A stretch of DNA of 64,000 nt from Savitreella phatthalungensis. Taxonomy: Eukaryota. The position numbers were made by a program, and so were the translations under genes. This document shows positions 1-64,000 of this stretch, one piece after another; position 1 is the first letter of the stretch; every line of letters begins with the position of its first letter. The stretch spans positions 310,001-374,000 of the forward strand of contig AP039692.1 of assembly GCA_051599415.1 (NCBI GenBank), given 5' to 3'. The notes beneath the pieces are model-generated. The model ran no database searches, was not told the origin of the DNA, and was given only the letters and a program-made list of their open reading frames with translations.

Positions 1-84
1 TTGCTGATAGAAAATCTGCTGGGTGAGAAGGAAAAGGTATCGTTCTTCGAGCCAGCGGTCTCTAAAGACCTGCGCTGAGCACAT

Positions 85-2592
85 ATGGTGCTGAAGCGCG
101 CTCGAGCGCCGGTCGACTTTGGCGAGGATGATGACTTCAGCGATACGCTTGCAGAGCCAGAATTCTTCTCTGATGCCGAGGATAATAATAGCGATGATGG
201 CGGTCTGATAGGCGGGAGAAAAGCATCCTCAAAGCTGCGCATCGCCAATAATACCGGTGCAAATCTGCCGCGCGATGCAGTCTCTAGCTTCTTCGGCAGG
301 CACGACTTCTCCAAGCTACTAAATCTGAAGCTAGACCATGCGGCAAGACCACTGTGGATCGATCCGGAAGACGGTCGCATCATCCTCGAGGCATTTTCGC
401 CACTTGCAGAGCAAGCGCAAGACTTCCTGATCGCTATTGCCGAGCCCACAAGTAGACCGACGCACGTGCACGAGTACAAGCTCACTCCGTCTTCTCTATT
501 TGCCTCTGTATCTGTCGGTCTAGAACCATCGGATATCATCGCCGTCCTCGATCGGTTGTCGAAGACGCCAGTTCCAGAGGCGATCAAGTCGTTCATTGAG
601 AATGCAACGATGTCGTATGGTAAAGTCCGGCTGGTCCTCCAGCAGAACAGGTACTTTCTCGAGAGCAATTACGCAGACGTTCTCCAGATGCTTCTGCGGG
701 ATGAGGTGATTGGACCGCTCAGAGTAATTCCTCAAGATCAGGAGGAAGGTGGTGCAGGCAGCGGCGATCTCATTATCGGCAAAGCTGCAAGGCGCGAGGG
801 TCTCGTCATTCCAGGCACGTCCGCCGCCAAAAAGGACGCTACATCACTCTCAAAAGGTACAGCTGTCCCCGGGGCGAAAGACGGTAACGCTGACACCGAC
901 AAGCCCACATCGACGGATGACCTCTTTACTGCCATCGTCGGCATCGACAAGGCCGACGAGGAGGACGAAGATCCTGATGCCGTCCACTCTTTTGAGATCG
1001 CCCCAGAGTCCTACGAGGTTGTGAAGAAGCGATGCCAGGACCTCGAATACCCATGTCTGGAGGAGTACGATTTCCGACGTGACAAGGCGAACCCTGATCT
1101 CGAGATTGATCTAAAACCGTCCACCCAGATCAGACCATACCAGGAGAAATCTCTGAGCAAGATGTTTGGCAACGGGCGCGCGAGATCAGGCATCATCGTG
1201 CTCCCGTGCGGTGCCGGTAAGACGCTTGTCGGTATCACGGCCGCGTGCACGATCAAAAAATCTGTGCTGGTATTGGCGACATCGAGTGTATCGGTGATGC
1301 AGTGGCGACAGCAATTCCTCCAGTGGTCCAACATCAAGGCCGACTCGATCGCCGTCTTCACCAGTGACCACAAGGAGAAGTTCCGTGGAGACGCAGGTAT
1401 CGTGGTCAGCACGTACTCTATGGTCGCCAACACACGCAACAGATCCTACGACTCGCAGAAGATGATGGACTTTCTGCAAGAGCGCGAGTGGGGGTTCCTG
1501 CTCCTGGATGAGGTCCACGTCGTCCCTGCAGCGATGTTCCGTAAAGTGATTATGACTGTGGCGTCACATGCGAAACTGGGCTTGACGGCAACGCTAGTGC
1601 GAGAGGACGACAAGATTGACGACCTCAACTTCTTGATCGGACCGAAGTTGTACGAGGCGAACTGGATGGATCTTGCGCAGAAGGGTCACATCGCAAACGT
1701 GCAGTGCGCCGAGGTGTGGTGTCCGATGACGACAGAGTTCTACCAAGAATACCTGCGCGAGAAGTCGCGGAAGCGGATGCTCCTGTATGTCATGAACCCA
1801 AACAAGTTCCAGGCGTGCCAGTTCCTGATCGACTACCACGAAAAGCGCGGGGACAAGATCATCGTCTTCTCCGACAACGTGTACGCACTCCGGCAGTACG
1901 CGATGAAGCTGAAAAAGTACTATATTTACGGCGGAACGTCCCAGGTCGAGCGGATGCAGATCCTCGAACACTTCCAGTACAACGACAACGTCTCGACCAT
2001 CTTCCTCTCCAAGGTTGGCGACACCTCACTCGATCTACCGGAAGCCACCTGTCTAATCCAGATCTCGTCGCACTACGGATCTCGACGGCAGGAAGCGCAA
2101 CGCCTTGGTCGCATTCTCCGAGCGAAGCGCCGTAACGACGAGGGATTCAACGCATTCTTCTACTCGCTCGTGTCGAAGGACACGCAGGAGATGTTCTACT
2201 CGACAAAGCGGCAGGCCTTCCTAGTGGATCAGGGTTACGCATTCAAAGTGATCACGAATCTGAAGGGCATCGATACCCTGCCGAACCTCGCATTCCAGAC
2301 ACAGCAGGAGCGTAACGAGCTTCTCCAGGAGGTTCTCCTGCAGAATGAGGACGCTGCGGATATTGCCGAAGCTGGTGACAACATCACAGGTAACAGGAGA
2401 GCCATCACCTCAGGCTCCGGGTCCGGCTCGTCTTCAGGCCCACCGAAGGCCAAGCGGTCAACAGCTACCTTGAGCTCGCTCGCAGGTGGCGACACGATGA
2501 GTTACGTGGAGGTCGAGCGAGCGAAGAACAAGGGACTTCGTGGTGAGAACAAGGGAAAGAAATTGATGGACAAGTTGAAAAAGATGCGATAA
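85..2592 (+). CDS. SSL2: TFIIH 3'-5' helicase/translocase XPB (Ssl2/Rad25/Ptr8)
   Basis: 835-aa ORF with Walker [13 protein letters not shown] box, RED motif (LVREDDKI), [10 protein letters not shown] and the XPB N-terminal domain ([17 protein letters not shown]). Confidence 0.97.
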
Positions 2593-2631
2593 AAGTTAGA
2601 AAATAAGTGGAATCCTCCTTAATCATGACGA

Positions 2632-3345
2632 TCAACCTTCATCCTCATCACTAGACTCGATTGGTAAACTGCCACGTCGTAGCGCCATCGCCGCTCCACC
2701 ATAATGCTGTTTCCGAAGCTCCTCAAACCGCCTGTGTTTCTCTGCCTCTGTTTCGGGATCGGATCCGCCATCATCCTCGTGATGGACATTATTGTGATTG
2801 TGAGTGCTTGAATCGTCCGCATTACGAGCGGTAGCCCTTGCAGCTGCCGCCTCGGTATCATCATCTGCAAGCGATACCTTCCTCCTCAACTTACTCCCAC
2901 TTCCCATCGACATCACCCCACCACCACCACCACCAACCTCACCCTCAGCACTGCCCAACTCGAGCGCCGGAATCTCACCCACACCATCCAAATCCATCAT
3001 CTCCTCACCACCGTCACCCACACCCTCATCGCCCTCACCGCTATCGACATCGGTCGATGGGTCGTACTTGGGGGCGTAGGGGGTCTTTGGTTCGGTGATC
3101 TTCATTGTGGATGAGCGTTCTTGCTCTGTCAGGTATAGATTGGCTTCGTCCCACTTGAGCCGGAGTGGGTCGGCGTCGGTGGTAGGCGTGGTGGAGGACG
3201 TAGGCGCGGAAGCAGCGTCATTCAAAAGCGGGTGAGCATTCTGCAGCGTGTGAGCCTCAGTCGAACCGTACGGATCAGCAGGCGTGTGCTCGTCCCGATT
3301 CTTCAATATAGATCGAGGTTTGAAGTCTGGAGACGTCGAAGACAT
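2632..3345 (-). CDS. GLC8: Protein phosphatase 1 inhibitor-2 family (Glc8/IPP-2)
   Basis: SILK motif (KPRSILKN), LKWDEANLYLTEQ, MKITEPKTPY and FEELRKQHY are I-2 hallmarks. First ATG is at 3345; the track start at 3387 is TTG. Confidence 0.9.
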   Translation of the reverse strand: MSSTSPDFKPRSILKNRDEHTPADPYGSTEAHTLQNAHPLLNDAASAPTSSTTPTTDADPLRLKWDEANLYLTEQERSSTMKITEPKTPYAPKYDPSTDVDSGEGDEGVGDGGEEMMDLDGVGEIPALELGSAEGEVGGGGGGVMSMGSGSKLRRKVSLADDDTEAAAARATARNADDSSTHNHNNVHHEDDGGSDPETEAEKHRRFEELRKQHYGGAAMALRRGSLPIESSDEDEG

Positions 3346-3830
3346 GGGCAGGGTGGTATGCGAACAGGGAAAAAGCAGCTTGCGCAAGCTGTTGTAGTTG
3401 GAGAGAGGAGGTTGTTGTTGTCTTGGATGGGTCGAGTTGATCAGGTGGCGGAGGAGCTGATGTTGACTTTAGGAGGTTTACTGATACTGTGGATAGGTGG
3501 AGGTGGAGGTGGTGGGGGGGATGGATGCGAGCTACGTCACAAACAACAGCTAAACTCGAGATGCACGAATGCACGATAACATTGTGATCTGAATCAGATG
3601 CACAACCAAAAGAAAAAGCTTCATCACAAAATCGCCGAGTCTCAAATTTCTACTTTAGCAGGGCTCTGGATTTTGTAGTCACGAAAGTCTCCATGCGTGG
3701 ATGGAGGTGAAGGTGAACACGGGACGAAAAGGGCGGCACAAGTCAGAGGATGTGGATGATGACACAATGATAAGAGAAATTGATATCTATGTACAACGAT
3801 AAAGGCCAGTGGGGCGTGAAATGATTTGAC

Positions 3831-4218
3831 TTAGGCTGATCCTGTTGTCGTTGTCGTCACTCCTGCGCTTGTTCCTGCTGTTGCTGACGATGCAGGGTCC
3901 TGATTGTCGCCCAGGGCTACAACATCATGGAAACTTCTCCAGAGTGTACTGACGCTCTCAAACTCCTTTCCTACTGCCAGAACAGATTCAAGGTTTCGAT
4001 TGAGCTGGTTCATGTTTGTGATGAGTTGCTCCATGATCTAAAATTCAATCAAAACGGACATGTCAGTGGTGTTCGTCTAGTGAACCCTTGGTTGTGCCTC
4101 GGGGGAAACTGTAACAGGATCGAGATTCGGGGCGGAAATCACTTACCTGTCCTACTTGGGAAATCAACTGAGCGCGTTGTCTCTCAAATGGTGATTGTTC
4201 TTCGGTCTGTTGATCCAT
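3831..4218 (-). CDS. DAD1: DASH/Dam1 complex subunit Dad1; exons 4218-4147 and 4037-3831
   Basis: Removing intron 4146-4038 (GTAAGT..CTGAC..TAG) gives MDQQTEEQSPFERQRAQLISQVGQ|IMEQLITNMNQLNRNLESVLAVGKEFESVSTLWRSF, which matches the Dad1 signature. Confidence 0.9.
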
Positions 4219-4276
4219 GCTAGTTGACTCCCTCTCGTGGTTGGAATCGTGTAGACCTATGAGTGCTGCTGCTGCT

Positions 4277-4470
4277 ACTGAAGCTGAAGCTGAAGCTGAA
4301 GCTGTTGATGAGTCCTTTCACTGTGACCTGTTATGCGGGTGCGCGTGTTTGTATGCATGCGTGCGTGCGTGTATTAGCGCGTCTATGTTCTCGTGTGTTG
4401 ATGAAATTGATTGATTGATTCGATCGATTGATTGTATCGATCGGTTGATTGTATTGATCGATTGATCGAT
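4277..4470. repeat. Simple repeats: (CTGAAG)n at ~4277-4303 and a GATT/GATC-rich tract at ~4408-4470
   Basis: Seen directly in the sequence upstream of DAD1. Confidence 0.8.
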
Positions 4471-4708
4471 GGATGCATGGATGGATACAGTGTAAGTATG
4501 AGCGCTGTTTCCCTTTGCGTGTCAATGCACGGATTCACTCGATGACTTATTGAATCGTCAGGCAAGAATATTCGAGCGTGCACCGAATTCCCATGTAACA
4601 CCATACGCACATATGTCCACATGCACAAGTTTCCTCCATCCACTATATACACTAGACACACAATATCACGGGAATTCAACAGAATTCATAGAAACCCTTT
4701 CGAATTCG

Positions 4709-5010
4709 AAACCCAGACTTTTCGCATACAAAACCCAGACTTTACACTATAGGCAAGAATTATACCCATACTAAACCTAGACTAAACCCAGAAAAATCAC
4801 AGACTTTGTTTCATACCCAGACAAAACCCATACTCAATGTGAGGCAAAAGGCACGTGGGCACTCAACCCCAGACATACCTCAGATCAACCCCAGACAACA
4901 CGCCAGATTGACAGGTCTCAAGATGGAACCCATACTATACCCAGACCTACCGCAGACATACCCCACACTCACCGCAGATTCTGTAATCTAACTCAGACTA
5001 ACCCCAGACT
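4709..5010 (+). repeat. Left array of degenerate 11-bp units (consensus ~AAACCCAGACT / ATACCCATACT), about 18 copies
   Basis: C(C/G/T/A)CA(G/T)AC cores recur, often with 11-nt spacing (e.g. 4868, 4879, 4890; 4929, 4940, 4951, 4962, 4973; 4992, 5003). Confidence 0.85.
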
Positions 5011-5113
5011 AAGACACACTGAGATGGCTAAGTCAGAAATATTCTGAAACGGCTAAGTCAGAAATTGTCAAAGTCATTGAATGTTCAGGCTGCGCTGCAG
5101 TCCTAGACTGGCT

Positions 5114-5830
5114 TATATAAACTTGTCGCACACTATGTTTCACATAGACAGTATGACACCTATTCACAGAGCATTCAGTTCAACTTGGCAATCTACATCC
5201 AATGGTAATCTGTTTCACGTCATCTCGCATGGCCTGTCAAACTGAGACTGACCAAAATCTATCTGCAACATTTGCAATTGCTCTTCTATTTCTGCGCTGA
5301 TACTGTCTCAAGTTCTTCAACAAGGTCAATCTATGACACAGTGTTGTCTGCACCCAACTGTGAGTCCAATCTATCCATCCCTGTACACTACTGCTGACAC
5401 GCGCTTGCTTCCAGACGTTGTCAACCTGAAACGCACACAAAAACCTCCATCAACCTGACACAGAAAGTGTAAGTCTCTAAATCCTTTCAATCTGCAGCGC
5501 TGACACTGCCTCAGGTTCAATGTATTGGCCATCAAGCGGAAACACGCGACATACATGTGCAATCTACCCACAACAAACCTTGTAAGCTCATTCACTGTGT
5601 CAATCTGCAGCACTAATACCTTTCAGTAACGTCAGTCAGACTCAATCTATCTGAAACGAGCTTTCTATCTGCTGTGAGTAACCTCTCTTCTCATTCCACC
5701 TTACTGACAGTGTCTAGGCAGTTCGCTTTGAGTCATCAAGTCGTCATCTGTCAGAGCTGTCAACAACAATCTATGCGGAACAGACTGTATCTATCTATGC
5801 GGAACGACCTCATCAATCTCACGCACATGA
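5114..5830 (+). other. Putative multi-intron transcription unit without an intact ORF (spliced ncRNA or pseudogene)
   Basis: TATATAAA at 5114-5121. Canonical introns 5360-5414, 5469-5514, 5582-5626 and 5674-5717, each GTRAG(T/C)..CTRAY..YAG. A possible further intron ends at 5312. Confidence 0.55.
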
Positions 5831-6110
5831 CCACAGACTTTACCCAGAGTATACCCAGACTAGCCCCACATAGAGTTTATCCGAAACACCCCAGACATAC
5901 CTCAGACTGAAACTTGCACGTGGAAAATCTGCCTCAGACAAACCTTTGGAAACCTGGAAACCGCAGACTTTCCGGCCCCGCAAATTCACACCCCAGACTA
6001 AACCCAGTCAAACCGCGGTCACCAAAATCGCATACTAAACCCATACTAATCACATACTATACCCATACTAGAAAAACCCAGACTAAACCCAGACTAAAAG
6101 TCTGGGGTTC
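5830..6110 (+). repeat. Right array of the same degenerate 11-bp unit, about 15 copies, ending in a hairpin
   Basis: Cores at 5832, 5843, 5854, 5890, 5901, 5992, 6003, 6029, 6040, 6051, 6062, 6077, 6088. The terminal AACCCAGACT-AAA-AGTCTGGGGTT can fold back. Confidence 0.85.
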
Positions 6111-6820
6111 AAATTCTAATGGGAAAGGGAAATTGATTTCGATCGAGGTTCATCATAAATGTGACTTGCATAATTCAATGGCTAGCTGAGCTGAGCTATG
6201 AATGCAGGGAATTTTCAAATTGATCTGAGTTGAGTGTATCTATGTGTGATTGATCGATTGATTGACGCGTGCCTAGAAATCTGAATCTTAGACATGTTCC
6301 TCTTCTAAAATTTTCTTCCTTTCCAGAAGAACAAATTTGAACTAAATTGATATAAATTTATTCCATCATTTATCATGCATCATTATCATCATCATCATGC
6401 ATGCATACATTATATGAAAAACCATCTGCAATAGTTCTATCAAAGCTAAGCCAGCACATAGATGAACACTCCAACCACTACTATCCTCACTACTATCACT
6501 CTCACCTCTGTAGCACACCACCAAACCACACATACTCCAGCGTCACATTGCACACGACCTATCTTCCCATTCACCCACCCATCCCTCCTGACCGTCCATC
6601 CACAACCACAATCACACATCCTTCTTGGCCCTCCATACAGAATCCCAAACTCTCCGCGCATTCATCAGTCAAGAGTCCAATTTTCAACTCAGACTCTTTC
6701 CAAGTCAATACCCATCCACACACCTTCCCTCCCCTTAAAAAGTCTATACATCGTCATACCTCCATAACTTTTACTCCAGACTTCCAATCGGCCTTTTCAC
6801 ATCCTCAAGCGTCCCGTCCC

Positions 6821-6859
6821 ATGTGCCTCGTCGTCGTTGTCGCCGTCGGAGACAGATAA
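6821..6859 (+). promoter_or_regulatory. Upstream ORF (MCLVVVVAVGDR*) in the SPE2 5' leader
   Basis: ATG at 6821 and TAA at 6857-6859, 151 nt before the SPE2 ATG. It is the only ATG in the ~540 nt before the CDS. AdoMetDC mRNAs of mammals and plants are uORF-regulated. Confidence 0.5.
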
Positions 6860-7010
6860 CGATCGTGCGCGAAGGGAATTCGCACTCGCTAGCTCACATA
6901 CACACATTCACCACACAAACGCTTCCTACCCTCAATCTTCAGGGCCGAAAGCTCGGAAGCTTGACTAGTCCATTCGTTGAACCAGACTACTCCTCCTGAC
7001 CCCTTTGACC

Positions 7011-8408
7011 ATGGAGGCACCGACGACAAAGGAGATCGTCGCAGACTGGTCGCAGACAGGCTTTGAAGGACCTGAGAAACTTCTCGAGGTCTGGTTCGCC
7101 AAGTCGACCGACCGACTCCCTGCAGGGTCCAATCCACGTGGACTCAAATGCGTCCCCAGAAACGTCTGGGAGACAATGCTAGACCTGGTTCAGTGCAAGG
7201 TACTGTCCGTCATCAGCTCACCCCACGTCGATGCCTACCTGCTCTCCGAATCGTCCATGTTTGTCTTTGCTCACAAGATCATCCTCAAGACATGCGGCAC
7301 CACCACCCTCCTCGCAGGCCTACAGAGACTATTTGAGATTGCAGCCGAACACGCAGGCTTCCCTGCAGGCGCCAAGCCCTGGCGCATCTTCTACTCTCGC
7401 AAGAACTACATGTTTCCAGATGCACAAAAAGCACCACACAAGACCTGGAACGACGAAATGACCTTCCTCGACAAGTTCTTCGACAATGGAACAGCGTACC
7501 AGATTGGCCCCATGAACGGCGACCACTGGTTCCTCTACATGTACACGCGGCCCCGACTCGCACGCCGCCATCGCACCAACGAGTCCTCCTCAGACAGCGG
7601 TCTCGATGGTGACATGTCGCTCGAGTCCAGTATCGCTTCTCTCGACTCTTTCGCTCCCGCTGGCGAGGGCGCAGACGGTGCGCCACTCGAGGACGATGCC
7701 GATTTTGAGGACGAGACCGTTGAGGTCCTGATGACAGAGTTGTCCGAAGACAAGTGCCGCGTTTTCTACAAGGACACTTACTCGCCAGAGACCGTCACAG
7801 GCCACTCGAATGGTCCGATGCAGAACCCCTCTGCGGAAGTCGACCTCACAAAGTCAGAGGGCCATCTTTGGGGAATCGCAGCAGCGCGCAAGTCTGGTCT
7901 CGAGCAACTGTGCTGCGAGCAGGACATCCGACCCGTCCACTTTGCCAATGGTCGTCGCCCATCCAGTACCTCCGCACTCGACCCTGGGGCTTCGTCCCTG
8001 GACAGTAATGCGACAGTGCGCATTGGCGGCGGTGGACGCCGCGAGAGTGCGCCTGGTCCGGCGACCATGGATTCTTTCCTCTTCGACCCTCTCGGGTACA
8101 GCGGCAACTGTGTTCGCGGCCACCACTACGCCACCATTCACGTCACGCCCGAGCAAGAGTGCAGCTACGCCTCCTTCGAGAGCAACTTCCCCAACGCACA
8201 CGCCCGTCTGCCACAGATCCTAGACGCGTTCGGACCAGGCAAATTCACAGTCACTCGATTCGCCTCACGCCGGGGAATCTCCTGGGGACAAGGTCATGAC
8301 CAGTACGCTTCGTCAAAGAGACTGCCTGGGTACGTGCGTGAGGACAGAATTCATTACGAGCTGGACGGCTACATTCTAGAGTTTGAGAATTGGCGTCGTC
8401 GATTCTAG
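7011..8408 (+). CDS. SPE2: S-adenosylmethionine decarboxylase proenzyme
   Basis: FEGPEKLLEVWF, self-cleavage site YLLSE/SSMFV, ILKTCGTT and TIHVTPEQECSYASFE. ATG at 7011. Confidence 0.97.
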   Translation: MEAPTTKEIVADWSQTGFEGPEKLLEVWFAKSTDRLPAGSNPRGLKCVPRNVWETMLDLVQCKVLSVISSPHVDAYLLSESSMFVFAHKIILKTCGTTTLLAGLQRLFEIAAEHAGFPAGAKPWRIFYSRKNYMFPDAQKAPHKTWNDEMTFLDKFFDNGTAYQIGPMNGDHWFLYMYTRPRLARRHRTNESSSDSGLDGDMSLESSIASLDSFAPAGEGADGAPLEDDADFEDETVEVLMTELSEDKCRVFYKDTYSPETVTGHSNGPMQNPSAEVDLTKSEGHLWGIAAARKSGLEQLCCEQDIRPVHFANGRRPSSTSALDPGASSLDSNATVRIGGGGRRESAPGPATMDSFLFDPLGYSGNCVRGHHYATIHVTPEQECSYASFESNFPNAHARLPQILDAFGPGKFTVTRFASRRGISWGQGHDQYASSKRLPGYVREDRIHYELDGYILEFENWRRRF

Positions 8409-8458
8409 AGCGGTGGTGACAATCCCTTTTTTCATCATGTTTGTAGATATGCTATTCT

Positions 8459-9850
8459 TCATTTCTCACATCGCCAGACAAACACCTTGCGGTCGAACCC
8501 TCCACTGACCATCACTTCCTCCTCCTCACCATTCTCGCCCACCGCCACCATCCCTGACCAGAGTGTCCTGACGGCGTTCGCGTGAGCGCCTTGAAGGACA
8601 GCAACAACACCCCCAAGCCCTTCTCCCTCGCCCTCCCTCATCGAGCTCCTCCCTGCCGTCGCCATCTCCGCTTCGTCAACGTCAGATCGCCTCAATGCCA
8701 GCCCGAATATGCGGCCGTCGTCACTATTACACCAAACGCCCGAGCCATCAGGCCGCCAGACGTGGATCGGTGGTACGCCGAGGGGTGTCTGTAGAGCGTC
8801 ATGTCGAATCGTCTGCCTCAACTTGCCTTCCCCTCGGGACCGACCGAGCTGTGCAAACCTATCCTCGAGCTCGTCACCCTCCGGCACAGGCACCCGGCCA
8901 TCGACAACGAGAAACCTTCCACCAGGCGACGTCCCTGCACTCACGCCCATCAAAACCCGGCCACCGACCTCGGAAACCGTCAGATCTGCGGCATCGAATG
9001 ACACCCAGTCGTCGCCATTGGCGTTGAGGTTGTGAGGGTTGTCGGTGTGTGGGTGGAGTGTTGGTAAGGTGTACCTGTGGATGTAGTTGGATCGCTTTCT
9101 GGTGAGTGCGAGGTCCTGGCCGACGAAGGCGATTGCATCTGGGTGCGTGGGTACCTCGATCGTGCCGAGGTGGTCAAACACGGGGTTGGGTGCGGCCGCG
9201 GACACGCGGTACACGTGGACGTGCTTGTCGTAGCCTGCGGTGGCGAGGAAGTGTCCGGTGGGGTGGACCGCAATCCGATGAGCGTACCGCGAGTGCGAGC
9301 GCAGCTCGCCGACCACCGCCCCGGAAACCATCGACATACACCGAACCATCCCATCCATACCACCACTCACAACAAACTCACCACCACCAACCACCGCCAC
9401 AGCAACCACACCAGACCCATGAGGGCGCCCAAAGTCCACAACCATGCGTCCATCCCTCATATCAAACCCACGCACACACCGATCCCCAGTACACACCACC
9501 ACCACAGGACGTCCGTTGACCTGGGCGACGGTGAGTGCGAGGACGTTGGCGGTGATGGCTTGGGGTGCGAGTGGTGTTGGGCTTGCTGGTGCTGTGTTGG
9601 TGTTCCAGACTGGTACGACGTCAAGATCTGTGTGTATGGTGGTGGTGGTGATGGGTGGTTTGCGTCGGTGGGAGAGGATGTTGTCGAGGGTGATGGGGAT
9701 CCCATCGTCGTCGACCGGAACGTCCCCATCCAACCCCATCGCTCCAGCACCCACACCCACCTCGTCCAGAAACACCTCCAGCGCACCCAAATACCCGTGG
9801 TCCAGCAAATACCGAGCTACCAATCGACCAGGATCATCCGATGGCACCAT
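8459..9850 (-). CDS. LisH-motif + WD40-repeat protein
   Basis: N-terminal LVARYLLDHGYLGALEVF (LisH-like). WD-type repeats VVSGGMDGMVR, LATAGYDKHVHVY and MVSGGFDRKVFVW. First in-frame ATG at 9850. Confidence 0.8.
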   Translation of the reverse strand: MVPSDDPGRLVARYLLDHGYLGALEVFLDEVGVGAGAMGLDGDVPVDDDGIPITLDNILSHRRKPPITTTTIHTDLDVVPVWNTNTAPASPTPLAPQAITANVLALTVAQVNGRPVVVVCTGDRCVRGFDMRDGRMVVDFGRPHGSGVVAVAVVGGGEFVVSGGMDGMVRCMSMVSGAVVGELRSHSRYAHRIAVHPTGHFLATAGYDKHVHVYRVSAAAPNPVFDHLGTIEVPTHPDAIAFVGQDLALTRKRSNYIHRYTLPTLHPHTDNPHNLNANGDDWVSFDAADLTVSEVGGRVLMGVSAGTSPGGRFLVVDGRVPVPEGDELEDRFAQLGRSRGEGKLRQTIRHDALQTPLGVPPIHVWRPDGSGVWCNSDDGRIFGLALRRSDVDEAEMATAGRSSMREGEGEGLGGVVAVLQGAHANAVRTLWSGMVAVGENGEEEEVMVSGGFDRKVFVWRCEK

Positions 9851-10102
9851 CACTCCCCTCACCAAGCATCAGGCGTGTGGTGCTCATTTGGAGGGAAATT
9901 AAACAGGGAGATGTGGAGCCGGCTGGGCATTACCTGGGACTGTTGCGTAGGTGGCTTAGCACATGCACATGCACATTGACGAGGTATACAATTACTACTC
10001 TGCTGTGGAACGTGCGCTCAATCCAGGAGTCCCTCTCGACCAACGAGTGCTTTACCAAGGACCGTCGCTGCGCGCACACACACACATCTCCACAGAGTGA
10101 CC

Positions 10103-10651
10103 ATGTCGGGAGGGAAGCATGCAGGCGCCGGCGGTGGAGGAAGGGAGGAGCAGGAGATGCCGCCTTCTTACGAGGAGGCTTCTGGCGCTTCGCGACCACG
10201 GCCGCCTGTGCCTGGGCAGTCGCAGGGTTACCACCCCGGCATGCCGCAGCAGCAGGGTGGATGGGGTTCGGCTTGGGGGCAAGCACCGTTTGCGTACCCG
10301 CGAGGGTACTTCTGCAACAAGTGCGCGAACACAGGCATCAAGCGATCAAACGGTCACCCATGCGGCACGTGCGAGCGCAAATTCGGCAGGCAGGGCGTCC
10401 AGGTCGCGTATGCGCCACCACAGCCGTACGCCGTTCAGACGAGCTACACCCCAGGACTCTTCGGAGGATATACGGAGACGTATGTGCCAATGGCACCGCA
10501 GGGTGGTGGGATGACCGTCATGGCAGGGGATCCTAGAATCGGTGGGCGGTTGTGCGGTAATTGTAAAGGGTATGGTGTGAGGTCGTCGATGCTCGGGCTG
10601 GTGGAAGAACAGTGTCACATCTGTCGAGGGATCGGACGCATTCTTCCCTAG
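10103..10651 (+). CDS. HUA1: Hua1-like proline-rich zinc-finger protein
   Basis: PPSY motif, YPRGYFCNKCANTGIK..GHPCGTC and GDPRIGGRLCGNCKGYG..CHICRGIGRI. Confidence 0.8.
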   Translation: MSGGKHAGAGGGGREEQEMPPSYEEASGASRPRPPVPGQSQGYHPGMPQQQGGWGSAWGQAPFAYPRGYFCNKCANTGIKRSNGHPCGTCERKFGRQGVQVAYAPPQPYAVQTSYTPGLFGGYTETYVPMAPQGGGMTVMAGDPRIGGRLCGNCKGYGVRSSMLGLVEEQCHICRGIGRILP

Positions 10652-10843
10652 CCTCTTCCACACCTCCATATTCGAACCTCTTTCGAATTGTGGATATACG
10701 ACATGCACGACTTTGTTCGAAATGATCATTATTTCACCGTTCACGTACGCTGACTGATTGACTTGGGGCTTGTCGTCTCTCATCCATTTCCTCTACCTAG
10801 CGTTGCTGTGTTCTTGGTACTTTGTACTTTGTTGCAGGGAGAT

Positions 10844-11138
10844 TTACTTGTCGGTGACTGCGCTGCCGCCGTCGATGCCCGTGAGCTTGGCGAATGTGGT
10901 AGCGATTGGGTCTGCCTTTGTCTGATCCTTGAATCTGGAGGAGTGTTAGTGGATAGGCTCTGGGACAGGGAAGAAAGGGGTTTGCTTACTGCTCGGCCTT
11001 CTCCTGCGACATTGAGCGCTTCTTCTGAAGACCCTTGAAGTAACCGCCGCCTTGACCGTCGTTGCCGAGACCGAGTGGCTTTGCAGAATCCTGGCGAGCT
11101 GCGTCTGTGACGTTGATGTGGTGGTTTGCAGAAGACAT
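10844..11138 (-). CDS. Small spliced hydrophilic protein, 79 aa; exons 11138-10990 and 10934-10844
   Basis: ATG in good context (CAACATG). A 55-nt intron GTAAGC..CTAAC..CAG restores the frame: MSSANHHINVTDAARQDSAKPLGLGNDGQGGGYFKGLQKKRSMSQEKAEQFKDQTKADPIATTFAKLTGIDGGSAVTDK*. Confidence 0.75.
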
Positions 11139-11312
11139 GTTGTGGTTGGTGATAGGTAGAGAATGTGGCGAGTGATGTTGTGCGTTTACTTGAGAGTAGG
11201 GTTGTCGTGGATAGAGGGTTACAGAGAGGTGTGTGTCTGTGACTCTGTGTGCGTGCGTATGACTGTGTGTGTATGAGAGTGGGTTGAGACGGTCGAGTGA
11301 GTGTAGTAGAAG

Positions 11313-11357
11313 GTGATTGATTGATTTGATTGATTGATTTATTTGATTGATTGATTG
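11313..11357. repeat. Imperfect (GATT)n microsatellite
   Basis: Seen directly in the sequence, upstream of the 79-aa gene. Confidence 0.8.
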
Positions 11358-11952
11358 ACTGATACTGTAGTGCAGATGCAGCTAGGGTGACAGTGATGTA
11401 TGTGCTTTCCACTGGAACACTCTACTAGTAGTATAAACTATAACTACGACATCCACTAATTACCCATACGCACATATACTCAAATCTCACTGGCGTTCTG
11501 AACCCTGACGCCTGCTCACTTCACTCAGACACTCATCCACTCATACACCTACTCAATCAATTACTTGAACTGTATCTGAAGAAATCATTTCTAGATCCAT
11601 TTTCCTCATTCAGAATGAGCCTGAAGTGTGATTGGCTAGAATGGGACATAGAACATCGTCATTGACGTCATCAGATCACATTTCATATTTGTTAGACTGC
11701 AAATAGATATCATATATCCACATATATATGTATATATATACATACATACAATTGTATGAAATCTACGTACACTGATCAATCAGACCATCAACCTGCACGT
11801 GCAGTATAGAAACTTCTAAGTCGTGTGGCAAGCAGGCTACACATATACCCGTAGGTACACACTCTAAGGACTGATGGAATCATCAAGTCACCTAGTCACC
11901 GAGTCATCGAGTCATAACATGGAAATGATAGGTAGAAAGAACGAAAAGAGAG

Positions 11953-13437
11953 TTAGTCCATCAGATTCAAGGAGAGTGTACGACCAAGTCCTCTACCCTG
12001 CATTCTACCCGGTTGAACCACTCCATCTAGCAAGTCACTCCTCTGACTTGACGACTTCTCACCATCCTCAAAGTCTCCAAACTCCTCCTCTTCTTCTTCC
12101 TTTGTCCCATCCGCCTCATTTCCATCATAGGCCCCGTGAATATGTCTGTCTTGCCTAAGCTCCTTCTTGTCGATCGACCGTGAGGCATTTTCCTGGATCG
12201 AGCTAAGCGGTTTGTGTATCGGAGATGAGCTTTGGAATTCGCCAAAGTCATCAGACACCGTTCTCACCAAAGGCTTCCTGACAATCCCGGCTTCAGATTG
12301 AGGTCTCTGTCTTGACCCAAACGCCTTGGTGAAAACGACCGGGTCCAGCTGAACGACTGGCGGCTGCTCTGTCGTCGGCGTCAGCATGAGCAAATCGTCC
12401 CCTGGCGTTCGATGACTGCCACTTTCTACGCGTGTGTCGACGGCAGGTTCATCGAAGATTCCCAAGTCTTCAAATACATTCGATGACGATGCTGCAGTCG
12501 TGCTGGCGGGTGGCGTGATTGGTGGCAACCATGGGGTTTCGGTGGATTGACGTTGCGGTAAAGCCGCGCGAGCCTCTTGAAACTGACCAAAACTCTCGTC
12601 ACCTGGCGACTTGATTGGACTCTGGAGATTCTCCCTTGGCTTTGATTGTGCGCTTGCGGGGGTAGTGGATTTGCCTTCCATTGTTGCTATGTGACTCGTC
12701 CTGGTCACATGAGGCGATGTCGACACAGCTAACCTCGGAGCAGACCTGACTGGCGTTCGATGTGGCGTGATGCTCCTTTGCGGTGGTGGAACGCCGGAGA
12801 ACCGCTTGAGAAGAGGTTCCTCCTTGCTCTTCAGGTTCCAGCCAAACAGGCCAGCGCCAATCGACTCTCTTGTCTTGCCCGCCGGCGATGTTAGTAAGGA
12901 CGTTCCCATCGACGAAGGACGCTGCTCCCATGATGACTTTGCTTCCTGCCCTTTCCGCCAAGCCACCAAGATCTTCGTCATCTCCTGCCTCACGCCCGAC
13001 ATCAGTCCAGCCTCCACACGGCGCTTCCCAAAACCCTGTGGAATCGTAACGAGGCGGTTCCACGTCTCACGTACCTGGTCAATCGACAGAGGAGCATGAT
13101 CAATATCCAGGACAGGCTTGTGGTCGTCCGCTGTATCGTGCACTTTCAAGCTCTTGACTGAAGCCAGTAGCTTTTCTAGCTCAGCATGTCGATCGAGCGT
13201 CAGGGATAGGACATGCTGTGGCAGCTCTGAAGCAGTAGATTCAAAATCCGTCAATGCGGATTTCTCTATCGACCCAGGGCTTGCTCGACTCACCGGTGCT
13301 GCCTGAGCCCATGGATCCTCATCGCCCGGGACGACCACCGGCGTGCTCCACACATTGTCCTCCCCGTCCCCGTTTCCGTGGAGCGATTGTGTCTCTGCAT
13401 GGCCAAATGACATCTCAAGCACATCCCCAGTTGCCAT
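11953..13437 (-). CDS. Uncharacterised, largely disordered protein with three acidic FGxF motifs (possible AP-1/GGA gamma-ear ligand)
   Basis: 494-aa ATG-initiated ORF containing ESFGQF, DDFGEF and EEFGDF. Confidence 0.7.
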   Translation of the reverse strand: MATGDVLEMSFGHAETQSLHGNGDGEDNVWSTPVVVPGDEDPWAQAAPVSRASPGSIEKSALTDFESTASELPQHVLSLTLDRHAELEKLLASVKSLKVHDTADDHKPVLDIDHAPLSIDQVRETWNRLVTIPQGFGKRRVEAGLMSGVRQEMTKILVAWRKGQEAKSSWEQRPSSMGTSLLTSPAGKTRESIGAGLFGWNLKSKEEPLLKRFSGVPPPQRSITPHRTPVRSAPRLAVSTSPHVTRTSHIATMEGKSTTPASAQSKPRENLQSPIKSPGDESFGQFQEARAALPQRQSTETPWLPPITPPASTTAASSSNVFEDLGIFDEPAVDTRVESGSHRTPGDDLLMLTPTTEQPPVVQLDPVVFTKAFGSRQRPQSEAGIVRKPLVRTVSDDFGEFQSSSPIHKPLSSIQENASRSIDKKELRQDRHIHGAYDGNEADGTKEEEEEEFGDFEDGEKSSSQRSDLLDGVVQPGRMQGRGLGRTLSLNLMD

Positions 13438-13678
13438 CCACTAGCACAAGTCCTAGCAACTCATCGTGCATGACTTATACAGCCCCGTACCTCTCTGTGT
13501 TATGCTTGCTGCCACCTGTAATCTCCACATGTGCATCGTAAGTATGCACAGCGGATCAACAATTCTTCCTCACCTCTGCATATGCACGGTCGAACGATTG
13601 ATTCTCCACTACAGTACATGTGACGTATACCTACAAAGCACATCTCATCCATTGAGCCAACACGATCTGTCCTTTGCG

Positions 13679-15072
13679 ATGTCAGGTATCGACGAGTTTG
13701 TTGGCATCACTGGCGCATTGACTACGCAGGCTGATTTCTTTCTCAAGTCAGCAAATGGTGACCTTGCTGTATGACTCGGCCTTTTTCCCCATTCATTTCA
13801 GCCTCACTAACCACACATCCAGCAAGCACTAGAGCTTTTCTATGCGGAGCATGGCGGAGACGACGCTCGCTCAGCCTCGAGTGCAGACGCTGGCGGTACC
13901 GGAGAGCGTGTGGGATCTGCTGGTGTTGGCGAGATAGGTCGACCGTCTAGCGGATCGTCTGTGAATGGTGGTGGTGGTGGTGGAAGAGCTTCTAAATCAT
14001 CGTCGTCACGGCGTACGGGTCTAGCTACGTTCTCAAGTCTGCGTGATGCAGAAGAGGAGGATGACGACGATGATGAGAAGCCGGCAGAGTTCTATACGGG
14101 TGGAGAGAAAAGCGGACTCGGCGTGATCGACCCTAACAAAGCACGAAGACAGCAGGGAACAGGAGGTGCCGGCACATCGGCAGGTGGGTCTGCAGGACCA
14201 CAAGACCTTCTCGAACAGATTCTACGGAAAGCAGCAGCGTAAGTCCATACTTTGACTCCTACGGCTACAAGAGATTCACGACAGCTGACACAGTTGACAG
14301 AGGTGGTTCGAATGGTCCAGGAGAGGAGGATGAGGATAGTATGGCAGGTGGATCAGGTGGTCGCTCTGCATTTAGAGGCTCTGGCTATACGCTGGGTGGC
14401 GACGAGACTGAATCGAGAAAGGTGGAGGATCCGAACGAGCCACTTCGCCGGCTGCTTGCGCAGCGCCCGCAGGAGGTAAAACGGGTGTTGAAGCTGTGGC
14501 GGAATGGGTTCTCCGTGGATGACGGGCCACTCTACAGATTTGACGATCCTGCCAACAAGGCGTACCTGGAGCAGATCAACAACGGCCGCGCACCACTCGA
14601 GGTGCTCAATGTCGAGTACGGTCAGCCGGTGACAGTCCACGTCGAGAAACGCTCTGACGAAGACTACACACCACCGCCAAAGACGCATAAACCTTTCGAG
14701 GGCAAGGGTCACCGCCTAGGCGCGGAGATTCCACCTCGTCCTGAACCCGTAAATCCACCAACGTCCGCAGCGGAACCCACCTCAGCGGGGTCAAAAACGA
14801 AGACGCCGCAGGCAGACGTGGACGAATCCAAGCCGACGACGACAGTCCAGGTACGGATGGCGTCTGGTGGTCGCCTGGCTCTGCGATTGAATACAACCCA
14901 CACGATTGCTGACTTGTATGCGCTCGTGTCAACGGCCGATAACGAGTCTGGGTCTACTCGAGATTTTGTCCTCCTGACTCCATTCCCAAGAAAGGAGTTT
15001 GCAAAGGACGATACAACGACGGTCGAAACAGCAGGACTTCTAAAAGGCGTCGTCCAGCAAAAGTACCTGTGA
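13679..15072 (+). CDS. SHP1: Cdc48/p97 cofactor p47 (UBA-SEP-UBX); exons 13679-13768, 13823-14238, 14301-15072
   Basis: Introns GTATGA..CTAAC..CAG and GTAAGT..CTGAC..CAG keep the frame. SEP domain (LWRNGFSVDDGPL), SHP boxes (FRGSGYTLG, FEGKGHRLG) and a UBX domain with the FPR loop. Confidence 0.93.
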
Positions 15073-15144
15073 TGACAACGTAGCACGGCAGGACGGTTCG
15101 CCGTCGAACGTAGAGAACAGAGAGGTTTCCATTCTCACGCAAAA

Positions 15145-16020
15145 TCAGATCTCCCCAGCAGAGATCTTGATATCCTCCGTGTCGTCCTCCTCCTCTTCCT
15201 CCTTGTCGCTGTCAGCTGATACATCATCAGCTTTGCCTTTACCCTTGCCCACTGCTGCCCCCAAGTCGGTTCCCTTTGTGGAGTTGTCCGTGAGCTTCTC
15301 TCTCGCCATCTCGAGTGCCAGCAGGTACAACACGATCTCCTCCCTCTTGTTGTACTCTGCTTCGTCGATAGCTCTGCGGTTAGCCTTATTCTTGATGGTC
15401 ATATCCGTGCCCTTCCACCTGCTGCCCCTGCATGCGTTCCCCATACCTGGGGCTAACTGTGTTGCTGGATCCGCTAGGACCTTGACGACATCCAGGTGGC
15501 CATTCAGACATGCCCAGTGCAAAGCCGTATTCCCACCCTCGTTCTGCAGATCACCTACCTCGCCCACACGCTCACCAAGCCTATCACACAGGTACCGCAC
15601 CACACCAGCATGCCCGTTCCCGGCAGCGTAGTGTAATCCCGTGTTGCCTGATCCAGATTCCGCCTGAGCGAGCGTGTCCCGTGTGTACATGTCGGCGAAG
15701 TCAGGCTCGGATGCGGACAGGGTAGATCGAGCAGAGTCGAAGAAGCTGGAGAGGTCAGAAAGCTCACCGTATCGGCAACTCTCCAGGACGTACTCGAATA
15801 CTGCAGAGTTAGGACCGTTGTCGTGCAGGTCAACGGAGACGGCTTCTTCCTCAGAATCGTCAGCAGTAGAGCGTTCGGCACCAGAGAGGATGATGCCGCC
15901 AGTGGGAGGCACGTCTGTGCCTGGAATCTCAGGCACTTTGGAGGCGTTTGTGGTTGCTGTATCGGCTTGATTGGTCGAGGTGGATGACGATGGTGTAGGA
16001 GATGGAGAGGATGTAGCCAT
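15145..16020 (-). CDS. YAR1: Ankyrin-repeat protein, Yar1-like (Rps3 chaperone)
   Basis: CRYGEL, GNTGLHYAAGNGH, GNTALHWACLNGHLDVVK, IKNK..AIDEAE and an acidic tail. Confidence 0.8.
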   Translation of the reverse strand: MATSSPSPTPSSSTSTNQADTATTNASKVPEIPGTDVPPTGGIILSGAERSTADDSEEEAVSVDLHDNGPNSAVFEYVLESCRYGELSDLSSFFDSARSTLSASEPDFADMYTRDTLAQAESGSGNTGLHYAAGNGHAGVVRYLCDRLGERVGEVGDLQNEGGNTALHWACLNGHLDVVKVLADPATQLAPGMGNACRGSRWKGTDMTIKNKANRRAIDEAEYNKREEIVLYLLALEMAREKLTDNSTKGTDLGAAVGKGKGKADDVSADSDKEEEEEDDTEDIKISAGEI

Positions 16021-16404
16021 GACTACGAATCTCTTTAGTCGAGCGCTGTACAGGAACTCCTAGAGCTCGATGTCACTGATGGTGTGGAACGTCTTCTTGA
16101 GCTTGGCTGTCTAGGTTGTGATTTAAATGATTGATTGATCGACCGACTTCCTGAACGAGACTAGATTCTGTGATCTATTTTAAGACCAGCTGGGAGTTGG
16201 ACGTCATTGACAGACCCTTGGCAGTGCACAGTAAACAGTATTCGTTGTACAGGAGGCAGTACGATAGTAGTTAGTGTCACCGTGGTAGCAGAAGGAACGA
16301 CCAACTTCAAGATGGGTGGTTTGTATCTTGACGGAACGTAATTCTTACTAGTAGTACATGATTGATCGGACGAGAAGAACAGTATCGACTCGACTGAACA
16401 GCTT

Positions 16405-17067
16405 CTATGCAATGCCGAGTACACGTCTGACTGTACGACGGACTATCCGATCGTACTCCTTCCGATCATTTCGCCATACTTTGGCAGCATCGATATTGGC
16501 GGGGGATTCGTCATTAGGTTCAGCCAGCATTGACATGACCGAGAGCAAGATCTTCTCGATCGATTGCACTGGTGACCATCTCTCAGAAGCCTATTTTCCA
16601 TCACTAGTCAGCAGATGCACTGTAATCGCCTTCGACTCGTGAAGTTTTGAATAGAAGACAAGGGATTGACTTGGCTTACCGTCTCATACATGTTGGGATC
16701 ATCTCCCGGAGCGTGTAGAATAGAGATGCAAACCTCTCCGTTCTTGTACACATTAGGATGATAGAATTCGCATTCGAACTTCATCACAGGTGGAGAGAGC
16801 GGGTAGTCCTTTGGGAAAGTGAGACTTGCAGGGAAGAGGCCGTCCTCGAATGGTGAGCCTTCTGGGCCAGATATCAGCGCTTCCCAGCTGTACAAATGGG
16901 TCAGCAATGAACTCGAGTGGGATCTGCATTGCAAACCCGTGACTGAATAGGAAAGGAGAATCCTACCGGAAGAAATCGTCCTCTGATATTGGTCCAGCTG
17001 TGATACCTTCAGGCGCATTGACCGTCAGCTCCTGGTACTCCTTCATCAATCTCCTGACTGCCGTCAT
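16405..17067 (-). CDS. UBC7: Ubiquitin-conjugating enzyme Ubc7 (UBE2G2); exons 17067-16967, 16887-16680, 16590-16405
   Basis: Spliced product [67 protein letters not shown]. Both introns are canonical. Confidence 0.95.
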
Positions 17068-17867
17068 AGCGCCAACGTTCGATATGCAGCCTGTGCAACT
17101 GATGATTCCTCGGTGCGATTGTCCGACTTCTACTTGCGCCGTCAGACTTCCTTGTAGCCTTGAACTGACTTGGGACGCCTGGTAGAGAGTGGTAACTATG
17201 GGCAGAGATGAAGGCGTATAGTGTTGTGTACTATATCACAATCAATCACATGCACATGCATGCTGTACATATGGACGCTGTATGCATTCATGGCTACGCT
17301 TGCTCAAACCAGGAAAAGGGAAAAAGATGCACAAAAATCAGATCAACCAAGAAAACGATTCAATCGTCGAGGTGGCAAATCTACATCATCTTCTGCACCC
17401 ATCTCATACCCATACCTACCCTCTTATCCTTCGAGCATATCCCTTTGCTGGTCAAGTCTGGAGGATTGATAGATATGCGCACGCTATAAGATACTCAGCG
17501 CACAATGCGCGGGAGGCTGATCATCTGAACTTCCAACGAGATGTGCTTCAGACTGATACACCGTTGATCCGTCTCCAGAGGGCTGCTACTTATGTAGCGC
17601 CTCAGATCTGCGTTTTTGGATCGACTGAGACCTGCGTGACCAAAATGATAGCAATTTGGCGCCTGCACGAGACCTGCTTCTCCGATGATCTTATCACATG
17701 GCACTTTACTCTAATCCTCCGCACTCTTTCCCGATGCCGGGGTCTGATAGACTGGTTTCGTGCTCCGGTTCCGAGGTCGATGCTCTTCCACACTTTGACA
17801 AACACGCAAGACATCAGCAATACAAAAGGTCGGCTGCGAACATCACACAAGACTATCTCGTCTAGAG

Positions 17868-19508
17868 ATGTGGTATCGACACCTTGCACTATTCACCTTT
17901 CCCTTCATTACCCTCGCGCAGACACTCGACCCAATTGTCGACGTCGGGTATGCTCGCTATCGAGGCTACATTGACACTGAAAACAAGCTCGCAGCCTTCA
18001 AAGGCATGCGCTTCGCGGAAAAGCCTGAGCGTTTCCGCAGGGCAAAACAACCCGCAGTCGACAACACTTCGGCCAGCAGTCTAGCAATTGTTGACGCCAC
18101 CGAATACTCGGTCTTCTGTCCACAGGCCCGTCCGGACGTACCAGAGAGCTCGAAAAACGTACCGCCAGTTGAAACTATCGCCACAGACGAGGATTGCCTC
18201 TTTCTGAACGTATTCTTCCCACAAAATGCACCGGTCGATGCCAAACTTCCAGTGGTGGTCTACATCCACGGAGGCGGCTATGGACAAGGTGGCGGATCCA
18301 CAAATTCATCTTACATGCGGTCAGTCGCTGAAGGGGATTTCGTGTTTGTCTCGATTCAATACCGCTTGGGAGTCTTTGGGTTTCTGTCCTCTGCTGAGGT
18401 AGCAAAAGACGGCGACTTGAACGTCGGCCTGCTCGATCAGGAGCTTGCACTTGAATGGATCCAGACTCACATCTCCAAATTCGGTGGCGACCCTTCACGC
18501 GTCACGATCTGGGGAGAATCTGCCGGTGCAGGATCTGTCATGCAGCACCTGCTTGCGTACGGCGGCCGTCCGAAATCCAGCGGGCAAATGCTCTTCACCC
18601 AGGCCATAGCGGCATCGCCCTACCTGCCACAGCAGCACGCTTTCGATGGGCCAACTCCAACAGCACGCTATCAGGCGCTTCTTCGTGCCACATCCTGTGA
18701 CTCGCTCGAATGTCTTCGTGGTCTCAACACTACAGTATTGGCGGCTGCAGCAGATAAGGTCGCCAAGCTGGCGCCACCCAGCGAATTCCCATTCACCCCG
18801 GTCACCGACGGCGTCTTTAGCATCGATCGACCCACCGTCCAGTTCAAAAAGGGCGCGATCCGAAGCAATGTCACAATCCTCATCGGTACCAACCACAACG
18901 AGGGAGAAGTCTTCATCCCAGAGACCCTCTCAAGCGATGCTGACTTTGATGGATACGTGACTGCGCTACTGCCCAACATAATGGGATCCATCAGAGAGAC
19001 GCTACTCCAAAAGATGTACCCTGCGCCAGACACGCCGGCCGGGAAGAGGCTATACAGCGACCAGAAGGGCAGAGCTGCGCTTTTGTACGGCGACACGGTG
19101 TTTGTGTGTCCAGCGAATTGGCTTGTGGGTGCGGCTGTGGAGGGGTTGTCGCACAGGTATCGCTATGATGTGGTTCCTGCGTTGCACGGACGCGATGTAT
19201 TGCACTACCTGCCTGACGCCAGTTTTGTCCCATTTACGCCACCGCCGAGCTGGCGTCCCTTTGACGCCGTCTTCGCAGGCACTTTCATCAACTTCGCTCT
19301 TACCGGCATTCCCACGATCCCTGCCTCCCAACCGAAAACCATCACACCCTGGAACTCATCCACACAAACCCTCACAGCCTTCAACGTCACCGATACAGCC
19401 GCAGCCTCCTGGGAACCTGTAGTCACTGAAGCCTCGGCCGCCGTTCTCACAGACGGCGTGGATCGGTGTGAGTTCTGGCGCGAGCACGGTGCGCTCGTTC
19501 CTGAGTAG
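17868..19508 (+). CDS. Secreted type-B carboxylesterase/lipase (alpha/beta hydrolase)
   Basis: Signal-peptide-like N-terminus, EDCLFLNV, HGGG oxyanion motif, GESAG nucleophile motif, and Glu (NEG) and His (LHGRD) candidates. Confidence 0.92.
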   Translation: MWYRHLALFTFPFITLAQTLDPIVDVGYARYRGYIDTENKLAAFKGMRFAEKPERFRRAKQPAVDNTSASSLAIVDATEYSVFCPQARPDVPESSKNVPPVETIATDEDCLFLNVFFPQNAPVDAKLPVVVYIHGGGYGQGGGSTNSSYMRSVAEGDFVFVSIQYRLGVFGFLSSAEVAKDGDLNVGLLDQELALEWIQTHISKFGGDPSRVTIWGESAGAGSVMQHLLAYGGRPKSSGQMLFTQAIAASPYLPQQHAFDGPTPTARYQALLRATSCDSLECLRGLNTTVLAAAADKVAKLAPPSEFPFTPVTDGVFSIDRPTVQFKKGAIRSNVTILIGTNHNEGEVFIPETLSSDADFDGYVTALLPNIMGSIRETLLQKMYPAPDTPAGKRLYSDQKGRAALLYGDTVFVCPANWLVGAAVEGLSHRYRYDVVPALHGRDVLHYLPDASFVPFTPPPSWRPFDAVFAGTFINFALTGIPTIPASQPKTITPWNSSTQTLTAFNVTDTAAASWEPVVTEASAAVLTDGVDRCEFWREHGALVPE

Positions 19509-19569
19509 TCGGTCAATTAGCCTGTTTACAATTTCATCTCGTTTCGTTCATCTACGGAACCATCCGATT

Positions 19570-22086
19570 CTATGCAGCGGTAGGCCGTGACTTGACCCCA
19601 GTATCGCTGCGGCGCGACGTCGGTCGATCTGTGATGCGATTGGGGTTTCCTGATGCTGGCCCCAGTGGTGTACGCTTTGATGCGAGGTAGAGAGTGTTGA
19701 GCTTGTGGACGCGAGAGGCCATGGAGCGGAGACAGCGTTCGTCGATGATGACGCCATCGATCCCGGTATCGGTCTCGGCGTATAGAGTCGCGTGGACGGT
19801 CTCGGCAAACTCGCGCAGCTTCAGTGACTCGTGCACGAGGACTGCAGCGTCGTCAGCCACGCGGTGTGCATCGTGTGCGAGCGTGTGAGCGAGATCGCGC
19901 TCTGCAGTGTGCAGGCGCCGGACGAGGTTCGGGACAGCTGTCGCGAGGTCCGCGTCGTATGGCAGCGCGAGCTGGATTAGTAGATTCTTGCACAGGTTCC
20001 CGCGAGCTTTGTGGCCGAGGGCGTCGATGCGCGACAGGTGTAGGGTCTCGAATGTCCTCGAGACACCGCGGGCGCAGTCGTAGTCGGGCATGCTCGTCGC
20101 CGCTATTTCACGCACGCCGGGCTCTTCATGGATCGCATGTGTTCGCAGTGTAGCGTTCTCAGCAGTCAATCGAGCAACCTGGTCGCGCAATTGCCGGACC
20201 TCCTCGGTGTGATCGATTGCGACTTTCTCCTCGAGTACGACGGACGGAGCAGCAGACGCACTGTCCTGAGGCGCGAGCGTGTCCTCAGGCGGACCAGAAG
20301 CAGCGCCGTCCTGCCACCGTGTCATCTTGTCTTGCAGACTCTCCTCCGCGTGCGAGTCGATACCTGCTGTCATCTCGTGGACAGAAGGCTGAGCGGCGCG
20401 GGTGTCATCGATGTCGTGGTACACTGGTACTGGGGGCGTGGCGTCTGGGGTAGCCATGGCTCGCGCGTGATTGAGCTTTAGGGCTTCGAATGCATCGATC
20501 ATTTGGCGACGATGAGAGTCCTCCTCCTCGCGATCCCGCAGCACTGCCTCGAATCGATCGCGGAGCGCAGCCATCTCAGCCTCGTGTCCGCGGAGGCGCG
20601 CCTCCAGCTCGACAGCCGTTGCCTGGGCAGCAGCCAATTCAGCTTTTAGCTGCCCCTGCCGAAGCGATGCACGTGACGTCTCCGCTTCAGCAGCACGCTC
20701 CAGCCCGTCGATCACATCGCCGCGTCGGCTGCATTCGTCCTGGACGGCTTGTAGAGCAGTCAGGAGGGTTTCCTCGTCCTTGGTCTTGGATGGCTGATCG
20801 CGTCGTGTAGTGTGGGTGCTGTCGTTGTACAGCTCAGCGTGCTGGGAGATCAGCGGAGATCCTGGCTTGACAGGGTCACCGACTGCCGTCACCGGCGGGA
20901 CGATGTTCAGTCGAGAGGAGGCAGAAGCCACGTGGCTGCCAGAGGCGATGCGTTGCGCCTTGCCGAGCGGCGTCCGCAGCAGAGGGTTTCGACCAAGCGA
21001 CTGACGGTAGCGCGTCACGATTGCGTCCTCGATCGGTGTCTGACTGGGCAGACTGTTTGCTCCGGTAGTCGGTCTAGCTCCTCGGCCGGACTCAGATGCT
21101 GTTGCGAGGGCATTTGATATCGCTTGCTGCAGTGACGTCGCCTGTGAGTCGGCCCGAGAGACATCTGACGCAGGTCGTACGCCGATGTCACTACTCGGCC
21201 GCATTTCCTTTGCTGGTGATTCCGTTGGAAGTGATCCAAGACTGTGGTCACGCGGACCAGCCCGATACATGCTCGGTGAGGCGACATGCAGCGATCCTGC
21301 TGTGTCATTGATGGCCCGTTCTGCAGGGCGCATGGATAAGTCCTCCTTCGCGGTCCAGTATGGTTGCTGTGTCCGCCTAGCTGTATCTGTCCTGCGGATT
21401 GATGGCGTCTCGTCCATCGGGGTGTTAGTCCCATAGGACACCTCGTCATCCTGATGCTCTTGAACCATACGCACGCGCCTCATTATCGTCGTATCCTCTG
21501 GAAGTGGCTCAGTTGCAGATATGCGCGCCTTGAGCGGTGTCTCATCGATATCAGAGAGGTCACGCAGAGATAAATGTCCTGCAGTGCCAGGTGGGTGTCT
21601 ATGCCACGCCGGCGATCTGCTACGCTGCTCTGGCGATGCTGACCGGATACTTACTCCAGGTGTCATGTGAGTATGTGGTAGAGGTGCAGATATGCTCCTC
21701 TCGATTTGTCCGAACTCTGTACGCGGACTAGACGCAGCCTGCGGCGAACCCATCCGAGCAGACGCGTCTCCGTTGACTCCGGGGCCTGCAGCGACATTTG
21801 GTGCAGAGACATCGCGCATGATCGCAGGGTCAGATTGTTGATGAGATGGTGTTCTGTACTGATCCAGCATTCTTGCGAGTCTGCGCATGTTGTCCATATG
21901 GTTGTGATTAGTGTTGCCATTGTCCCCTTGGGTGTCTGTGTTGTCCTGAAGCATCGCCTTATGTAATTCTAGGCGCGTCTGACTTGTGATATCTGCAGCA
22001 GCATGCGTACCAGCTGTAGGATGATTCAAGGACATGTATGAGTCCTTTGCCCACTTATAATCTGTCGATACGGTCTCGTCTGCCAT
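19570..22086 (-). CDS. Coiled-coil spindle-pole-body scaffold with a C-terminal SID-like domain (Sid4-like)
   Basis: 838 aa with a disordered N-half and coiled coils. The C-terminus LHLSRIDAL..NLCKNLLIQLALPY..FAETVHATLY..RCLRSM resembles, from recall, the Sid4/Cnm67 SID domain. Confidence 0.6.
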   Translation of the reverse strand: MADETVSTDYKWAKDSYMSLNHPTAGTHAAADITSQTRLELHKAMLQDNTDTQGDNGNTNHNHMDNMRRLARMLDQYRTPSHQQSDPAIMRDVSAPNVAAGPGVNGDASARMGSPQAASSPRTEFGQIERSISAPLPHTHMTPGVSIRSASPEQRSRSPAWHRHPPGTAGHLSLRDLSDIDETPLKARISATEPLPEDTTIMRRVRMVQEHQDDEVSYGTNTPMDETPSIRRTDTARRTQQPYWTAKEDLSMRPAERAINDTAGSLHVASPSMYRAGPRDHSLGSLPTESPAKEMRPSSDIGVRPASDVSRADSQATSLQQAISNALATASESGRGARPTTGANSLPSQTPIEDAIVTRYRQSLGRNPLLRTPLGKAQRIASGSHVASASSRLNIVPPVTAVGDPVKPGSPLISQHAELYNDSTHTTRRDQPSKTKDEETLLTALQAVQDECSRRGDVIDGLERAAEAETSRASLRQGQLKAELAAAQATAVELEARLRGHEAEMAALRDRFEAVLRDREEEDSHRRQMIDAFEALKLNHARAMATPDATPPVPVYHDIDDTRAAQPSVHEMTAGIDSHAEESLQDKMTRWQDGAASGPPEDTLAPQDSASAAPSVVLEEKVAIDHTEEVRQLRDQVARLTAENATLRTHAIHEEPGVREIAATSMPDYDCARGVSRTFETLHLSRIDALGHKARGNLCKNLLIQLALPYDADLATAVPNLVRRLHTAERDLAHTLAHDAHRVADDAAVLVHESLKLREFAETVHATLYAETDTGIDGVIIDERCLRSMASRVHKLNTLYLASKRTPLGPASGNPNRITDRPTSRRSDTGVKSRPTAA

Positions 22087-22547
22087 GACTTAGAGTGATG
22101 AGCAAGGTCAATAATAAGAGATGCAGCGACTGTCTAAGCACTCTTAGCAAGCTTGCTACGATTCCGTGACTCCCAGGAGACCAATCGCAGCACAAGTACG
22201 TATTACTGGAGTCCTGCAGAACTGATATAGACGTTGTGTATGAGGTTGTAGATGTCAGGGATCGTCTCTGAGGTGGGTGTCAATGTGTTGTTGTGGTTGA
22301 TGTTGTGTGTGTTTGTTCACGTGTTAAAAGATTGATGAGTGAAAAAGTGCATCTTCAAAACAAACTTTCTCGGATGCACAAATTCAGTTGAGAAAAAGTC
22401 ACAAATCAGAAATGCACGCACTGAACTGCAACGGTTACACCGACAACTACCAGGATATCCAGGGCAATACTTATATACACTCTAGGCGCAATAGACTTCA
22501 TCTCAGCGTTCACGGACTCATAAGTGACGTGACGAGGATACTTGGCT

Positions 22548-24692
22548 ATGTCGGCGCTCGCAAGTCTGCTGCCTGCGCCGAAGTACAAGACAAAGCAGCG
22601 CAAAAGCAGATGGGATGACTCTCCAGAGCGTGATGCACTCTCGAATGAAAGCGCCTTTGGAGCTACAGCAGATGCCAGCACTGCTGAGTCAAGTAAAAAT
22701 AGTGGCACGACTGTCACACGCGCTATTGGAACACAGGCGCCTGAATATGGACGCCGTCGAAATTGGCGACCAAGCTCAGATGACGTATTTGGCGATGGCG
22801 GTGCATATCCCGAGGTGCCAATAGCGCAGTATCCTCGCGGCATGGGTCGCGAGTCTCAGACACAACAACAAAGTGGAAAGTCGCTTGCACTGCAGCTCAC
22901 GAATAGCGGCAAGGTCGACTACAGCGTTATTGCTCGCCAGGGCCAATCAGAAGACAAGATCATCCATTCTAGCTACAAGGATCTGATTCCACTTCGAAGC
23001 AGAGCGGATGCAGGAGAGATAAGTCTGGAAAAGCCAAGTGAGGAAGAAGTGCAGGAGACAGCCGAGCGCACAGGAGCGGCCTTGCAACGACTCGTGCAAG
23101 GACAATTGGCCGCAGAGCGACCGAAGACACTGGCAGGAAGAGCACAGAATCGAAATGCTCCTACATATGTCAAATACACTCCGGCTGCTGGTCAGATGGG
23201 TGACCCTGACTCGCCTCGGGAAGCACGGATGATTAAGATGGTCGAAATGCCGGTCGACCCAATGGAGCCACCGAAGCACAGACATCGCAAAGTGCCCCGT
23301 GGGCCTGGCTCACCCCCGCCTCCAATTATGCACTCGCCTCCGCGCAAGATTACGGTCGAAGAGAAAGCAGACTGGATCATTCCTCCAGCCATTTCGAACT
23401 GGAAAAATCCACACGGCTACACAGTGCCACTGGACAAGCGGCTAGCCGCGTCTGGCCGCGGCGCTGAGCTTGAGGATACGCGTGTCAACGACAGATTTGC
23501 CCAGCTCAGCGAGGCCTTATTCGTTGCCGAGAAGCAGGCGAGGGAGGAAGTGCATACGCGGAATCTGATGAAGCAGCAACTTGCAGACAAAGAGCGAGAC
23601 GAGAAAGAGGAGCGATTAAGGGAACTGGCGCAACGTGCTCGGCACAACAGAGCTCAACTCTATGACTCCCCACCGCCTCCAGTGCGCGGACGTCCACGCT
23701 CGACAACGCCGCCTGCAGCGTATCGCGGAATGGCCTCAGCAATTCGCTCGCCTTCACCGAAACGATCATTCCGAAGCCCCACACCTGAACGTCGGCGGCA
23801 GAGATCGCCACAGCGATCTAGGCGAGACTCGCGCAGGCGAGATTCCTATATCGATGAAGACGACGATCGATCGCGCAGACGTCGACGAAGTCCATCAACC
23901 TCCCGCTCACGATCTCGTTCGCCACCACCACGTCGTCGTGCGAGACGATCGAGCTACGACGATCAATCAGAAGACTCTGAGGACGACCGGGAGGCTGCAC
24001 GTGCTCGCGATCGGATTCGCAGGGAGCGTGTGGCTGAAGCTGAGCGAGCGATGCGGATGAGCAGGATGAAGCGCGACAGGTATGATCGCGACCGTGACCG
24101 TGATATCTCGGAACGCGTCGCGCTAGGCAAGTCTGCGACCGATCCGGCTGACGGCTCAAAGGAGACACAATTCGACCAGCGTCTGTTCAACCGCGCGGCA
24201 GGCGTACCAGGTCTCGGTCAGGGTGACGACACTTTCAGTCTGTACGACAAGCCTCTATTTGCGAATCGCGATGCAGCACAAGCAATTTATGCACCGTTCA
24301 AAGGTGCCCGAGGTGGCGCCGGTCTTGGTGCTGGAGGCGCGGATGAGGAGACCGTGGAGAGTGTGACTCGCGGTGGCAGATTCGAAGCCCTTGGACAAGC
24401 AAGTCACGGATTCAAGGGGCCGAACGACTCTGCAGCACTACCACAGCGCGATGGACCAGTCCAATTCGAGCGTGACGAGACAATTGATCGCCCAGACAAC
24501 GCAGCAGCGTATGAGGCAGACCGCGCACGAGAAAGGGACATCGCAAGCGTCAATGATCTCGTCGATCAGGTCAGTCGCGAGACGGCTGCAGCAGCCGCAG
24601 CTGCCACCAAGTCTCAGCAAGAGAAGACGCGGAAGCAGCAGCAGCAGAGTACCAGTCGCTGGCACAGAGGAGATGACTATCACGCATCATAG
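22548..24692 (+). CDS. PRP45: Spliceosome component Prp45/SKIP (SNW domain)
   Basis: FGDGGAYPEVPIAQYP, DPMEPPK, IPPAISNWKNPHGYTVPLDKRL and DQRLFN. ATG at 22548. Confidence 0.96.
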   Translation: MSALASLLPAPKYKTKQRKSRWDDSPERDALSNESAFGATADASTAESSKNSGTTVTRAIGTQAPEYGRRRNWRPSSDDVFGDGGAYPEVPIAQYPRGMGRESQTQQQSGKSLALQLTNSGKVDYSVIARQGQSEDKIIHSSYKDLIPLRSRADAGEISLEKPSEEEVQETAERTGAALQRLVQGQLAAERPKTLAGRAQNRNAPTYVKYTPAAGQMGDPDSPREARMIKMVEMPVDPMEPPKHRHRKVPRGPGSPPPPIMHSPPRKITVEEKADWIIPPAISNWKNPHGYTVPLDKRLAASGRGAELEDTRVNDRFAQLSEALFVAEKQAREEVHTRNLMKQQLADKERDEKEERLRELAQRARHNRAQLYDSPPPPVRGRPRSTTPPAAYRGMASAIRSPSPKRSFRSPTPERRRQRSPQRSRRDSRRRDSYIDEDDDRSRRRRRSPSTSRSRSRSPPPRRRARRSSYDDQSEDSEDDREAARARDRIRRERVAEAERAMRMSRMKRDRYDRDRDRDISERVALGKSATDPADGSKETQFDQRLFNRAAGVPGLGQGDDTFSLYDKPLFANRDAAQAIYAPFKGARGGAGLGAGGADEETVESVTRGGRFEALGQASHGFKGPNDSAALPQRDGPVQFERDETIDRPDNAAAYEADRARERDIASVNDLVDQVSRETAAAAAAATKSQQEKTRKQQQQSTSRWHRGDDYHAS

Positions 24693-24724
24693 GCACTTGG
24701 AGCATGTATATTAAAATGATGACG

Positions 24725-24814
24725 ATGACAATGACAATGACAATGACAATGACAATGACAATGACAATGACAATGACAATGACAATGACAATGACAATGA
24801 CAATGACAATGACA
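24725..24814. repeat. Perfect (ATGACA)15 hexanucleotide microsatellite
   Basis: 15 exact copies starting 32 nt after the PRP45 stop codon. Confidence 0.97.
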
Positions 24815-25122
24815 ACTATCGTGGCACTGGAGATTATAGCGCCGGGTTTTAAAGGTAGATGCGGCCGTGTCAACGTTGTCAACGGTACGTGGCTCCCCAT
24901 ATCTCTGTGTCTGTGAGACTAATTCTTGTCCACACAATCCGAGTCACGTGAAGGTGCAGCGGCACGTTAAAAAAAGATGCATGATCGAGACTGAGGAAGA
25001 CAAAAGGACACAAAGACACAGAGTCCCGAGTCAGTCGTTGAGGCTATTGTGCACACAGACTAAGGTCACCTTGACACTTACTAAAAGGTCAGAAAATCAT
25101 TGAATCAGGCGGCTAGCTGGAA

Positions 25123-25821
25123 ATGTTTGGTCTCCTGCCGCGTACAGCCCTGAGAGGGTCGCTCAAAGCAACATCAGTCTCTTATGCTATTTCCCCATTC
25201 CTGTCTTCACGATGCAGGTTACAGGCGCCCCTTCAGCACTCGCTTGCAAACTCCATCAGACCTTTCACGGCCGCCGGAGCCCTGCGAAACGACGTCAAGT
25301 CTGGTGATCCCACACCAAAGCTCACAACCTCCACAGCACCAGACTCACAACCTAAGCAACCCGCTGGCAACGAAGAAGGGTACGATCTCCTCCAATCACT
25401 GATCGAGACTGCTGGTGCACCACGATCGTCGTCGGCTCGTGGCGGAGGTCGGTCTGGTGGGTTTGGATCTCGGTCAGGTGGACTTGAGTCCGGTGGTGCT
25501 GGTGTAAGTCTGTCGTCGACTGGGAGTTATGAGCGTGGACCGTTTGCAAAGTACGGTGGTCGGACAGTGCAGGTGGTGAGCAGCGCTGCTGAGAACGGGG
25601 TTGGGAATGATACGAGCGAGGCGGATTTTGCAGCGGCTGTGAGGAGATTGAACAGTATCGTCAAAGCGAATGGCGTCCAGCGCGATTTCAGGGCACAGAA
25701 GTTCTACGAGAAGCCCCACGATACACGAGTCAGACTCAACTCACAGAGACACAGGAGACGCTTCCTTGCGGGCGTCAAGCGGCTCGTTCGTCTTGTCAAG
25801 GAACAGCGCAAGTACATGTAA
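25123..25821 (+). CDS. MRP21: Mitochondrial ribosomal protein bS21m
   Basis: Arg/Ser/Leu-rich presequence. C-terminal S21 domain RRLNSIVKAN..QKFYEKP..RVRLNSQRHRRRF. Confidence 0.85.
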   Translation: MFGLLPRTALRGSLKATSVSYAISPFLSSRCRLQAPLQHSLANSIRPFTAAGALRNDVKSGDPTPKLTTSTAPDSQPKQPAGNEEGYDLLQSLIETAGAPRSSSARGGGRSGGFGSRSGGLESGGAGVSLSSTGSYERGPFAKYGGRTVQVVSSAAENGVGNDTSEADFAAAVRRLNSIVKANGVQRDFRAQKFYEKPHDTRVRLNSQRHRRRFLAGVKRLVRLVKEQRKYM

Positions 25822-25970
25822 TGTGGTCAAGCAGCTTCGGTCCTCACGCGTTGAAAAACAATCAGTCAGATACCCTCAAACGGACATGAGCATGGTCTAG
25901 TGATGCCTCGGCTCGATGAGCCGAAGGACTACGAACGCTATTAATGGAAAAGAGTTCGGAGAACGGGCGA

Positions 25971-28550
25971 CTAGTGAAGAGGAACTCTGGCGGCGGGACC
26001 ACTGAGAGCGAGCGTGCGCCTGCGGATGCCGGTGGTCGAGTTGAGACCGATTGACTCGAGGTACGGCTTCTCTGAAATTTCCCTGCCGAGGACGTTTTGG
26101 ATCAAGGTTGGGAATGGGATGGACGCTCCCTTTGACAGGAGTCGCTTGACGTAGACCTGGCCTGCTGAGGCGTCGAATAGCTTGCCGACGGGCGCAGGAT
26201 CCTGCTTGGATCCATCCGAGTTGACGTTTCGCGTAATCCAGGCATCGACCTCTTCCTGCTTTGGCGCAAACAGGCTGTAGAAGATATCCTTGGATGCGAC
26301 TCTGGACCACTGGTAGCTGTAGTATGCAGCATCGTAACCGCTGACCGGGTGCTGGAACGCTGATACTCCAGGCAGTTCGACCATCTTGCCATTCTCGTCC
26401 AGGAACGTAAGGTTGAACATTGTCTTCCTCAGATCGTTCCAGAAGTCGACCACACGAGCGCTCGCGTTCAAGCTTGGCCACTCCGCCGCCAGCTCCTGAG
26501 ATGCTTCCTTCGGCGCCGTCTGACTCATGAAATCGACAGTTGAGTGGATGAGCTGATCGTAGAGGCCGAGGTACACTTGACGCAGTTCCAGGTAGGCTTT
26601 ATCGTTGTGGAGACTGAGGATGTAGTGAGCAATCAAGTCGTCAGGCATCGGCTTGCCTGTCGTGTTGTCCTTGGACACGCGCTGGATCACGGCCGGCTGA
26701 TCTGCAAAGGACTCAAGCATCTGAGAAGGCATCTCGACAGAGTCGCGAGACAGTGAGAAACTGTCGAAGTATGACAGCTTGCACTCGTTCAGTAGGAAAG
26801 CAATGCTGTGGCCAATCTCGTGGAAGAGCGTGCTGAGGTCGTTGATCTGGAGAGTAGGCCTGCCAGGCTGGACGAGCATCTTGACTAGAACGCTACCGTA
26901 GCGACGTTCTCCACTGGTCAGGTTCGTAGAGGGAATCTGGAGGGATGAGGTCTCCTCGTTGGAAGCAGCACCCGTGCGAGCGAAAAGGTCCAGGTAAAAC
27001 CATCCAACAAAAGAGCCGTTGACGTGCCAGACTGCATATTGTCGAACGAGCGGATCCCATACCTTCTTGTCGTCTCCGGCGACTTCGACGTATTTGATGC
27101 TGAAGACGTCCTCTACGACCTGTAGAACGGCAGAGATGGTGTAGTCGATAGGGAAGTACTGCGAGAGGGATTCGATGTTGATTTGTTGGGTCACGTTGTC
27201 GTTGACCTGCATGTAATATTGCAAGTCGAAGCCGTTGAACGGCAGCTTGTCTGCATCCTTGTCAGCCGCCTTGAGCTTCGCAAGACCATCCAGGTCATTG
27301 TGGGAAAAAGGTGTGAGGGCTGCACGCAGCTTAGTGAGGAAGTTCATAACGGTGGTCAAGTTGCCTGCTGTCTCATCCTTCAGCACGTAATCGGCATAGG
27401 TGTCGTACTTGAGCAACTTGGCGAGCGCACGCTTGTCTGCGGTCTGTTCGGCCTCAAGTTCTGGGTTTCCGTTACAGACATTTGTGTCGACTGTGATGAG
27501 ATCACGTCGAACCTCGATCTTTTTCAAGAAGGTCTCGATTCTGTTGGAGGTGTCGTCGAGGAAGCCAATGCCGTATTCGACGCCATTCGGCCCCTGTCGA
27601 GTCTGCAGGTTTGCGTAAAGGGTCTCAGGGACACCTTCGAGGTCTGCCTTGCTAATCCAGTAGATTGTCTGGTCATTGTCGAGGCATTCAACAAACTTGT
27701 TGCCGAGCTCCGTGATGTTAGACGATAACTCACCGTACTGCTCTGAGTCGGCATCGCTGAGACTGTTTTCTGGGGATGCATAGGTCTTGACCATGGACTC
27801 CAGGTAGAGCTTGATTTCATCATCCTTTACGTCGGCGTGTTTACCTTCAATGTACTTTTTCGATACATCACCGATGCGCTTGTTGAGCTCCGGCTCTGTG
27901 CTGTAATTGAAGTATCGATCATACGCAGCCTTGCTGGCGTCCGTGACCTTCTTGTCGGCCGAAAGGTAGCCGATTGCCCAGACAGGTTGAAGATAGAAAT
28001 CTCCGAAGACGCCTTCTTCGAGCTGCGGAGCGATGATGTTGTCCCAAGTCGCAGTCTCATCGCTGATGTCTCCGAGCGACTCATCGATAGCCTTGAGTTG
28101 CTCTAGAGCAATTGTCACCAACTCGTCGTACTTCTCAGGGGCCATCGTGTAGTCAAAGGCCGGCTGCGGTGGGACTTTGAAGGGAACAGCACTGACGGCC
28201 GGCTGGTAGAGGGCATTGGGAGGGATCGTGTGGCTTGTGCGCAGGGTAGAGCTCGGCGATGCAGTCAGTGACGCTTTCGAGGCTGGTTGAGACGGTTTGC
28301 CGGATGCTGCAGCACCGGCATCAGCCGAGGAGGTCGGACCAGTCGCGTGACTGATTGGACCTGAAGACGCTAAGACCGAAGCAGACGAATGGAGTGATGC
28401 TGCCGGCCTGGAGCTAAGCGCCGCCGGACTGGTAGGGGTTACGCCGGCACTAAGTGCAGGGGTGGAAGGTGACTTTGAGTCGACTGATGTAACAGCAGCC
28501 GCAGCGACGGCCGCGGCGACCAGCGTGCAAGTAGAGAGCGTGTGCAGCAT
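25971..28550 (-). CDS. M3A (thimet-oligopeptidase-like) zinc metallopeptidase with signal peptide and Ser/Thr/Ala-rich linker
   Basis: FYLDLFAR, LFHEIGH zinc motif, VEMPSQMLE and GYDAAYYSYQWS. Hydrophobic N-terminus. Confidence 0.9.
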   Translation of the reverse strand: MLHTLSTCTLVAAAVAAAAVTSVDSKSPSTPALSAGVTPTSPAALSSRPAASLHSSASVLASSGPISHATGPTSSADAGAAASGKPSQPASKASLTASPSSTLRTSHTIPPNALYQPAVSAVPFKVPPQPAFDYTMAPEKYDELVTIALEQLKAIDESLGDISDETATWDNIIAPQLEEGVFGDFYLQPVWAIGYLSADKKVTDASKAAYDRYFNYSTEPELNKRIGDVSKKYIEGKHADVKDDEIKLYLESMVKTYASPENSLSDADSEQYGELSSNITELGNKFVECLDNDQTIYWISKADLEGVPETLYANLQTRQGPNGVEYGIGFLDDTSNRIETFLKKIEVRRDLITVDTNVCNGNPELEAEQTADKRALAKLLKYDTYADYVLKDETAGNLTTVMNFLTKLRAALTPFSHNDLDGLAKLKAADKDADKLPFNGFDLQYYMQVNDNVTQQINIESLSQYFPIDYTISAVLQVVEDVFSIKYVEVAGDDKKVWDPLVRQYAVWHVNGSFVGWFYLDLFARTGAASNEETSSLQIPSTNLTSGERRYGSVLVKMLVQPGRPTLQINDLSTLFHEIGHSIAFLLNECKLSYFDSFSLSRDSVEMPSQMLESFADQPAVIQRVSKDNTTGKPMPDDLIAHYILSLHNDKAYLELRQVYLGLYDQLIHSTVDFMSQTAPKEASQELAAEWPSLNASARVVDFWNDLRKTMFNLTFLDENGKMVELPGVSAFQHPVSGYDAAYYSYQWSRVASKDIFYSLFAPKQEEVDAWITRNVNSDGSKQDPAPVGKLFDASAGQVYVKRLLSKGASIPFPTLIQNVLGREISEKPYLESIGLNSTTGIRRRTLALSGPAARVPLH

Positions 28551-28903
28551 GAGTAGAATCCTCGGTGGCTGTCGGATTTCATGAAGTGGGGAAATCTTCT
28601 AGCTTTATAGAGACTCCGGTAGCCTATTGACGAGTCCGGAGGGCCGGGTCAAATTTGTCGCCAGGTCCGGCCATACCACATGATTGAGGAGGAACGCGAG
28701 GATGTAACGTGCAGATCACGCCGCTATTAGCTGTTTCACCATCATTGACAATCGAGTAGCTGAGTGATCTTACACACATGTCGAAATGATTTTGCTTCGC
28801 ATGAGGTCCTCGCATGTCAGATTCCATAGCACATGAATGATCTATTTGCCGTGAAAGCTTGAGTATCGAGGTATGTTTCGGTCCGAATGCCAGCAGATCT
28901 GAA

Positions 28904-30217
28904 TCATGTAGAGAGCAGAATGCGCAGCATCGCGTCGTCCTTTTGCGACATAACGTGATCCCCAAGTAACTTCCCCAGACGACTTTCGAGTATGTTGCGA
29001 ATTTGCTCGTCGGATTTCCCGTCGAGCGGATCTGGTAGTCCTTGTGGCAATTCGTCAGAGTCCTTGATTGACGCGACAGCACGTTTCAAGGCCTCGAAGC
29101 AGCGCTCGGCTTCCGCGCGTGTTGTGCCGGGCTTGTCATCTGATAGCGCAGGTCGCAGAATGAGTTCATACACTTTGGCATTTGGCAGCACGAGTATCCG
29201 AACCACCTCTGTCCCCAACTGCGTCAGTCCAACAATGGCACCGTAATGCGTTGTGAAAGGTTTTTTGTTGTCCAGGTAGGCCTTGAGCAAAGTTTTCGTG
29301 ACACGAGGCTTGAGAGTAGTATATGTCTGACCGAAACGGTCACACATTGAGCCGAGGATGGATGCAGCAAAGTTTCGAAGACGTGATGCGTCGCTGCCTT
29401 GCGAACCTAGACGTTTGGCGACTACACACGTCAGGATAGATGGTACGAGTTGATGGACGTACGGCTCGATGAAAATGTTGCGGTTGTCTAGCAGGGCGGA
29501 TGCCATCTGCATAACCATGTCGAGCACAAATAGGTCATTGAGATTGTGCGTCACCTTTTCTGCAATATATTGGACAAAGTAGGGCAGCAGCTGGTGTAGA
29601 CCGGGGTCATGTCTCAGCGACGCAATCGCTGCAGAACGAAGCACGTCGTTCTCTTGGTCGAGGACAGCTTTCGTGATGCGCTCAAAGTACAAGAGTAGCT
29701 CTTTGGATAGCGCGTGCTTGATGAGCGGTTTGACTTCTGGCTCAGGCAGATCTCCTGAGCCGGAATGCTTTTGTGTAAAATCGTGAGCAGGTGTTGGATT
29801 TTGGGGAATTGCTGGCTGGACACCTTCAATCGCAAGCCAGTGAGCCGTGTAGGAGACATCGCGGGGCACTTTCGGCAATGGAGCATTGATGATCTTCTCG
29901 AACTCGATTTCCTCGTCTTCGACATAATAGAGCGGTGGCTGACCAGGTGCTAATGGAGCTTCGTGCCACTGCACCGGATTATTGGCTGCGAATCCGTAGA
30001 GCGGCTCAACATTGAGCACGCGCAGGGCGTGATCGATATCTGCTGTGCGCATAGTCGTACGCTTTGAATGCCGCATGAACTTTTGAGCCTCAAGGATGAT
30101 TGCATGCAGCCTGTACTCGACATCCTGAGCAACGACCTGTGCAACATCCTGGCTGAAGTTCGGGATACCAAGCGCTTCCGCAGCATCCCTAACAGAATCG
30201 GCGTTGTAAACACTCAT
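28904..30217 (-). CDS. TAF6: TFIID/SAGA subunit Taf6
   Basis: Histone fold (DVEYRL..EAQKFMRHSKR..DIDHALRVLNVEPLYG), HWLAIEGVQPAIPQNP and DPGLHQLLPYF. ATG at 30217. Confidence 0.96.
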   Translation of the reverse strand: MSVYNADSVRDAAEALGIPNFSQDVAQVVAQDVEYRLHAIILEAQKFMRHSKRTTMRTADIDHALRVLNVEPLYGFAANNPVQWHEAPLAPGQPPLYYVEDEEIEFEKIINAPLPKVPRDVSYTAHWLAIEGVQPAIPQNPTPAHDFTQKHSGSGDLPEPEVKPLIKHALSKELLLYFERITKAVLDQENDVLRSAAIASLRHDPGLHQLLPYFVQYIAEKVTHNLNDLFVLDMVMQMASALLDNRNIFIEPYVHQLVPSILTCVVAKRLGSQGSDASRLRNFAASILGSMCDRFGQTYTTLKPRVTKTLLKAYLDNKKPFTTHYGAIVGLTQLGTEVVRILVLPNAKVYELILRPALSDDKPGTTRAEAERCFEALKRAVASIKDSDELPQGLPDPLDGKSDEQIRNILESRLGKLLGDHVMSQKDDAMLRILLST

Positions 30218-30608
30218 GGTCAAAGACCTGGCGTGTAGCGAAACCAGACACAAACGCTCTAGAGCCTCAGCGGACTGAGCAGCGTCAATGGAGACGCAAG
30301 TCGGAGCAGTGGTAAGATTATGTCGTACTCTACAGACACTTGAAAGCGTTCCCTTTTGACGCGCTTGCTCCCACTCCGGCTTCGAAGTTGAAATGGTTGT
30401 CACTGCTTGAGAGAAAGTGTCTCCTGGTGTGGATGCACAAAAACAATCCTCCTCCACAAAAAATGATCCTCAAAGCATGACAAATGATGATTGTATCACG
30501 CCAACAAGAGACAAGGTGTTACGCACGCGTCTTTCAGATTGGAGAAGAGTGGATGCGTTTATAATGATCTAGAATACATTTTCGTAAGCTGGTCGTCAGC
30601 TGGTCTGC

Positions 30609-32078
30609 CTATACTAAGGGCATGCCTCGAATGATCGTGTCCCGCACATCTCGAACCCATTTATCGCCACGATGCTTTGTGACAAAGACGAATGCGGTGC
30701 CACGCCTGCCTGCTCTGCCGGTCCGACCTAGTCTGTGAATAAAGTCGATTGTCGAATGCGGTACTTCGTAGAGGATGACGTTTTTGACACTGGTGGTGTC
30801 AATGCCACGAGAGGCAAGATCTGTGGTGACCATGACACGCATGCCTTCAGCATCGACATCGGTCTTTAGGAAGCGTTCAAGCACGTCCTTCCGAGCAGAA
30901 TCGTCACGGGAGAAGCTGAGGACTTGGAACTCCTTCTCCCTGAGAAAGTCAGCCACCTCCTCGATTCGTTCCCGCCGATTCACAAACACAATCACCTTTT
31001 TCTCACGTCCTGGCTCAGTCTGGTCGAGTGAGAGGTCTCTGAGGATCTGGTGAAGTGCAGTTTGCTTGTTGCCGTTGAATTCGCGGTCGACATCCACGAA
31101 ACGAGTGGCGATGCGTCTAGGAATCGTGTGAACCTTCGAGGTCACGAGTCGCTCGATGTCGGGCACATGCTGACGCAAATATGCATCCAGCGATCTCGGA
31201 ATTGTTGCAGAGCATAAGACCATTCGCTTGCTCGTGGCTGTCTGCTTGAGTAATGGAGCCATCAAATCCGTGAACGACTTGTCGAAGAGCGTGTCTGCCT
31301 CGTCCACAATCAACGTATCAAGATTGTCGAGCTTGACGGATCCATTATCACTCAGCACGGACAATTGATGTGGTGTGGCAACTAGGAGGTCGACAGGTTT
31401 ATCGAGGACAGCAGAACCAGCACGCTTCTGGGTGAATCGTGGATGCAGCACCACGGTCGATAGTTTCGCGTGATGCGCCATCGACTTGACTGTATGTCCG
31501 ACCTGAGTAACAAGCTCTGCGCTTGGCACGACGATGAGTGCTCTCGGCCGGCCAGGCAAGCGCACTGGTTGAGTTTCACCTTCTTCTGCTTGCTTGAGAC
31601 GGTGAATTGTTGGTGCGAGATAGGCAAGCGTTTTTCCGGAGCCCGTCTCAGCTGCTAAAAGGAAAGTCTTCCGTGAATCATCAGGACTTAGTAGTCGTGG
31701 AATTGCCAATGCCTGAATCGACGTAGGCTTGATGTAGCTGAGGTCTGATAGCACACCTTGACGAATGGCTGTGGAAACATCAGGTCTCAATTTCAGGTCA
31801 TCTATGGTCATATCCTGGCGCCGAGTACGATCTTGAAGCGGGATCGCCGTCAGTACAGATTTGCCAGTCCTCGAAAGTCTGCCTTGTGTTGGCTGGAGCA
31901 ATTGTTGAGTGCGCTTAGTGCCGTCACGAAGCATAGGCTTTCCAACATTCTTCGACAGTTGCTGGAAACTAGGTCTGCTGCGCTGTCCGCCAGAGGTGCT
32001 AGGTCGTGTGGTCAGAGTTCTCAACTGCTGCTTTCGCAGAGACAACCGGCAGACTTCGCACAGTCTTGTACGGAGCAT
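30609..32078 (-). CDS. MRH4: Mitochondrial DEAD-box RNA helicase Mrh4
   Basis: Presequence, AAETGSGKTLAY, DEADTLFD, CSATIP and HRLGRTGRAG. Confidence 0.88.
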   Translation of the reverse strand: MLRTRLCEVCRLSLRKQQLRTLTTRPSTSGGQRSRPSFQQLSKNVGKPMLRDGTKRTQQLLQPTQGRLSRTGKSVLTAIPLQDRTRRQDMTIDDLKLRPDVSTAIRQGVLSDLSYIKPTSIQALAIPRLLSPDDSRKTFLLAAETGSGKTLAYLAPTIHRLKQAEEGETQPVRLPGRPRALIVVPSAELVTQVGHTVKSMAHHAKLSTVVLHPRFTQKRAGSAVLDKPVDLLVATPHQLSVLSDNGSVKLDNLDTLIVDEADTLFDKSFTDLMAPLLKQTATSKRMVLCSATIPRSLDAYLRQHVPDIERLVTSKVHTIPRRIATRFVDVDREFNGNKQTALHQILRDLSLDQTEPGREKKVIVFVNRRERIEEVADFLREKEFQVLSFSRDDSARKDVLERFLKTDVDAEGMRVMVTTDLASRGIDTTSVKNVILYEVPHSTIDFIHRLGRTGRAGRRGTAFVFVTKHRGDKWVRDVRDTIIRGMPLV

Positions 32079-32439
32079 AATGCTGCAGCGTCACAGAGCA
32101 GCCTGACCACCAAGCAAGCCGCAATGCTGAAGTCTGTTTGCTTATGAAGAGAGTGACGTTGGCTGTGCCTGCGTGGTGTATTGTGGGATCAATGGGTTGT
32201 GTTGCAACTTTTGTGCATTTCGGTTACGGCTTCCCAATATGGAAATCCATCCACAATTCCATGCAGCGTCCATGAACGGATTGCGTAACCTGTCTCAAGA
32301 CATCCTCCTATTGCCACAAGACCTGCTTAGCACTCCTGGTGAGACTCTGGCAGCTCCCGAGGGAGTGTCGTCGGCCATATCAAACGATTGACTCGAGTTG
32401 AAAGCATCTGATACCTGCAAACGTATCACAGATTCAAGC

Positions 32440-32491
32440 TTCTAGAGCTTTCTCGAAGTTTCCACATCCCAGCTCAATAGAGCACTATAAG
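32440..32491 (+). promoter_or_regulatory. Heat-shock element (five nGAAn/nTTCn units) followed by a TATA-like box
   Basis: TTCtaGAGctTTCtcGAAgtTTC at 32440-32462 and TATAAG at 32486-32491, just upstream of the HSP78 ATG. Confidence 0.8.
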
Positions 32492-32533
32492 TGATTGGAC
32501 TTCTCACGCGGACGCACGGCCAAACACAGCAGT

Positions 32534-34939
32534 ATGCTTCGCGCTAGAAGTACTCTCACTGCTGCACGAACCTGTGCACGATTGCGTAGCCGGCCAATGG
32601 CGCTTACAGCACGGGCGCCCTCAAGAATACATAGCCTTGGGCCCGTGATTGCACAATGTCAAACACAACTGCTGCACGCTAGATCATATGCGTCTCAGCC
32701 GAGACCTCCAGGAGGTACGCATCGTATGAATATGGCGCCGGACCGCGAACCCGGCAGCGCCCTCAGAGAGTATGGTATTGACTTGACGGAGCGCGCAAAG
32801 CATGGCAAGCTCGACCCGGTGATCGGACGTGACGAAGAAATCCGCAGGACGATTCAGATCCTATCTCGTCGCACGAAGAACAATCCGGCATTGATCGGAT
32901 CTGCAGGCGTGGGCAAGACATCGATCATGGAAGGTCTTGCCCAGCGCATTGTCCACAACAACGATATCCCAGAGAGCTTGCAGGGCAAGCGTGTCATCTC
33001 GCTTGATCTTGGTCTACTCATGGCCGGTGCAAAGTATCGAGGTGACTTTGAGGAGCGACTCAAGTCTGTGCTCAAGGACGTCGAGGATGCCAAGGGCAGT
33101 GTCATTTTGTTCGTCGACGAGCTTCACATCCTGCTTGGCCTGGGTAAGGCTGAAGGGTCGATCGATGCGTCGAATCTGCTCAAGCCAGCACTTGCTCGTG
33201 GTGAGCTTCAGTTGGCTGGCGCAACCACGACCGAGGAGTATCGTAAGTACATCGAGAAGGACGCCGCTCTGTCACGTCGCTTCCAGGCGGTCCAAGTACC
33301 TGAGCCGAGCGTTGCGGACACGATCTCGATCTTGCGTGGTCTGAAGGAACGCTATGAAAATCACCACGGCGTGACGATTCACGACGCAGCGCTCGTGACA
33401 GCTGCTGTCTACTCAAATCGATATATCTCTGATCGCTTCTTGCCTGACAAGGCAATCGACCTGGTGGATGAGGCATGTTCAGCGCTTCGTCTGCAGCAGG
33501 AATCAAAGCCCGAGGTCATTCAGGACCTCGAGCGAAGTATTCTGACTATCCAAATCGAGCTCGGTAGCTTGAAGAAGGAGGAGGATCAGCTGTCTATCGA
33601 TCGTCGGACTCTGCTCGAAGAAAAGCTTGCGGCCAAGCAAGAGGAAGTGCAGCGCCTGAACCAAGAGTGGGAGGCTGAGCGCGATCGCCTGGCCGACAAG
33701 GCAAAGCTGAAGACTGAGCTCGAACAAGCCCGCCTCGAGCTCGAGCAGGCACAACTGTCTGGTGATTTCAGCAAAGCAGGAGAGTTGCAGTACAGTATCA
33801 TTCCGCGGATCGAGCAGAAGATCAAGGAGGACACTGCTGTGGGTTCCGACGGTCAAAACGTTCCACAGCTACTGAACGACAGTGTGGGCTCTGACGAGAT
33901 TGCTGCAGTCGTTTCAAAGACCACAGGAATTCCAGTCACGTCCTTGATGAAGGGCGAGAAGGAGAAGCTGCTGCATATGGAGGAACGTCTCCGAGAGAAA
34001 GTGGTCGGCCAGGATGAAGCTGTGCAAAGCATCTGTGACGCTGTAAGGCTATCACGTGCTGGCCTGCAGGACGAGAATCGACCCCTTGCATCGTTCCTGT
34101 TCTCTGGTGGAACGGGCACAGGTAAGACCCTGCTTTGCAAGACGGTGGCTGAGCTCCTGTTTGACAGTGAGCGGGCTCTTGTCAAGTTCGACATGTCCGA
34201 GTTCCAGGAGAAGCACACAATCTCGCGTCTCGTTGGCGCACCACCTGGCTACGTGGGCTTCGACACTGCGGGCGGCGGTGGCGAGCTCACAGAGGCCGTC
34301 CGACGCCGACCTTACGCGGTCGTCCTCTTTGACGAGCTCGAGAAGGCTCACCCGGACGTCGCACTCCTCCTCCTCCAGATCCTGGACGAAGGTCACCTCA
34401 CAGACTCCCAGGGACGCCGTGTCGATTTCAGAAACACCCTCATCGTCGCCACAACCAACCTTGGCAGCGACGCCATTATCGCCAACGCCACAAACCTCAC
34501 CGACAAACACTCTAACATCGACTCGAAAACCAGAGACCTCGTCCTCACTGCCATCCGACGACACTTCAAGCCAGAGCTCCTCAACCGGCTCTCGGAGATT
34601 GTCGTGTTCAATCCGATCGCGCGCGAAGCGATGTCTGAGGTGGTGTCACTTCGATTGTCTGAGTTGGAGGCTCGTGTGAGGGAACGTCGTATTCGGATTG
34701 ATGTGAGCGAGAGTGCTCGGGAGTGGCTTTGCGAGGAAGGTTACTCTGTTGAGTATGGTCTGAGACCGCTCAACAGGCTGATCGAGCGATCGATTCTGAT
34801 CCCGATCTCGCAACTACTCATCAAGGGACAACTCGCCGACGGCAATACCGTCAAAGTCGATCGCCACCACGACGGATCTGGACTCATAGTCACCAACGCT
34901 GACGCACCAGATACTACAACCACCGCCACCACCACATGA
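32534..34939 (+). CDS. HSP78: Mitochondrial ClpB-family disaggregase Hsp78
   Basis: Presequence and no N-domain. NBD1 GSAGVGKT, M-domain coiled coil, NBD2 [19 protein letters not shown] at 32534. Confidence 0.95.
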
Positions 34940-35075
34940 CCACGCAATTGTCAAATATAGCTTAAGCTGCGATAATCATTCTTTTTGTATAAATACACAT
35001 TCACCACCTCTTCTCCCTAAGCTGACCACGATTGATCTAGCCACCGATGACTTGGACCCTGGAGAAAGATTTCCC

Positions 35076-36467
35076 CTATTTGTCGCTCATTTTGGCGTCG
35101 GATGAGGATGCCTTTTCATCCTGATCGATGTCTGCGTCGTCGTCGTCATCTTCGTCTTCTTCTTCATCATCATCATCGTCATCTAGGTCGTCGTGACCGG
35201 TGAGATTGGATGCTGGTTGCCAGACTTGGACGATGTTATCTTGTGCTGCGGAGACGAGTGTCCATGGACGGTTGGGGTTCCAGTCGAGGTCGTGGACGAG
35301 GTCTGTATGTCCTGCGTGAAGGAAGAAGAGCTCAGGTGGACCGTCTGCGAGGTCCTCGTCTGACTGCTCCTCGCCGATCCGGGAGAGGTCCCAGAGGATT
35401 ACCTTGCGGTCTGTGGCGGCGGAGGCGAAGATGGCAGCCTCGGAAGGGTGCCAGCGGATACTCTGCACATCGCCCTCGTGACCCTCGAGCGTGTGAAGGC
35501 ACTTCTTGGTCATCCGGAGATCCCAGAGGGAAAGTGTGTGGTCGCTGGAGCCGACGACGACGATCGTGTCGTTGTGCGGCGAGAAGCAGAGGGAGTTGAT
35601 GGGTTCCTGGTGAGCGTGGATGGCGTGCTGGGGCTTGTCGCGTGAGTCGGAACGGATGTCGTGCACGTTCAGGTGGCAATCGTCGGAAACGCTACCGAAC
35701 CAGTTCTCCTGGGTAGGATGCCATGCCACGTCGTTCACAGTCGACTTGTGTGACCGGAAGATCGCCTCACACTCCTCCACCACCACCGTCGATCCATCGT
35801 TCTTGAGTGGTCCGGCCTTCTCCACATCCCAAAGCCGCACATCATCAGCCGCAGTCAGCAACAGACCGTCCCGCTTTCCAGGATGCCATGACAGTCCCCA
35901 GCCCTCGTTCTTGTGACCCTTAAGACGCAGCTGAGGCTTGCAGATACCCGTGGGCGTGAGTGAGTGCATTGTCCGGTCAAAGACGAGGACATCGCCTGAG
36001 GGTGCGAGAGTGGCAATGACATTTGGGTTCTGTGGGCGGTAACGCGCCTTGTTGACCTCACCTTCATGGTCAATCTTCTGAACTACCTGGAACTTTGCAC
36101 CTTGACCAGCACCGTATCCACCAGCTTCACCACGCTCTTCGTCGTACTTGCCCTTGTTAGTGTCTGTGTTGGAAGGTGAGGCGCGTTGGAGTTTTGGGAT
36201 CTGCACGTGCGCGACCTGAAGGTAATTTTGGTCTGCATCGGAGGTGTGTGTGCCCAGGAGGAGTCTGTGTGTCTCGTAGTCCTTTGCAGGGTCACTTTCT
36301 ACATCTGGGAACCACTGACAGGTGAGTGTTGGCCAGTCGAGAGCATGAGCAATAACTGTATCGTAAAGGTATGCTGCATTCTTCTTCCACAGCTTGTACT
36401 CTTCGTTGATGCGTTGCTGCTCCTGGATCCGTTCTTGTTCATCCTCTGCAATACCGTCGACCGACAT
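35076..36467 (-). CDS. RBBP4/7-family histone-binding WD40 protein (Hat2/Mis16/Prw1-like)
   Basis: INEEYKLWKKNAAYLYD..HALDWPTLTCQW, LLLGTHTS, HEGEVNKARY and DGPPELFFLHAGHT. The paralog cannot be resolved by eye. Confidence 0.92.
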   Translation of the reverse strand: MSVDGIAEDEQERIQEQQRINEEYKLWKKNAAYLYDTVIAHALDWPTLTCQWFPDVESDPAKDYETHRLLLGTHTSDADQNYLQVAHVQIPKLQRASPSNTDTNKGKYDEERGEAGGYGAGQGAKFQVVQKIDHEGEVNKARYRPQNPNVIATLAPSGDVLVFDRTMHSLTPTGICKPQLRLKGHKNEGWGLSWHPGKRDGLLLTAADDVRLWDVEKAGPLKNDGSTVVVEECEAIFRSHKSTVNDVAWHPTQENWFGSVSDDCHLNVHDIRSDSRDKPQHAIHAHQEPINSLCFSPHNDTIVVVGSSDHTLSLWDLRMTKKCLHTLEGHEGDVQSIRWHPSEAAIFASAATDRKVILWDLSRIGEEQSDEDLADGPPELFFLHAGHTDLVHDLDWNPNRPWTLVSAAQDNIVQVWQPASNLTGHDDLDDDDDDEEEDEDDDDDADIDQDEKASSSDAKMSDK

Positions 36468-37639
36468 GGTGGTTTGAGATCAGGAGGGTAAAGACCTTCT
36501 AGAGACTTTCGTCAGAGTGAATCAGTGTATGAACAGGTTTGTGAGTATGACTAGCGAGTATAGGTCTAAGTTAGGGTAAGGGTTAATGGCAAGGGTATTC
36601 AGGATAGAATGGACTACAGATACGCTTGTCTGTGTGTGCGTGTGTGAGAGTGAAGGGTAACGTGTGTGTGTGTGCATGGAAAGTGTGCGAGTACTGTACT
36701 GTCATGCACTGCAACGTGATTCAGTCTGTGTATCCTCTGCTGAGTCTGTTGGCTGAATGCACAAAGGTAAAGTATCACTATATACTGTATAGTAGATCGA
36801 TCGAGTGCATGATAAATTCATCCCATACCGCGCTCGGATCCTGATTAAAGACGCGACTCACTCGAAATCTCTCACAATTAAGACAGATATTCTAATGATT
36901 CGCGTCAATTGATATGCACCTTTTATTTGACAAATTCAATTCTATACAATCAATCTTCGCGTTTTTATCACCTATATCTTATATAAAATTTAGGTCCTTG
37001 AAAGAGTGAGGATAGCATATATGCTCTCATTCTATCATCAATTGCATTTCAATTTCAATTTCGAATTTGGATGCAGGAAATAGGTGACTTTCGTTATAGT
37101 CACGTGCTGACCATCGATTCTTTCCACTTGATCGATCAAGTTGCATCTGGATGCACAAATTATCAGGTGTGTATGTATATCGACTCGCACACACGTACTC
37201 CAACGGTAAACTAACTGTACGTACACTCAATATACACTCTCTAGTCTCTCACTCAACAGTACCCTGAGAGTCAGTCCGCAAGAGCAGCCAGAATCTCAGA
37301 ACATCAGATTACCTGCGCACACGCACTCACTCGTTCGCCGTCAGACCCTGCTTCAGCTTGTGCCATTGTCTACAGCACACGCTTATCGTCCTCCTCAGAC
37401 AGCCGCGCCAATTCGTGCACGTCAATCTGAAGACCTGCCGACCTAGACAGCTATCTCGTGTACGAAAGCACACGCAAGTCAGTCAGTCAGTCAGTCAGTC
37501 AGCTAGAGAGCTAACATTTGTGCTTCTTCCCGCTAGAACTTCTCCCTCACAGAGAAACTCTACTAAGTGTCTTGTCAATCTCACCCATCCGCTTCTCCTA
37601 CAACCAACACTCTAGCATATCCACATTCACACCTCAATC

Positions 37640-40600
37640 ATGGGTATTCCAAAGTTCTTTCGGTGGATGTCAGAGCGCTATCCGCTCTGCTCTCAGCTCA
37701 TTGAGAAGAACAACATCCCAGAGTTCGACAACCTCTATCTCGACATGAACGGTATCATCCACAATAGCACCCACAAGAATGACCACGGACTGAGCGGGTC
37801 TCTCTCGGAAGAGAAGATGTATATGGCAATCTTCAACTACATTGAACATCTCTTCGGCACAATCAAGCCCAAAAAGGTCTTTTTCATGGCCATCGACGGC
37901 TGTGCTCCAAGAGCCAAGATGAATCAACAGCGTTCCCGTCGATTCCGCACGGCCAAGGACGCACATGATGCACGTCAGGCAGCCATCAAGCGGGGAGAGG
38001 AACTGCCGAAGGAAGACCCCTTTGATAGCAACTGCATCACTCCCGGCACAGTCTTCATGGCCAGATTGTCACGGCAGCTGCAGTACTTTGTCAATAAAAA
38101 GGTCAGCGAGGATGCAGACTGGCGCGGCGTCAAGATCATCCTCTCGGGACACGATGTACCCGGTGAAGGTGAGCATAAGATCATGGAGTATATCCGGTCA
38201 GCCAAGACTCTGCCAGACTATGACCCGAACGTGCGAGAGTGCTTGTACGGCCTGGACGCCGACCTCATCATGCTTGGACTCTTGAGTCACGAGCCACACT
38301 TCTGTCTCCTGCGCGAGGAGGTCACATTCGGTCCACCGAACTCCTCAAAAACCAAGGAACTTGACCAGCAAAACTTCTACCTCATGCATCTCTCCCTCTT
38401 GCGGGAATACCTCGAGCTCGAATTCAAGGACATGCGCGAGACTCTGCCCTTCGACTATGACCTCGAGCGTATCATTGACGACTTCATTCTTATGGCTTTC
38501 TTTGTTGGAAATGACTTCTTGCCACATCTTCCTAATCTACATATCAACGAGGGCGCCCTCGCGCTCATGTACAAAGTTTACCGCAAGGTGCTGCCTCTTG
38601 CAGGCGGCTACATCAACGACAACGGTGTAATTAACAAGGACCGTCTCAAGTTGCTCCTGCACGAGCTCGAGCAATTCGAGAAGGAGTACTTTGAAGCAGA
38701 GTCCCACGACGCCAATGCATTCAAATCTCAGGCTGGTCATCTCGAAAACATGGCTCAGGCAAAGGCACGTAATCGCCTGATTCTGACTGAAGCACAGCGT
38801 CAAATCGTAAATCAAATCAAGGAGCTCGTGAGAGCCGATGGCGAGACAGACAGCCAAGAAGCTGTCCTTGCGTCTGTCAACGACGAAGAAAATAAGGCCT
38901 TTGTCGATTTGCTCGCCAACGACCTGTCGCTGAAGCGGCAAAAGGTCAGACAGGAGGTTGATGGAGTCCTGGTCGACTTTGTCATGCTCTCTGTCAACGA
39001 CGGCCCTTCGGCCAAGGCGCCAGTAGACATCAAGCGTGAGCTTGCGCGCTACGCCAAGGCGCCGGTTGTCAAAACAACGCTCGCCGACGCTGAAGCAGAA
39101 ATGCAAGCAAAGTACGATGCGAAGTTTGACGAATGGAAGTCCCACTACTACCAGGAGAAGCTTGGCTTCAAGCTATCTGACGAGGACAAGCTTCGAGCTA
39201 TGGCCGAGAACTACTGTGAAGGGCTGCAGTGGGTTCTTTTCTACTATTACCGCGGGGTTGCTTCCTGGGGCTGGTTCTACGCCTACCACTACTCGCCCAA
39301 GATCTCCGATGTCAAGCGAGGTCTCGAGAAAGACCTGACCAAGTTCGACTACGGCAAACCATTCCATCCATTCGAGCAGCTCATGGGTGTCCTGCCCGAG
39401 CGCAGCAAGAAGCTCGTGCCAGAACCTTTCCAGGAGCTGATGACTGAGGATGTGTCTCCCATCAAAGACTTCTACCCGAACGATTTCCCTCTCGACATGA
39501 ACGGCAAGAAGGCCGACTGGGAAGCCGTCGTCAAGATTCCCTTCATCGACGAATCTCGACTCCTGTCCGCCATGCGAACAAAAGAGGCACGTTTGACAGC
39601 TGAAGAGCGGTCGCGCAATGTCTTTGGCGATCCGATCGAATTTGTCTACGACGGGAACTTCGACAATATCTATCCGTCTTCCTTGCCGGGATTCTTTCCA
39701 GATCTGCGGTCGCACTGTCGTATGTCAGCTTTTGAACTCCCCTCGATCGAGGGAGTTACGCTGCGCCGTGGTCTGACTGCCGGTGTGTCTCTCGGTGTCG
39801 ACTCACTCGCCGGATTTCCGACCCTCTACACGCTCGAATTCTCTAGCTCGCTCGACATGCATGGCATCAATGTCTTCCAGCGCGACAGTAAGAACGAGAC
39901 GGTCGTCTTGCGCCTATCCGGCATACCCGATGTTCGAACTGAAGACATCGCCAAAGCCCGTATCGGCAAACGCGTCTTCATCAATTGGCCATATCTTCTC
40001 GAGGCAGAGGTCAAGGCCGTCTCAGACTCGTACTTCCGCTACGAGCTTGCCGACGGCAACGGTCAGTCTGGTCAGGTCATCCCCTTGCAGCACCGCGGAG
40101 GCCCTGACGCATGGCTCAATAAAGGCCGTCGCACGGCAGAGCATTTGAGCAAGCGCTACGGCATTGTCACCGGCGAGCCGTCCATCGTCCTGCACTGTGC
40201 ACCTCTTCGTGGTCTGCGCAGAACCGATGACGGTGCCATGCTGAAGGACTTCACTTTGGAGGGCAATGAGCCTGAACTCGATGTTCTCCTTCAGACAGTG
40301 GTGGACGAAGTCGTCCAGGAAGATGCTCGGTACCAGGAACGTGAGGCGCTTGACATTACAATCGACTTCCCAGTCGGTCAAAAGACGTTCTTCCTGGGCG
40401 AATACAACTACGGCCGGCCTGCTCGTGTCACTGGTCACACTGATGGCAAAGTCGACGTGGTCATCTCTGCATTGAAAGCGCGAAGCGAGCCTGCATTCGG
40501 CAAACAGCTCGCCTCGGGTGCGCGTGGTGCATCACGATTCTACCCTGCTCCCGTCGTCTCTCGCCAAGTGGGTATGTCCTCCCTCGTACTCAGCAAGCTT

Positions 40601-41797
40601 ACTTCGAGTTTCCAGGTCACGAGCGATACTGAAAGAGCAAACCTCGGTCTGAACCTCAAATTCGAGGGAAAGAAGCTCAAGGTCCTCGGCTACACGCAGC
40701 GTACTGACCACGGCTGGGAGTACAGCGAGCGTGCGATCGCGCTTATCCAGGACTACAAGCGTCAGTTCCCGCAATTCATTGCGGCGCTCGAGCGGACGGC
40801 GCGCAAGGCCAACCACGCTGCATCAGACCTGTTTGCGCCGCAGGAAGCGTCGATGCGCATGAAGGAAATCAAGCAATGGCTTAAGCAGAACGAGGTCAAG
40901 AACTTCGACAAGGTTCCACTCGAGGCTCAAGAGCTTGACCGTGAGGTCATCCATCTGATCGAGACCGAGGCCAACAAGTACAATGCTGTCGCTAACGAGG
41001 TCGAGGCAAAGAAAGTCCGCGGAGCCCCGCGATCTGCGTTGCTGAAGCCCGAGGACGCTGCAAACCGCTTAGGATCCCAGTCGTTCGCACTCGGTGACAG
41101 AGTCATCTATGTGGCCGATTCTGGAAAGGTGCCGATCGCCACTCGCGGCACCACTGTCGGCGTACACAAGGATACACTGGACATCGTGTTTGACTCGGCG
41201 TTCATGTCCGGCACGATGCTTGGCGGCCGATGCTCAGAGTACCGTGGCATGACCGTGCCGTACTGGTCGGTCCTGAACCTGACCGCACCCTGCGTGCTCG
41301 CAGCATCCAAGGCCGGCGTTCGTAAGGCTGCGCCAGCTGCCTCGATGTCTCAAGACCGTTCTCGACCAGGCCACCACACAGGCAGCAATGGTCACACCCA
41401 GGTCGGTCGCGCAGCAGCGCCATCTCTGCAGAATGGTCTCACCACCCAGCGTCTCATGGCTAGAAAATCACAAAACCAACAATCAGACCCGCACGCTCAA
41501 TATCACAACGGCAGCGATCGTCAAGCCAACGCTCGCAACTTCGCACCTCGCGACGCAAATGCCTGGCAGAAGCGACAAAACAACCAGTTCCTCCAATCCA
41601 TGATGCAGCAGGGCCAGCAACAGCAACAGCAGCAGCAAGTCGTCATGAACAACGGCATGCCAACGATCGTTCAAGCTCCTGCTGTTCCGTCTGCCACACA
41701 CCAGCACTCACAAAATGGCCCTCGTGGCCGTGGACATGGACGTGGACGGGGTCGAGGCCGCGGACGCGGTGGTGCCACGACATCAGCCGAGGCATGA
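37640..41797 (+). CDS. XRN1: 5'-3' exoribonuclease 1 (Xrn1/Exo2)
   Basis: MGIPKFFRWMSERYP, DNLYLDMNGIIH, KMNQQRSRRF, GEGEHKIM, YGLDADLIMLGL and the Xrn1-specific C-terminal domains. Confidence 0.97.
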   Translation: MGIPKFFRWMSERYPLCSQLIEKNNIPEFDNLYLDMNGIIHNSTHKNDHGLSGSLSEEKMYMAIFNYIEHLFGTIKPKKVFFMAIDGCAPRAKMNQQRSRRFRTAKDAHDARQAAIKRGEELPKEDPFDSNCITPGTVFMARLSRQLQYFVNKKVSEDADWRGVKIILSGHDVPGEGEHKIMEYIRSAKTLPDYDPNVRECLYGLDADLIMLGLLSHEPHFCLLREEVTFGPPNSSKTKELDQQNFYLMHLSLLREYLELEFKDMRETLPFDYDLERIIDDFILMAFFVGNDFLPHLPNLHINEGALALMYKVYRKVLPLAGGYINDNGVINKDRLKLLLHELEQFEKEYFEAESHDANAFKSQAGHLENMAQAKARNRLILTEAQRQIVNQIKELVRADGETDSQEAVLASVNDEENKAFVDLLANDLSLKRQKVRQEVDGVLVDFVMLSVNDGPSAKAPVDIKRELARYAKAPVVKTTLADAEAEMQAKYDAKFDEWKSHYYQEKLGFKLSDEDKLRAMAENYCEGLQWVLFYYYRGVASWGWFYAYHYSPKISDVKRGLEKDLTKFDYGKPFHPFEQLMGVLPERSKKLVPEPFQELMTEDVSPIKDFYPNDFPLDMNGKKADWEAVVKIPFIDESRLLSAMRTKEARLTAEERSRNVFGDPIEFVYDGNFDNIYPSSLPGFFPDLRSHCRMSAFELPSIEGVTLRRGLTAGVSLGVDSLAGFPTLYTLEFSSSLDMHGINVFQRDSKNETVVLRLSGIPDVRTEDIAKARIGKRVFINWPYLLEAEVKAVSDSYFRYELADGNGQSGQVIPLQHRGGPDAWLNKGRRTAEHLSKRYGIVTGEPSIVLHCAPLRGLRRTDDGAMLKDFTLEGNEPELDVLLQTVVDEVVQEDARYQEREALDITIDFPVGQKTFFLGEYNYGRPARVTGHTDGKVDVVISALKARSEPAFGKQLASGARGASRFYPAPVVSRQVGMSSLVLSKLTSSFQVTSDTERANLGLNLKFEGKKLKVLGYTQRTDHGWEYSERAIALIQDYKRQFPQFIAALERTARKANHAASDLFAPQEASMRMKEIKQWLKQNEVKNFDKVPLEAQELDREVIHLIETEANKYNAVANEVEAKKVRGAPRSALLKPEDAANRLGSQSFALGDRVIYVADSGKVPIATRGTTVGVHKDTLDIVFDSAFMSGTMLGGRCSEYRGMTVPYWSVLNLTAPCVLAASKAGVRKAAPAASMSQDRSRPGHHTGSNGHTQVGRAAAPSLQNGLTTQRLMARKSQNQQSDPHAQYHNGSDRQANARNFAPRDANAWQKRQNNQFLQSMMQQGQQQQQQQQVVMNNGMPTIVQAPAVPSATHQHSQNGPRGRGHGRGRGRGRGRGGATTSAEA

Positions 41798-41920
41798 CAA
41801 TCCCCCAGACCCTCACCTTGCATCACTCTGTAGACCCATCTCGTAAACGCTCGATCATGCATGCATCCTATTCTTGTCCTCTCTATTGGCGTGCTCTCGA
41901 TTGTGGATGTCTCTCTCTCT

Positions 41921-42526
41921 CTAGGTCGTTGCTCGTTCAGGCAGTGTCACCACGAGCGACCCCTTCCTCTCCTTTCCACCACCCATCGCCAGCCGTCCCC
42001 ACTCGAGCAACCCCACCTGTGGCTGGACATTATAATGCAGCGTCAGCGTCAAATCCTTCGTTCCCCAAACCCCCTCGATATCTGCCAACCCATACTTGTT
42101 CCTCAACTTACCACCGATCTTCAACTCGGCTTCCTCATACGTCTTCACAATTTTGTCCCACACGACCATCTCCCTAGCACCGCCATCGTAGCTAGCCACC
42201 AAGTACACAAACACCTGCTTCGTGTTCCAGTGCCAGAGTCCTCTTAAATCAGCCGAGACGCGATCGAGCGATAGGTGTGCGTAGTCGCGCACGGTCGGAT
42301 CGTAAGATCGTGGTGCGCGAGACCGTTTGACGACGGCTCGGTGGAGGGTCGCGTGTGCGGACGGCTGGGGTGGTGGGCGGAGATGGGTGGACGGGAGGGG
42401 CAGGTAGGTTCGGCCGGTCGAGGGAAAGTGGAGGAAGGAGGTCAGGGCGATCGCGATCGATAGCGCTGTTAGGACGGTCGTGAAAAAGCCAAAGACCGTT
42501 TGAAGACGTTGCAGAGAGGAGTACAT
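41921..42526 (-). CDS. SPC3: Signal peptidase complex subunit 3 (SPC22/23)
   Basis: MYSSLQR, N-terminal TM helix, ADLRGLWHWNTKQVFVYL, VVWDKI and LHYNVQPQVG. ATG at 42526; the upstream part of the track ORF overlaps MTR4 and is spurious. Confidence 0.92.
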   Translation of the reverse strand: MYSSLQRLQTVFGFFTTVLTALSIAIALTSFLHFPSTGRTYLPLPSTHLRPPPQPSAHATLHRAVVKRSRAPRSYDPTVRDYAHLSLDRVSADLRGLWHWNTKQVFVYLVASYDGGAREMVVWDKIVKTYEEAELKIGGKLRNKYGLADIEGVWGTKDLTLTLHYNVQPQVGLLEWGRLAMGGGKERKGSLVVTLPERATT

Positions 42527-42690
42527 GGTCAGATGTGGTGAGGAGAATGAGGTTGTACGCTCAAAGGCGTGTCGTGTTTGGTGGGTGTGGTGGAGACTCC
42601 ACACGGTCGTGAAATAGTGGAGTAAGTCATGGGAGAATTGAATGGTTGAGATTTTTGGACGCGGTAGAAGGTTACAGAGCGGATATTTAT

Positions 42691-45600
42691 CTACAGATAG
42701 AGTGAGTTGGCAAAGATGATGTCTCTTGTAAGAAGCTCGATGGCTTTGGTCATCTTGCTTGCTTGTGTGTCGTTGCCGATGGCGGTGTAGGCTGCTACCA
42801 TCTGCCTCAGGAGTTCTTCTAGTCTCCTGAAGGCGCGGATTAGGGATCCTTCGTAGACGTCTGTCATCTTGCAGATGTGAGCAAAGGACTTGCCTTGAGC
42901 CCATGCATAGACGACGTCCATCAGCGCAGGCTTGAACGAGTCCACATACTCGTCCTCGACCACTGGCAGCTTCGACTCCTGAGACACCTTCGCGATTCGC
43001 CGAGCGGTCTCCTGCATGACTCGCAACGGCGCAGCAAGCTCGTCTTTCAGCTTTGGTGTTTCTTCTGACTTTTCGCCAAACACGAAACACGACAGCAGCG
43101 CCGCACACTGTTCTGGTGAGAGATCGTTGAAGACACCGTTGAAGATCATCTCTGTGAGGAGGAGTTCGTCGCCGGACGAGATTTCGCATGCCACGCGACC
43201 CTTGATCTCGATCACGTCCTCGCTCGTCGTGAATCCTAGGCGACGAAGCACACGTTTTCGGCACTTGAGCTCGTCTAGCTGCATGACGGCGTGAGCGGCG
43301 GCGATTTTGGAGCGCAGGTCCTTCGCCTGGGTTACCAGACTCTGCTTGAGGGAGTACTGCGCATACAGCTCATCTCTGCGAGGCGACTCGTGCAATGGAT
43401 TGCCGAGCAGTTTGGCTTCAAGGGCGTCGATTTTTCGCGTCAGCTGCTTGAAGTGGTCGTCCTTGATCTTCATGTTGTTGACTGGGTCTAGCAAGGCAAG
43501 GCCGTCGGGAAAACGCTTCTTGACCTCGATCAGGGACTTGCGTATTGTCTGCCTGGGACCGGATCCGGAGAAGTCCTTCGGAAGGAAGATTCGGATCTGA
43601 GAGAGAGCGGTGATGGTGGAGAGCAGACAGGGGACGACAACGAGCTGGCCGTCGGATTCATCTTCGGGAAGACGGATGTCGTTCTCGACGCCCTTCTTTG
43701 TCGAAAGGATCGACGACTTGGAGATCCACAGAAGCGTGTCGACGACGTATTGGTCCTGTGGCTTCAGCTCCACACCCTTAGGATTGCTGCGACGCGAGTA
43801 GCCCGTGACGACACCCCAATCGAAGTCCTTGCCGCCATGGGCGACCTTGATCAGGCGACCACCCTGAAGGAATGGCAGAGCGTAGTCCGGATGATTCATG
43901 ACGGTCTGAATATCGCGCGCATAGTTGTCAAGCTGCTGACGCAGGTCATAGTACTCGCCTATCGTCTGCTCGTCTTCGACGACCGTGTCATCGGCCTCAG
44001 CTTCCAGGCGAGCCAGCTCGGCTTCTAGCTTCGGTACCTCGGAGTTGCTCTGGAACTGGAAGAAGCAGCGCTCGAGCATGAATTCTGGCGAGATGCCTTC
44101 GACGCGCATCAGGTTGAGAATCATGTTGTACGACAGGTGGAAGGCTGAATCAAGTCTGTCGGCTTGACCCTTGAGCATGCCTTTTGCCACGGGAGGATCC
44201 ATCTTCTCGTCAATCATGAGGATCACAATACCGCGATCATCGAGACCACGACGTCCAGCACGACCGGACATCTGGATGTATTCTCCACCGCTGATCCACC
44301 GGAACTCCTTGCCGTCGAATTTGCGAACATTGGTGAAGACGACGGTCTTGGCAGGCATGTTGAGGCCAATGGAGAAGGTCTCTGTCGCGAAGAGCACCTT
44401 GATGAGACCTTCCTGGAAGAGGAGCTCAATGACTTCCTTAAGAATAGGCAATAGTCCGGAGTGATGAATGCCGATACCGCGACGGAGGAGTGGCAGGATG
44501 TGTTCGATCTGGGGCAGCTTGCGATCCTGCTCTGAGAGAGAGTTGATTGCATTGGTGAAGATCTTGGTAATACTGTCACGTTCAACGTCGTCACTCATAT
44601 CTAGCTTGCTCATCTGCAACGCCAGGCTCTCGCATTCCTTCTTGCTGAAGGAGAAGACGATGACCGGATTGTAGTTCTTGACCATGATCATCTTTACAAT
44701 TTTGTAGATGTCAGATGGCCCCTTGACGCCGCCTTTGTGTGTCTTTCCTGCCTTAGCTGCTTTCTTCTTGGAAGAAGACGCAGACGCCGGGTCATCACCT
44801 TGCGTGTCAGCAAGCGCACCCATCGCCTTCTGGAAGTTGTCTTCTCGGAAGCTGGATTTCTCGTCGACAACCAGATGGATGCCATCGCCACTGGCTGGGA
44901 AGAGGTAATGTTGGAGTGGCGTCGGACGGAAGTCTGTGTAGACGACATGGCATGGCTGAGAATGTGTTTTGACAATCCATTCTGCGAATTGCATAGCGTT
45001 GGGAATGGTGGCGGAGAGGAAGACGTAGTGGACCTTATCCGGGAGCAGGATGATGGTCTCCTCCCAGACAACGCCTCGCTCCTTGTCTCTCATGTAGTGG
45101 ATCTCATCGAAGATGACCCACGCAACCTCACGCATCACCTCTGAGCCGCGATAGAGCATAGACCTGAGAATCTCGGTTGTCATCACGAGGCAGGATGCCG
45201 ATGGGTTGATGGTAACGTCTCCAGTCATGAGTCCTACGTCCCCGAATTCTTCTAGCAGCTCGCGGTATTTCTGATTCGAGAGCGCCTTGATAGGGGAGGT
45301 ATAGATGACACGCTGCTTATTGGCGAGCGACTGGGCAATGGCGTACTCAGCCACGACAGTCTTACCAGCGGATGTGTGAGCACTGACGAGGACTGACTCG
45401 TTGCGCTCGATGCTAGCAATTGCTGTTGCTTGGAAAGGATCGAGCGTGAACGGATACGTTTTTGCGGGATTTTCAGGCCGCTTGTGCTGTGATATCGGAA
45501 CATAGGGATAGTTTGGTGGGAGGGCGACCTGGTGGCGAACTTGATGGCGGAGGACTAGCTTTCCATCCGCAGACTCGTTGTCAACAGCCTTGACCGATTG

Positions 45601-45954
45601 TGCACCTTCCTGATCGAACGAGTCTGTGACATTGACGGACTCTGCCTGCTTATGAACAGATGGGTCGATCCGTGACTTTTTCCGTGGATGTACCGGGTCA
45701 GATGTCTTGTCTGTATCTGGCTCTGGAGACGCGCGCTTGCCATTTTTGGAATTTGCTGTGTCCGTAGAGCCGTTTGTGTGAGTGTCAGCAGGAGCTGAAG
45801 CTGAAGCTACAGATGTGAGGTTGTGGGAGTCAGGCTTTAGTGCTTGTGCTGATGACTTTTCCTTGGTCGCTGCGAGAACACTTGCCGTTGCACCACTTTT
45901 TTGCTGCGGCTTTGCAGTGAATACGTCAAAGCTGTCGTCCTCGTCGTCGAACAT
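42691..45954 (-). CDS. MTR4: Ski2-like RNA helicase Mtr4 (exosome/TRAMP cofactor)
   Basis: [34 protein letters not shown], arch/KOW insertion and C-terminal [11 protein letters not shown]. Confidence 0.96.
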
Positions 45955-46222
45955 TGTCGCCGTTGACGCAGTTGGACCCTGGAGGTGTTGAGTTGACTGT
46001 GTTGCCTTGACCTTTGGCTGTATACTTGATTAGATCTGACTTGATTATATGCCAGGTACGGTGTTGAGGTGTGTATACTGTCAATTGTTCATATATGCAT
46101 GCATATACTGTATGGATTGATGACTTTTTTGAGAGTTTGATCCAGGCAACATGACGCCACAGACTTTGTACCTCATTCGATCGATCGAGTAGAATAAGAA
46201 AAGTGCTTCAACATGCATGCTA

Positions 46223-46255
46223 CAGTACATGCAGTACATGCAGTACATGCAGTAC
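46223..46255. repeat. (CAGTACATG) tandem repeat, about 3.7 copies
   Basis: Seen directly in the sequence. Confidence 0.85.
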
Positions 46256-46886
46256 GTTATGCAGTGTATGGTATATCCATATCCATAGGTATAGAATTGA
46301 AGGTCGACGCCACATTCAAATTCGCGGAAGTCCTAGAGTTGAGTATACACGTGCACGGAAAGGGGCTAGCCTGTACTGTACATCTGTATGTGGCATTAAC
46401 ACTTGGAGTTGAGCACGGACCTTCAACCCAAGCAGGTACGCGTCTGTCTGAATGTCCATTTGTGACATTAGATTGAGGAAATCTGAGGTAGTATACATCC
46501 AAGCACTAGATCGAAGTCACGAAGGCCTGACAAGACGTAAACAAACTGTTCAGGACAATTGAAAATCCACTGAATACCTGTTCATGAGCGGGAGGGAAAT
46601 CTGCAGAGGACGAGGACTCCGAACATGTCAGGTCTGGTGACGGATTGGCTTGTTGCAGTAGGACATCTGATGAGAGTGTTTTTCGTCAAGAATAAGGACA
46701 TGGTACTTCGCCCGTGTATTGTATATATTGGGTATTGCGCTAGCCTGGTTGATTACTGGTGGGATGCAAGCTCACAGGTCAAATGCTGTAGGGCTCTCTC
46801 CCGGACTTATGACGCATTTTCCAGCGCAAGGATACGCAAGGATACGGAGATGCATGCGAGCTGAGCGAGTTATTGAGAGTCACGAT

Positions 46887-47199
46887 TTACTCGACCTTGG
46901 ACAGCTGCCACCAGGAAGCGAGGAAGGGAATCGAGAATCCTGTGCCGAAGAACAATGCGACCTTTGCTGCAAAGACTGGCTTGCTCTGTGAGATGGTGAA
47001 AGGGATATTACTGTCATAGATCGGTCAGTCGCCTGTTCCAAGATGGGGGAGAAATCGAATTTGGCGCGCGCAGTGGCAGGAATGTATAGAAGACTTACGT
47101 TCTAGGTCCCTCTGGGAAGTGACCGCTGCGAGCGATGGATGAGGTAGAGAAGTTGCGTGCTGCAGGAGATGCGTTTGTCAAGGCGCGACGAGCAAACAT
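46887..47199 (-). CDS. COX8: Cytochrome c oxidase subunit VIIc (fungal Cox8), 74 aa; exons 47199-47099 and 47010-46887
   Basis: An 88-nt intron GTAAGT..CTGAC..CAG joins MFARRAL..RNFSTSSIARSGHFPEGPRT to NIPFTISQSKPVFAAKVALFFGTGFSIPFLASWWQLSKVE*. Confidence 0.92.
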
Positions 47200-48158
47200 G
47201 ATTATGATTGATGTGAGGTGAAGTGAGATTCTTTCTTGAAGTTGTGGAGGGCTGATTAATGTGGTGATGGTGTCGTGGTTGTGAGGAAGGGAGAGATGAT
47301 GGAAGAGTACGGAATGGAGAACTCGGAACACCCAGACGTGTCTCTGGGGTAACTGGTGGATGGGCGTGTGTGATGGTGGATGTGGTGGTGGATGGTGGAG
47401 TGGAAGATTCAGAGCTGTGCAAGAGTGTTCTGGTTCGCTCTCGCCCACAGACACTCACCGGGCTATGCAGCACAGCACGCACTCTATCCAAAGGCCGATC
47501 AATGCATGATCGGGTCTGTTTGTGCAATGATACCACAATACTACAACAAAATTAATCAAATTTCGCAAACTTCCATTAATCATGATTACCTATCTAGGGT
47601 ACAGCTTCTAGATTTTCATCAATGCACCTTGCAAATTGTTTTCAGAGTTCGTCTGGACTCTCTGTCGGAAGAGATCGTAAGCTCAATTTTTCTTTCCTTA
47701 GGTCTGATCTCCGAATTTAACTCAAATCGGGGAATTCGTATACAGCTGGTGAAAACCTGAGGCTCACAAAATTCTGGAATTTGAAGTCCAGCACGTGAAT
47801 GTAATCGGCTGCAAATGATGTGAATTAGGGACTGCATATATCGACTATAGCTTCATGAAATGGACCGAGAACTTGATAGACGGTCGGTCGTGCATCTGGC
47901 CGAGTTCAGATGATCTCGAGAGATGCTCATTTCAAACGCACGTGCTCACGACCACGAACATTTTCTTGACTGTATAGTAACGTGACAGAAGTAGAGCGGC
48001 ACTCAGACCGGACCTCAATCCACCGTACACTATCAGCATATCACCCTCCAGTACCCTCATACAGGCAGGTTCCTCGGACTCTGATAATCACATCTCTATT
48101 CAAGCTCATTCACAGTCATCTCACAACATCATCTGACTTGCGCGGCAAGAATCACAAC

Positions 48159-48542
48159 ATGTCCGGCCTGAGCACGCTTCTCTCAAAGGTACCTCTAGCC
48201 TCGTCAAATCTAGCCACACAGCTTGCCTCAAATAAGTCACTCTACAAGGCAGTCTCCCTTCTCGCAAATCCAGTCGATCAGCGTGTGGCTCCGCGCAAGT
48301 GGCTAGCAAAGGGGTTCAATGACTCTTACTATATCATCAAGTCTGCATACGTGACAGAGGACGGCAAGCGCGGCGTCATCAAGGGCCAAAAGGTCTTCCG
48401 TGGTAGAATCCAGGATCAGGGACGCGTCAGGACGATACGTGGCGGGCTCAAGCACTTCTGGGAACCACTCGGTCCAGCCACACAATCATTCGCCATCCCT
48501 CCACCTCCAGCTCCACCTGCAGCCAAGCAATCCTCCGCCTGA
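48159..48542 (+). CDS. Probable mitochondrial ribosomal protein mS34-like
   Basis: Basic 127-aa ORF. KSLYKAVSLL..RV..KW..KGF.DSYYII..GKRG.IKG..VFRG..IRGGLKHFW resembles the MRP-S34 pattern from recall. Confidence 0.6.
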   Translation: MSGLSTLLSKVPLASSNLATQLASNKSLYKAVSLLANPVDQRVAPRKWLAKGFNDSYYIIKSAYVTEDGKRGVIKGQKVFRGRIQDQGRVRTIRGGLKHFWEPLGPATQSFAIPPPPAPPAAKQSSA

Positions 48543-48920
48543 CCCCTTCGTCAATTCGGCTTGTTGGGCAATAATGCGAGTTCCATGATACACCTGATCA
48601 TCCGGACTCGCTGCCTCACATCCTACAGCATACAATAGCATAGTTACGACCTGATGACCCCCAAATTCTCCGTCGCTCTCCCGTGGACATCAAGCTATAT
48701 ATTTCGCATATGTGAATACCATTGACGTGCATGTGCAAATCTGTATGAATACTGTGTGCTCTGTGTGCTCTTAGGAATTCTGATGTCACCCGTGCCTAAA
48801 TACACAGTGTTTAGAGTACAGTGGATGGTAAAGCACAGCCTGTAAGCTTCAAGATACCTCAGGCACAATCATAAAGCTTACTACCAGGAGTCCTGGCTTT
48901 GGCCGGTTGGCAACCTTCCC

Positions 48921-51900
48921 ATGCGCTCAGTCGCTCTGCTGCAGTGTAAGCGCAGGGATGTTCAACAGTTGGACCTTCCACACGGCGTTCCTGCCGCTGA
49001 TGCAGCTGCTATCTGCTGGCGGCACGGCGTGCTCGTGACTGCCAGAATAAACAGCTCTAGTGAAGTGACGTTCGACCAGAGTGGTCGAATATTGGCATCT
49101 CTTCGATATGACGCAGAGCTTGATGGTCCAGTCGTTTCGTTCCACCACAATCCCATCGATGATAGATTCTACCTCATCATGGCCGCTGGACATATCCTCG
49201 AGTGTGACATGGCAGCATCTCCAACTCCATCGGGAGACGTCATTGGCACAGTCGAAGAGCCAATCGAAGCGTGCGAGTGGACTGCCGATGGCGAGGTGGT
49301 CGCAATCGCGACCCGAACCACGCTCAGCTTGCTTACTCGTCGATTCGACCTGATTGCCGAAATCAAGTACAAGGATAGCGACATCAAGCTGAGCGCCAAT
49401 CAGGTCTCTGTCGGATGGGGACGCTCGGACACACAATTTAAGGGCAAGCATGCTAAGGGTCATGCACCTAGAGATCCTACGCTTCCAGATCGCGTCGATG
49501 CAGGCACATTGTCACCACTAGATGATGGGAGAATGCATCTGTCATGGCGTGGGGATGGTCAGTATGTCGCACTAAGTTCTGTCGCCGGAACGAGAAGGGT
49601 GATCCGCGTATACTCTCGCGATGGCAATCTAGAGAGCACATCAGAGCCTGTCGATGGGCAAGAAGGAGTAATAGCGTGGCGACCGCTCGGCAATATCATG
49701 GCCAGCGTGAAACGCTCGGATGACAGACTTGAATGTATTTTCTTCGAGAAGAACGGTCTGAGGCATGGAGAGTTCGAACTGCGGAATTCAGGGGACGTCT
49801 CCGGGCTCAGATGGAACTGCGATTCCAACGTCCTTGCCATCGTTCAAGATGGCCATCTCGAGCTCTGGGCAGCTTCGAACTACCAATGGGAGCTCAAGCA
49901 GCGCTTGTCGTGCGATCCGTCCACAACGTGGCACTGGCACCCGACTGACCCCTACAGGCTCGCATACAAATACAACGGCGGATGGAACGAGCTCACGTTA
50001 CACTACAAGGTGCTCGGACACCGACCAACGCCGCCAAACGACTACGGTCTAGTTGCGCGCGTCGATGGCGATCAGCTCGGGCTCACACCGCTCCGCATCG
50101 CCAATGTGCCACCGCCAATGTCAATGTTTGACCTCCGCCTTGCACAACAAGGTGCTGTCCCCCGGCACGTTTCAATATCTCCGTCAGCCACGCACATTGC
50201 CGTCCTATACGAGACCTCTCTGGACGTCTACACCTGGACTCTCGACGATGATGTCGCAGACGCGCCATCGCTGTCCTTCAGCACCGCATTGCCAGATACC
50301 GAAGGTATGTCGATGCAGGTCGTCATTGCAGATGACGCCATGGCCCATGTACTTTTCTCCACAGACGCAGTCATTCGGGTCGATCAAGCAGGAGCTGTCA
50401 AAGTTGCGGCGTCAGCACAGTCGCCAACGAGCATCGTACAGGCTGACGGCGAAACTTTCTTGCACGAGTCCACTACCAATAAGATTGTCACACTCTCAGG
50501 CGAGCTCATCGCCGAGTTTGCCAAGCCATGTCACAATTTCGACGTCATCGACATTGACGGTCATCTCGCAGCCTTCGGTCTGTCCGTGGATGGCGATCTC
50601 TTTGCAAACTCATTCAAGCTCGCCAGTGAAGTCAGCTCCTTCTTGCTCTTTGGCAAGCTCCTTCTATACACGACCACGACACATCTCAAGTTTGTCCATC
50701 TGAGCGCCAATCTTGACATCCCAGCGGATACAGTCGAGGACGAGCGATCACGATTGATCGATCGGGGATCCGTTCTCGTGACTGCATGCCCTACTGTTCG
50801 GAGTGTTGTACTACAGGCTCCGCGAGGCAACCTGGAGACCATATATCCCCGGATCCTCGTACTTGCCGGTATCCGTGCAGCTGTCAAGGATCGCCAAGAC
50901 TGGGCAACTGCATGGCGAGAGTCAAAAGTCCACCGCATCGACCCCAATATCTTTTATGACCTCGATCCGCAGCTCTTCCTCGCAAATGTCTCGAGCTTTG
51001 TCGCGGCGCTAAAGACCAGCACGGAACTCGACTTGTTCCTGGCGAATCTGAAGCCGGAGGATGTCACACGTACCATGTACGTTGACACATTGCAGCAAGA
51101 CAAAGCTCACATCGAGCCGGAGACGGATGCTGACAAGGTGAATCGCATCTGCCAGGCTGTGCTCGACTGTCTCACGCGCGCCTTCATCGACACGCACTTT
51201 AGCAGTATTCTGACGGCCCACCTGGCAAAGTCGCCACCGGCGTATGAGGCTGCACTTGGTCTTGTCGCTAGCATTCCTGACGTTGACGAGGAGCGGAAAG
51301 ACGATGCCTTGACGCACGTCACTTTCATCGCCGATGTAAACGAGCTGTATAACCAGGCTCTCGGTATCTACAACCTGGACTTGGCGGCCCAGCTCGCACG
51401 CCGCAATCCCCTGAAAGACCCGCGCGAGTATCTGCCATTCATCGAGGAGATGCGCAGTCTGCCTGATCTAAAGCGTAAGTACGTGCTCGACAATCAGCTG
51501 AAGCGCTACCCAAAAGCCCTCGACAGTCTCCTGGCCGAGGCCGACAGCAATGACTCGTGGGCACAGGCACTCGCATACATCCAGAAGCACGAACTCTGGT
51601 CGGCTGCCTTCACCACCTTGCGCAACGACGACGACCGCGCTCACAGACTTCTAATCCCATACGCAGAGCACATGTCCCTGCAGGCTGACCATGCAGCTGC
51701 AGGACGAGCGTTCGAGATGGCAGGCGCGTACGATGCGGCAAGTGCCGCATACAGGCTTGTGCCATCGGCCTGGCGAGAGTGTCTCGCGACTGCTCGGCTC
51801 GCGATGTCGGCGTCCGACTCGAGCGCGTGCAACGCTCTCGCATCGGAGCTCGCGGACACGCAAGAGTCGAGCAAGCGCTTTGCTGACGCCGCCATCATCC

Positions 51901-52697
51901 ACCACACCATTCTGCGGAACGAAGACCGAGCGATCGAGTTCTACTGCCGCGCGTTTGACTACGCGACCGCGCTACTCCTTGCCGGCAGCTCCCAAGCCAA
52001 GCTCGACAAACTCATCCGCCCTCGACTAACAGAACACGTGGTCGCCCAACGCGACCTCCTGAACGAGATGGCGACCCAGCTGGCATCGCAGCTGCCTCGT
52101 CTTCGCGAAGTTCGCAAACGCCGTGTTGAAGACCCGACCTCGTTCTTTGAAGGATTCCTATCTGGCGGTCACGGTGGCCTGGACGATACGCCTGGTTCGG
52201 GTGACGTTCGAGACGACATCTCCCTAGCTACAGCATCCGACGCCACCACCTCCTTCTCCATCTTCACCCGCTACACAGGCGTCGGCACCCCGACAGAGAC
52301 CACAGCATCCTCCCAGCGGGCACCCCACATCACCAAGAAAAAGCAGCTCAAGCTGAACAGGAAGCAGGAGCGAAAGCGTGCAAAGGGTAAGCAGGGGACA
52401 GTCTGGGAGGAGGAGTACCTGGTGAACTCGATCGGTCGACTTGGGTTACGCCTTGGGCACGCTCACGTGGAGATCCGGTGTGTGATTGAAGGGTTGCTGA
52501 GAATGGATGGTGGAAACGGTCGTCGTCAAGCGGCCGATCTACAGAGACTTGTTACCGGCACAACAGAGCGATCGCTAGAAGCCATCGACGAAGCTTTCAC
52601 TAAATCAGCAGAACTACCACAACAATTCAGGTCAAATCTGATCGATCGTCCTACAACGCTCACTCCATTCACACCAGTTCTCAATGCACTCTTGTGA
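48921..52697 (+). CDS. ELP1: Elongator subunit 1 (Iki3/Elp1)
   Basis: VSVGWGRSDTQFKG, SWRGDGQY, FFEKNGLRHGEF, LQAPRGNLETIYPR, KDPREYLPF and the basic tRNA-binding tail RKRAKGKQGTVWEEEYL. Confidence 0.96.
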   Translation: MRSVALLQCKRRDVQQLDLPHGVPAADAAAICWRHGVLVTARINSSSEVTFDQSGRILASLRYDAELDGPVVSFHHNPIDDRFYLIMAAGHILECDMAASPTPSGDVIGTVEEPIEACEWTADGEVVAIATRTTLSLLTRRFDLIAEIKYKDSDIKLSANQVSVGWGRSDTQFKGKHAKGHAPRDPTLPDRVDAGTLSPLDDGRMHLSWRGDGQYVALSSVAGTRRVIRVYSRDGNLESTSEPVDGQEGVIAWRPLGNIMASVKRSDDRLECIFFEKNGLRHGEFELRNSGDVSGLRWNCDSNVLAIVQDGHLELWAASNYQWELKQRLSCDPSTTWHWHPTDPYRLAYKYNGGWNELTLHYKVLGHRPTPPNDYGLVARVDGDQLGLTPLRIANVPPPMSMFDLRLAQQGAVPRHVSISPSATHIAVLYETSLDVYTWTLDDDVADAPSLSFSTALPDTEGMSMQVVIADDAMAHVLFSTDAVIRVDQAGAVKVAASAQSPTSIVQADGETFLHESTTNKIVTLSGELIAEFAKPCHNFDVIDIDGHLAAFGLSVDGDLFANSFKLASEVSSFLLFGKLLLYTTTTHLKFVHLSANLDIPADTVEDERSRLIDRGSVLVTACPTVRSVVLQAPRGNLETIYPRILVLAGIRAAVKDRQDWATAWRESKVHRIDPNIFYDLDPQLFLANVSSFVAALKTSTELDLFLANLKPEDVTRTMYVDTLQQDKAHIEPETDADKVNRICQAVLDCLTRAFIDTHFSSILTAHLAKSPPAYEAALGLVASIPDVDEERKDDALTHVTFIADVNELYNQALGIYNLDLAAQLARRNPLKDPREYLPFIEEMRSLPDLKRKYVLDNQLKRYPKALDSLLAEADSNDSWAQALAYIQKHELWSAAFTTLRNDDDRAHRLLIPYAEHMSLQADHAAAGRAFEMAGAYDAASAAYRLVPSAWRECLATARLAMSASDSSACNALASELADTQESSKRFADAAIIHHTILRNEDRAIEFYCRAFDYATALLLAGSSQAKLDKLIRPRLTEHVVAQRDLLNEMATQLASQLPRLREVRKRRVEDPTSFFEGFLSGGHGGLDDTPGSGDVRDDISLATASDATTSFSIFTRYTGVGTPTETTASSQRAPHITKKKQLKLNRKQERKRAKGKQGTVWEEEYLVNSIGRLGLRLGHAHVEIRCVIEGLLRMDGGNGRRQAADLQRLVTGTTERSLEAIDEAFTKSAELPQQFRSNLIDRPTTLTPFTPVLNALL

Positions 52698-52760
52698 AAA
52701 AAAAAGGGTTACACCTGTAAGAGGAGCTAGATGATGCTATTTATCGTAAGACGAATGGTT

Positions 52761-53522
52761 TCACATGTACGCGCCAAAAGCCTCGTCGATTTGTGAAAGC
52801 GCAGTTTCCAAGCCGCCTGCAAAGATACGAACTTCCTCGACTGCAGGATCGAGTGCTCCCGGCATGAAACCCAGGAGTGACAGCATGGTGTTAGTGCTGG
52901 ATTCCTGTTGGTTGGGTTTGTCGTTCTTGTCCTGTTGGTTGGATTTGTCGTTCTTGCTCTGTCGGTTGGATTTGTCGCTCTCGGAGATGTCCTTGACGAT
53001 AGCTTGCAGGGGAGCGAGTGTTTTGGCGAGGGTGGCTTTGATGTGGGGGACGTCCCTGTAGACGCGGCCGTAGGTGTCTTCGTGAAGGGAGTTGAGGAGG
53101 AGACACCTGAGTGCCTCTAGCGCGAGCTTTGCAAGGGCGATCGAGCGCGAGGGCTCGAGAGCTAGGAGCGCGCCTGGGCGAGGCAGGAGGACGGGCGCGA
53201 AGGAGGTGCGGCGTACGCGGTCGGCGTAAGTGTCGTATAGCCAGCCGCCAAGGTGTGTCAGCGAGCCGGCAATTTTTTCAGTCGTTACGGCGACAGGAAG
53301 AGCAGGTGCCACCACGTTCGGTTTGCCGTTGGCGGCCGAGGAGACTTGGGTGGATGCAGATTTAAACCGGTCAAAGGGAGAGCGATCTGCAGCGGTTGGG
53401 GTCAGGAAGATGTTGGCCTGCTGAACGCGAACGGGTTGAGGTGTTATGGACTCGCTCGAGTTGGCTTGAAAAGGAGGATTCTGTGGTGGCGGTTTTGGTT
53501 GTCCTCCCTCTGCTCTGCCCTT

Positions 53523-53558
<36 letters not shown>

Positions 53559-54710
53559 TTGTTGTTGTTGCTGTGGCTTCGGTGGTGCAGTAGCTGCGCT
53601 GGCACTGTTGCCGACTTCCTCAATCACCTGCAGGCACGATGCTAGGAGTGTCTTCCAGAGCGTGGCATCTTTACGGCCGGCCTCGAAGATCGCGGTCCTG
53701 CGGTCGGGTCTGTGCTTGGCCACATGGACTAGCTCCTCGAATGCGAGGTGGCGTGATAGCGGCCGTACTGGCGGGCGGAGGCCATCGACCAGTGTGTCGT
53801 CCGCCATGGCAGATCGATCGCTTGCAAGGCGACCTTTGCGCAGCGGTCCTTGAGTCAGGTACGCATCGAATAGCCAATTGGCCGCACCACTGAGCAGCAG
53901 GATTATTCCCGATATCAGGAACGTCGACAGAATCACGTCGAGCGTGCCGGGCCACCGCGGGAGTGCAGTCGAGCGTGGTAGCTTGTAGGCGAGACGAACA
54001 ATGGTAATGAGGTTGCGGTAGAAGGTACCTCTGAAAGGCAAGTACGCGAACGGTGTCAGGAATGTGGCTGGCACTGCCGCTGCGACCCAAAGCAGCACAA
54101 TGATGGGCAGCTCGCGACGGATGCGTTCATCGAGCGGTCTTCTGACGGAGGGGAATGTGAGCCTGTCGACGTCTGTGAGGACGTGCCATGTGGCCGCAGC
54201 TGCACCGGTGAAAACACCTGCAAAGGTGATGTAAATCCATCGCTCATTGACACGCGGTAACTCGTAGCTCTTTTGAACGACAAGCAGGCCCACGAGCTTG
54301 GCTTTTGAGCAGTTGGCGAGATAGATGCGTGTGATGGTGAGGGAGAGCACAATATAGCTCGTATAGACTGCGGCCGCTCTCGTGCTGAAAAGACGTGCAT
54401 ATGCGGTTGCAATGACTGTCGATCTCCGTGTGTCGTATAGGTGAAGATTTGCTTTGCGTGTCAGAAGGAGAGGAAGCAGTGCAGAAAAGATGCCAAGCGT
54501 CCTGAACCCTGTCCAGGACCAGGGGAACAGCGACCATAGACCATGCCGTGAACCCAGAACCCAAGAGATTGGATATGTGAGTGTCAGGAGAAATACACAG
54601 GCGTGAACAAATTGTGCCTGGAGTAGCGGCGATACAATACCATGGTATGAAGGTGGTTTCAGCTTGGCTGAGGCCTCATTTGCTTGAAAAGAGGCTGCTA
54701 TTGAGACCAT
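52761..54710 (-). CDS. NDC1: Transmembrane nucleoporin / SPB-insertion factor Ndc1 (Cut11)
   Basis: About six N-terminal TM segments, NER motif, AFEEL..RRTAIF and SLHEDTYGRVYRDVP. Confidence 0.85.
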
Positions 54711-55145
54711 GCCGGATCGTCACACTGTGCGGACTGTCTCTGTTCCTTTTGAAAGCTATGTAGACATGAGCGAATGTTGAACAACCAAAGAGTCGATTAT
54801 TGGCTATTGACACACCCTGAGACAATACGTCCAATCTGTGAATTGGTGTTGTGATAGTCTGTGCGTGTAGATGACGATGTTGTCTTGTGCTTCAACAATT
54901 GTGTATACGCTGAAGTGTGCAACTACAACTCCATGGCTATATTTTAGTACATGCATCCAGTTTTCTCGCGTCCAATTTTCCCGTTGCCCAAAAGCTGCAT
55001 ACACGCACGTGTACATATGTGAAGTAATGCAAATACAGGGAGTCAATTAGACACCGGATATACCTCCATTCCACATCGACCTTTGCCAACAACCATCTAC
55101 TGCACATCCTACCTTCACAAGCCGCAGCCTGCAGTAGAGCAAGCA

Positions 55146-56685
55146 CTATGTGACCTTCTCATTCGACTGCTGAGGAAGACTCTCAATGTGTGACTTGACC
55201 TGAGAGATGACTCGATCGAGGTAGCCTTCGCGAAGGTTTTCATCCTGCATGCCGCCGTGGCGATCATCCTTAGCCAGCTGGTGTCCAGTGTCCTTGTAAG
55301 CTTCTGTGAGAGGGTCAGTAGACTCATTGGTTGTGATGTCAGTCTTCTCTCTTTACCCCATAGACGGTGCTCCGGAATGTCATTCGGAAGCTGAGCTTGC
55401 CGGCCGAGCAGTGTCGCCACCATGTACGCGTACGCCCTAGCAACAAGAGTCGTATTGTACCCTCCACCTACCAGCATGTCAGTATCTCTGTTCTGTGTGA
55501 TCCACAAAGTCTGTGAGGAATACCGCCTAGGTATAGCCGCTTGCATCTGAGCGCAGCCGCAGCAGCATCGATCTTCGCGATCGCTTGGCTGAAGTCGGCG
55601 ATCGATAGGTTCCACTCGGCGTGTGGATCGTGTGCAAGGCCATCTACACCGCACTGAACGATGATGGCTGCGGGATTGTATCTCTCCAGCGCTTGTATGA
55701 CTAGCTCGTCAATCACACGCCCGAAACTTGCAGTTGATAGGCCGCGTTTCGTCGGCACGTTAATGGTGTAACCACTGCCTTTGCCCTTTAGCGCGCCTGT
55801 ATTGCTCGCGCTGGAGATTGCCCCAGTGCCAGGGTAGAATCCACGATCATACCGATGCACACTGAGAGTAAGGACGCTGTCAGTGCGGGCGAATGCTCGC
55901 TCCGTGCCGTCGCCGTGGTGGAGGTCTAGATCGATGATCATGCAACGCCGGTTCTGCCGACCTGCAAGAACGAGATCACGACGCAAGCACGACGCTGCCA
56001 AGATGATATCGTTTGCGTAGCAGAATCCAGCTGCTCTGGAAGGTCCTGCATGGTGGCGTCCGCCGTCGAGGGCGATTGCCACATCGATTTGTGGAGTAGC
56101 TGATGGCGATAGCGCTGACGCAGCCGTCAGTGTGCCTCCACAGACCTCCAGAACATACTTCGAGAGTCCTTTAAACCGCGGACAGTCGTCCTCTAGGCCG
56201 TACTTATCTGCCTGCGTGCGGTCGTCCGCATCGGAGTCAGACGCATCTGTATCCGATGGCGGTCTGCGTAGAGCAATACGCTTCCGCTTTCTTGAGATTG
56301 AGGTAGATGCTGTGGCAGCACCCTCAACTGGTAGACTACCTGCACCTTGTGCCTGCTGTAGAGTCTCGAGAGACAGCAAGCTATGCTGATCTGCCGCCTC
56401 AATCTCGTTCCTCCCTGCATCATCCTCTGAATCAGAATCTTCAAGCAGGGCATCGACAAAGTCGGGATCGAAGCACGAGATGAGCTGCGAGCGGGACGTA
56501 GCAGAGGATGGCAGTATCGTCGCTGTGAGCTGTGCATTGTCATGGCTCTGGAGGGAATCGCATGACGAAGAGAGCAGCCCATAAGCATGAACAAGCGCAT
56601 GGGTCACTGATGATCTGTAAGGATTCGATGGAAGACGATCGGCGGCTCTTGCCAGCTCGGGCGAGTACACATAAGCGACAGTCAT
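55146..56685 (-). CDS. Class I histone deacetylase, Hos1/HDAC8-like; exons 56685-55524, 55467-55357, 55303-55146
   Basis: GGRHHA..AGFCYAND, DLDLHHGDG and QCGVDGLAHDP. Splicing restores LGGGGYN and DIPEH..MQDEN. YGLEDDCP is typical of Hos1/HDAC8. Confidence 0.85.
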
Positions 56686-56873
56686 GCGGACAAGAGAGGA
56701 AGAAGACTGATTAGCTCATCTGAACGTCTTTGATCTGTCGTCAATAGGATTCGTGTCATATAGCTATACGTCGTACATAAAGGTTGATAAGATAGAAAGA
56801 AGATCTGAGAATGCATGCATCTTCGAAGACTTTTCTGGACTCCGGGTGTTTGGTGCAAGAGCTCGACGACGAG

Positions 56874-58025
56874 CTAATCAGAGTCACTTGGAGAGTCTGC
56901 ATTGGCCACGAAGAGCCTCTGTCGGGGCATCATCTGAATCTCAAGCTCATCATCAGAGGAATCATTGTCTCGTGTTCCCGCACCACCATGGTTATTCCCG
57001 GAGACTTGACCAGGCAAGTGCGCAGTACTGCCCGACCGAGATGGATAGTCGCCAGTGATCTGATACTGCTGGATTTGTGTCGGTGAGCCTGAACGTGAAG
57101 GATAGTTTGAACTTGTAAAGTCGAAGCGAGCTGCACTGTGGGACCTGCGGTGGCCGCCGACAAGCGCATCGCTATCGGACTGCATCATGGAGGAGCTGGC
57201 ATCTGATGAGAGCATCGAATCCATCCGCTTCGGTGGATGTGTTCCTGGTAGAGTGTGCTGTGATGAAGCTGCGTATGGCTCGATATGCACATCGCTACCG
57301 AAATCAAAGTCGCCGTACGCGCCAGAGCCAGATCCCGAGCCGGATTCCTGCAATTCATCCACGCGGGGCATTCCTGCATATCCTCCAATCGAGGATGGCC
57401 GTACAGGGGAAATTGACCGGCGAGGAAGAGCTTCTCGTGAAGCAGGATAGCTAGCGAATTTATCGAATTCGTCCTGATCGTTGTCATCATACGCTTCGGT
57501 GGCACTGAGTCTCGGTACGAGGGCATTGCTGCCGGCGGCCGTGAGAGGGATCAGCTTCATCTTGCCGGATTGTTTTGGAGCAGATGAGTAACGACCTGCG
57601 CCTGATCCTCCACCTGAGCCTGAAGCGTGATGGCCATGACTGCCTGAGCCATAATGACCTGAGCCACCAGGGTACGCGGAAGAAGAGGAGGACTGGTTAT
57701 TTGAGGATGAATCGCCAAAAAATCTGCCGAACCTGCTTCGCTTCGATGAACTTCCCTTGCGCAGGCGTCCATTATTGTCCGCAGCAAGTGTATCTTTAGG
57801 TCCTCTCTCTGACCAGACGGTGGCCTTTGCCGCTCGTAGTCTTTGTACATAGGAGATTGGCTGGGTGGAGGCAGATTCTGTGTTGTTGGCATCCTTTCCA
57901 GCTGTTGCGGCAGCGGTATCGGTGGCGCCACTGTTGAAAGTTGACGATGCTATGGAGGATACACCAGTGGTCACGCTCGTAGCGCTGACACCACTCGCGG
58001 TTGAGTCATTCCGCGTGTGCATCAT
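56874..58025 (-). CDS. Uncharacterised Ser/Gly-rich disordered protein
   Basis: 383-aa ATG ORF with short motif-like islands SYVQRLRAAKATVWSERG, LVPRLSATE and RLFVANAD. Confidence 0.75.
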   Translation of the reverse strand: MMHTRNDSTASGVSATSVTTGVSSIASSTFNSGATDTAAATAGKDANNTESASTQPISYVQRLRAAKATVWSERGPKDTLAADNNGRLRKGSSSKRSRFGRFFGDSSSNNQSSSSSAYPGGSGHYGSGSHGHHASGSGGGSGAGRYSSAPKQSGKMKLIPLTAAGSNALVPRLSATEAYDDNDQDEFDKFASYPASREALPRRSISPVRPSSIGGYAGMPRVDELQESGSGSGSGAYGDFDFGSDVHIEPYAASSQHTLPGTHPPKRMDSMLSSDASSSMMQSDSDALVGGHRRSHSAARFDFTSSNYPSRSGSPTQIQQYQITGDYPSRSGSTAHLPGQVSGNNHGGAGTRDNDSSDDELEIQMMPRQRLFVANADSPSDSD

Positions 58026-58589
58026 GAGGACGAGGACTCTGGCGTCCCTCCTTTAACGAGCCAGGGACACCTCAAATGTTCGAGAGTCGCGATGAATGAC
58101 TCAAATAGAAGCGGAGATAAGTCTCAGACGAGACCGTTGACCCAGACTTGGACTCAGCGGTCCTTCTAACTTCGTTAATACGGTTGTTGTTGTCGTGGTC
58201 GTCGTCGTTGTCTTTTCTGTTGTTTGTGAGACCGACGTCACTTTCTTTTTGTGGTTGTGCACGTGACTAAAGTTTCCACTTAGACGCGTCTTTGAAAATA
58301 TTGATCCACTTTACACGTACATGCAGCTGCAACACGCTTCACTCAAAATTCCTTCACGTCTTCAACTGAACTTTGAACCTTGACTTGAACCTCTAGACGC
58401 GACGTGACTCACCTTCACAAGTCCTTACAAAGTCTGTGAGACAGCGCTCTCAGGTGCATTCTCACTGCGCAGAGTGGGGTTGTGACTCTGTTCAGAGGAT
58501 CATTGACCTTTCGCCTTGGTCCGACGCGAGTGCTCGATTCGCGATATCGCGCGTATAAGTGCTTGTGAGACCTGTTTGGGCTGCAGATC

Positions 58590-60689
58590 ATGAGCCTAGA
58601 AGGTCGCCCACTTGATCTGGACTCTCTCACTAGCCATCACACTCCGTCAAAGCCAGCTCAGTCAGTCACTTCTGCTGTAAATCAACCAGTAACGCCTGCT
58701 CAGTCACGTTCGAGAACAAAAAAGCGAAAGCTGGCTAGCTGCGTTGTATCACCGGACGCTCTAGTGGCAACCAAAGACGCGTCTCCCACACCTGAGCGCC
58801 CAAGCACAACAATTTACCCATCGGACGCGTCTCTGATGTCACCGCCAGAATCGCTCAAGCGCGCAGCTTCAGCAGCTGGAGATGACGGCAGTGATGGACA
58901 AGCCTCCGAGTCTGGCTCAGCGTCTGTCAAGAAGCAGAAGCTTTGCATGACCGCAGACGAGAAGGTTGAAAAGAAGCGCAGGGAAGCGGAAGAGCGCGAG
59001 ACAAAGCGACTTCTCGCAGAGATTGACAAGGCTGAGAAGCAGGAAAAGAAACGTCTCGCTCAGCTCGACAAGGACAACAAGCGGAAGCAAGCAGAGCAGG
59101 AGCGTGATGCTCGCAGGGCCATTGCAGAGGTCGAGCGTGCTCAGCGCGAAGAGAAGCGGAAAGTGGCAGAGGAAGAACGCGAAGCGAAACGCCGCGCAAT
59201 TGAGCAGGAGAAAGAGACCAAGCGCAAAGCGATCGAGCAGGACAAGGAAGCTAAGCGCATCGCAGCTGAGGAGAAGCGAAGGCTGAAGGACGAGGCAGAG
59301 GCAGCTAAGCAAGCGGAAATCGATAAGAAGGAACGGCTTCAGCCCAGGCTCAACAATTTCTTCACGAAAGTCAAGGCGCCAGCAGCCATCGTCAAAGAGC
59401 AGTCCTCGGCAGAGGTATCAAGCGCTGCTCTTGACAGCACGGCCGCAAAACCTTCGATTTTCAAGCCATTTCATGTCCGGGACCACGCGCGATTGCGAAA
59501 GCTGCGATGCAAGCACGCTAATCACCTTGACGCGTCCACATTTGTCGCAAGCATTGGCACGGACAACGATCTTGCAGACACAGCTATCCAGTGCCTGCGG
59601 CAAGACGTTCATGGTCAGCGACGACGAGAGCTACGCAAGAAGCGCGTCGTTCCATTGCGCGACCTGATGAACGACGAACACATGAGCTCCCGTTCAGACG
59701 TCCGTGGCCCACCATATAAATTGCTGCAGTACAAGCATCAGGATTACCGGCCACCTTACTGGGGCACCGTCACGTGCTTACCACAGGATGCTCGTGGGCT
59801 TGTAACCGGGCGTAATCCATTGGCACGGACGTCGAAGCTGAACTACGACTACGATTCAGAGGCAGAGTGGCAATCTGAAGGTGAGGGCGAGGATCTGCTT
59901 GACGATGAGGATGATGAGGATGGGAGCGATGCTGGGTCAGAGTACTCGAAGGATACGCTGGATGAGGAGGACCGTGCGTTCCTGGACGACAGTCAGGATG
60001 GCGATGTCACCACCTCGATCCCCGCACGTGCAGCCAGAGCTCGGCTGTCTGGCCAGATGACCGCGATCGTCATCAACGGTCTCCTCCCACCATCCCAGCC
60101 AAACCACGCCTCCACACTCGCCAAGATGTCACTACGCCGTCTAGTTGACCTAGACTCCCCATCCCAACCAATCGATCCCTTCAAGGACTACTGGACTCCC
60201 GCTCCCACCGTCACCAATGCCGACCCATCCATAGACCCATCGTCCACAACCTCCACCCCGGTCAAGCGATTCACCGCCAAGGAGAAAGGCAAAGGTAAAG
60301 CTATATGCCAGACGGGTATTGCTGGGTTACCGATGCATGCTGCTTCGGCGAACGCTTTGAACTTACTCCGTGATCCTGTGGCGGTGGTGGCATATGAAGG
60401 TCCATCGACTGCTGCTGCTGCGGCATCCGTTACGTCAGGGGACGATCTTCTGGTACCAGCCCACCTGATGCCGGCTTTCAAGTCGGTCGTTGCAGGATCG
60501 ACGCTGTCCAAGGTACTCCTGGTAGAGCGTCTTCGAGCGGAGTTTGGTAACGGTAGTGGCTTGTTCGATGGCACTCCTAACAACAATACGACCCCTTCCA
60601 AAATCTCTAAAAAAATCATCGAGCGTACCCTCAACAAGATCGCCAAGCGAGCCGGCAGAAAGGATACCGACGTCTGGGTACTCATATAG
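58590..60689 (+). CDS. RLF2: Chromatin assembly factor 1 subunit A (Rlf2/Cac1/Pcf1)
   Basis: KER helix, PIP box QPRLNNFF, RPPYWGT, LNYDYDSEAEW, ED domain and a C-terminal winged-helix-like region. Confidence 0.93.
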   Translation: MSLEGRPLDLDSLTSHHTPSKPAQSVTSAVNQPVTPAQSRSRTKKRKLASCVVSPDALVATKDASPTPERPSTTIYPSDASLMSPPESLKRAASAAGDDGSDGQASESGSASVKKQKLCMTADEKVEKKRREAEERETKRLLAEIDKAEKQEKKRLAQLDKDNKRKQAEQERDARRAIAEVERAQREEKRKVAEEEREAKRRAIEQEKETKRKAIEQDKEAKRIAAEEKRRLKDEAEAAKQAEIDKKERLQPRLNNFFTKVKAPAAIVKEQSSAEVSSAALDSTAAKPSIFKPFHVRDHARLRKLRCKHANHLDASTFVASIGTDNDLADTAIQCLRQDVHGQRRRELRKKRVVPLRDLMNDEHMSSRSDVRGPPYKLLQYKHQDYRPPYWGTVTCLPQDARGLVTGRNPLARTSKLNYDYDSEAEWQSEGEGEDLLDDEDDEDGSDAGSEYSKDTLDEEDRAFLDDSQDGDVTTSIPARAARARLSGQMTAIVINGLLPPSQPNHASTLAKMSLRRLVDLDSPSQPIDPFKDYWTPAPTVTNADPSIDPSSTTSTPVKRFTAKEKGKGKAICQTGIAGLPMHAASANALNLLRDPVAVVAYEGPSTAAAAASVTSGDDLLVPAHLMPAFKSVVAGSTLSKVLLVERLRAEFGNGSGLFDGTPNNNTTPSKISKKIIERTLNKIAKRAGRKDTDVWVLI

Positions 60690-60879
60690 CCCATACGCAT
60701 ACCCACAATAGTCGTACACTAAAGACACAGCTGGAAGTTACGCATATGGATATGATTAAATACAAGCAAGCATGGAAAGGGGTAAGTGAGGGAAGGCGGT
60801 ATAAGGAACAAGGACTGTCGAAACTGGATTTAGGTGATGTGTTGTGGTGTTGGTGATTGGGTGGAGTGTGTGTGTGTGC

Positions 60880-62562
60880 TTAGTGGGTAGTTGGGAAGTT
60901 GACGTCGAGTGGTGATTGAGCGACGTTGTCTTCGATCACGGGTGCCTCGGAGGTGGTGGTGGTGGTTGGAGCAGGGTCGGCAAAGGGAGATGAAGCTTCA
61001 TCGGCCTGAGTACGTGGAGAGATGGCGGATTCTGCATTCGTCGTTGCAGACTGCTGTGCAAGCTGCTTCTTCAGGTTCTCTTTCCGCTGAGCCCACTGGT
61101 CGGTAGCCTGCATGACAGACTTGGTCCGCAGTGGTTCACCGGTGTTGGCGGCCTTGGTTGCGGGCGGCTCGGTGGTCAGGTCGAAAGGCTTAGGTGAGGA
61201 GGAAGGGGATGAAGAGTTGGCCGTGGTGATGGCGGCATGGGCGAGGGCCTCGGCTTCGTCACCGGCAGCGTAGGACTTGCGATTGTCGGCCGAGGTCTTG
61301 GTCTCGTTGTTGGCCGCGGCGGCGGCGGCGTCGGTGGCAGGAGCAGGTGTAGTGACGACCGGGAAGGTGACTGGTGCGGCAGAGCTAATGATTGGGGAGG
61401 AGGAAGACTCGACGTGGTCGGCCTCTGCGTCCTCCTTGCTAGCGAATGGGTTCTGAGCTGGACGCTGAGCGATGGGCGCGGCGACGGGTCCGGCAGCAGG
61501 AATCGGCTTACGGGGCATGTTGGGGATCTGCTGAGATGCAGAGCGTTGGCCGTTCATCGGGTAAGGTGCGTTGCTGGGCGGGTATGGGGCACCGCTGCGG
61601 TTCGACTGAGCACTGGCGCTGCGCATGCCTGCAGGAGGCATGCCACCGCTGAAGTTACGTCCCTGCTGCGGGTAGGGCTGCTGCTGTTGAGGTGGAAGCT
61701 GACGCTGCTGCATCTGCGGCTGATTCGGGTGCGGGCGGTAGTTCGGGTGAGCTGGGTGACCGGGCGGTGGGGTGAATGGACGTTGAATACCCAGGACGTT
61801 TGAGCGCTCGCGGGCTTCGGCAGGAGTGATTGGACGAGAAGGTGCGGCGGCCATACGAGGGGAGTTGAACTTGCTTCCGTTGCCAGTGTTCGCAAATGAG
61901 CCGAGAGGACCAAAGTCAAAGTCACCACCTGCCGGTGGCGACGGCGGCTTGACCTCTGATGTCGAGACGTACGAAGCTCCCTTCTCGGCCTCCTCGCGGC
62001 GCTCGCGCTGGTTGCGGGCGTAGGCGGCAGCACGACGACGGCTCTTGTTGCGCTTGAAGAGGAGAATCGCGCCACCGATGAGGAATCCGAGTAGGACGAC
62101 TGCGCCGATTGCAAGTCCCGCAACGGCACTGCTGGGCAGTGGAGCACTAGACTTTGAGGCCTTGTTGGCGAGCGCTGCTGCAGTAGCGCTTGCGTGAGCA
62201 GAGGACGCGGATGATTGGACGGTGTTGATCGAGGCGGTGGTGGTGTAGATTGAAGGCATGGCCGAAGTGGTCGGGGTGGCAGAGCTTGTGGGTGACGGCT
62301 GGGTCGAGCTCGCGAGGGAAGAGGAAGGGAGCGGAAATGACCAGATGAGGGGAGGAGTAGAGGACGATAAGGCGGCTGCGGAGGTGGAGAAACTGCGAAG
62401 GGCAGTGGTCATCGTGTTGAGGTCGAGGGTAGCGGTGGTGCTGGGGAGGATTAGCGCCGCGGTTGTTGTTGGGAGGGCGAGAGGGTTGACGGTCTGACCT
62501 CCGGCTGCGAGGAAGGACGAAAGCGCCTCTCCAGAGAGCGTGATTGTGGTTGTGGTGACCAT
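60880..62562 (-). CDS. Single-pass membrane protein with a Ser/Thr-rich ectodomain and a Pro/Gln-rich cytoplasmic tail
   Basis: S/T-rich N-terminus, TM AVAGLAIGAVVLLGFLIGGAILLF followed by KRNKSRRR. Confidence 0.8.
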   Translation of the reverse strand: MVTTTTITLSGEALSSFLAAGGQTVNPLALPTTTAALILPSTTATLDLNTMTTALRSFSTSAAALSSSTPPLIWSFPLPSSSLASSTQPSPTSSATPTTSAMPSIYTTTASINTVQSSASSAHASATAAALANKASKSSAPLPSSAVAGLAIGAVVLLGFLIGGAILLFKRNKSRRRAAAYARNQRERREEAEKGASYVSTSEVKPPSPPAGGDFDFGPLGSFANTGNGSKFNSPRMAAAPSRPITPAEARERSNVLGIQRPFTPPPGHPAHPNYRPHPNQPQMQQRQLPPQQQQPYPQQGRNFSGGMPPAGMRSASAQSNRSGAPYPPSNAPYPMNGQRSASQQIPNMPRKPIPAAGPVAAPIAQRPAQNPFASKEDAEADHVESSSSPIISSAAPVTFPVVTTPAPATDAAAAAANNETKTSADNRKSYAAGDEAEALAHAAITTANSSSPSSSPKPFDLTTEPPATKAANTGEPLRTKSVMQATDQWAQRKENLKKQLAQQSATTNAESAISPRTQADEASSPFADPAPTTTTTSEAPVIEDNVAQSPLDVNFPTTH

Positions 62563-62988
62563 GGTGTTCTGGTGAGGTGATCGATAGGGAAGTTGCTGGA
62601 GGAAGAGAAGGGTTGTCGGTGATTAACTATGAAGAGAGTGTAGGGCGTCAGGAGGCTCCTTAGAGAGTGAGAACCTCGAGACTTGTAGGCTTTTGAAAGC
62701 TTTTCTGTTCTTGTCGAGTTGGTCGACTTTTTAGAGAAGCAGAGATTGACTGGCGGTGTAGGTATAGACGAGCGTTGATTCTTCAGTTTTGAACAAACCG
62801 ATTGAGCATGTCGTGGGGGATGTGTCTGCGCGAGTGAGTGTGTGAGAGAGTGTGTGTTGGTGTGTGATGCGACGAGGATAGGTCGTAGGTCTGTGTTGGT
62901 GTGTCTGTGTTGGTGTGTGTCGGTCGGCGTCGTGTTCGGTGTTCGGGTTGAGAGAGCGTGTGGATGAGTGAGAGTATGATTGAGAGAG

Positions 62989-63015
62989 TGTGAGTGAGTG
63001 AGTGAGTGAGTGAGT
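62989..63015. repeat. (GTGA)n microsatellite within a GT/GA-rich leader region
   Basis: Seen directly. Complementary (CTCA)-rich runs occur at ~63180-63250. Confidence 0.8.
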
Positions 63016-64000
63016 CTGTAGTGCGGGTGTTGGATGGATAGGTTGAAGATGACTGTGCTGTATAAGGAAGATACCGATTGACTGCTGGATACACAGTCAA
63101 TTGCTCGGGCCAACCTGAAGACAGGCAAGACAGTCAGTCATACACACAGTAAGACAGACAGCCAGTATTATCAGTATCCTCACTCACTTACTGACTCACT
63201 CACTTCACTGGCTCACTCACTCTGTGGCTGCTCCAGTCTAACTAACTCACTCTCGCTTTGACTTTGACCTTTGGCTCTGACTTTTGACTCCAATTAAATT
63301 GAGTAGATCATTAGAACCTGACTCAGATCCAATTTCTTCTGTTTGCAGTGCAGCTATGAATCTTCTGGGTGTATATCTACTTCTCGTCAGACACTTGTTT
63401 CGTAGACTGCTTTTTCTTCCATCCTGAGGCAGGTGTGAATCGGGCTGAGTGAGTCGAGCGAATGAGTCTATTCAATTTAGGTTTACTTTTTGTTTGTGGA
63501 GTAGAAAACATTCCTGCCGTGCATATCGACTAAATTTGACATTTGATCTACACCGGATCTATAGCTATAGAGAGCTCTTTGGATTCTCTTGTTTTTTCCC
63601 TTTCTTCCGCACGCGTTCGGGGGAATTTGAAAGGAGGTTTCTCTGGCATGCATGTGCTTCCCGATTCATCAATTCTTCTCATTCTGATCTCATAGGAGTC
63701 AAAATTCAAGTTCTAAAATTTGATTCGTCATCGACCTGGATCAGATTGACGTCAATTGTAGAATCCATCCTCAAAAACAGCAAGATCGATTTTCATCTAT
63801 ATTCTCCTTCTACAGATATGAAGACCCAAAATATACCACCTCTCGAAGGTTCAGATCAGATCCAAAACACGGATCTCTGTGAGTGAATCTCCAATAGAAG
63901 ATGATCAATTGAAATTTCCTGGATCCGAGGAATTTCAGGGGCGACAATGGATAATCCAAAATCAGAAGGTCATTTCGGAAAAGTGTCTCTTGAATCTGAC

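Follow-up and report, generated by a model that had tools for sequence, protein, structure and literature searches.

A cluster of short consensus introns upstream of an S-adenosylmethionine decarboxylase gene in an intron-poor fungus: a candidate spliced non-coding RNA

Several known kinds of transcription unit resemble, each in part, the locus described here. Tandem interfering lncRNAs are found in fission yeast, and budding-yeast SRG1-SER3 is a further case; the members of this class are not noted for multiple introns. Non-coding snoRNA host genes (the GAS5/UHG type and the fungal snoRNA clusters) are multi-intron and ORF-less. Like the unit that we propose, they yield a multi-intron Pol II transcript that has no conserved ORF, and what counts is the splicing, not the exons. 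In fission yeast, the promoters of the tandem lncRNA genes combine a TATA box with an element further upstream (PMC5769750, PMC7470944), and in the prt-pho1, nc-tgp1-tgp1, and prt2-pho84 pairs the metabolic gene is preceded by a co-oriented non-coding unit that a TATA box drives (PMC5769750, PMC7470944, PMC4911910, PMC4255232). Introner-like elements of fungi are related copies of short spliceosomal introns; one study describes hundreds of copies in coding genes, a length greater than that of regular introns, and a stable predicted structure (PMC3609843).

The DNA that we analyzed is a single stretch of 64 kb (referred to below as the window), and its content was that of an intron-poor, yeast-like ascomycete near Taphrina and Protomyces. 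This Taphrinomycete-like host shares a subphylum with fission yeast. The unit of interest lies at 5114-5830, and it has the layout of a tandem lncRNA: it is non-coding, it precedes a metabolic gene with which it shares its orientation, and it has its own TATA box. Two features set it apart from the fission-yeast tandem lncRNAs. There was no exact match to the HomolD box near the unit (all seven matches in the window were elsewhere), and the Mmi1-type hexamer was not enriched, with 5 occurrences observed versus 2.35 expected and with 83 of 1,000 shuffles reaching 5. The smut-fungus lncRNA literature yielded nothing on such a unit. We propose that Pol II transcribes the stretch as an independent unit and that the product is a spliced, non-coding RNA of the lncRNA kind, and we regard the chances for and against this proposal as evenly balanced.

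The unit occupies the 2.8-kb intergenic region between Dad1 and AdoMetDC, and this region is flanked by diverging genes. The genes in the neighborhood were as follows:

85-2592: XPB helicase; best named match in Taphrina deformans (79% identity), next tier at about 71%
2632-3345, minus strand: IPP-2 (protein phosphatase inhibitor 2), between XPB and Dad1; Pfam match IPP-2
3834-4222, minus strand: DASH subunit Dad1, the left neighbor; two exons; PF08649, E 4e-18
7011-8408, plus strand: AdoMetDC (S-adenosylmethionine decarboxylase), the right neighbor; PF01536; co-oriented with the unit

The ATG of Dad1 is at 4222, and its intron (4038-4150) is 113 nt long. AdoMetDC showed 51% identity to Protomyces, and two other relatives reached 66%. 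The protein is 465 aa long here versus 374-388 aa in relatives of about 50% identity (Protomyces-like ones included) and 447-456 aa in the two relatives at 66%; the surplus looks like a low-complexity insert in the middle of the protein that is rich in Ser, Asp, and Ala.

In two relatives, the XPB and AdoMetDC matches were on same-sized contigs in each (26,997 nt and 6,957 nt), which suggests that the XPB-AdoMetDC neighborhood is conserved in relatives, if each pair is one contig. If the 6,957-nt contig carries both genes, the gap between XPB and AdoMetDC is at most about 3.5 kb there versus 4.4 kb here, and the 1.43-kb block in which the unit lies may therefore be absent from that relative and hence be young. 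This possibility is one of the points against the proposed lncRNA. A metagenome scan with AdoMetDC found one related locus, which at 36% identity is much too remote for a comparison of the spacer; this locus had no likeness to the unit and no intron cluster.

The elements of the unit and of its putative promoter were as follows, all on the plus strand:

5026-5065, plus strand: GGCTAAGTCAGAAAT, present twice without a mismatch, the copies 25 nt apart and 49-88 nt before the TATA box; possible promoter-proximal element
5114-5121, plus strand: TATATAAA, TATA box, read directly from the sequence
5150-5359, plus strand: inferred first exon, placed by layout, with the start guessed at about 30-40 nt past the TATA box; the weak intron at 5205-5312 may split it
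5205-5312, plus strand: candidate for a fifth intron, with a length of 108 nt; donor GTAATC (weak), GCTGAT at 5296-5301, AAG at 5310-5312
5360-5414, plus strand: intron 1, 55 nt; GTGAGT..CTGAC..CAG
5415-5468, plus strand: exon, 54 nt; a TGA at 5427-5429 closes the first ORF
5469-5514, plus strand: intron 2, 46 nt; GTAAGT..CTGAC..CAG
5515-5581, plus strand: exon, 67 nt
5582-5626, plus strand: intron 3, 45 nt; GTAAGC..CTAAT..CAG
5627-5673, plus strand: exon, 47 nt
5674-5717, plus strand: intron 4, 44 nt; GTGAGT..CTGAC..TAG
5718-5830, plus strand: beginning of the last exon, with two exact copies of ATCTATGCGGAAC

A previous sequence-only reading of this DNA had placed a box at 5114-5121 and four introns downstream of it, separated by exons of 54, 67, and 47 nt. 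We found TATATAAA at exactly that position, and the exon sizes and all four introns were borne out, each intron having a consensus donor, branch site, and acceptor. That reading had also listed a fifth intron candidate; its signals (GTAATC at 5205, GCTGAT, and an AAG ending at 5312) are present, and the candidate fell outside our strict intron pattern. The 5' splice site of all four introns was GTRAGY, the short fungal U2-type spliceosomal signal. The distance from the A of the CTRAY branch site to the acceptor was 17, 11, 10, and 10 nt in introns 1 to 4, respectively, and the acceptors were CAG, CAG, CAG, and TAG.

The four-intron cluster exceeded chance. On the plus strand, the strict intron pattern had eight matches in 64 kb, and four of these were in the 360-nt stretch of the unit; on the minus strand, there were 10 rows in 64 kb, four of which had one donor in common. 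When 5100-5830 was subjected to dinucleotide-preserving shuffling (n = 5,000), 4,722 of the shuffled sequences contained no match, 261 contained one, 17 contained two, and none contained four. Similar results were obtained with the donor word alone. GTRAGY occurred four times on the plus strand of 5100-5830 and not at all on the minus strand, a count of four was attained in 1 of 1,000 shuffles, and all four words were the donors of the four introns, each with a branch site and an acceptor within 44-55 nt. Genes of Taphrina deformans, the nearest named relative, have 2.1 exons on average, and the mean intron length there is 78 nt (PMC3648899); the one intron per 100 nt in the unit is thus a strong outlier.

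Two properties of the introns argued against splicing of a lncRNA. First, the -1 position was T, not G, in all four donors. Second, the introns, at 44-55 nt, were shorter than the two CDS introns of the window that could be verified, the one at 14239-14300 with 62 nt and that of Dad1 with 113 nt, a comparison in which the reference set consisted of the few recognizable cases because brute-force merging of ORFs was too noisy in GC-rich DNA.

Internally, the unit consists of very degenerate tandem copies of 91-112 nt, each made up of one exon and its intron. It could be argued from this structure that the stretch is a neutral, degenerate tandem repeat of 100-112 nt in a C/A-rich promoter region, that its intron-like words arose by chance, and that neither transcription nor splicing takes place. 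The loose relatedness of the units was consistent with this explanation: U2 and U3 were the only clearly similar pair (z of about 6), and the other pairs had z values of 0.7-4.6, several of them in the range of 3-4.6. Also consistent with it were the short motifs that recur in 5000-5999 (CAATCT nine times and CTGAAAC four times) and the C-rich plus strand of 4600-7000. Introns 2 and 3 have an identical block of 12 nt in common, and this intron pair had a z value of 6.4. Because U2 and U3 reflect one duplication, the independent intron events number fewer than four, and the duplication accounts for part of the cluster, which also weakens the lncRNA proposal.

A neutral repeat was, however, difficult to reconcile with other results. 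Tandem Repeats Finder detected no array of about 100 nt in the unit, even at a score of 30, which indicates that the repeat copies are old; yet all 14 signal positions were intact in four of four units despite the divergence elsewhere. The splice signals are perfect amid exon-intron repeats that have diverged, which suggests that selection maintains splicing itself, although this is an argument from one sequence. The excess of GTRAGY words and the four full intron patterns, which were respectively rare in and absent from the shuffles described above, also spoke against chance, as did a suitably spaced and oriented consensus TATA box of a rare sequence (TATATAAA has two copies on the plus strand and none on the minus strand of the whole 64 kb). 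We therefore consider a neutral repeat to be a rather unlikely explanation of the locus.

If splicing is what is kept, the next issue is whether the introns belong to a gene that encodes, or used to encode, a protein. A decayed, intron-rich protein-coding gene would leave former CDS introns that are perhaps still spliced. When all five introns were removed, the best frame ran from the ATG at 5135 to 5870 and contained 146 codons, a single internal TGA (5427-5429), and a TAG at its end; moreover, with splicing the longest open stretch crosses three junctions and grows to 102 codons. Both findings are what a pseudogene might show. As for the stops, we confirmed that the joined exons have stops in all three frames, as the sequence-only reading had it. 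That reading had also counted two stops in the best frame; the TGA is indeed in frame, and the TAA falls in another frame.

The composition of the best frame, however, was not that of a gene. With a codon table built from the genes of the window as the reference, it had a value of -0.242 per codon, which was below all 500 real in-frame samples (0.19 +/- 0.12, minimum -0.163) and inside the intergenic range (-0.285 +/- 0.183). Its GC3 was 0.356 versus 0.617 in real genes. The window contains 13,830 codons in 20 uninterrupted ORFs of at least 350 aa. The open stretch of 102 codons was also unremarkable, since it was equaled or exceeded in 391 of 2,000 shuffles and in 177 of 2,000 random pseudo-intron removals. 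In addition, the ATG at 5135 is only 14 nt past the TATA box and is thus probably upstream of the RNA start.

Searches for relatives of the encoded peptides, in which the queries for both proteins and Pfam were all single-exon peptides, pointed in the same direction. The last-exon peptide had no homologue among 5.8 billion clustered proteins (28-90 aa). A single-exon peptide searched against 1.84 billion representatives had one match, an unrelated tandem-repeat protein with an E value of 5e-4. Four of the six short ORFs of the locus had no Pfam family, and two had sub-threshold matches only (E 0.16 and 0.24). Taken together, we find a pseudogene unlikely, though worth keeping in view.

A functional mRNA for a micropeptide was also considered, with introns that serve expression. 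The predicted spliced RNA does contain short ORFs that begin with ATG, for example, one of 37 aa from the ATG at 5153 and one of 45 aa, the longest, from the ATG at 5773, and the 37-aa ORF crosses two junctions if the intron at 5205-5312 is used. The non-coding codon usage and the Pfam and homologue searches with single-exon queries argue against this idea. Furthermore, none of the 32 splice combinations gave an ORF with a C-terminal CAAX motif of the lipopeptide-pheromone type. A micropeptide is, in our view, a distinctly improbable product of the locus. Judged by its frames, its codon usage, its homologues, and Pfam, the unit is non-coding.

The RNA was next compared with known families and with structured RNAs. 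A search of 4000-7000 against Rfam (E values up to 10) produced five matches with E values of 0.86-8.4, all far under the gathering scores and none inside 5019-5830. The introns had folding energies of -2.5 to -4.3 kcal/mol and z values of +0.37 to +1.84 relative to shuffles, meaning that they folded worse, and the exons folded no better than shuffles. The whole predicted spliced RNA was likewise less structured than its shuffles (z of +1.8 to +2.4). A mirtron, another hairpin-intron precursor, or a structured RNA was ruled out because the introns and exons are unstructured. A snoRNA host gene was discounted as well: Rfam had no snoRNA in the unit, and introns of 44-55 nt are too short to contain one. 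The unit differs from snoRNA host genes in this respect, and no box C word (TGATGA) was seen on its plus strand. Introns 2 and 3, with their common 12-nt block, are reminiscent of introner-like elements in being related copies of a short spliceosomal intron. In contrast to those elements, however, the introns of the unit are the shortest in the window, fold poorly, are confined to this locality, and are outside any ORF.

The DNA on both sides of the unit is repetitive, and the 1.43-kb block mentioned above is defined by the following features:

4695-4722 and 6096-6123: arms of an imperfect inverted repeat of 28 nt, 24 of 28 positions complementary (86%); they bound the 1.43-kb block
4700-5015, plus strand: left array of the 8-nt core [ACT]CNCA[GT]AC at an 11-nt phase, 100-415 nt upstream of the TATA box; CACGTG at 4852
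5828-6123, plus strand: second array of this 11-nt-phased core, on the right; CACGTG at 5917; its last copy is the single inverted one

The commonest form of the core is ACCCAGAC, and it is usually followed by TAA. The left array (4695-5018) contained 14 copies on the plus strand and none on the minus strand (shuffles: mean 0.73, maximum 4). The right array (5828-6123) contained 13 copies on the plus strand and one on the minus strand (shuffles: mean 0.36, maximum 3). The 810 nt between the arrays contained no copies, and 14 of the 25 spacings between neighboring copies were multiples of 11. The inverted copy at the far right pairs with the far left, and this pairing produces the 28-nt inverted repeat.

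Such ends raise the possibility that 4695-6123 is a non-autonomous mobile element, that the unit is its cargo, and that the arms are subterminal repeats bound by a transposase. The inverted repeat at the ends and the density of short repeats in both subterminal regions are compatible with a mobile element. So are the AAA on both outer flanks and the location of the block between two (GATT)n microsatellites. Subterminal repeats of transposons are usually mirrored between the two ends, whereas 27 of the 28 core copies here have the same direction. The blocks that the two arms have in common occur in different orders, and because they are not colinear, the arms are not LTRs; an LTR-type element (a TRIM or a solo LTR) was ruled out on this basis. 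No second copy of the arms, the core, or the block was found elsewhere in the 64-kb window, a transposase was absent, and a 3-nt match of AAA flanks carries little weight in A-rich DNA. In addition, an excerpt on Taphrina deformans gives a repeat content of only 1.5% (PMC3648899). We judge a mobile element to be very unlikely.

The sequence-only reading had placed the unit inside a repeat-armed element. The arms proved to be real arrays, and the idea that they are the ends of a mobile element was not borne out. That reading had left two explanations side by side, namely, a non-coding RNA that is spliced through maintained signals and a recently dead, intron-rich cargo gene of a mobile element. 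The cargo gene gained no support, given the intergenic-like codon usage, the lack of a homologue for the single-exon peptides, and the lack of a second copy in the window. Our preference is for the spliced non-coding RNA: every one of the four units has intact splice signals despite divergence elsewhere, and a coding signature is lacking.

Other simple repeats were seen in the window. Intergenic (GATT)n/(TGAT)n microsatellites are present at 4406-4486, 6241-6277, and 11314-11363; the first two bracket the block, and the stretches 4453-4481 and 6249-6277 are 79% alike. Several GAATTC palindromes are clustered at 4584-4711, at and just before the left end of the block. A near-perfect array of 16 ATGACA hexamers (24719-24815) is located just past the stop of a 714-aa ORF (22548-24689).

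The arrays have a possible counterpart in telomeric DNA. The complement of the arm unit, TTAGTCTGGGT, differs by one mismatch over 10 nt from the telomeric repeat of Yarrowia lipolytica, which an excerpt of a published account gives as TTAGTCAGGG (PMC7857110). The arms also resemble interstitial telomere-like arrays and the promoter sites of Myb-type telomere-repeat-binding factors in being one-stranded and phased by the helical turn. According to the same source, however, the telomeres of Taphrina are TTAGGG, unlike the arm 11-mer (PMC7857110), and the matches listed by a literature search with the 11-mer were primers and unrelated sequences, none on telomeres. We take the telomere-like look of the 11-mer as no more than a lead. 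A sequence-specific factor may bind the arrays, whose sites would be phased on one face of the helix.

For the spliced lncRNA that we favor, a plausible course of events would be as follows. Transcription would start about 30-40 nt past TATATAAA, near 5150. Its probable drivers would be the 15-nt repeats at 5026-5065, two exact copies that are the sole matches to GGCTAAGTCAGAAAT in the window at up to two mismatches (0 of 100 shuffles reached two), and perhaps also the phased 11-nt array upstream. Four short consensus introns, possibly five, would then be removed from the primary transcript, and the product would be an unstructured, A/C-rich RNA with no ORF longer than 45 codons. The transcript would end somewhere before, or inside, the AdoMetDC promoter. 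Splicing is perhaps needed for the accumulation or the turnover of the RNA.

The stability of such an RNA deserves comment. The stop of the first ORF (37 aa) precedes three exon junctions, so the RNA would be unstable if the host has junction-dependent mRNA decay. We count this as a point against the spliced lncRNA; at the same time, possible nonsense-mediated decay of the cytoplasmic RNA would fit a nuclear role or a role in cis. The function that we prefer is a cis action on AdoMetDC, since the unit points at the AdoMetDC promoter, which is 1.2 kb downstream. The unit perhaps acts in this way.

Spliced lncRNAs are a known kind of RNA; what is unusual here is that introns are so dense in a genome poor in them and that phased arrays lie on both sides. 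A more far-reaching interpretation is that, in a fungus whose genes have about one intron each, selection keeps a non-coding array of four or five minimal consensus introns and that the RNA is made in order to be spliced. The unit would then be a splicing-dependent cis regulator of AdoMetDC, or it would titrate or sense spliceosome or exon-junction factors, and it would be insulated or driven by the telomere-repeat-like 11-mer arrays through the binding of a Myb-type factor. We offer this interpretation as a rather improbable one.

If the locus is not expressed, it would be a curiosity of repeat evolution and a warning for gene finders that are keyed on splice signals. If the introns are really spliced, the unit would be a compact natural case in which a lineage that has shed most of its introns has kept splice signals where no coding frame exists, and it would argue for a function of splicing itself at this site. 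The position of the unit, upstream of and pointing at AdoMetDC, suggests a testable link to polyamine control. A spliced unit of this kind would also provide a small and tractable locus for the question of why intron-poor fungi keep particular introns.
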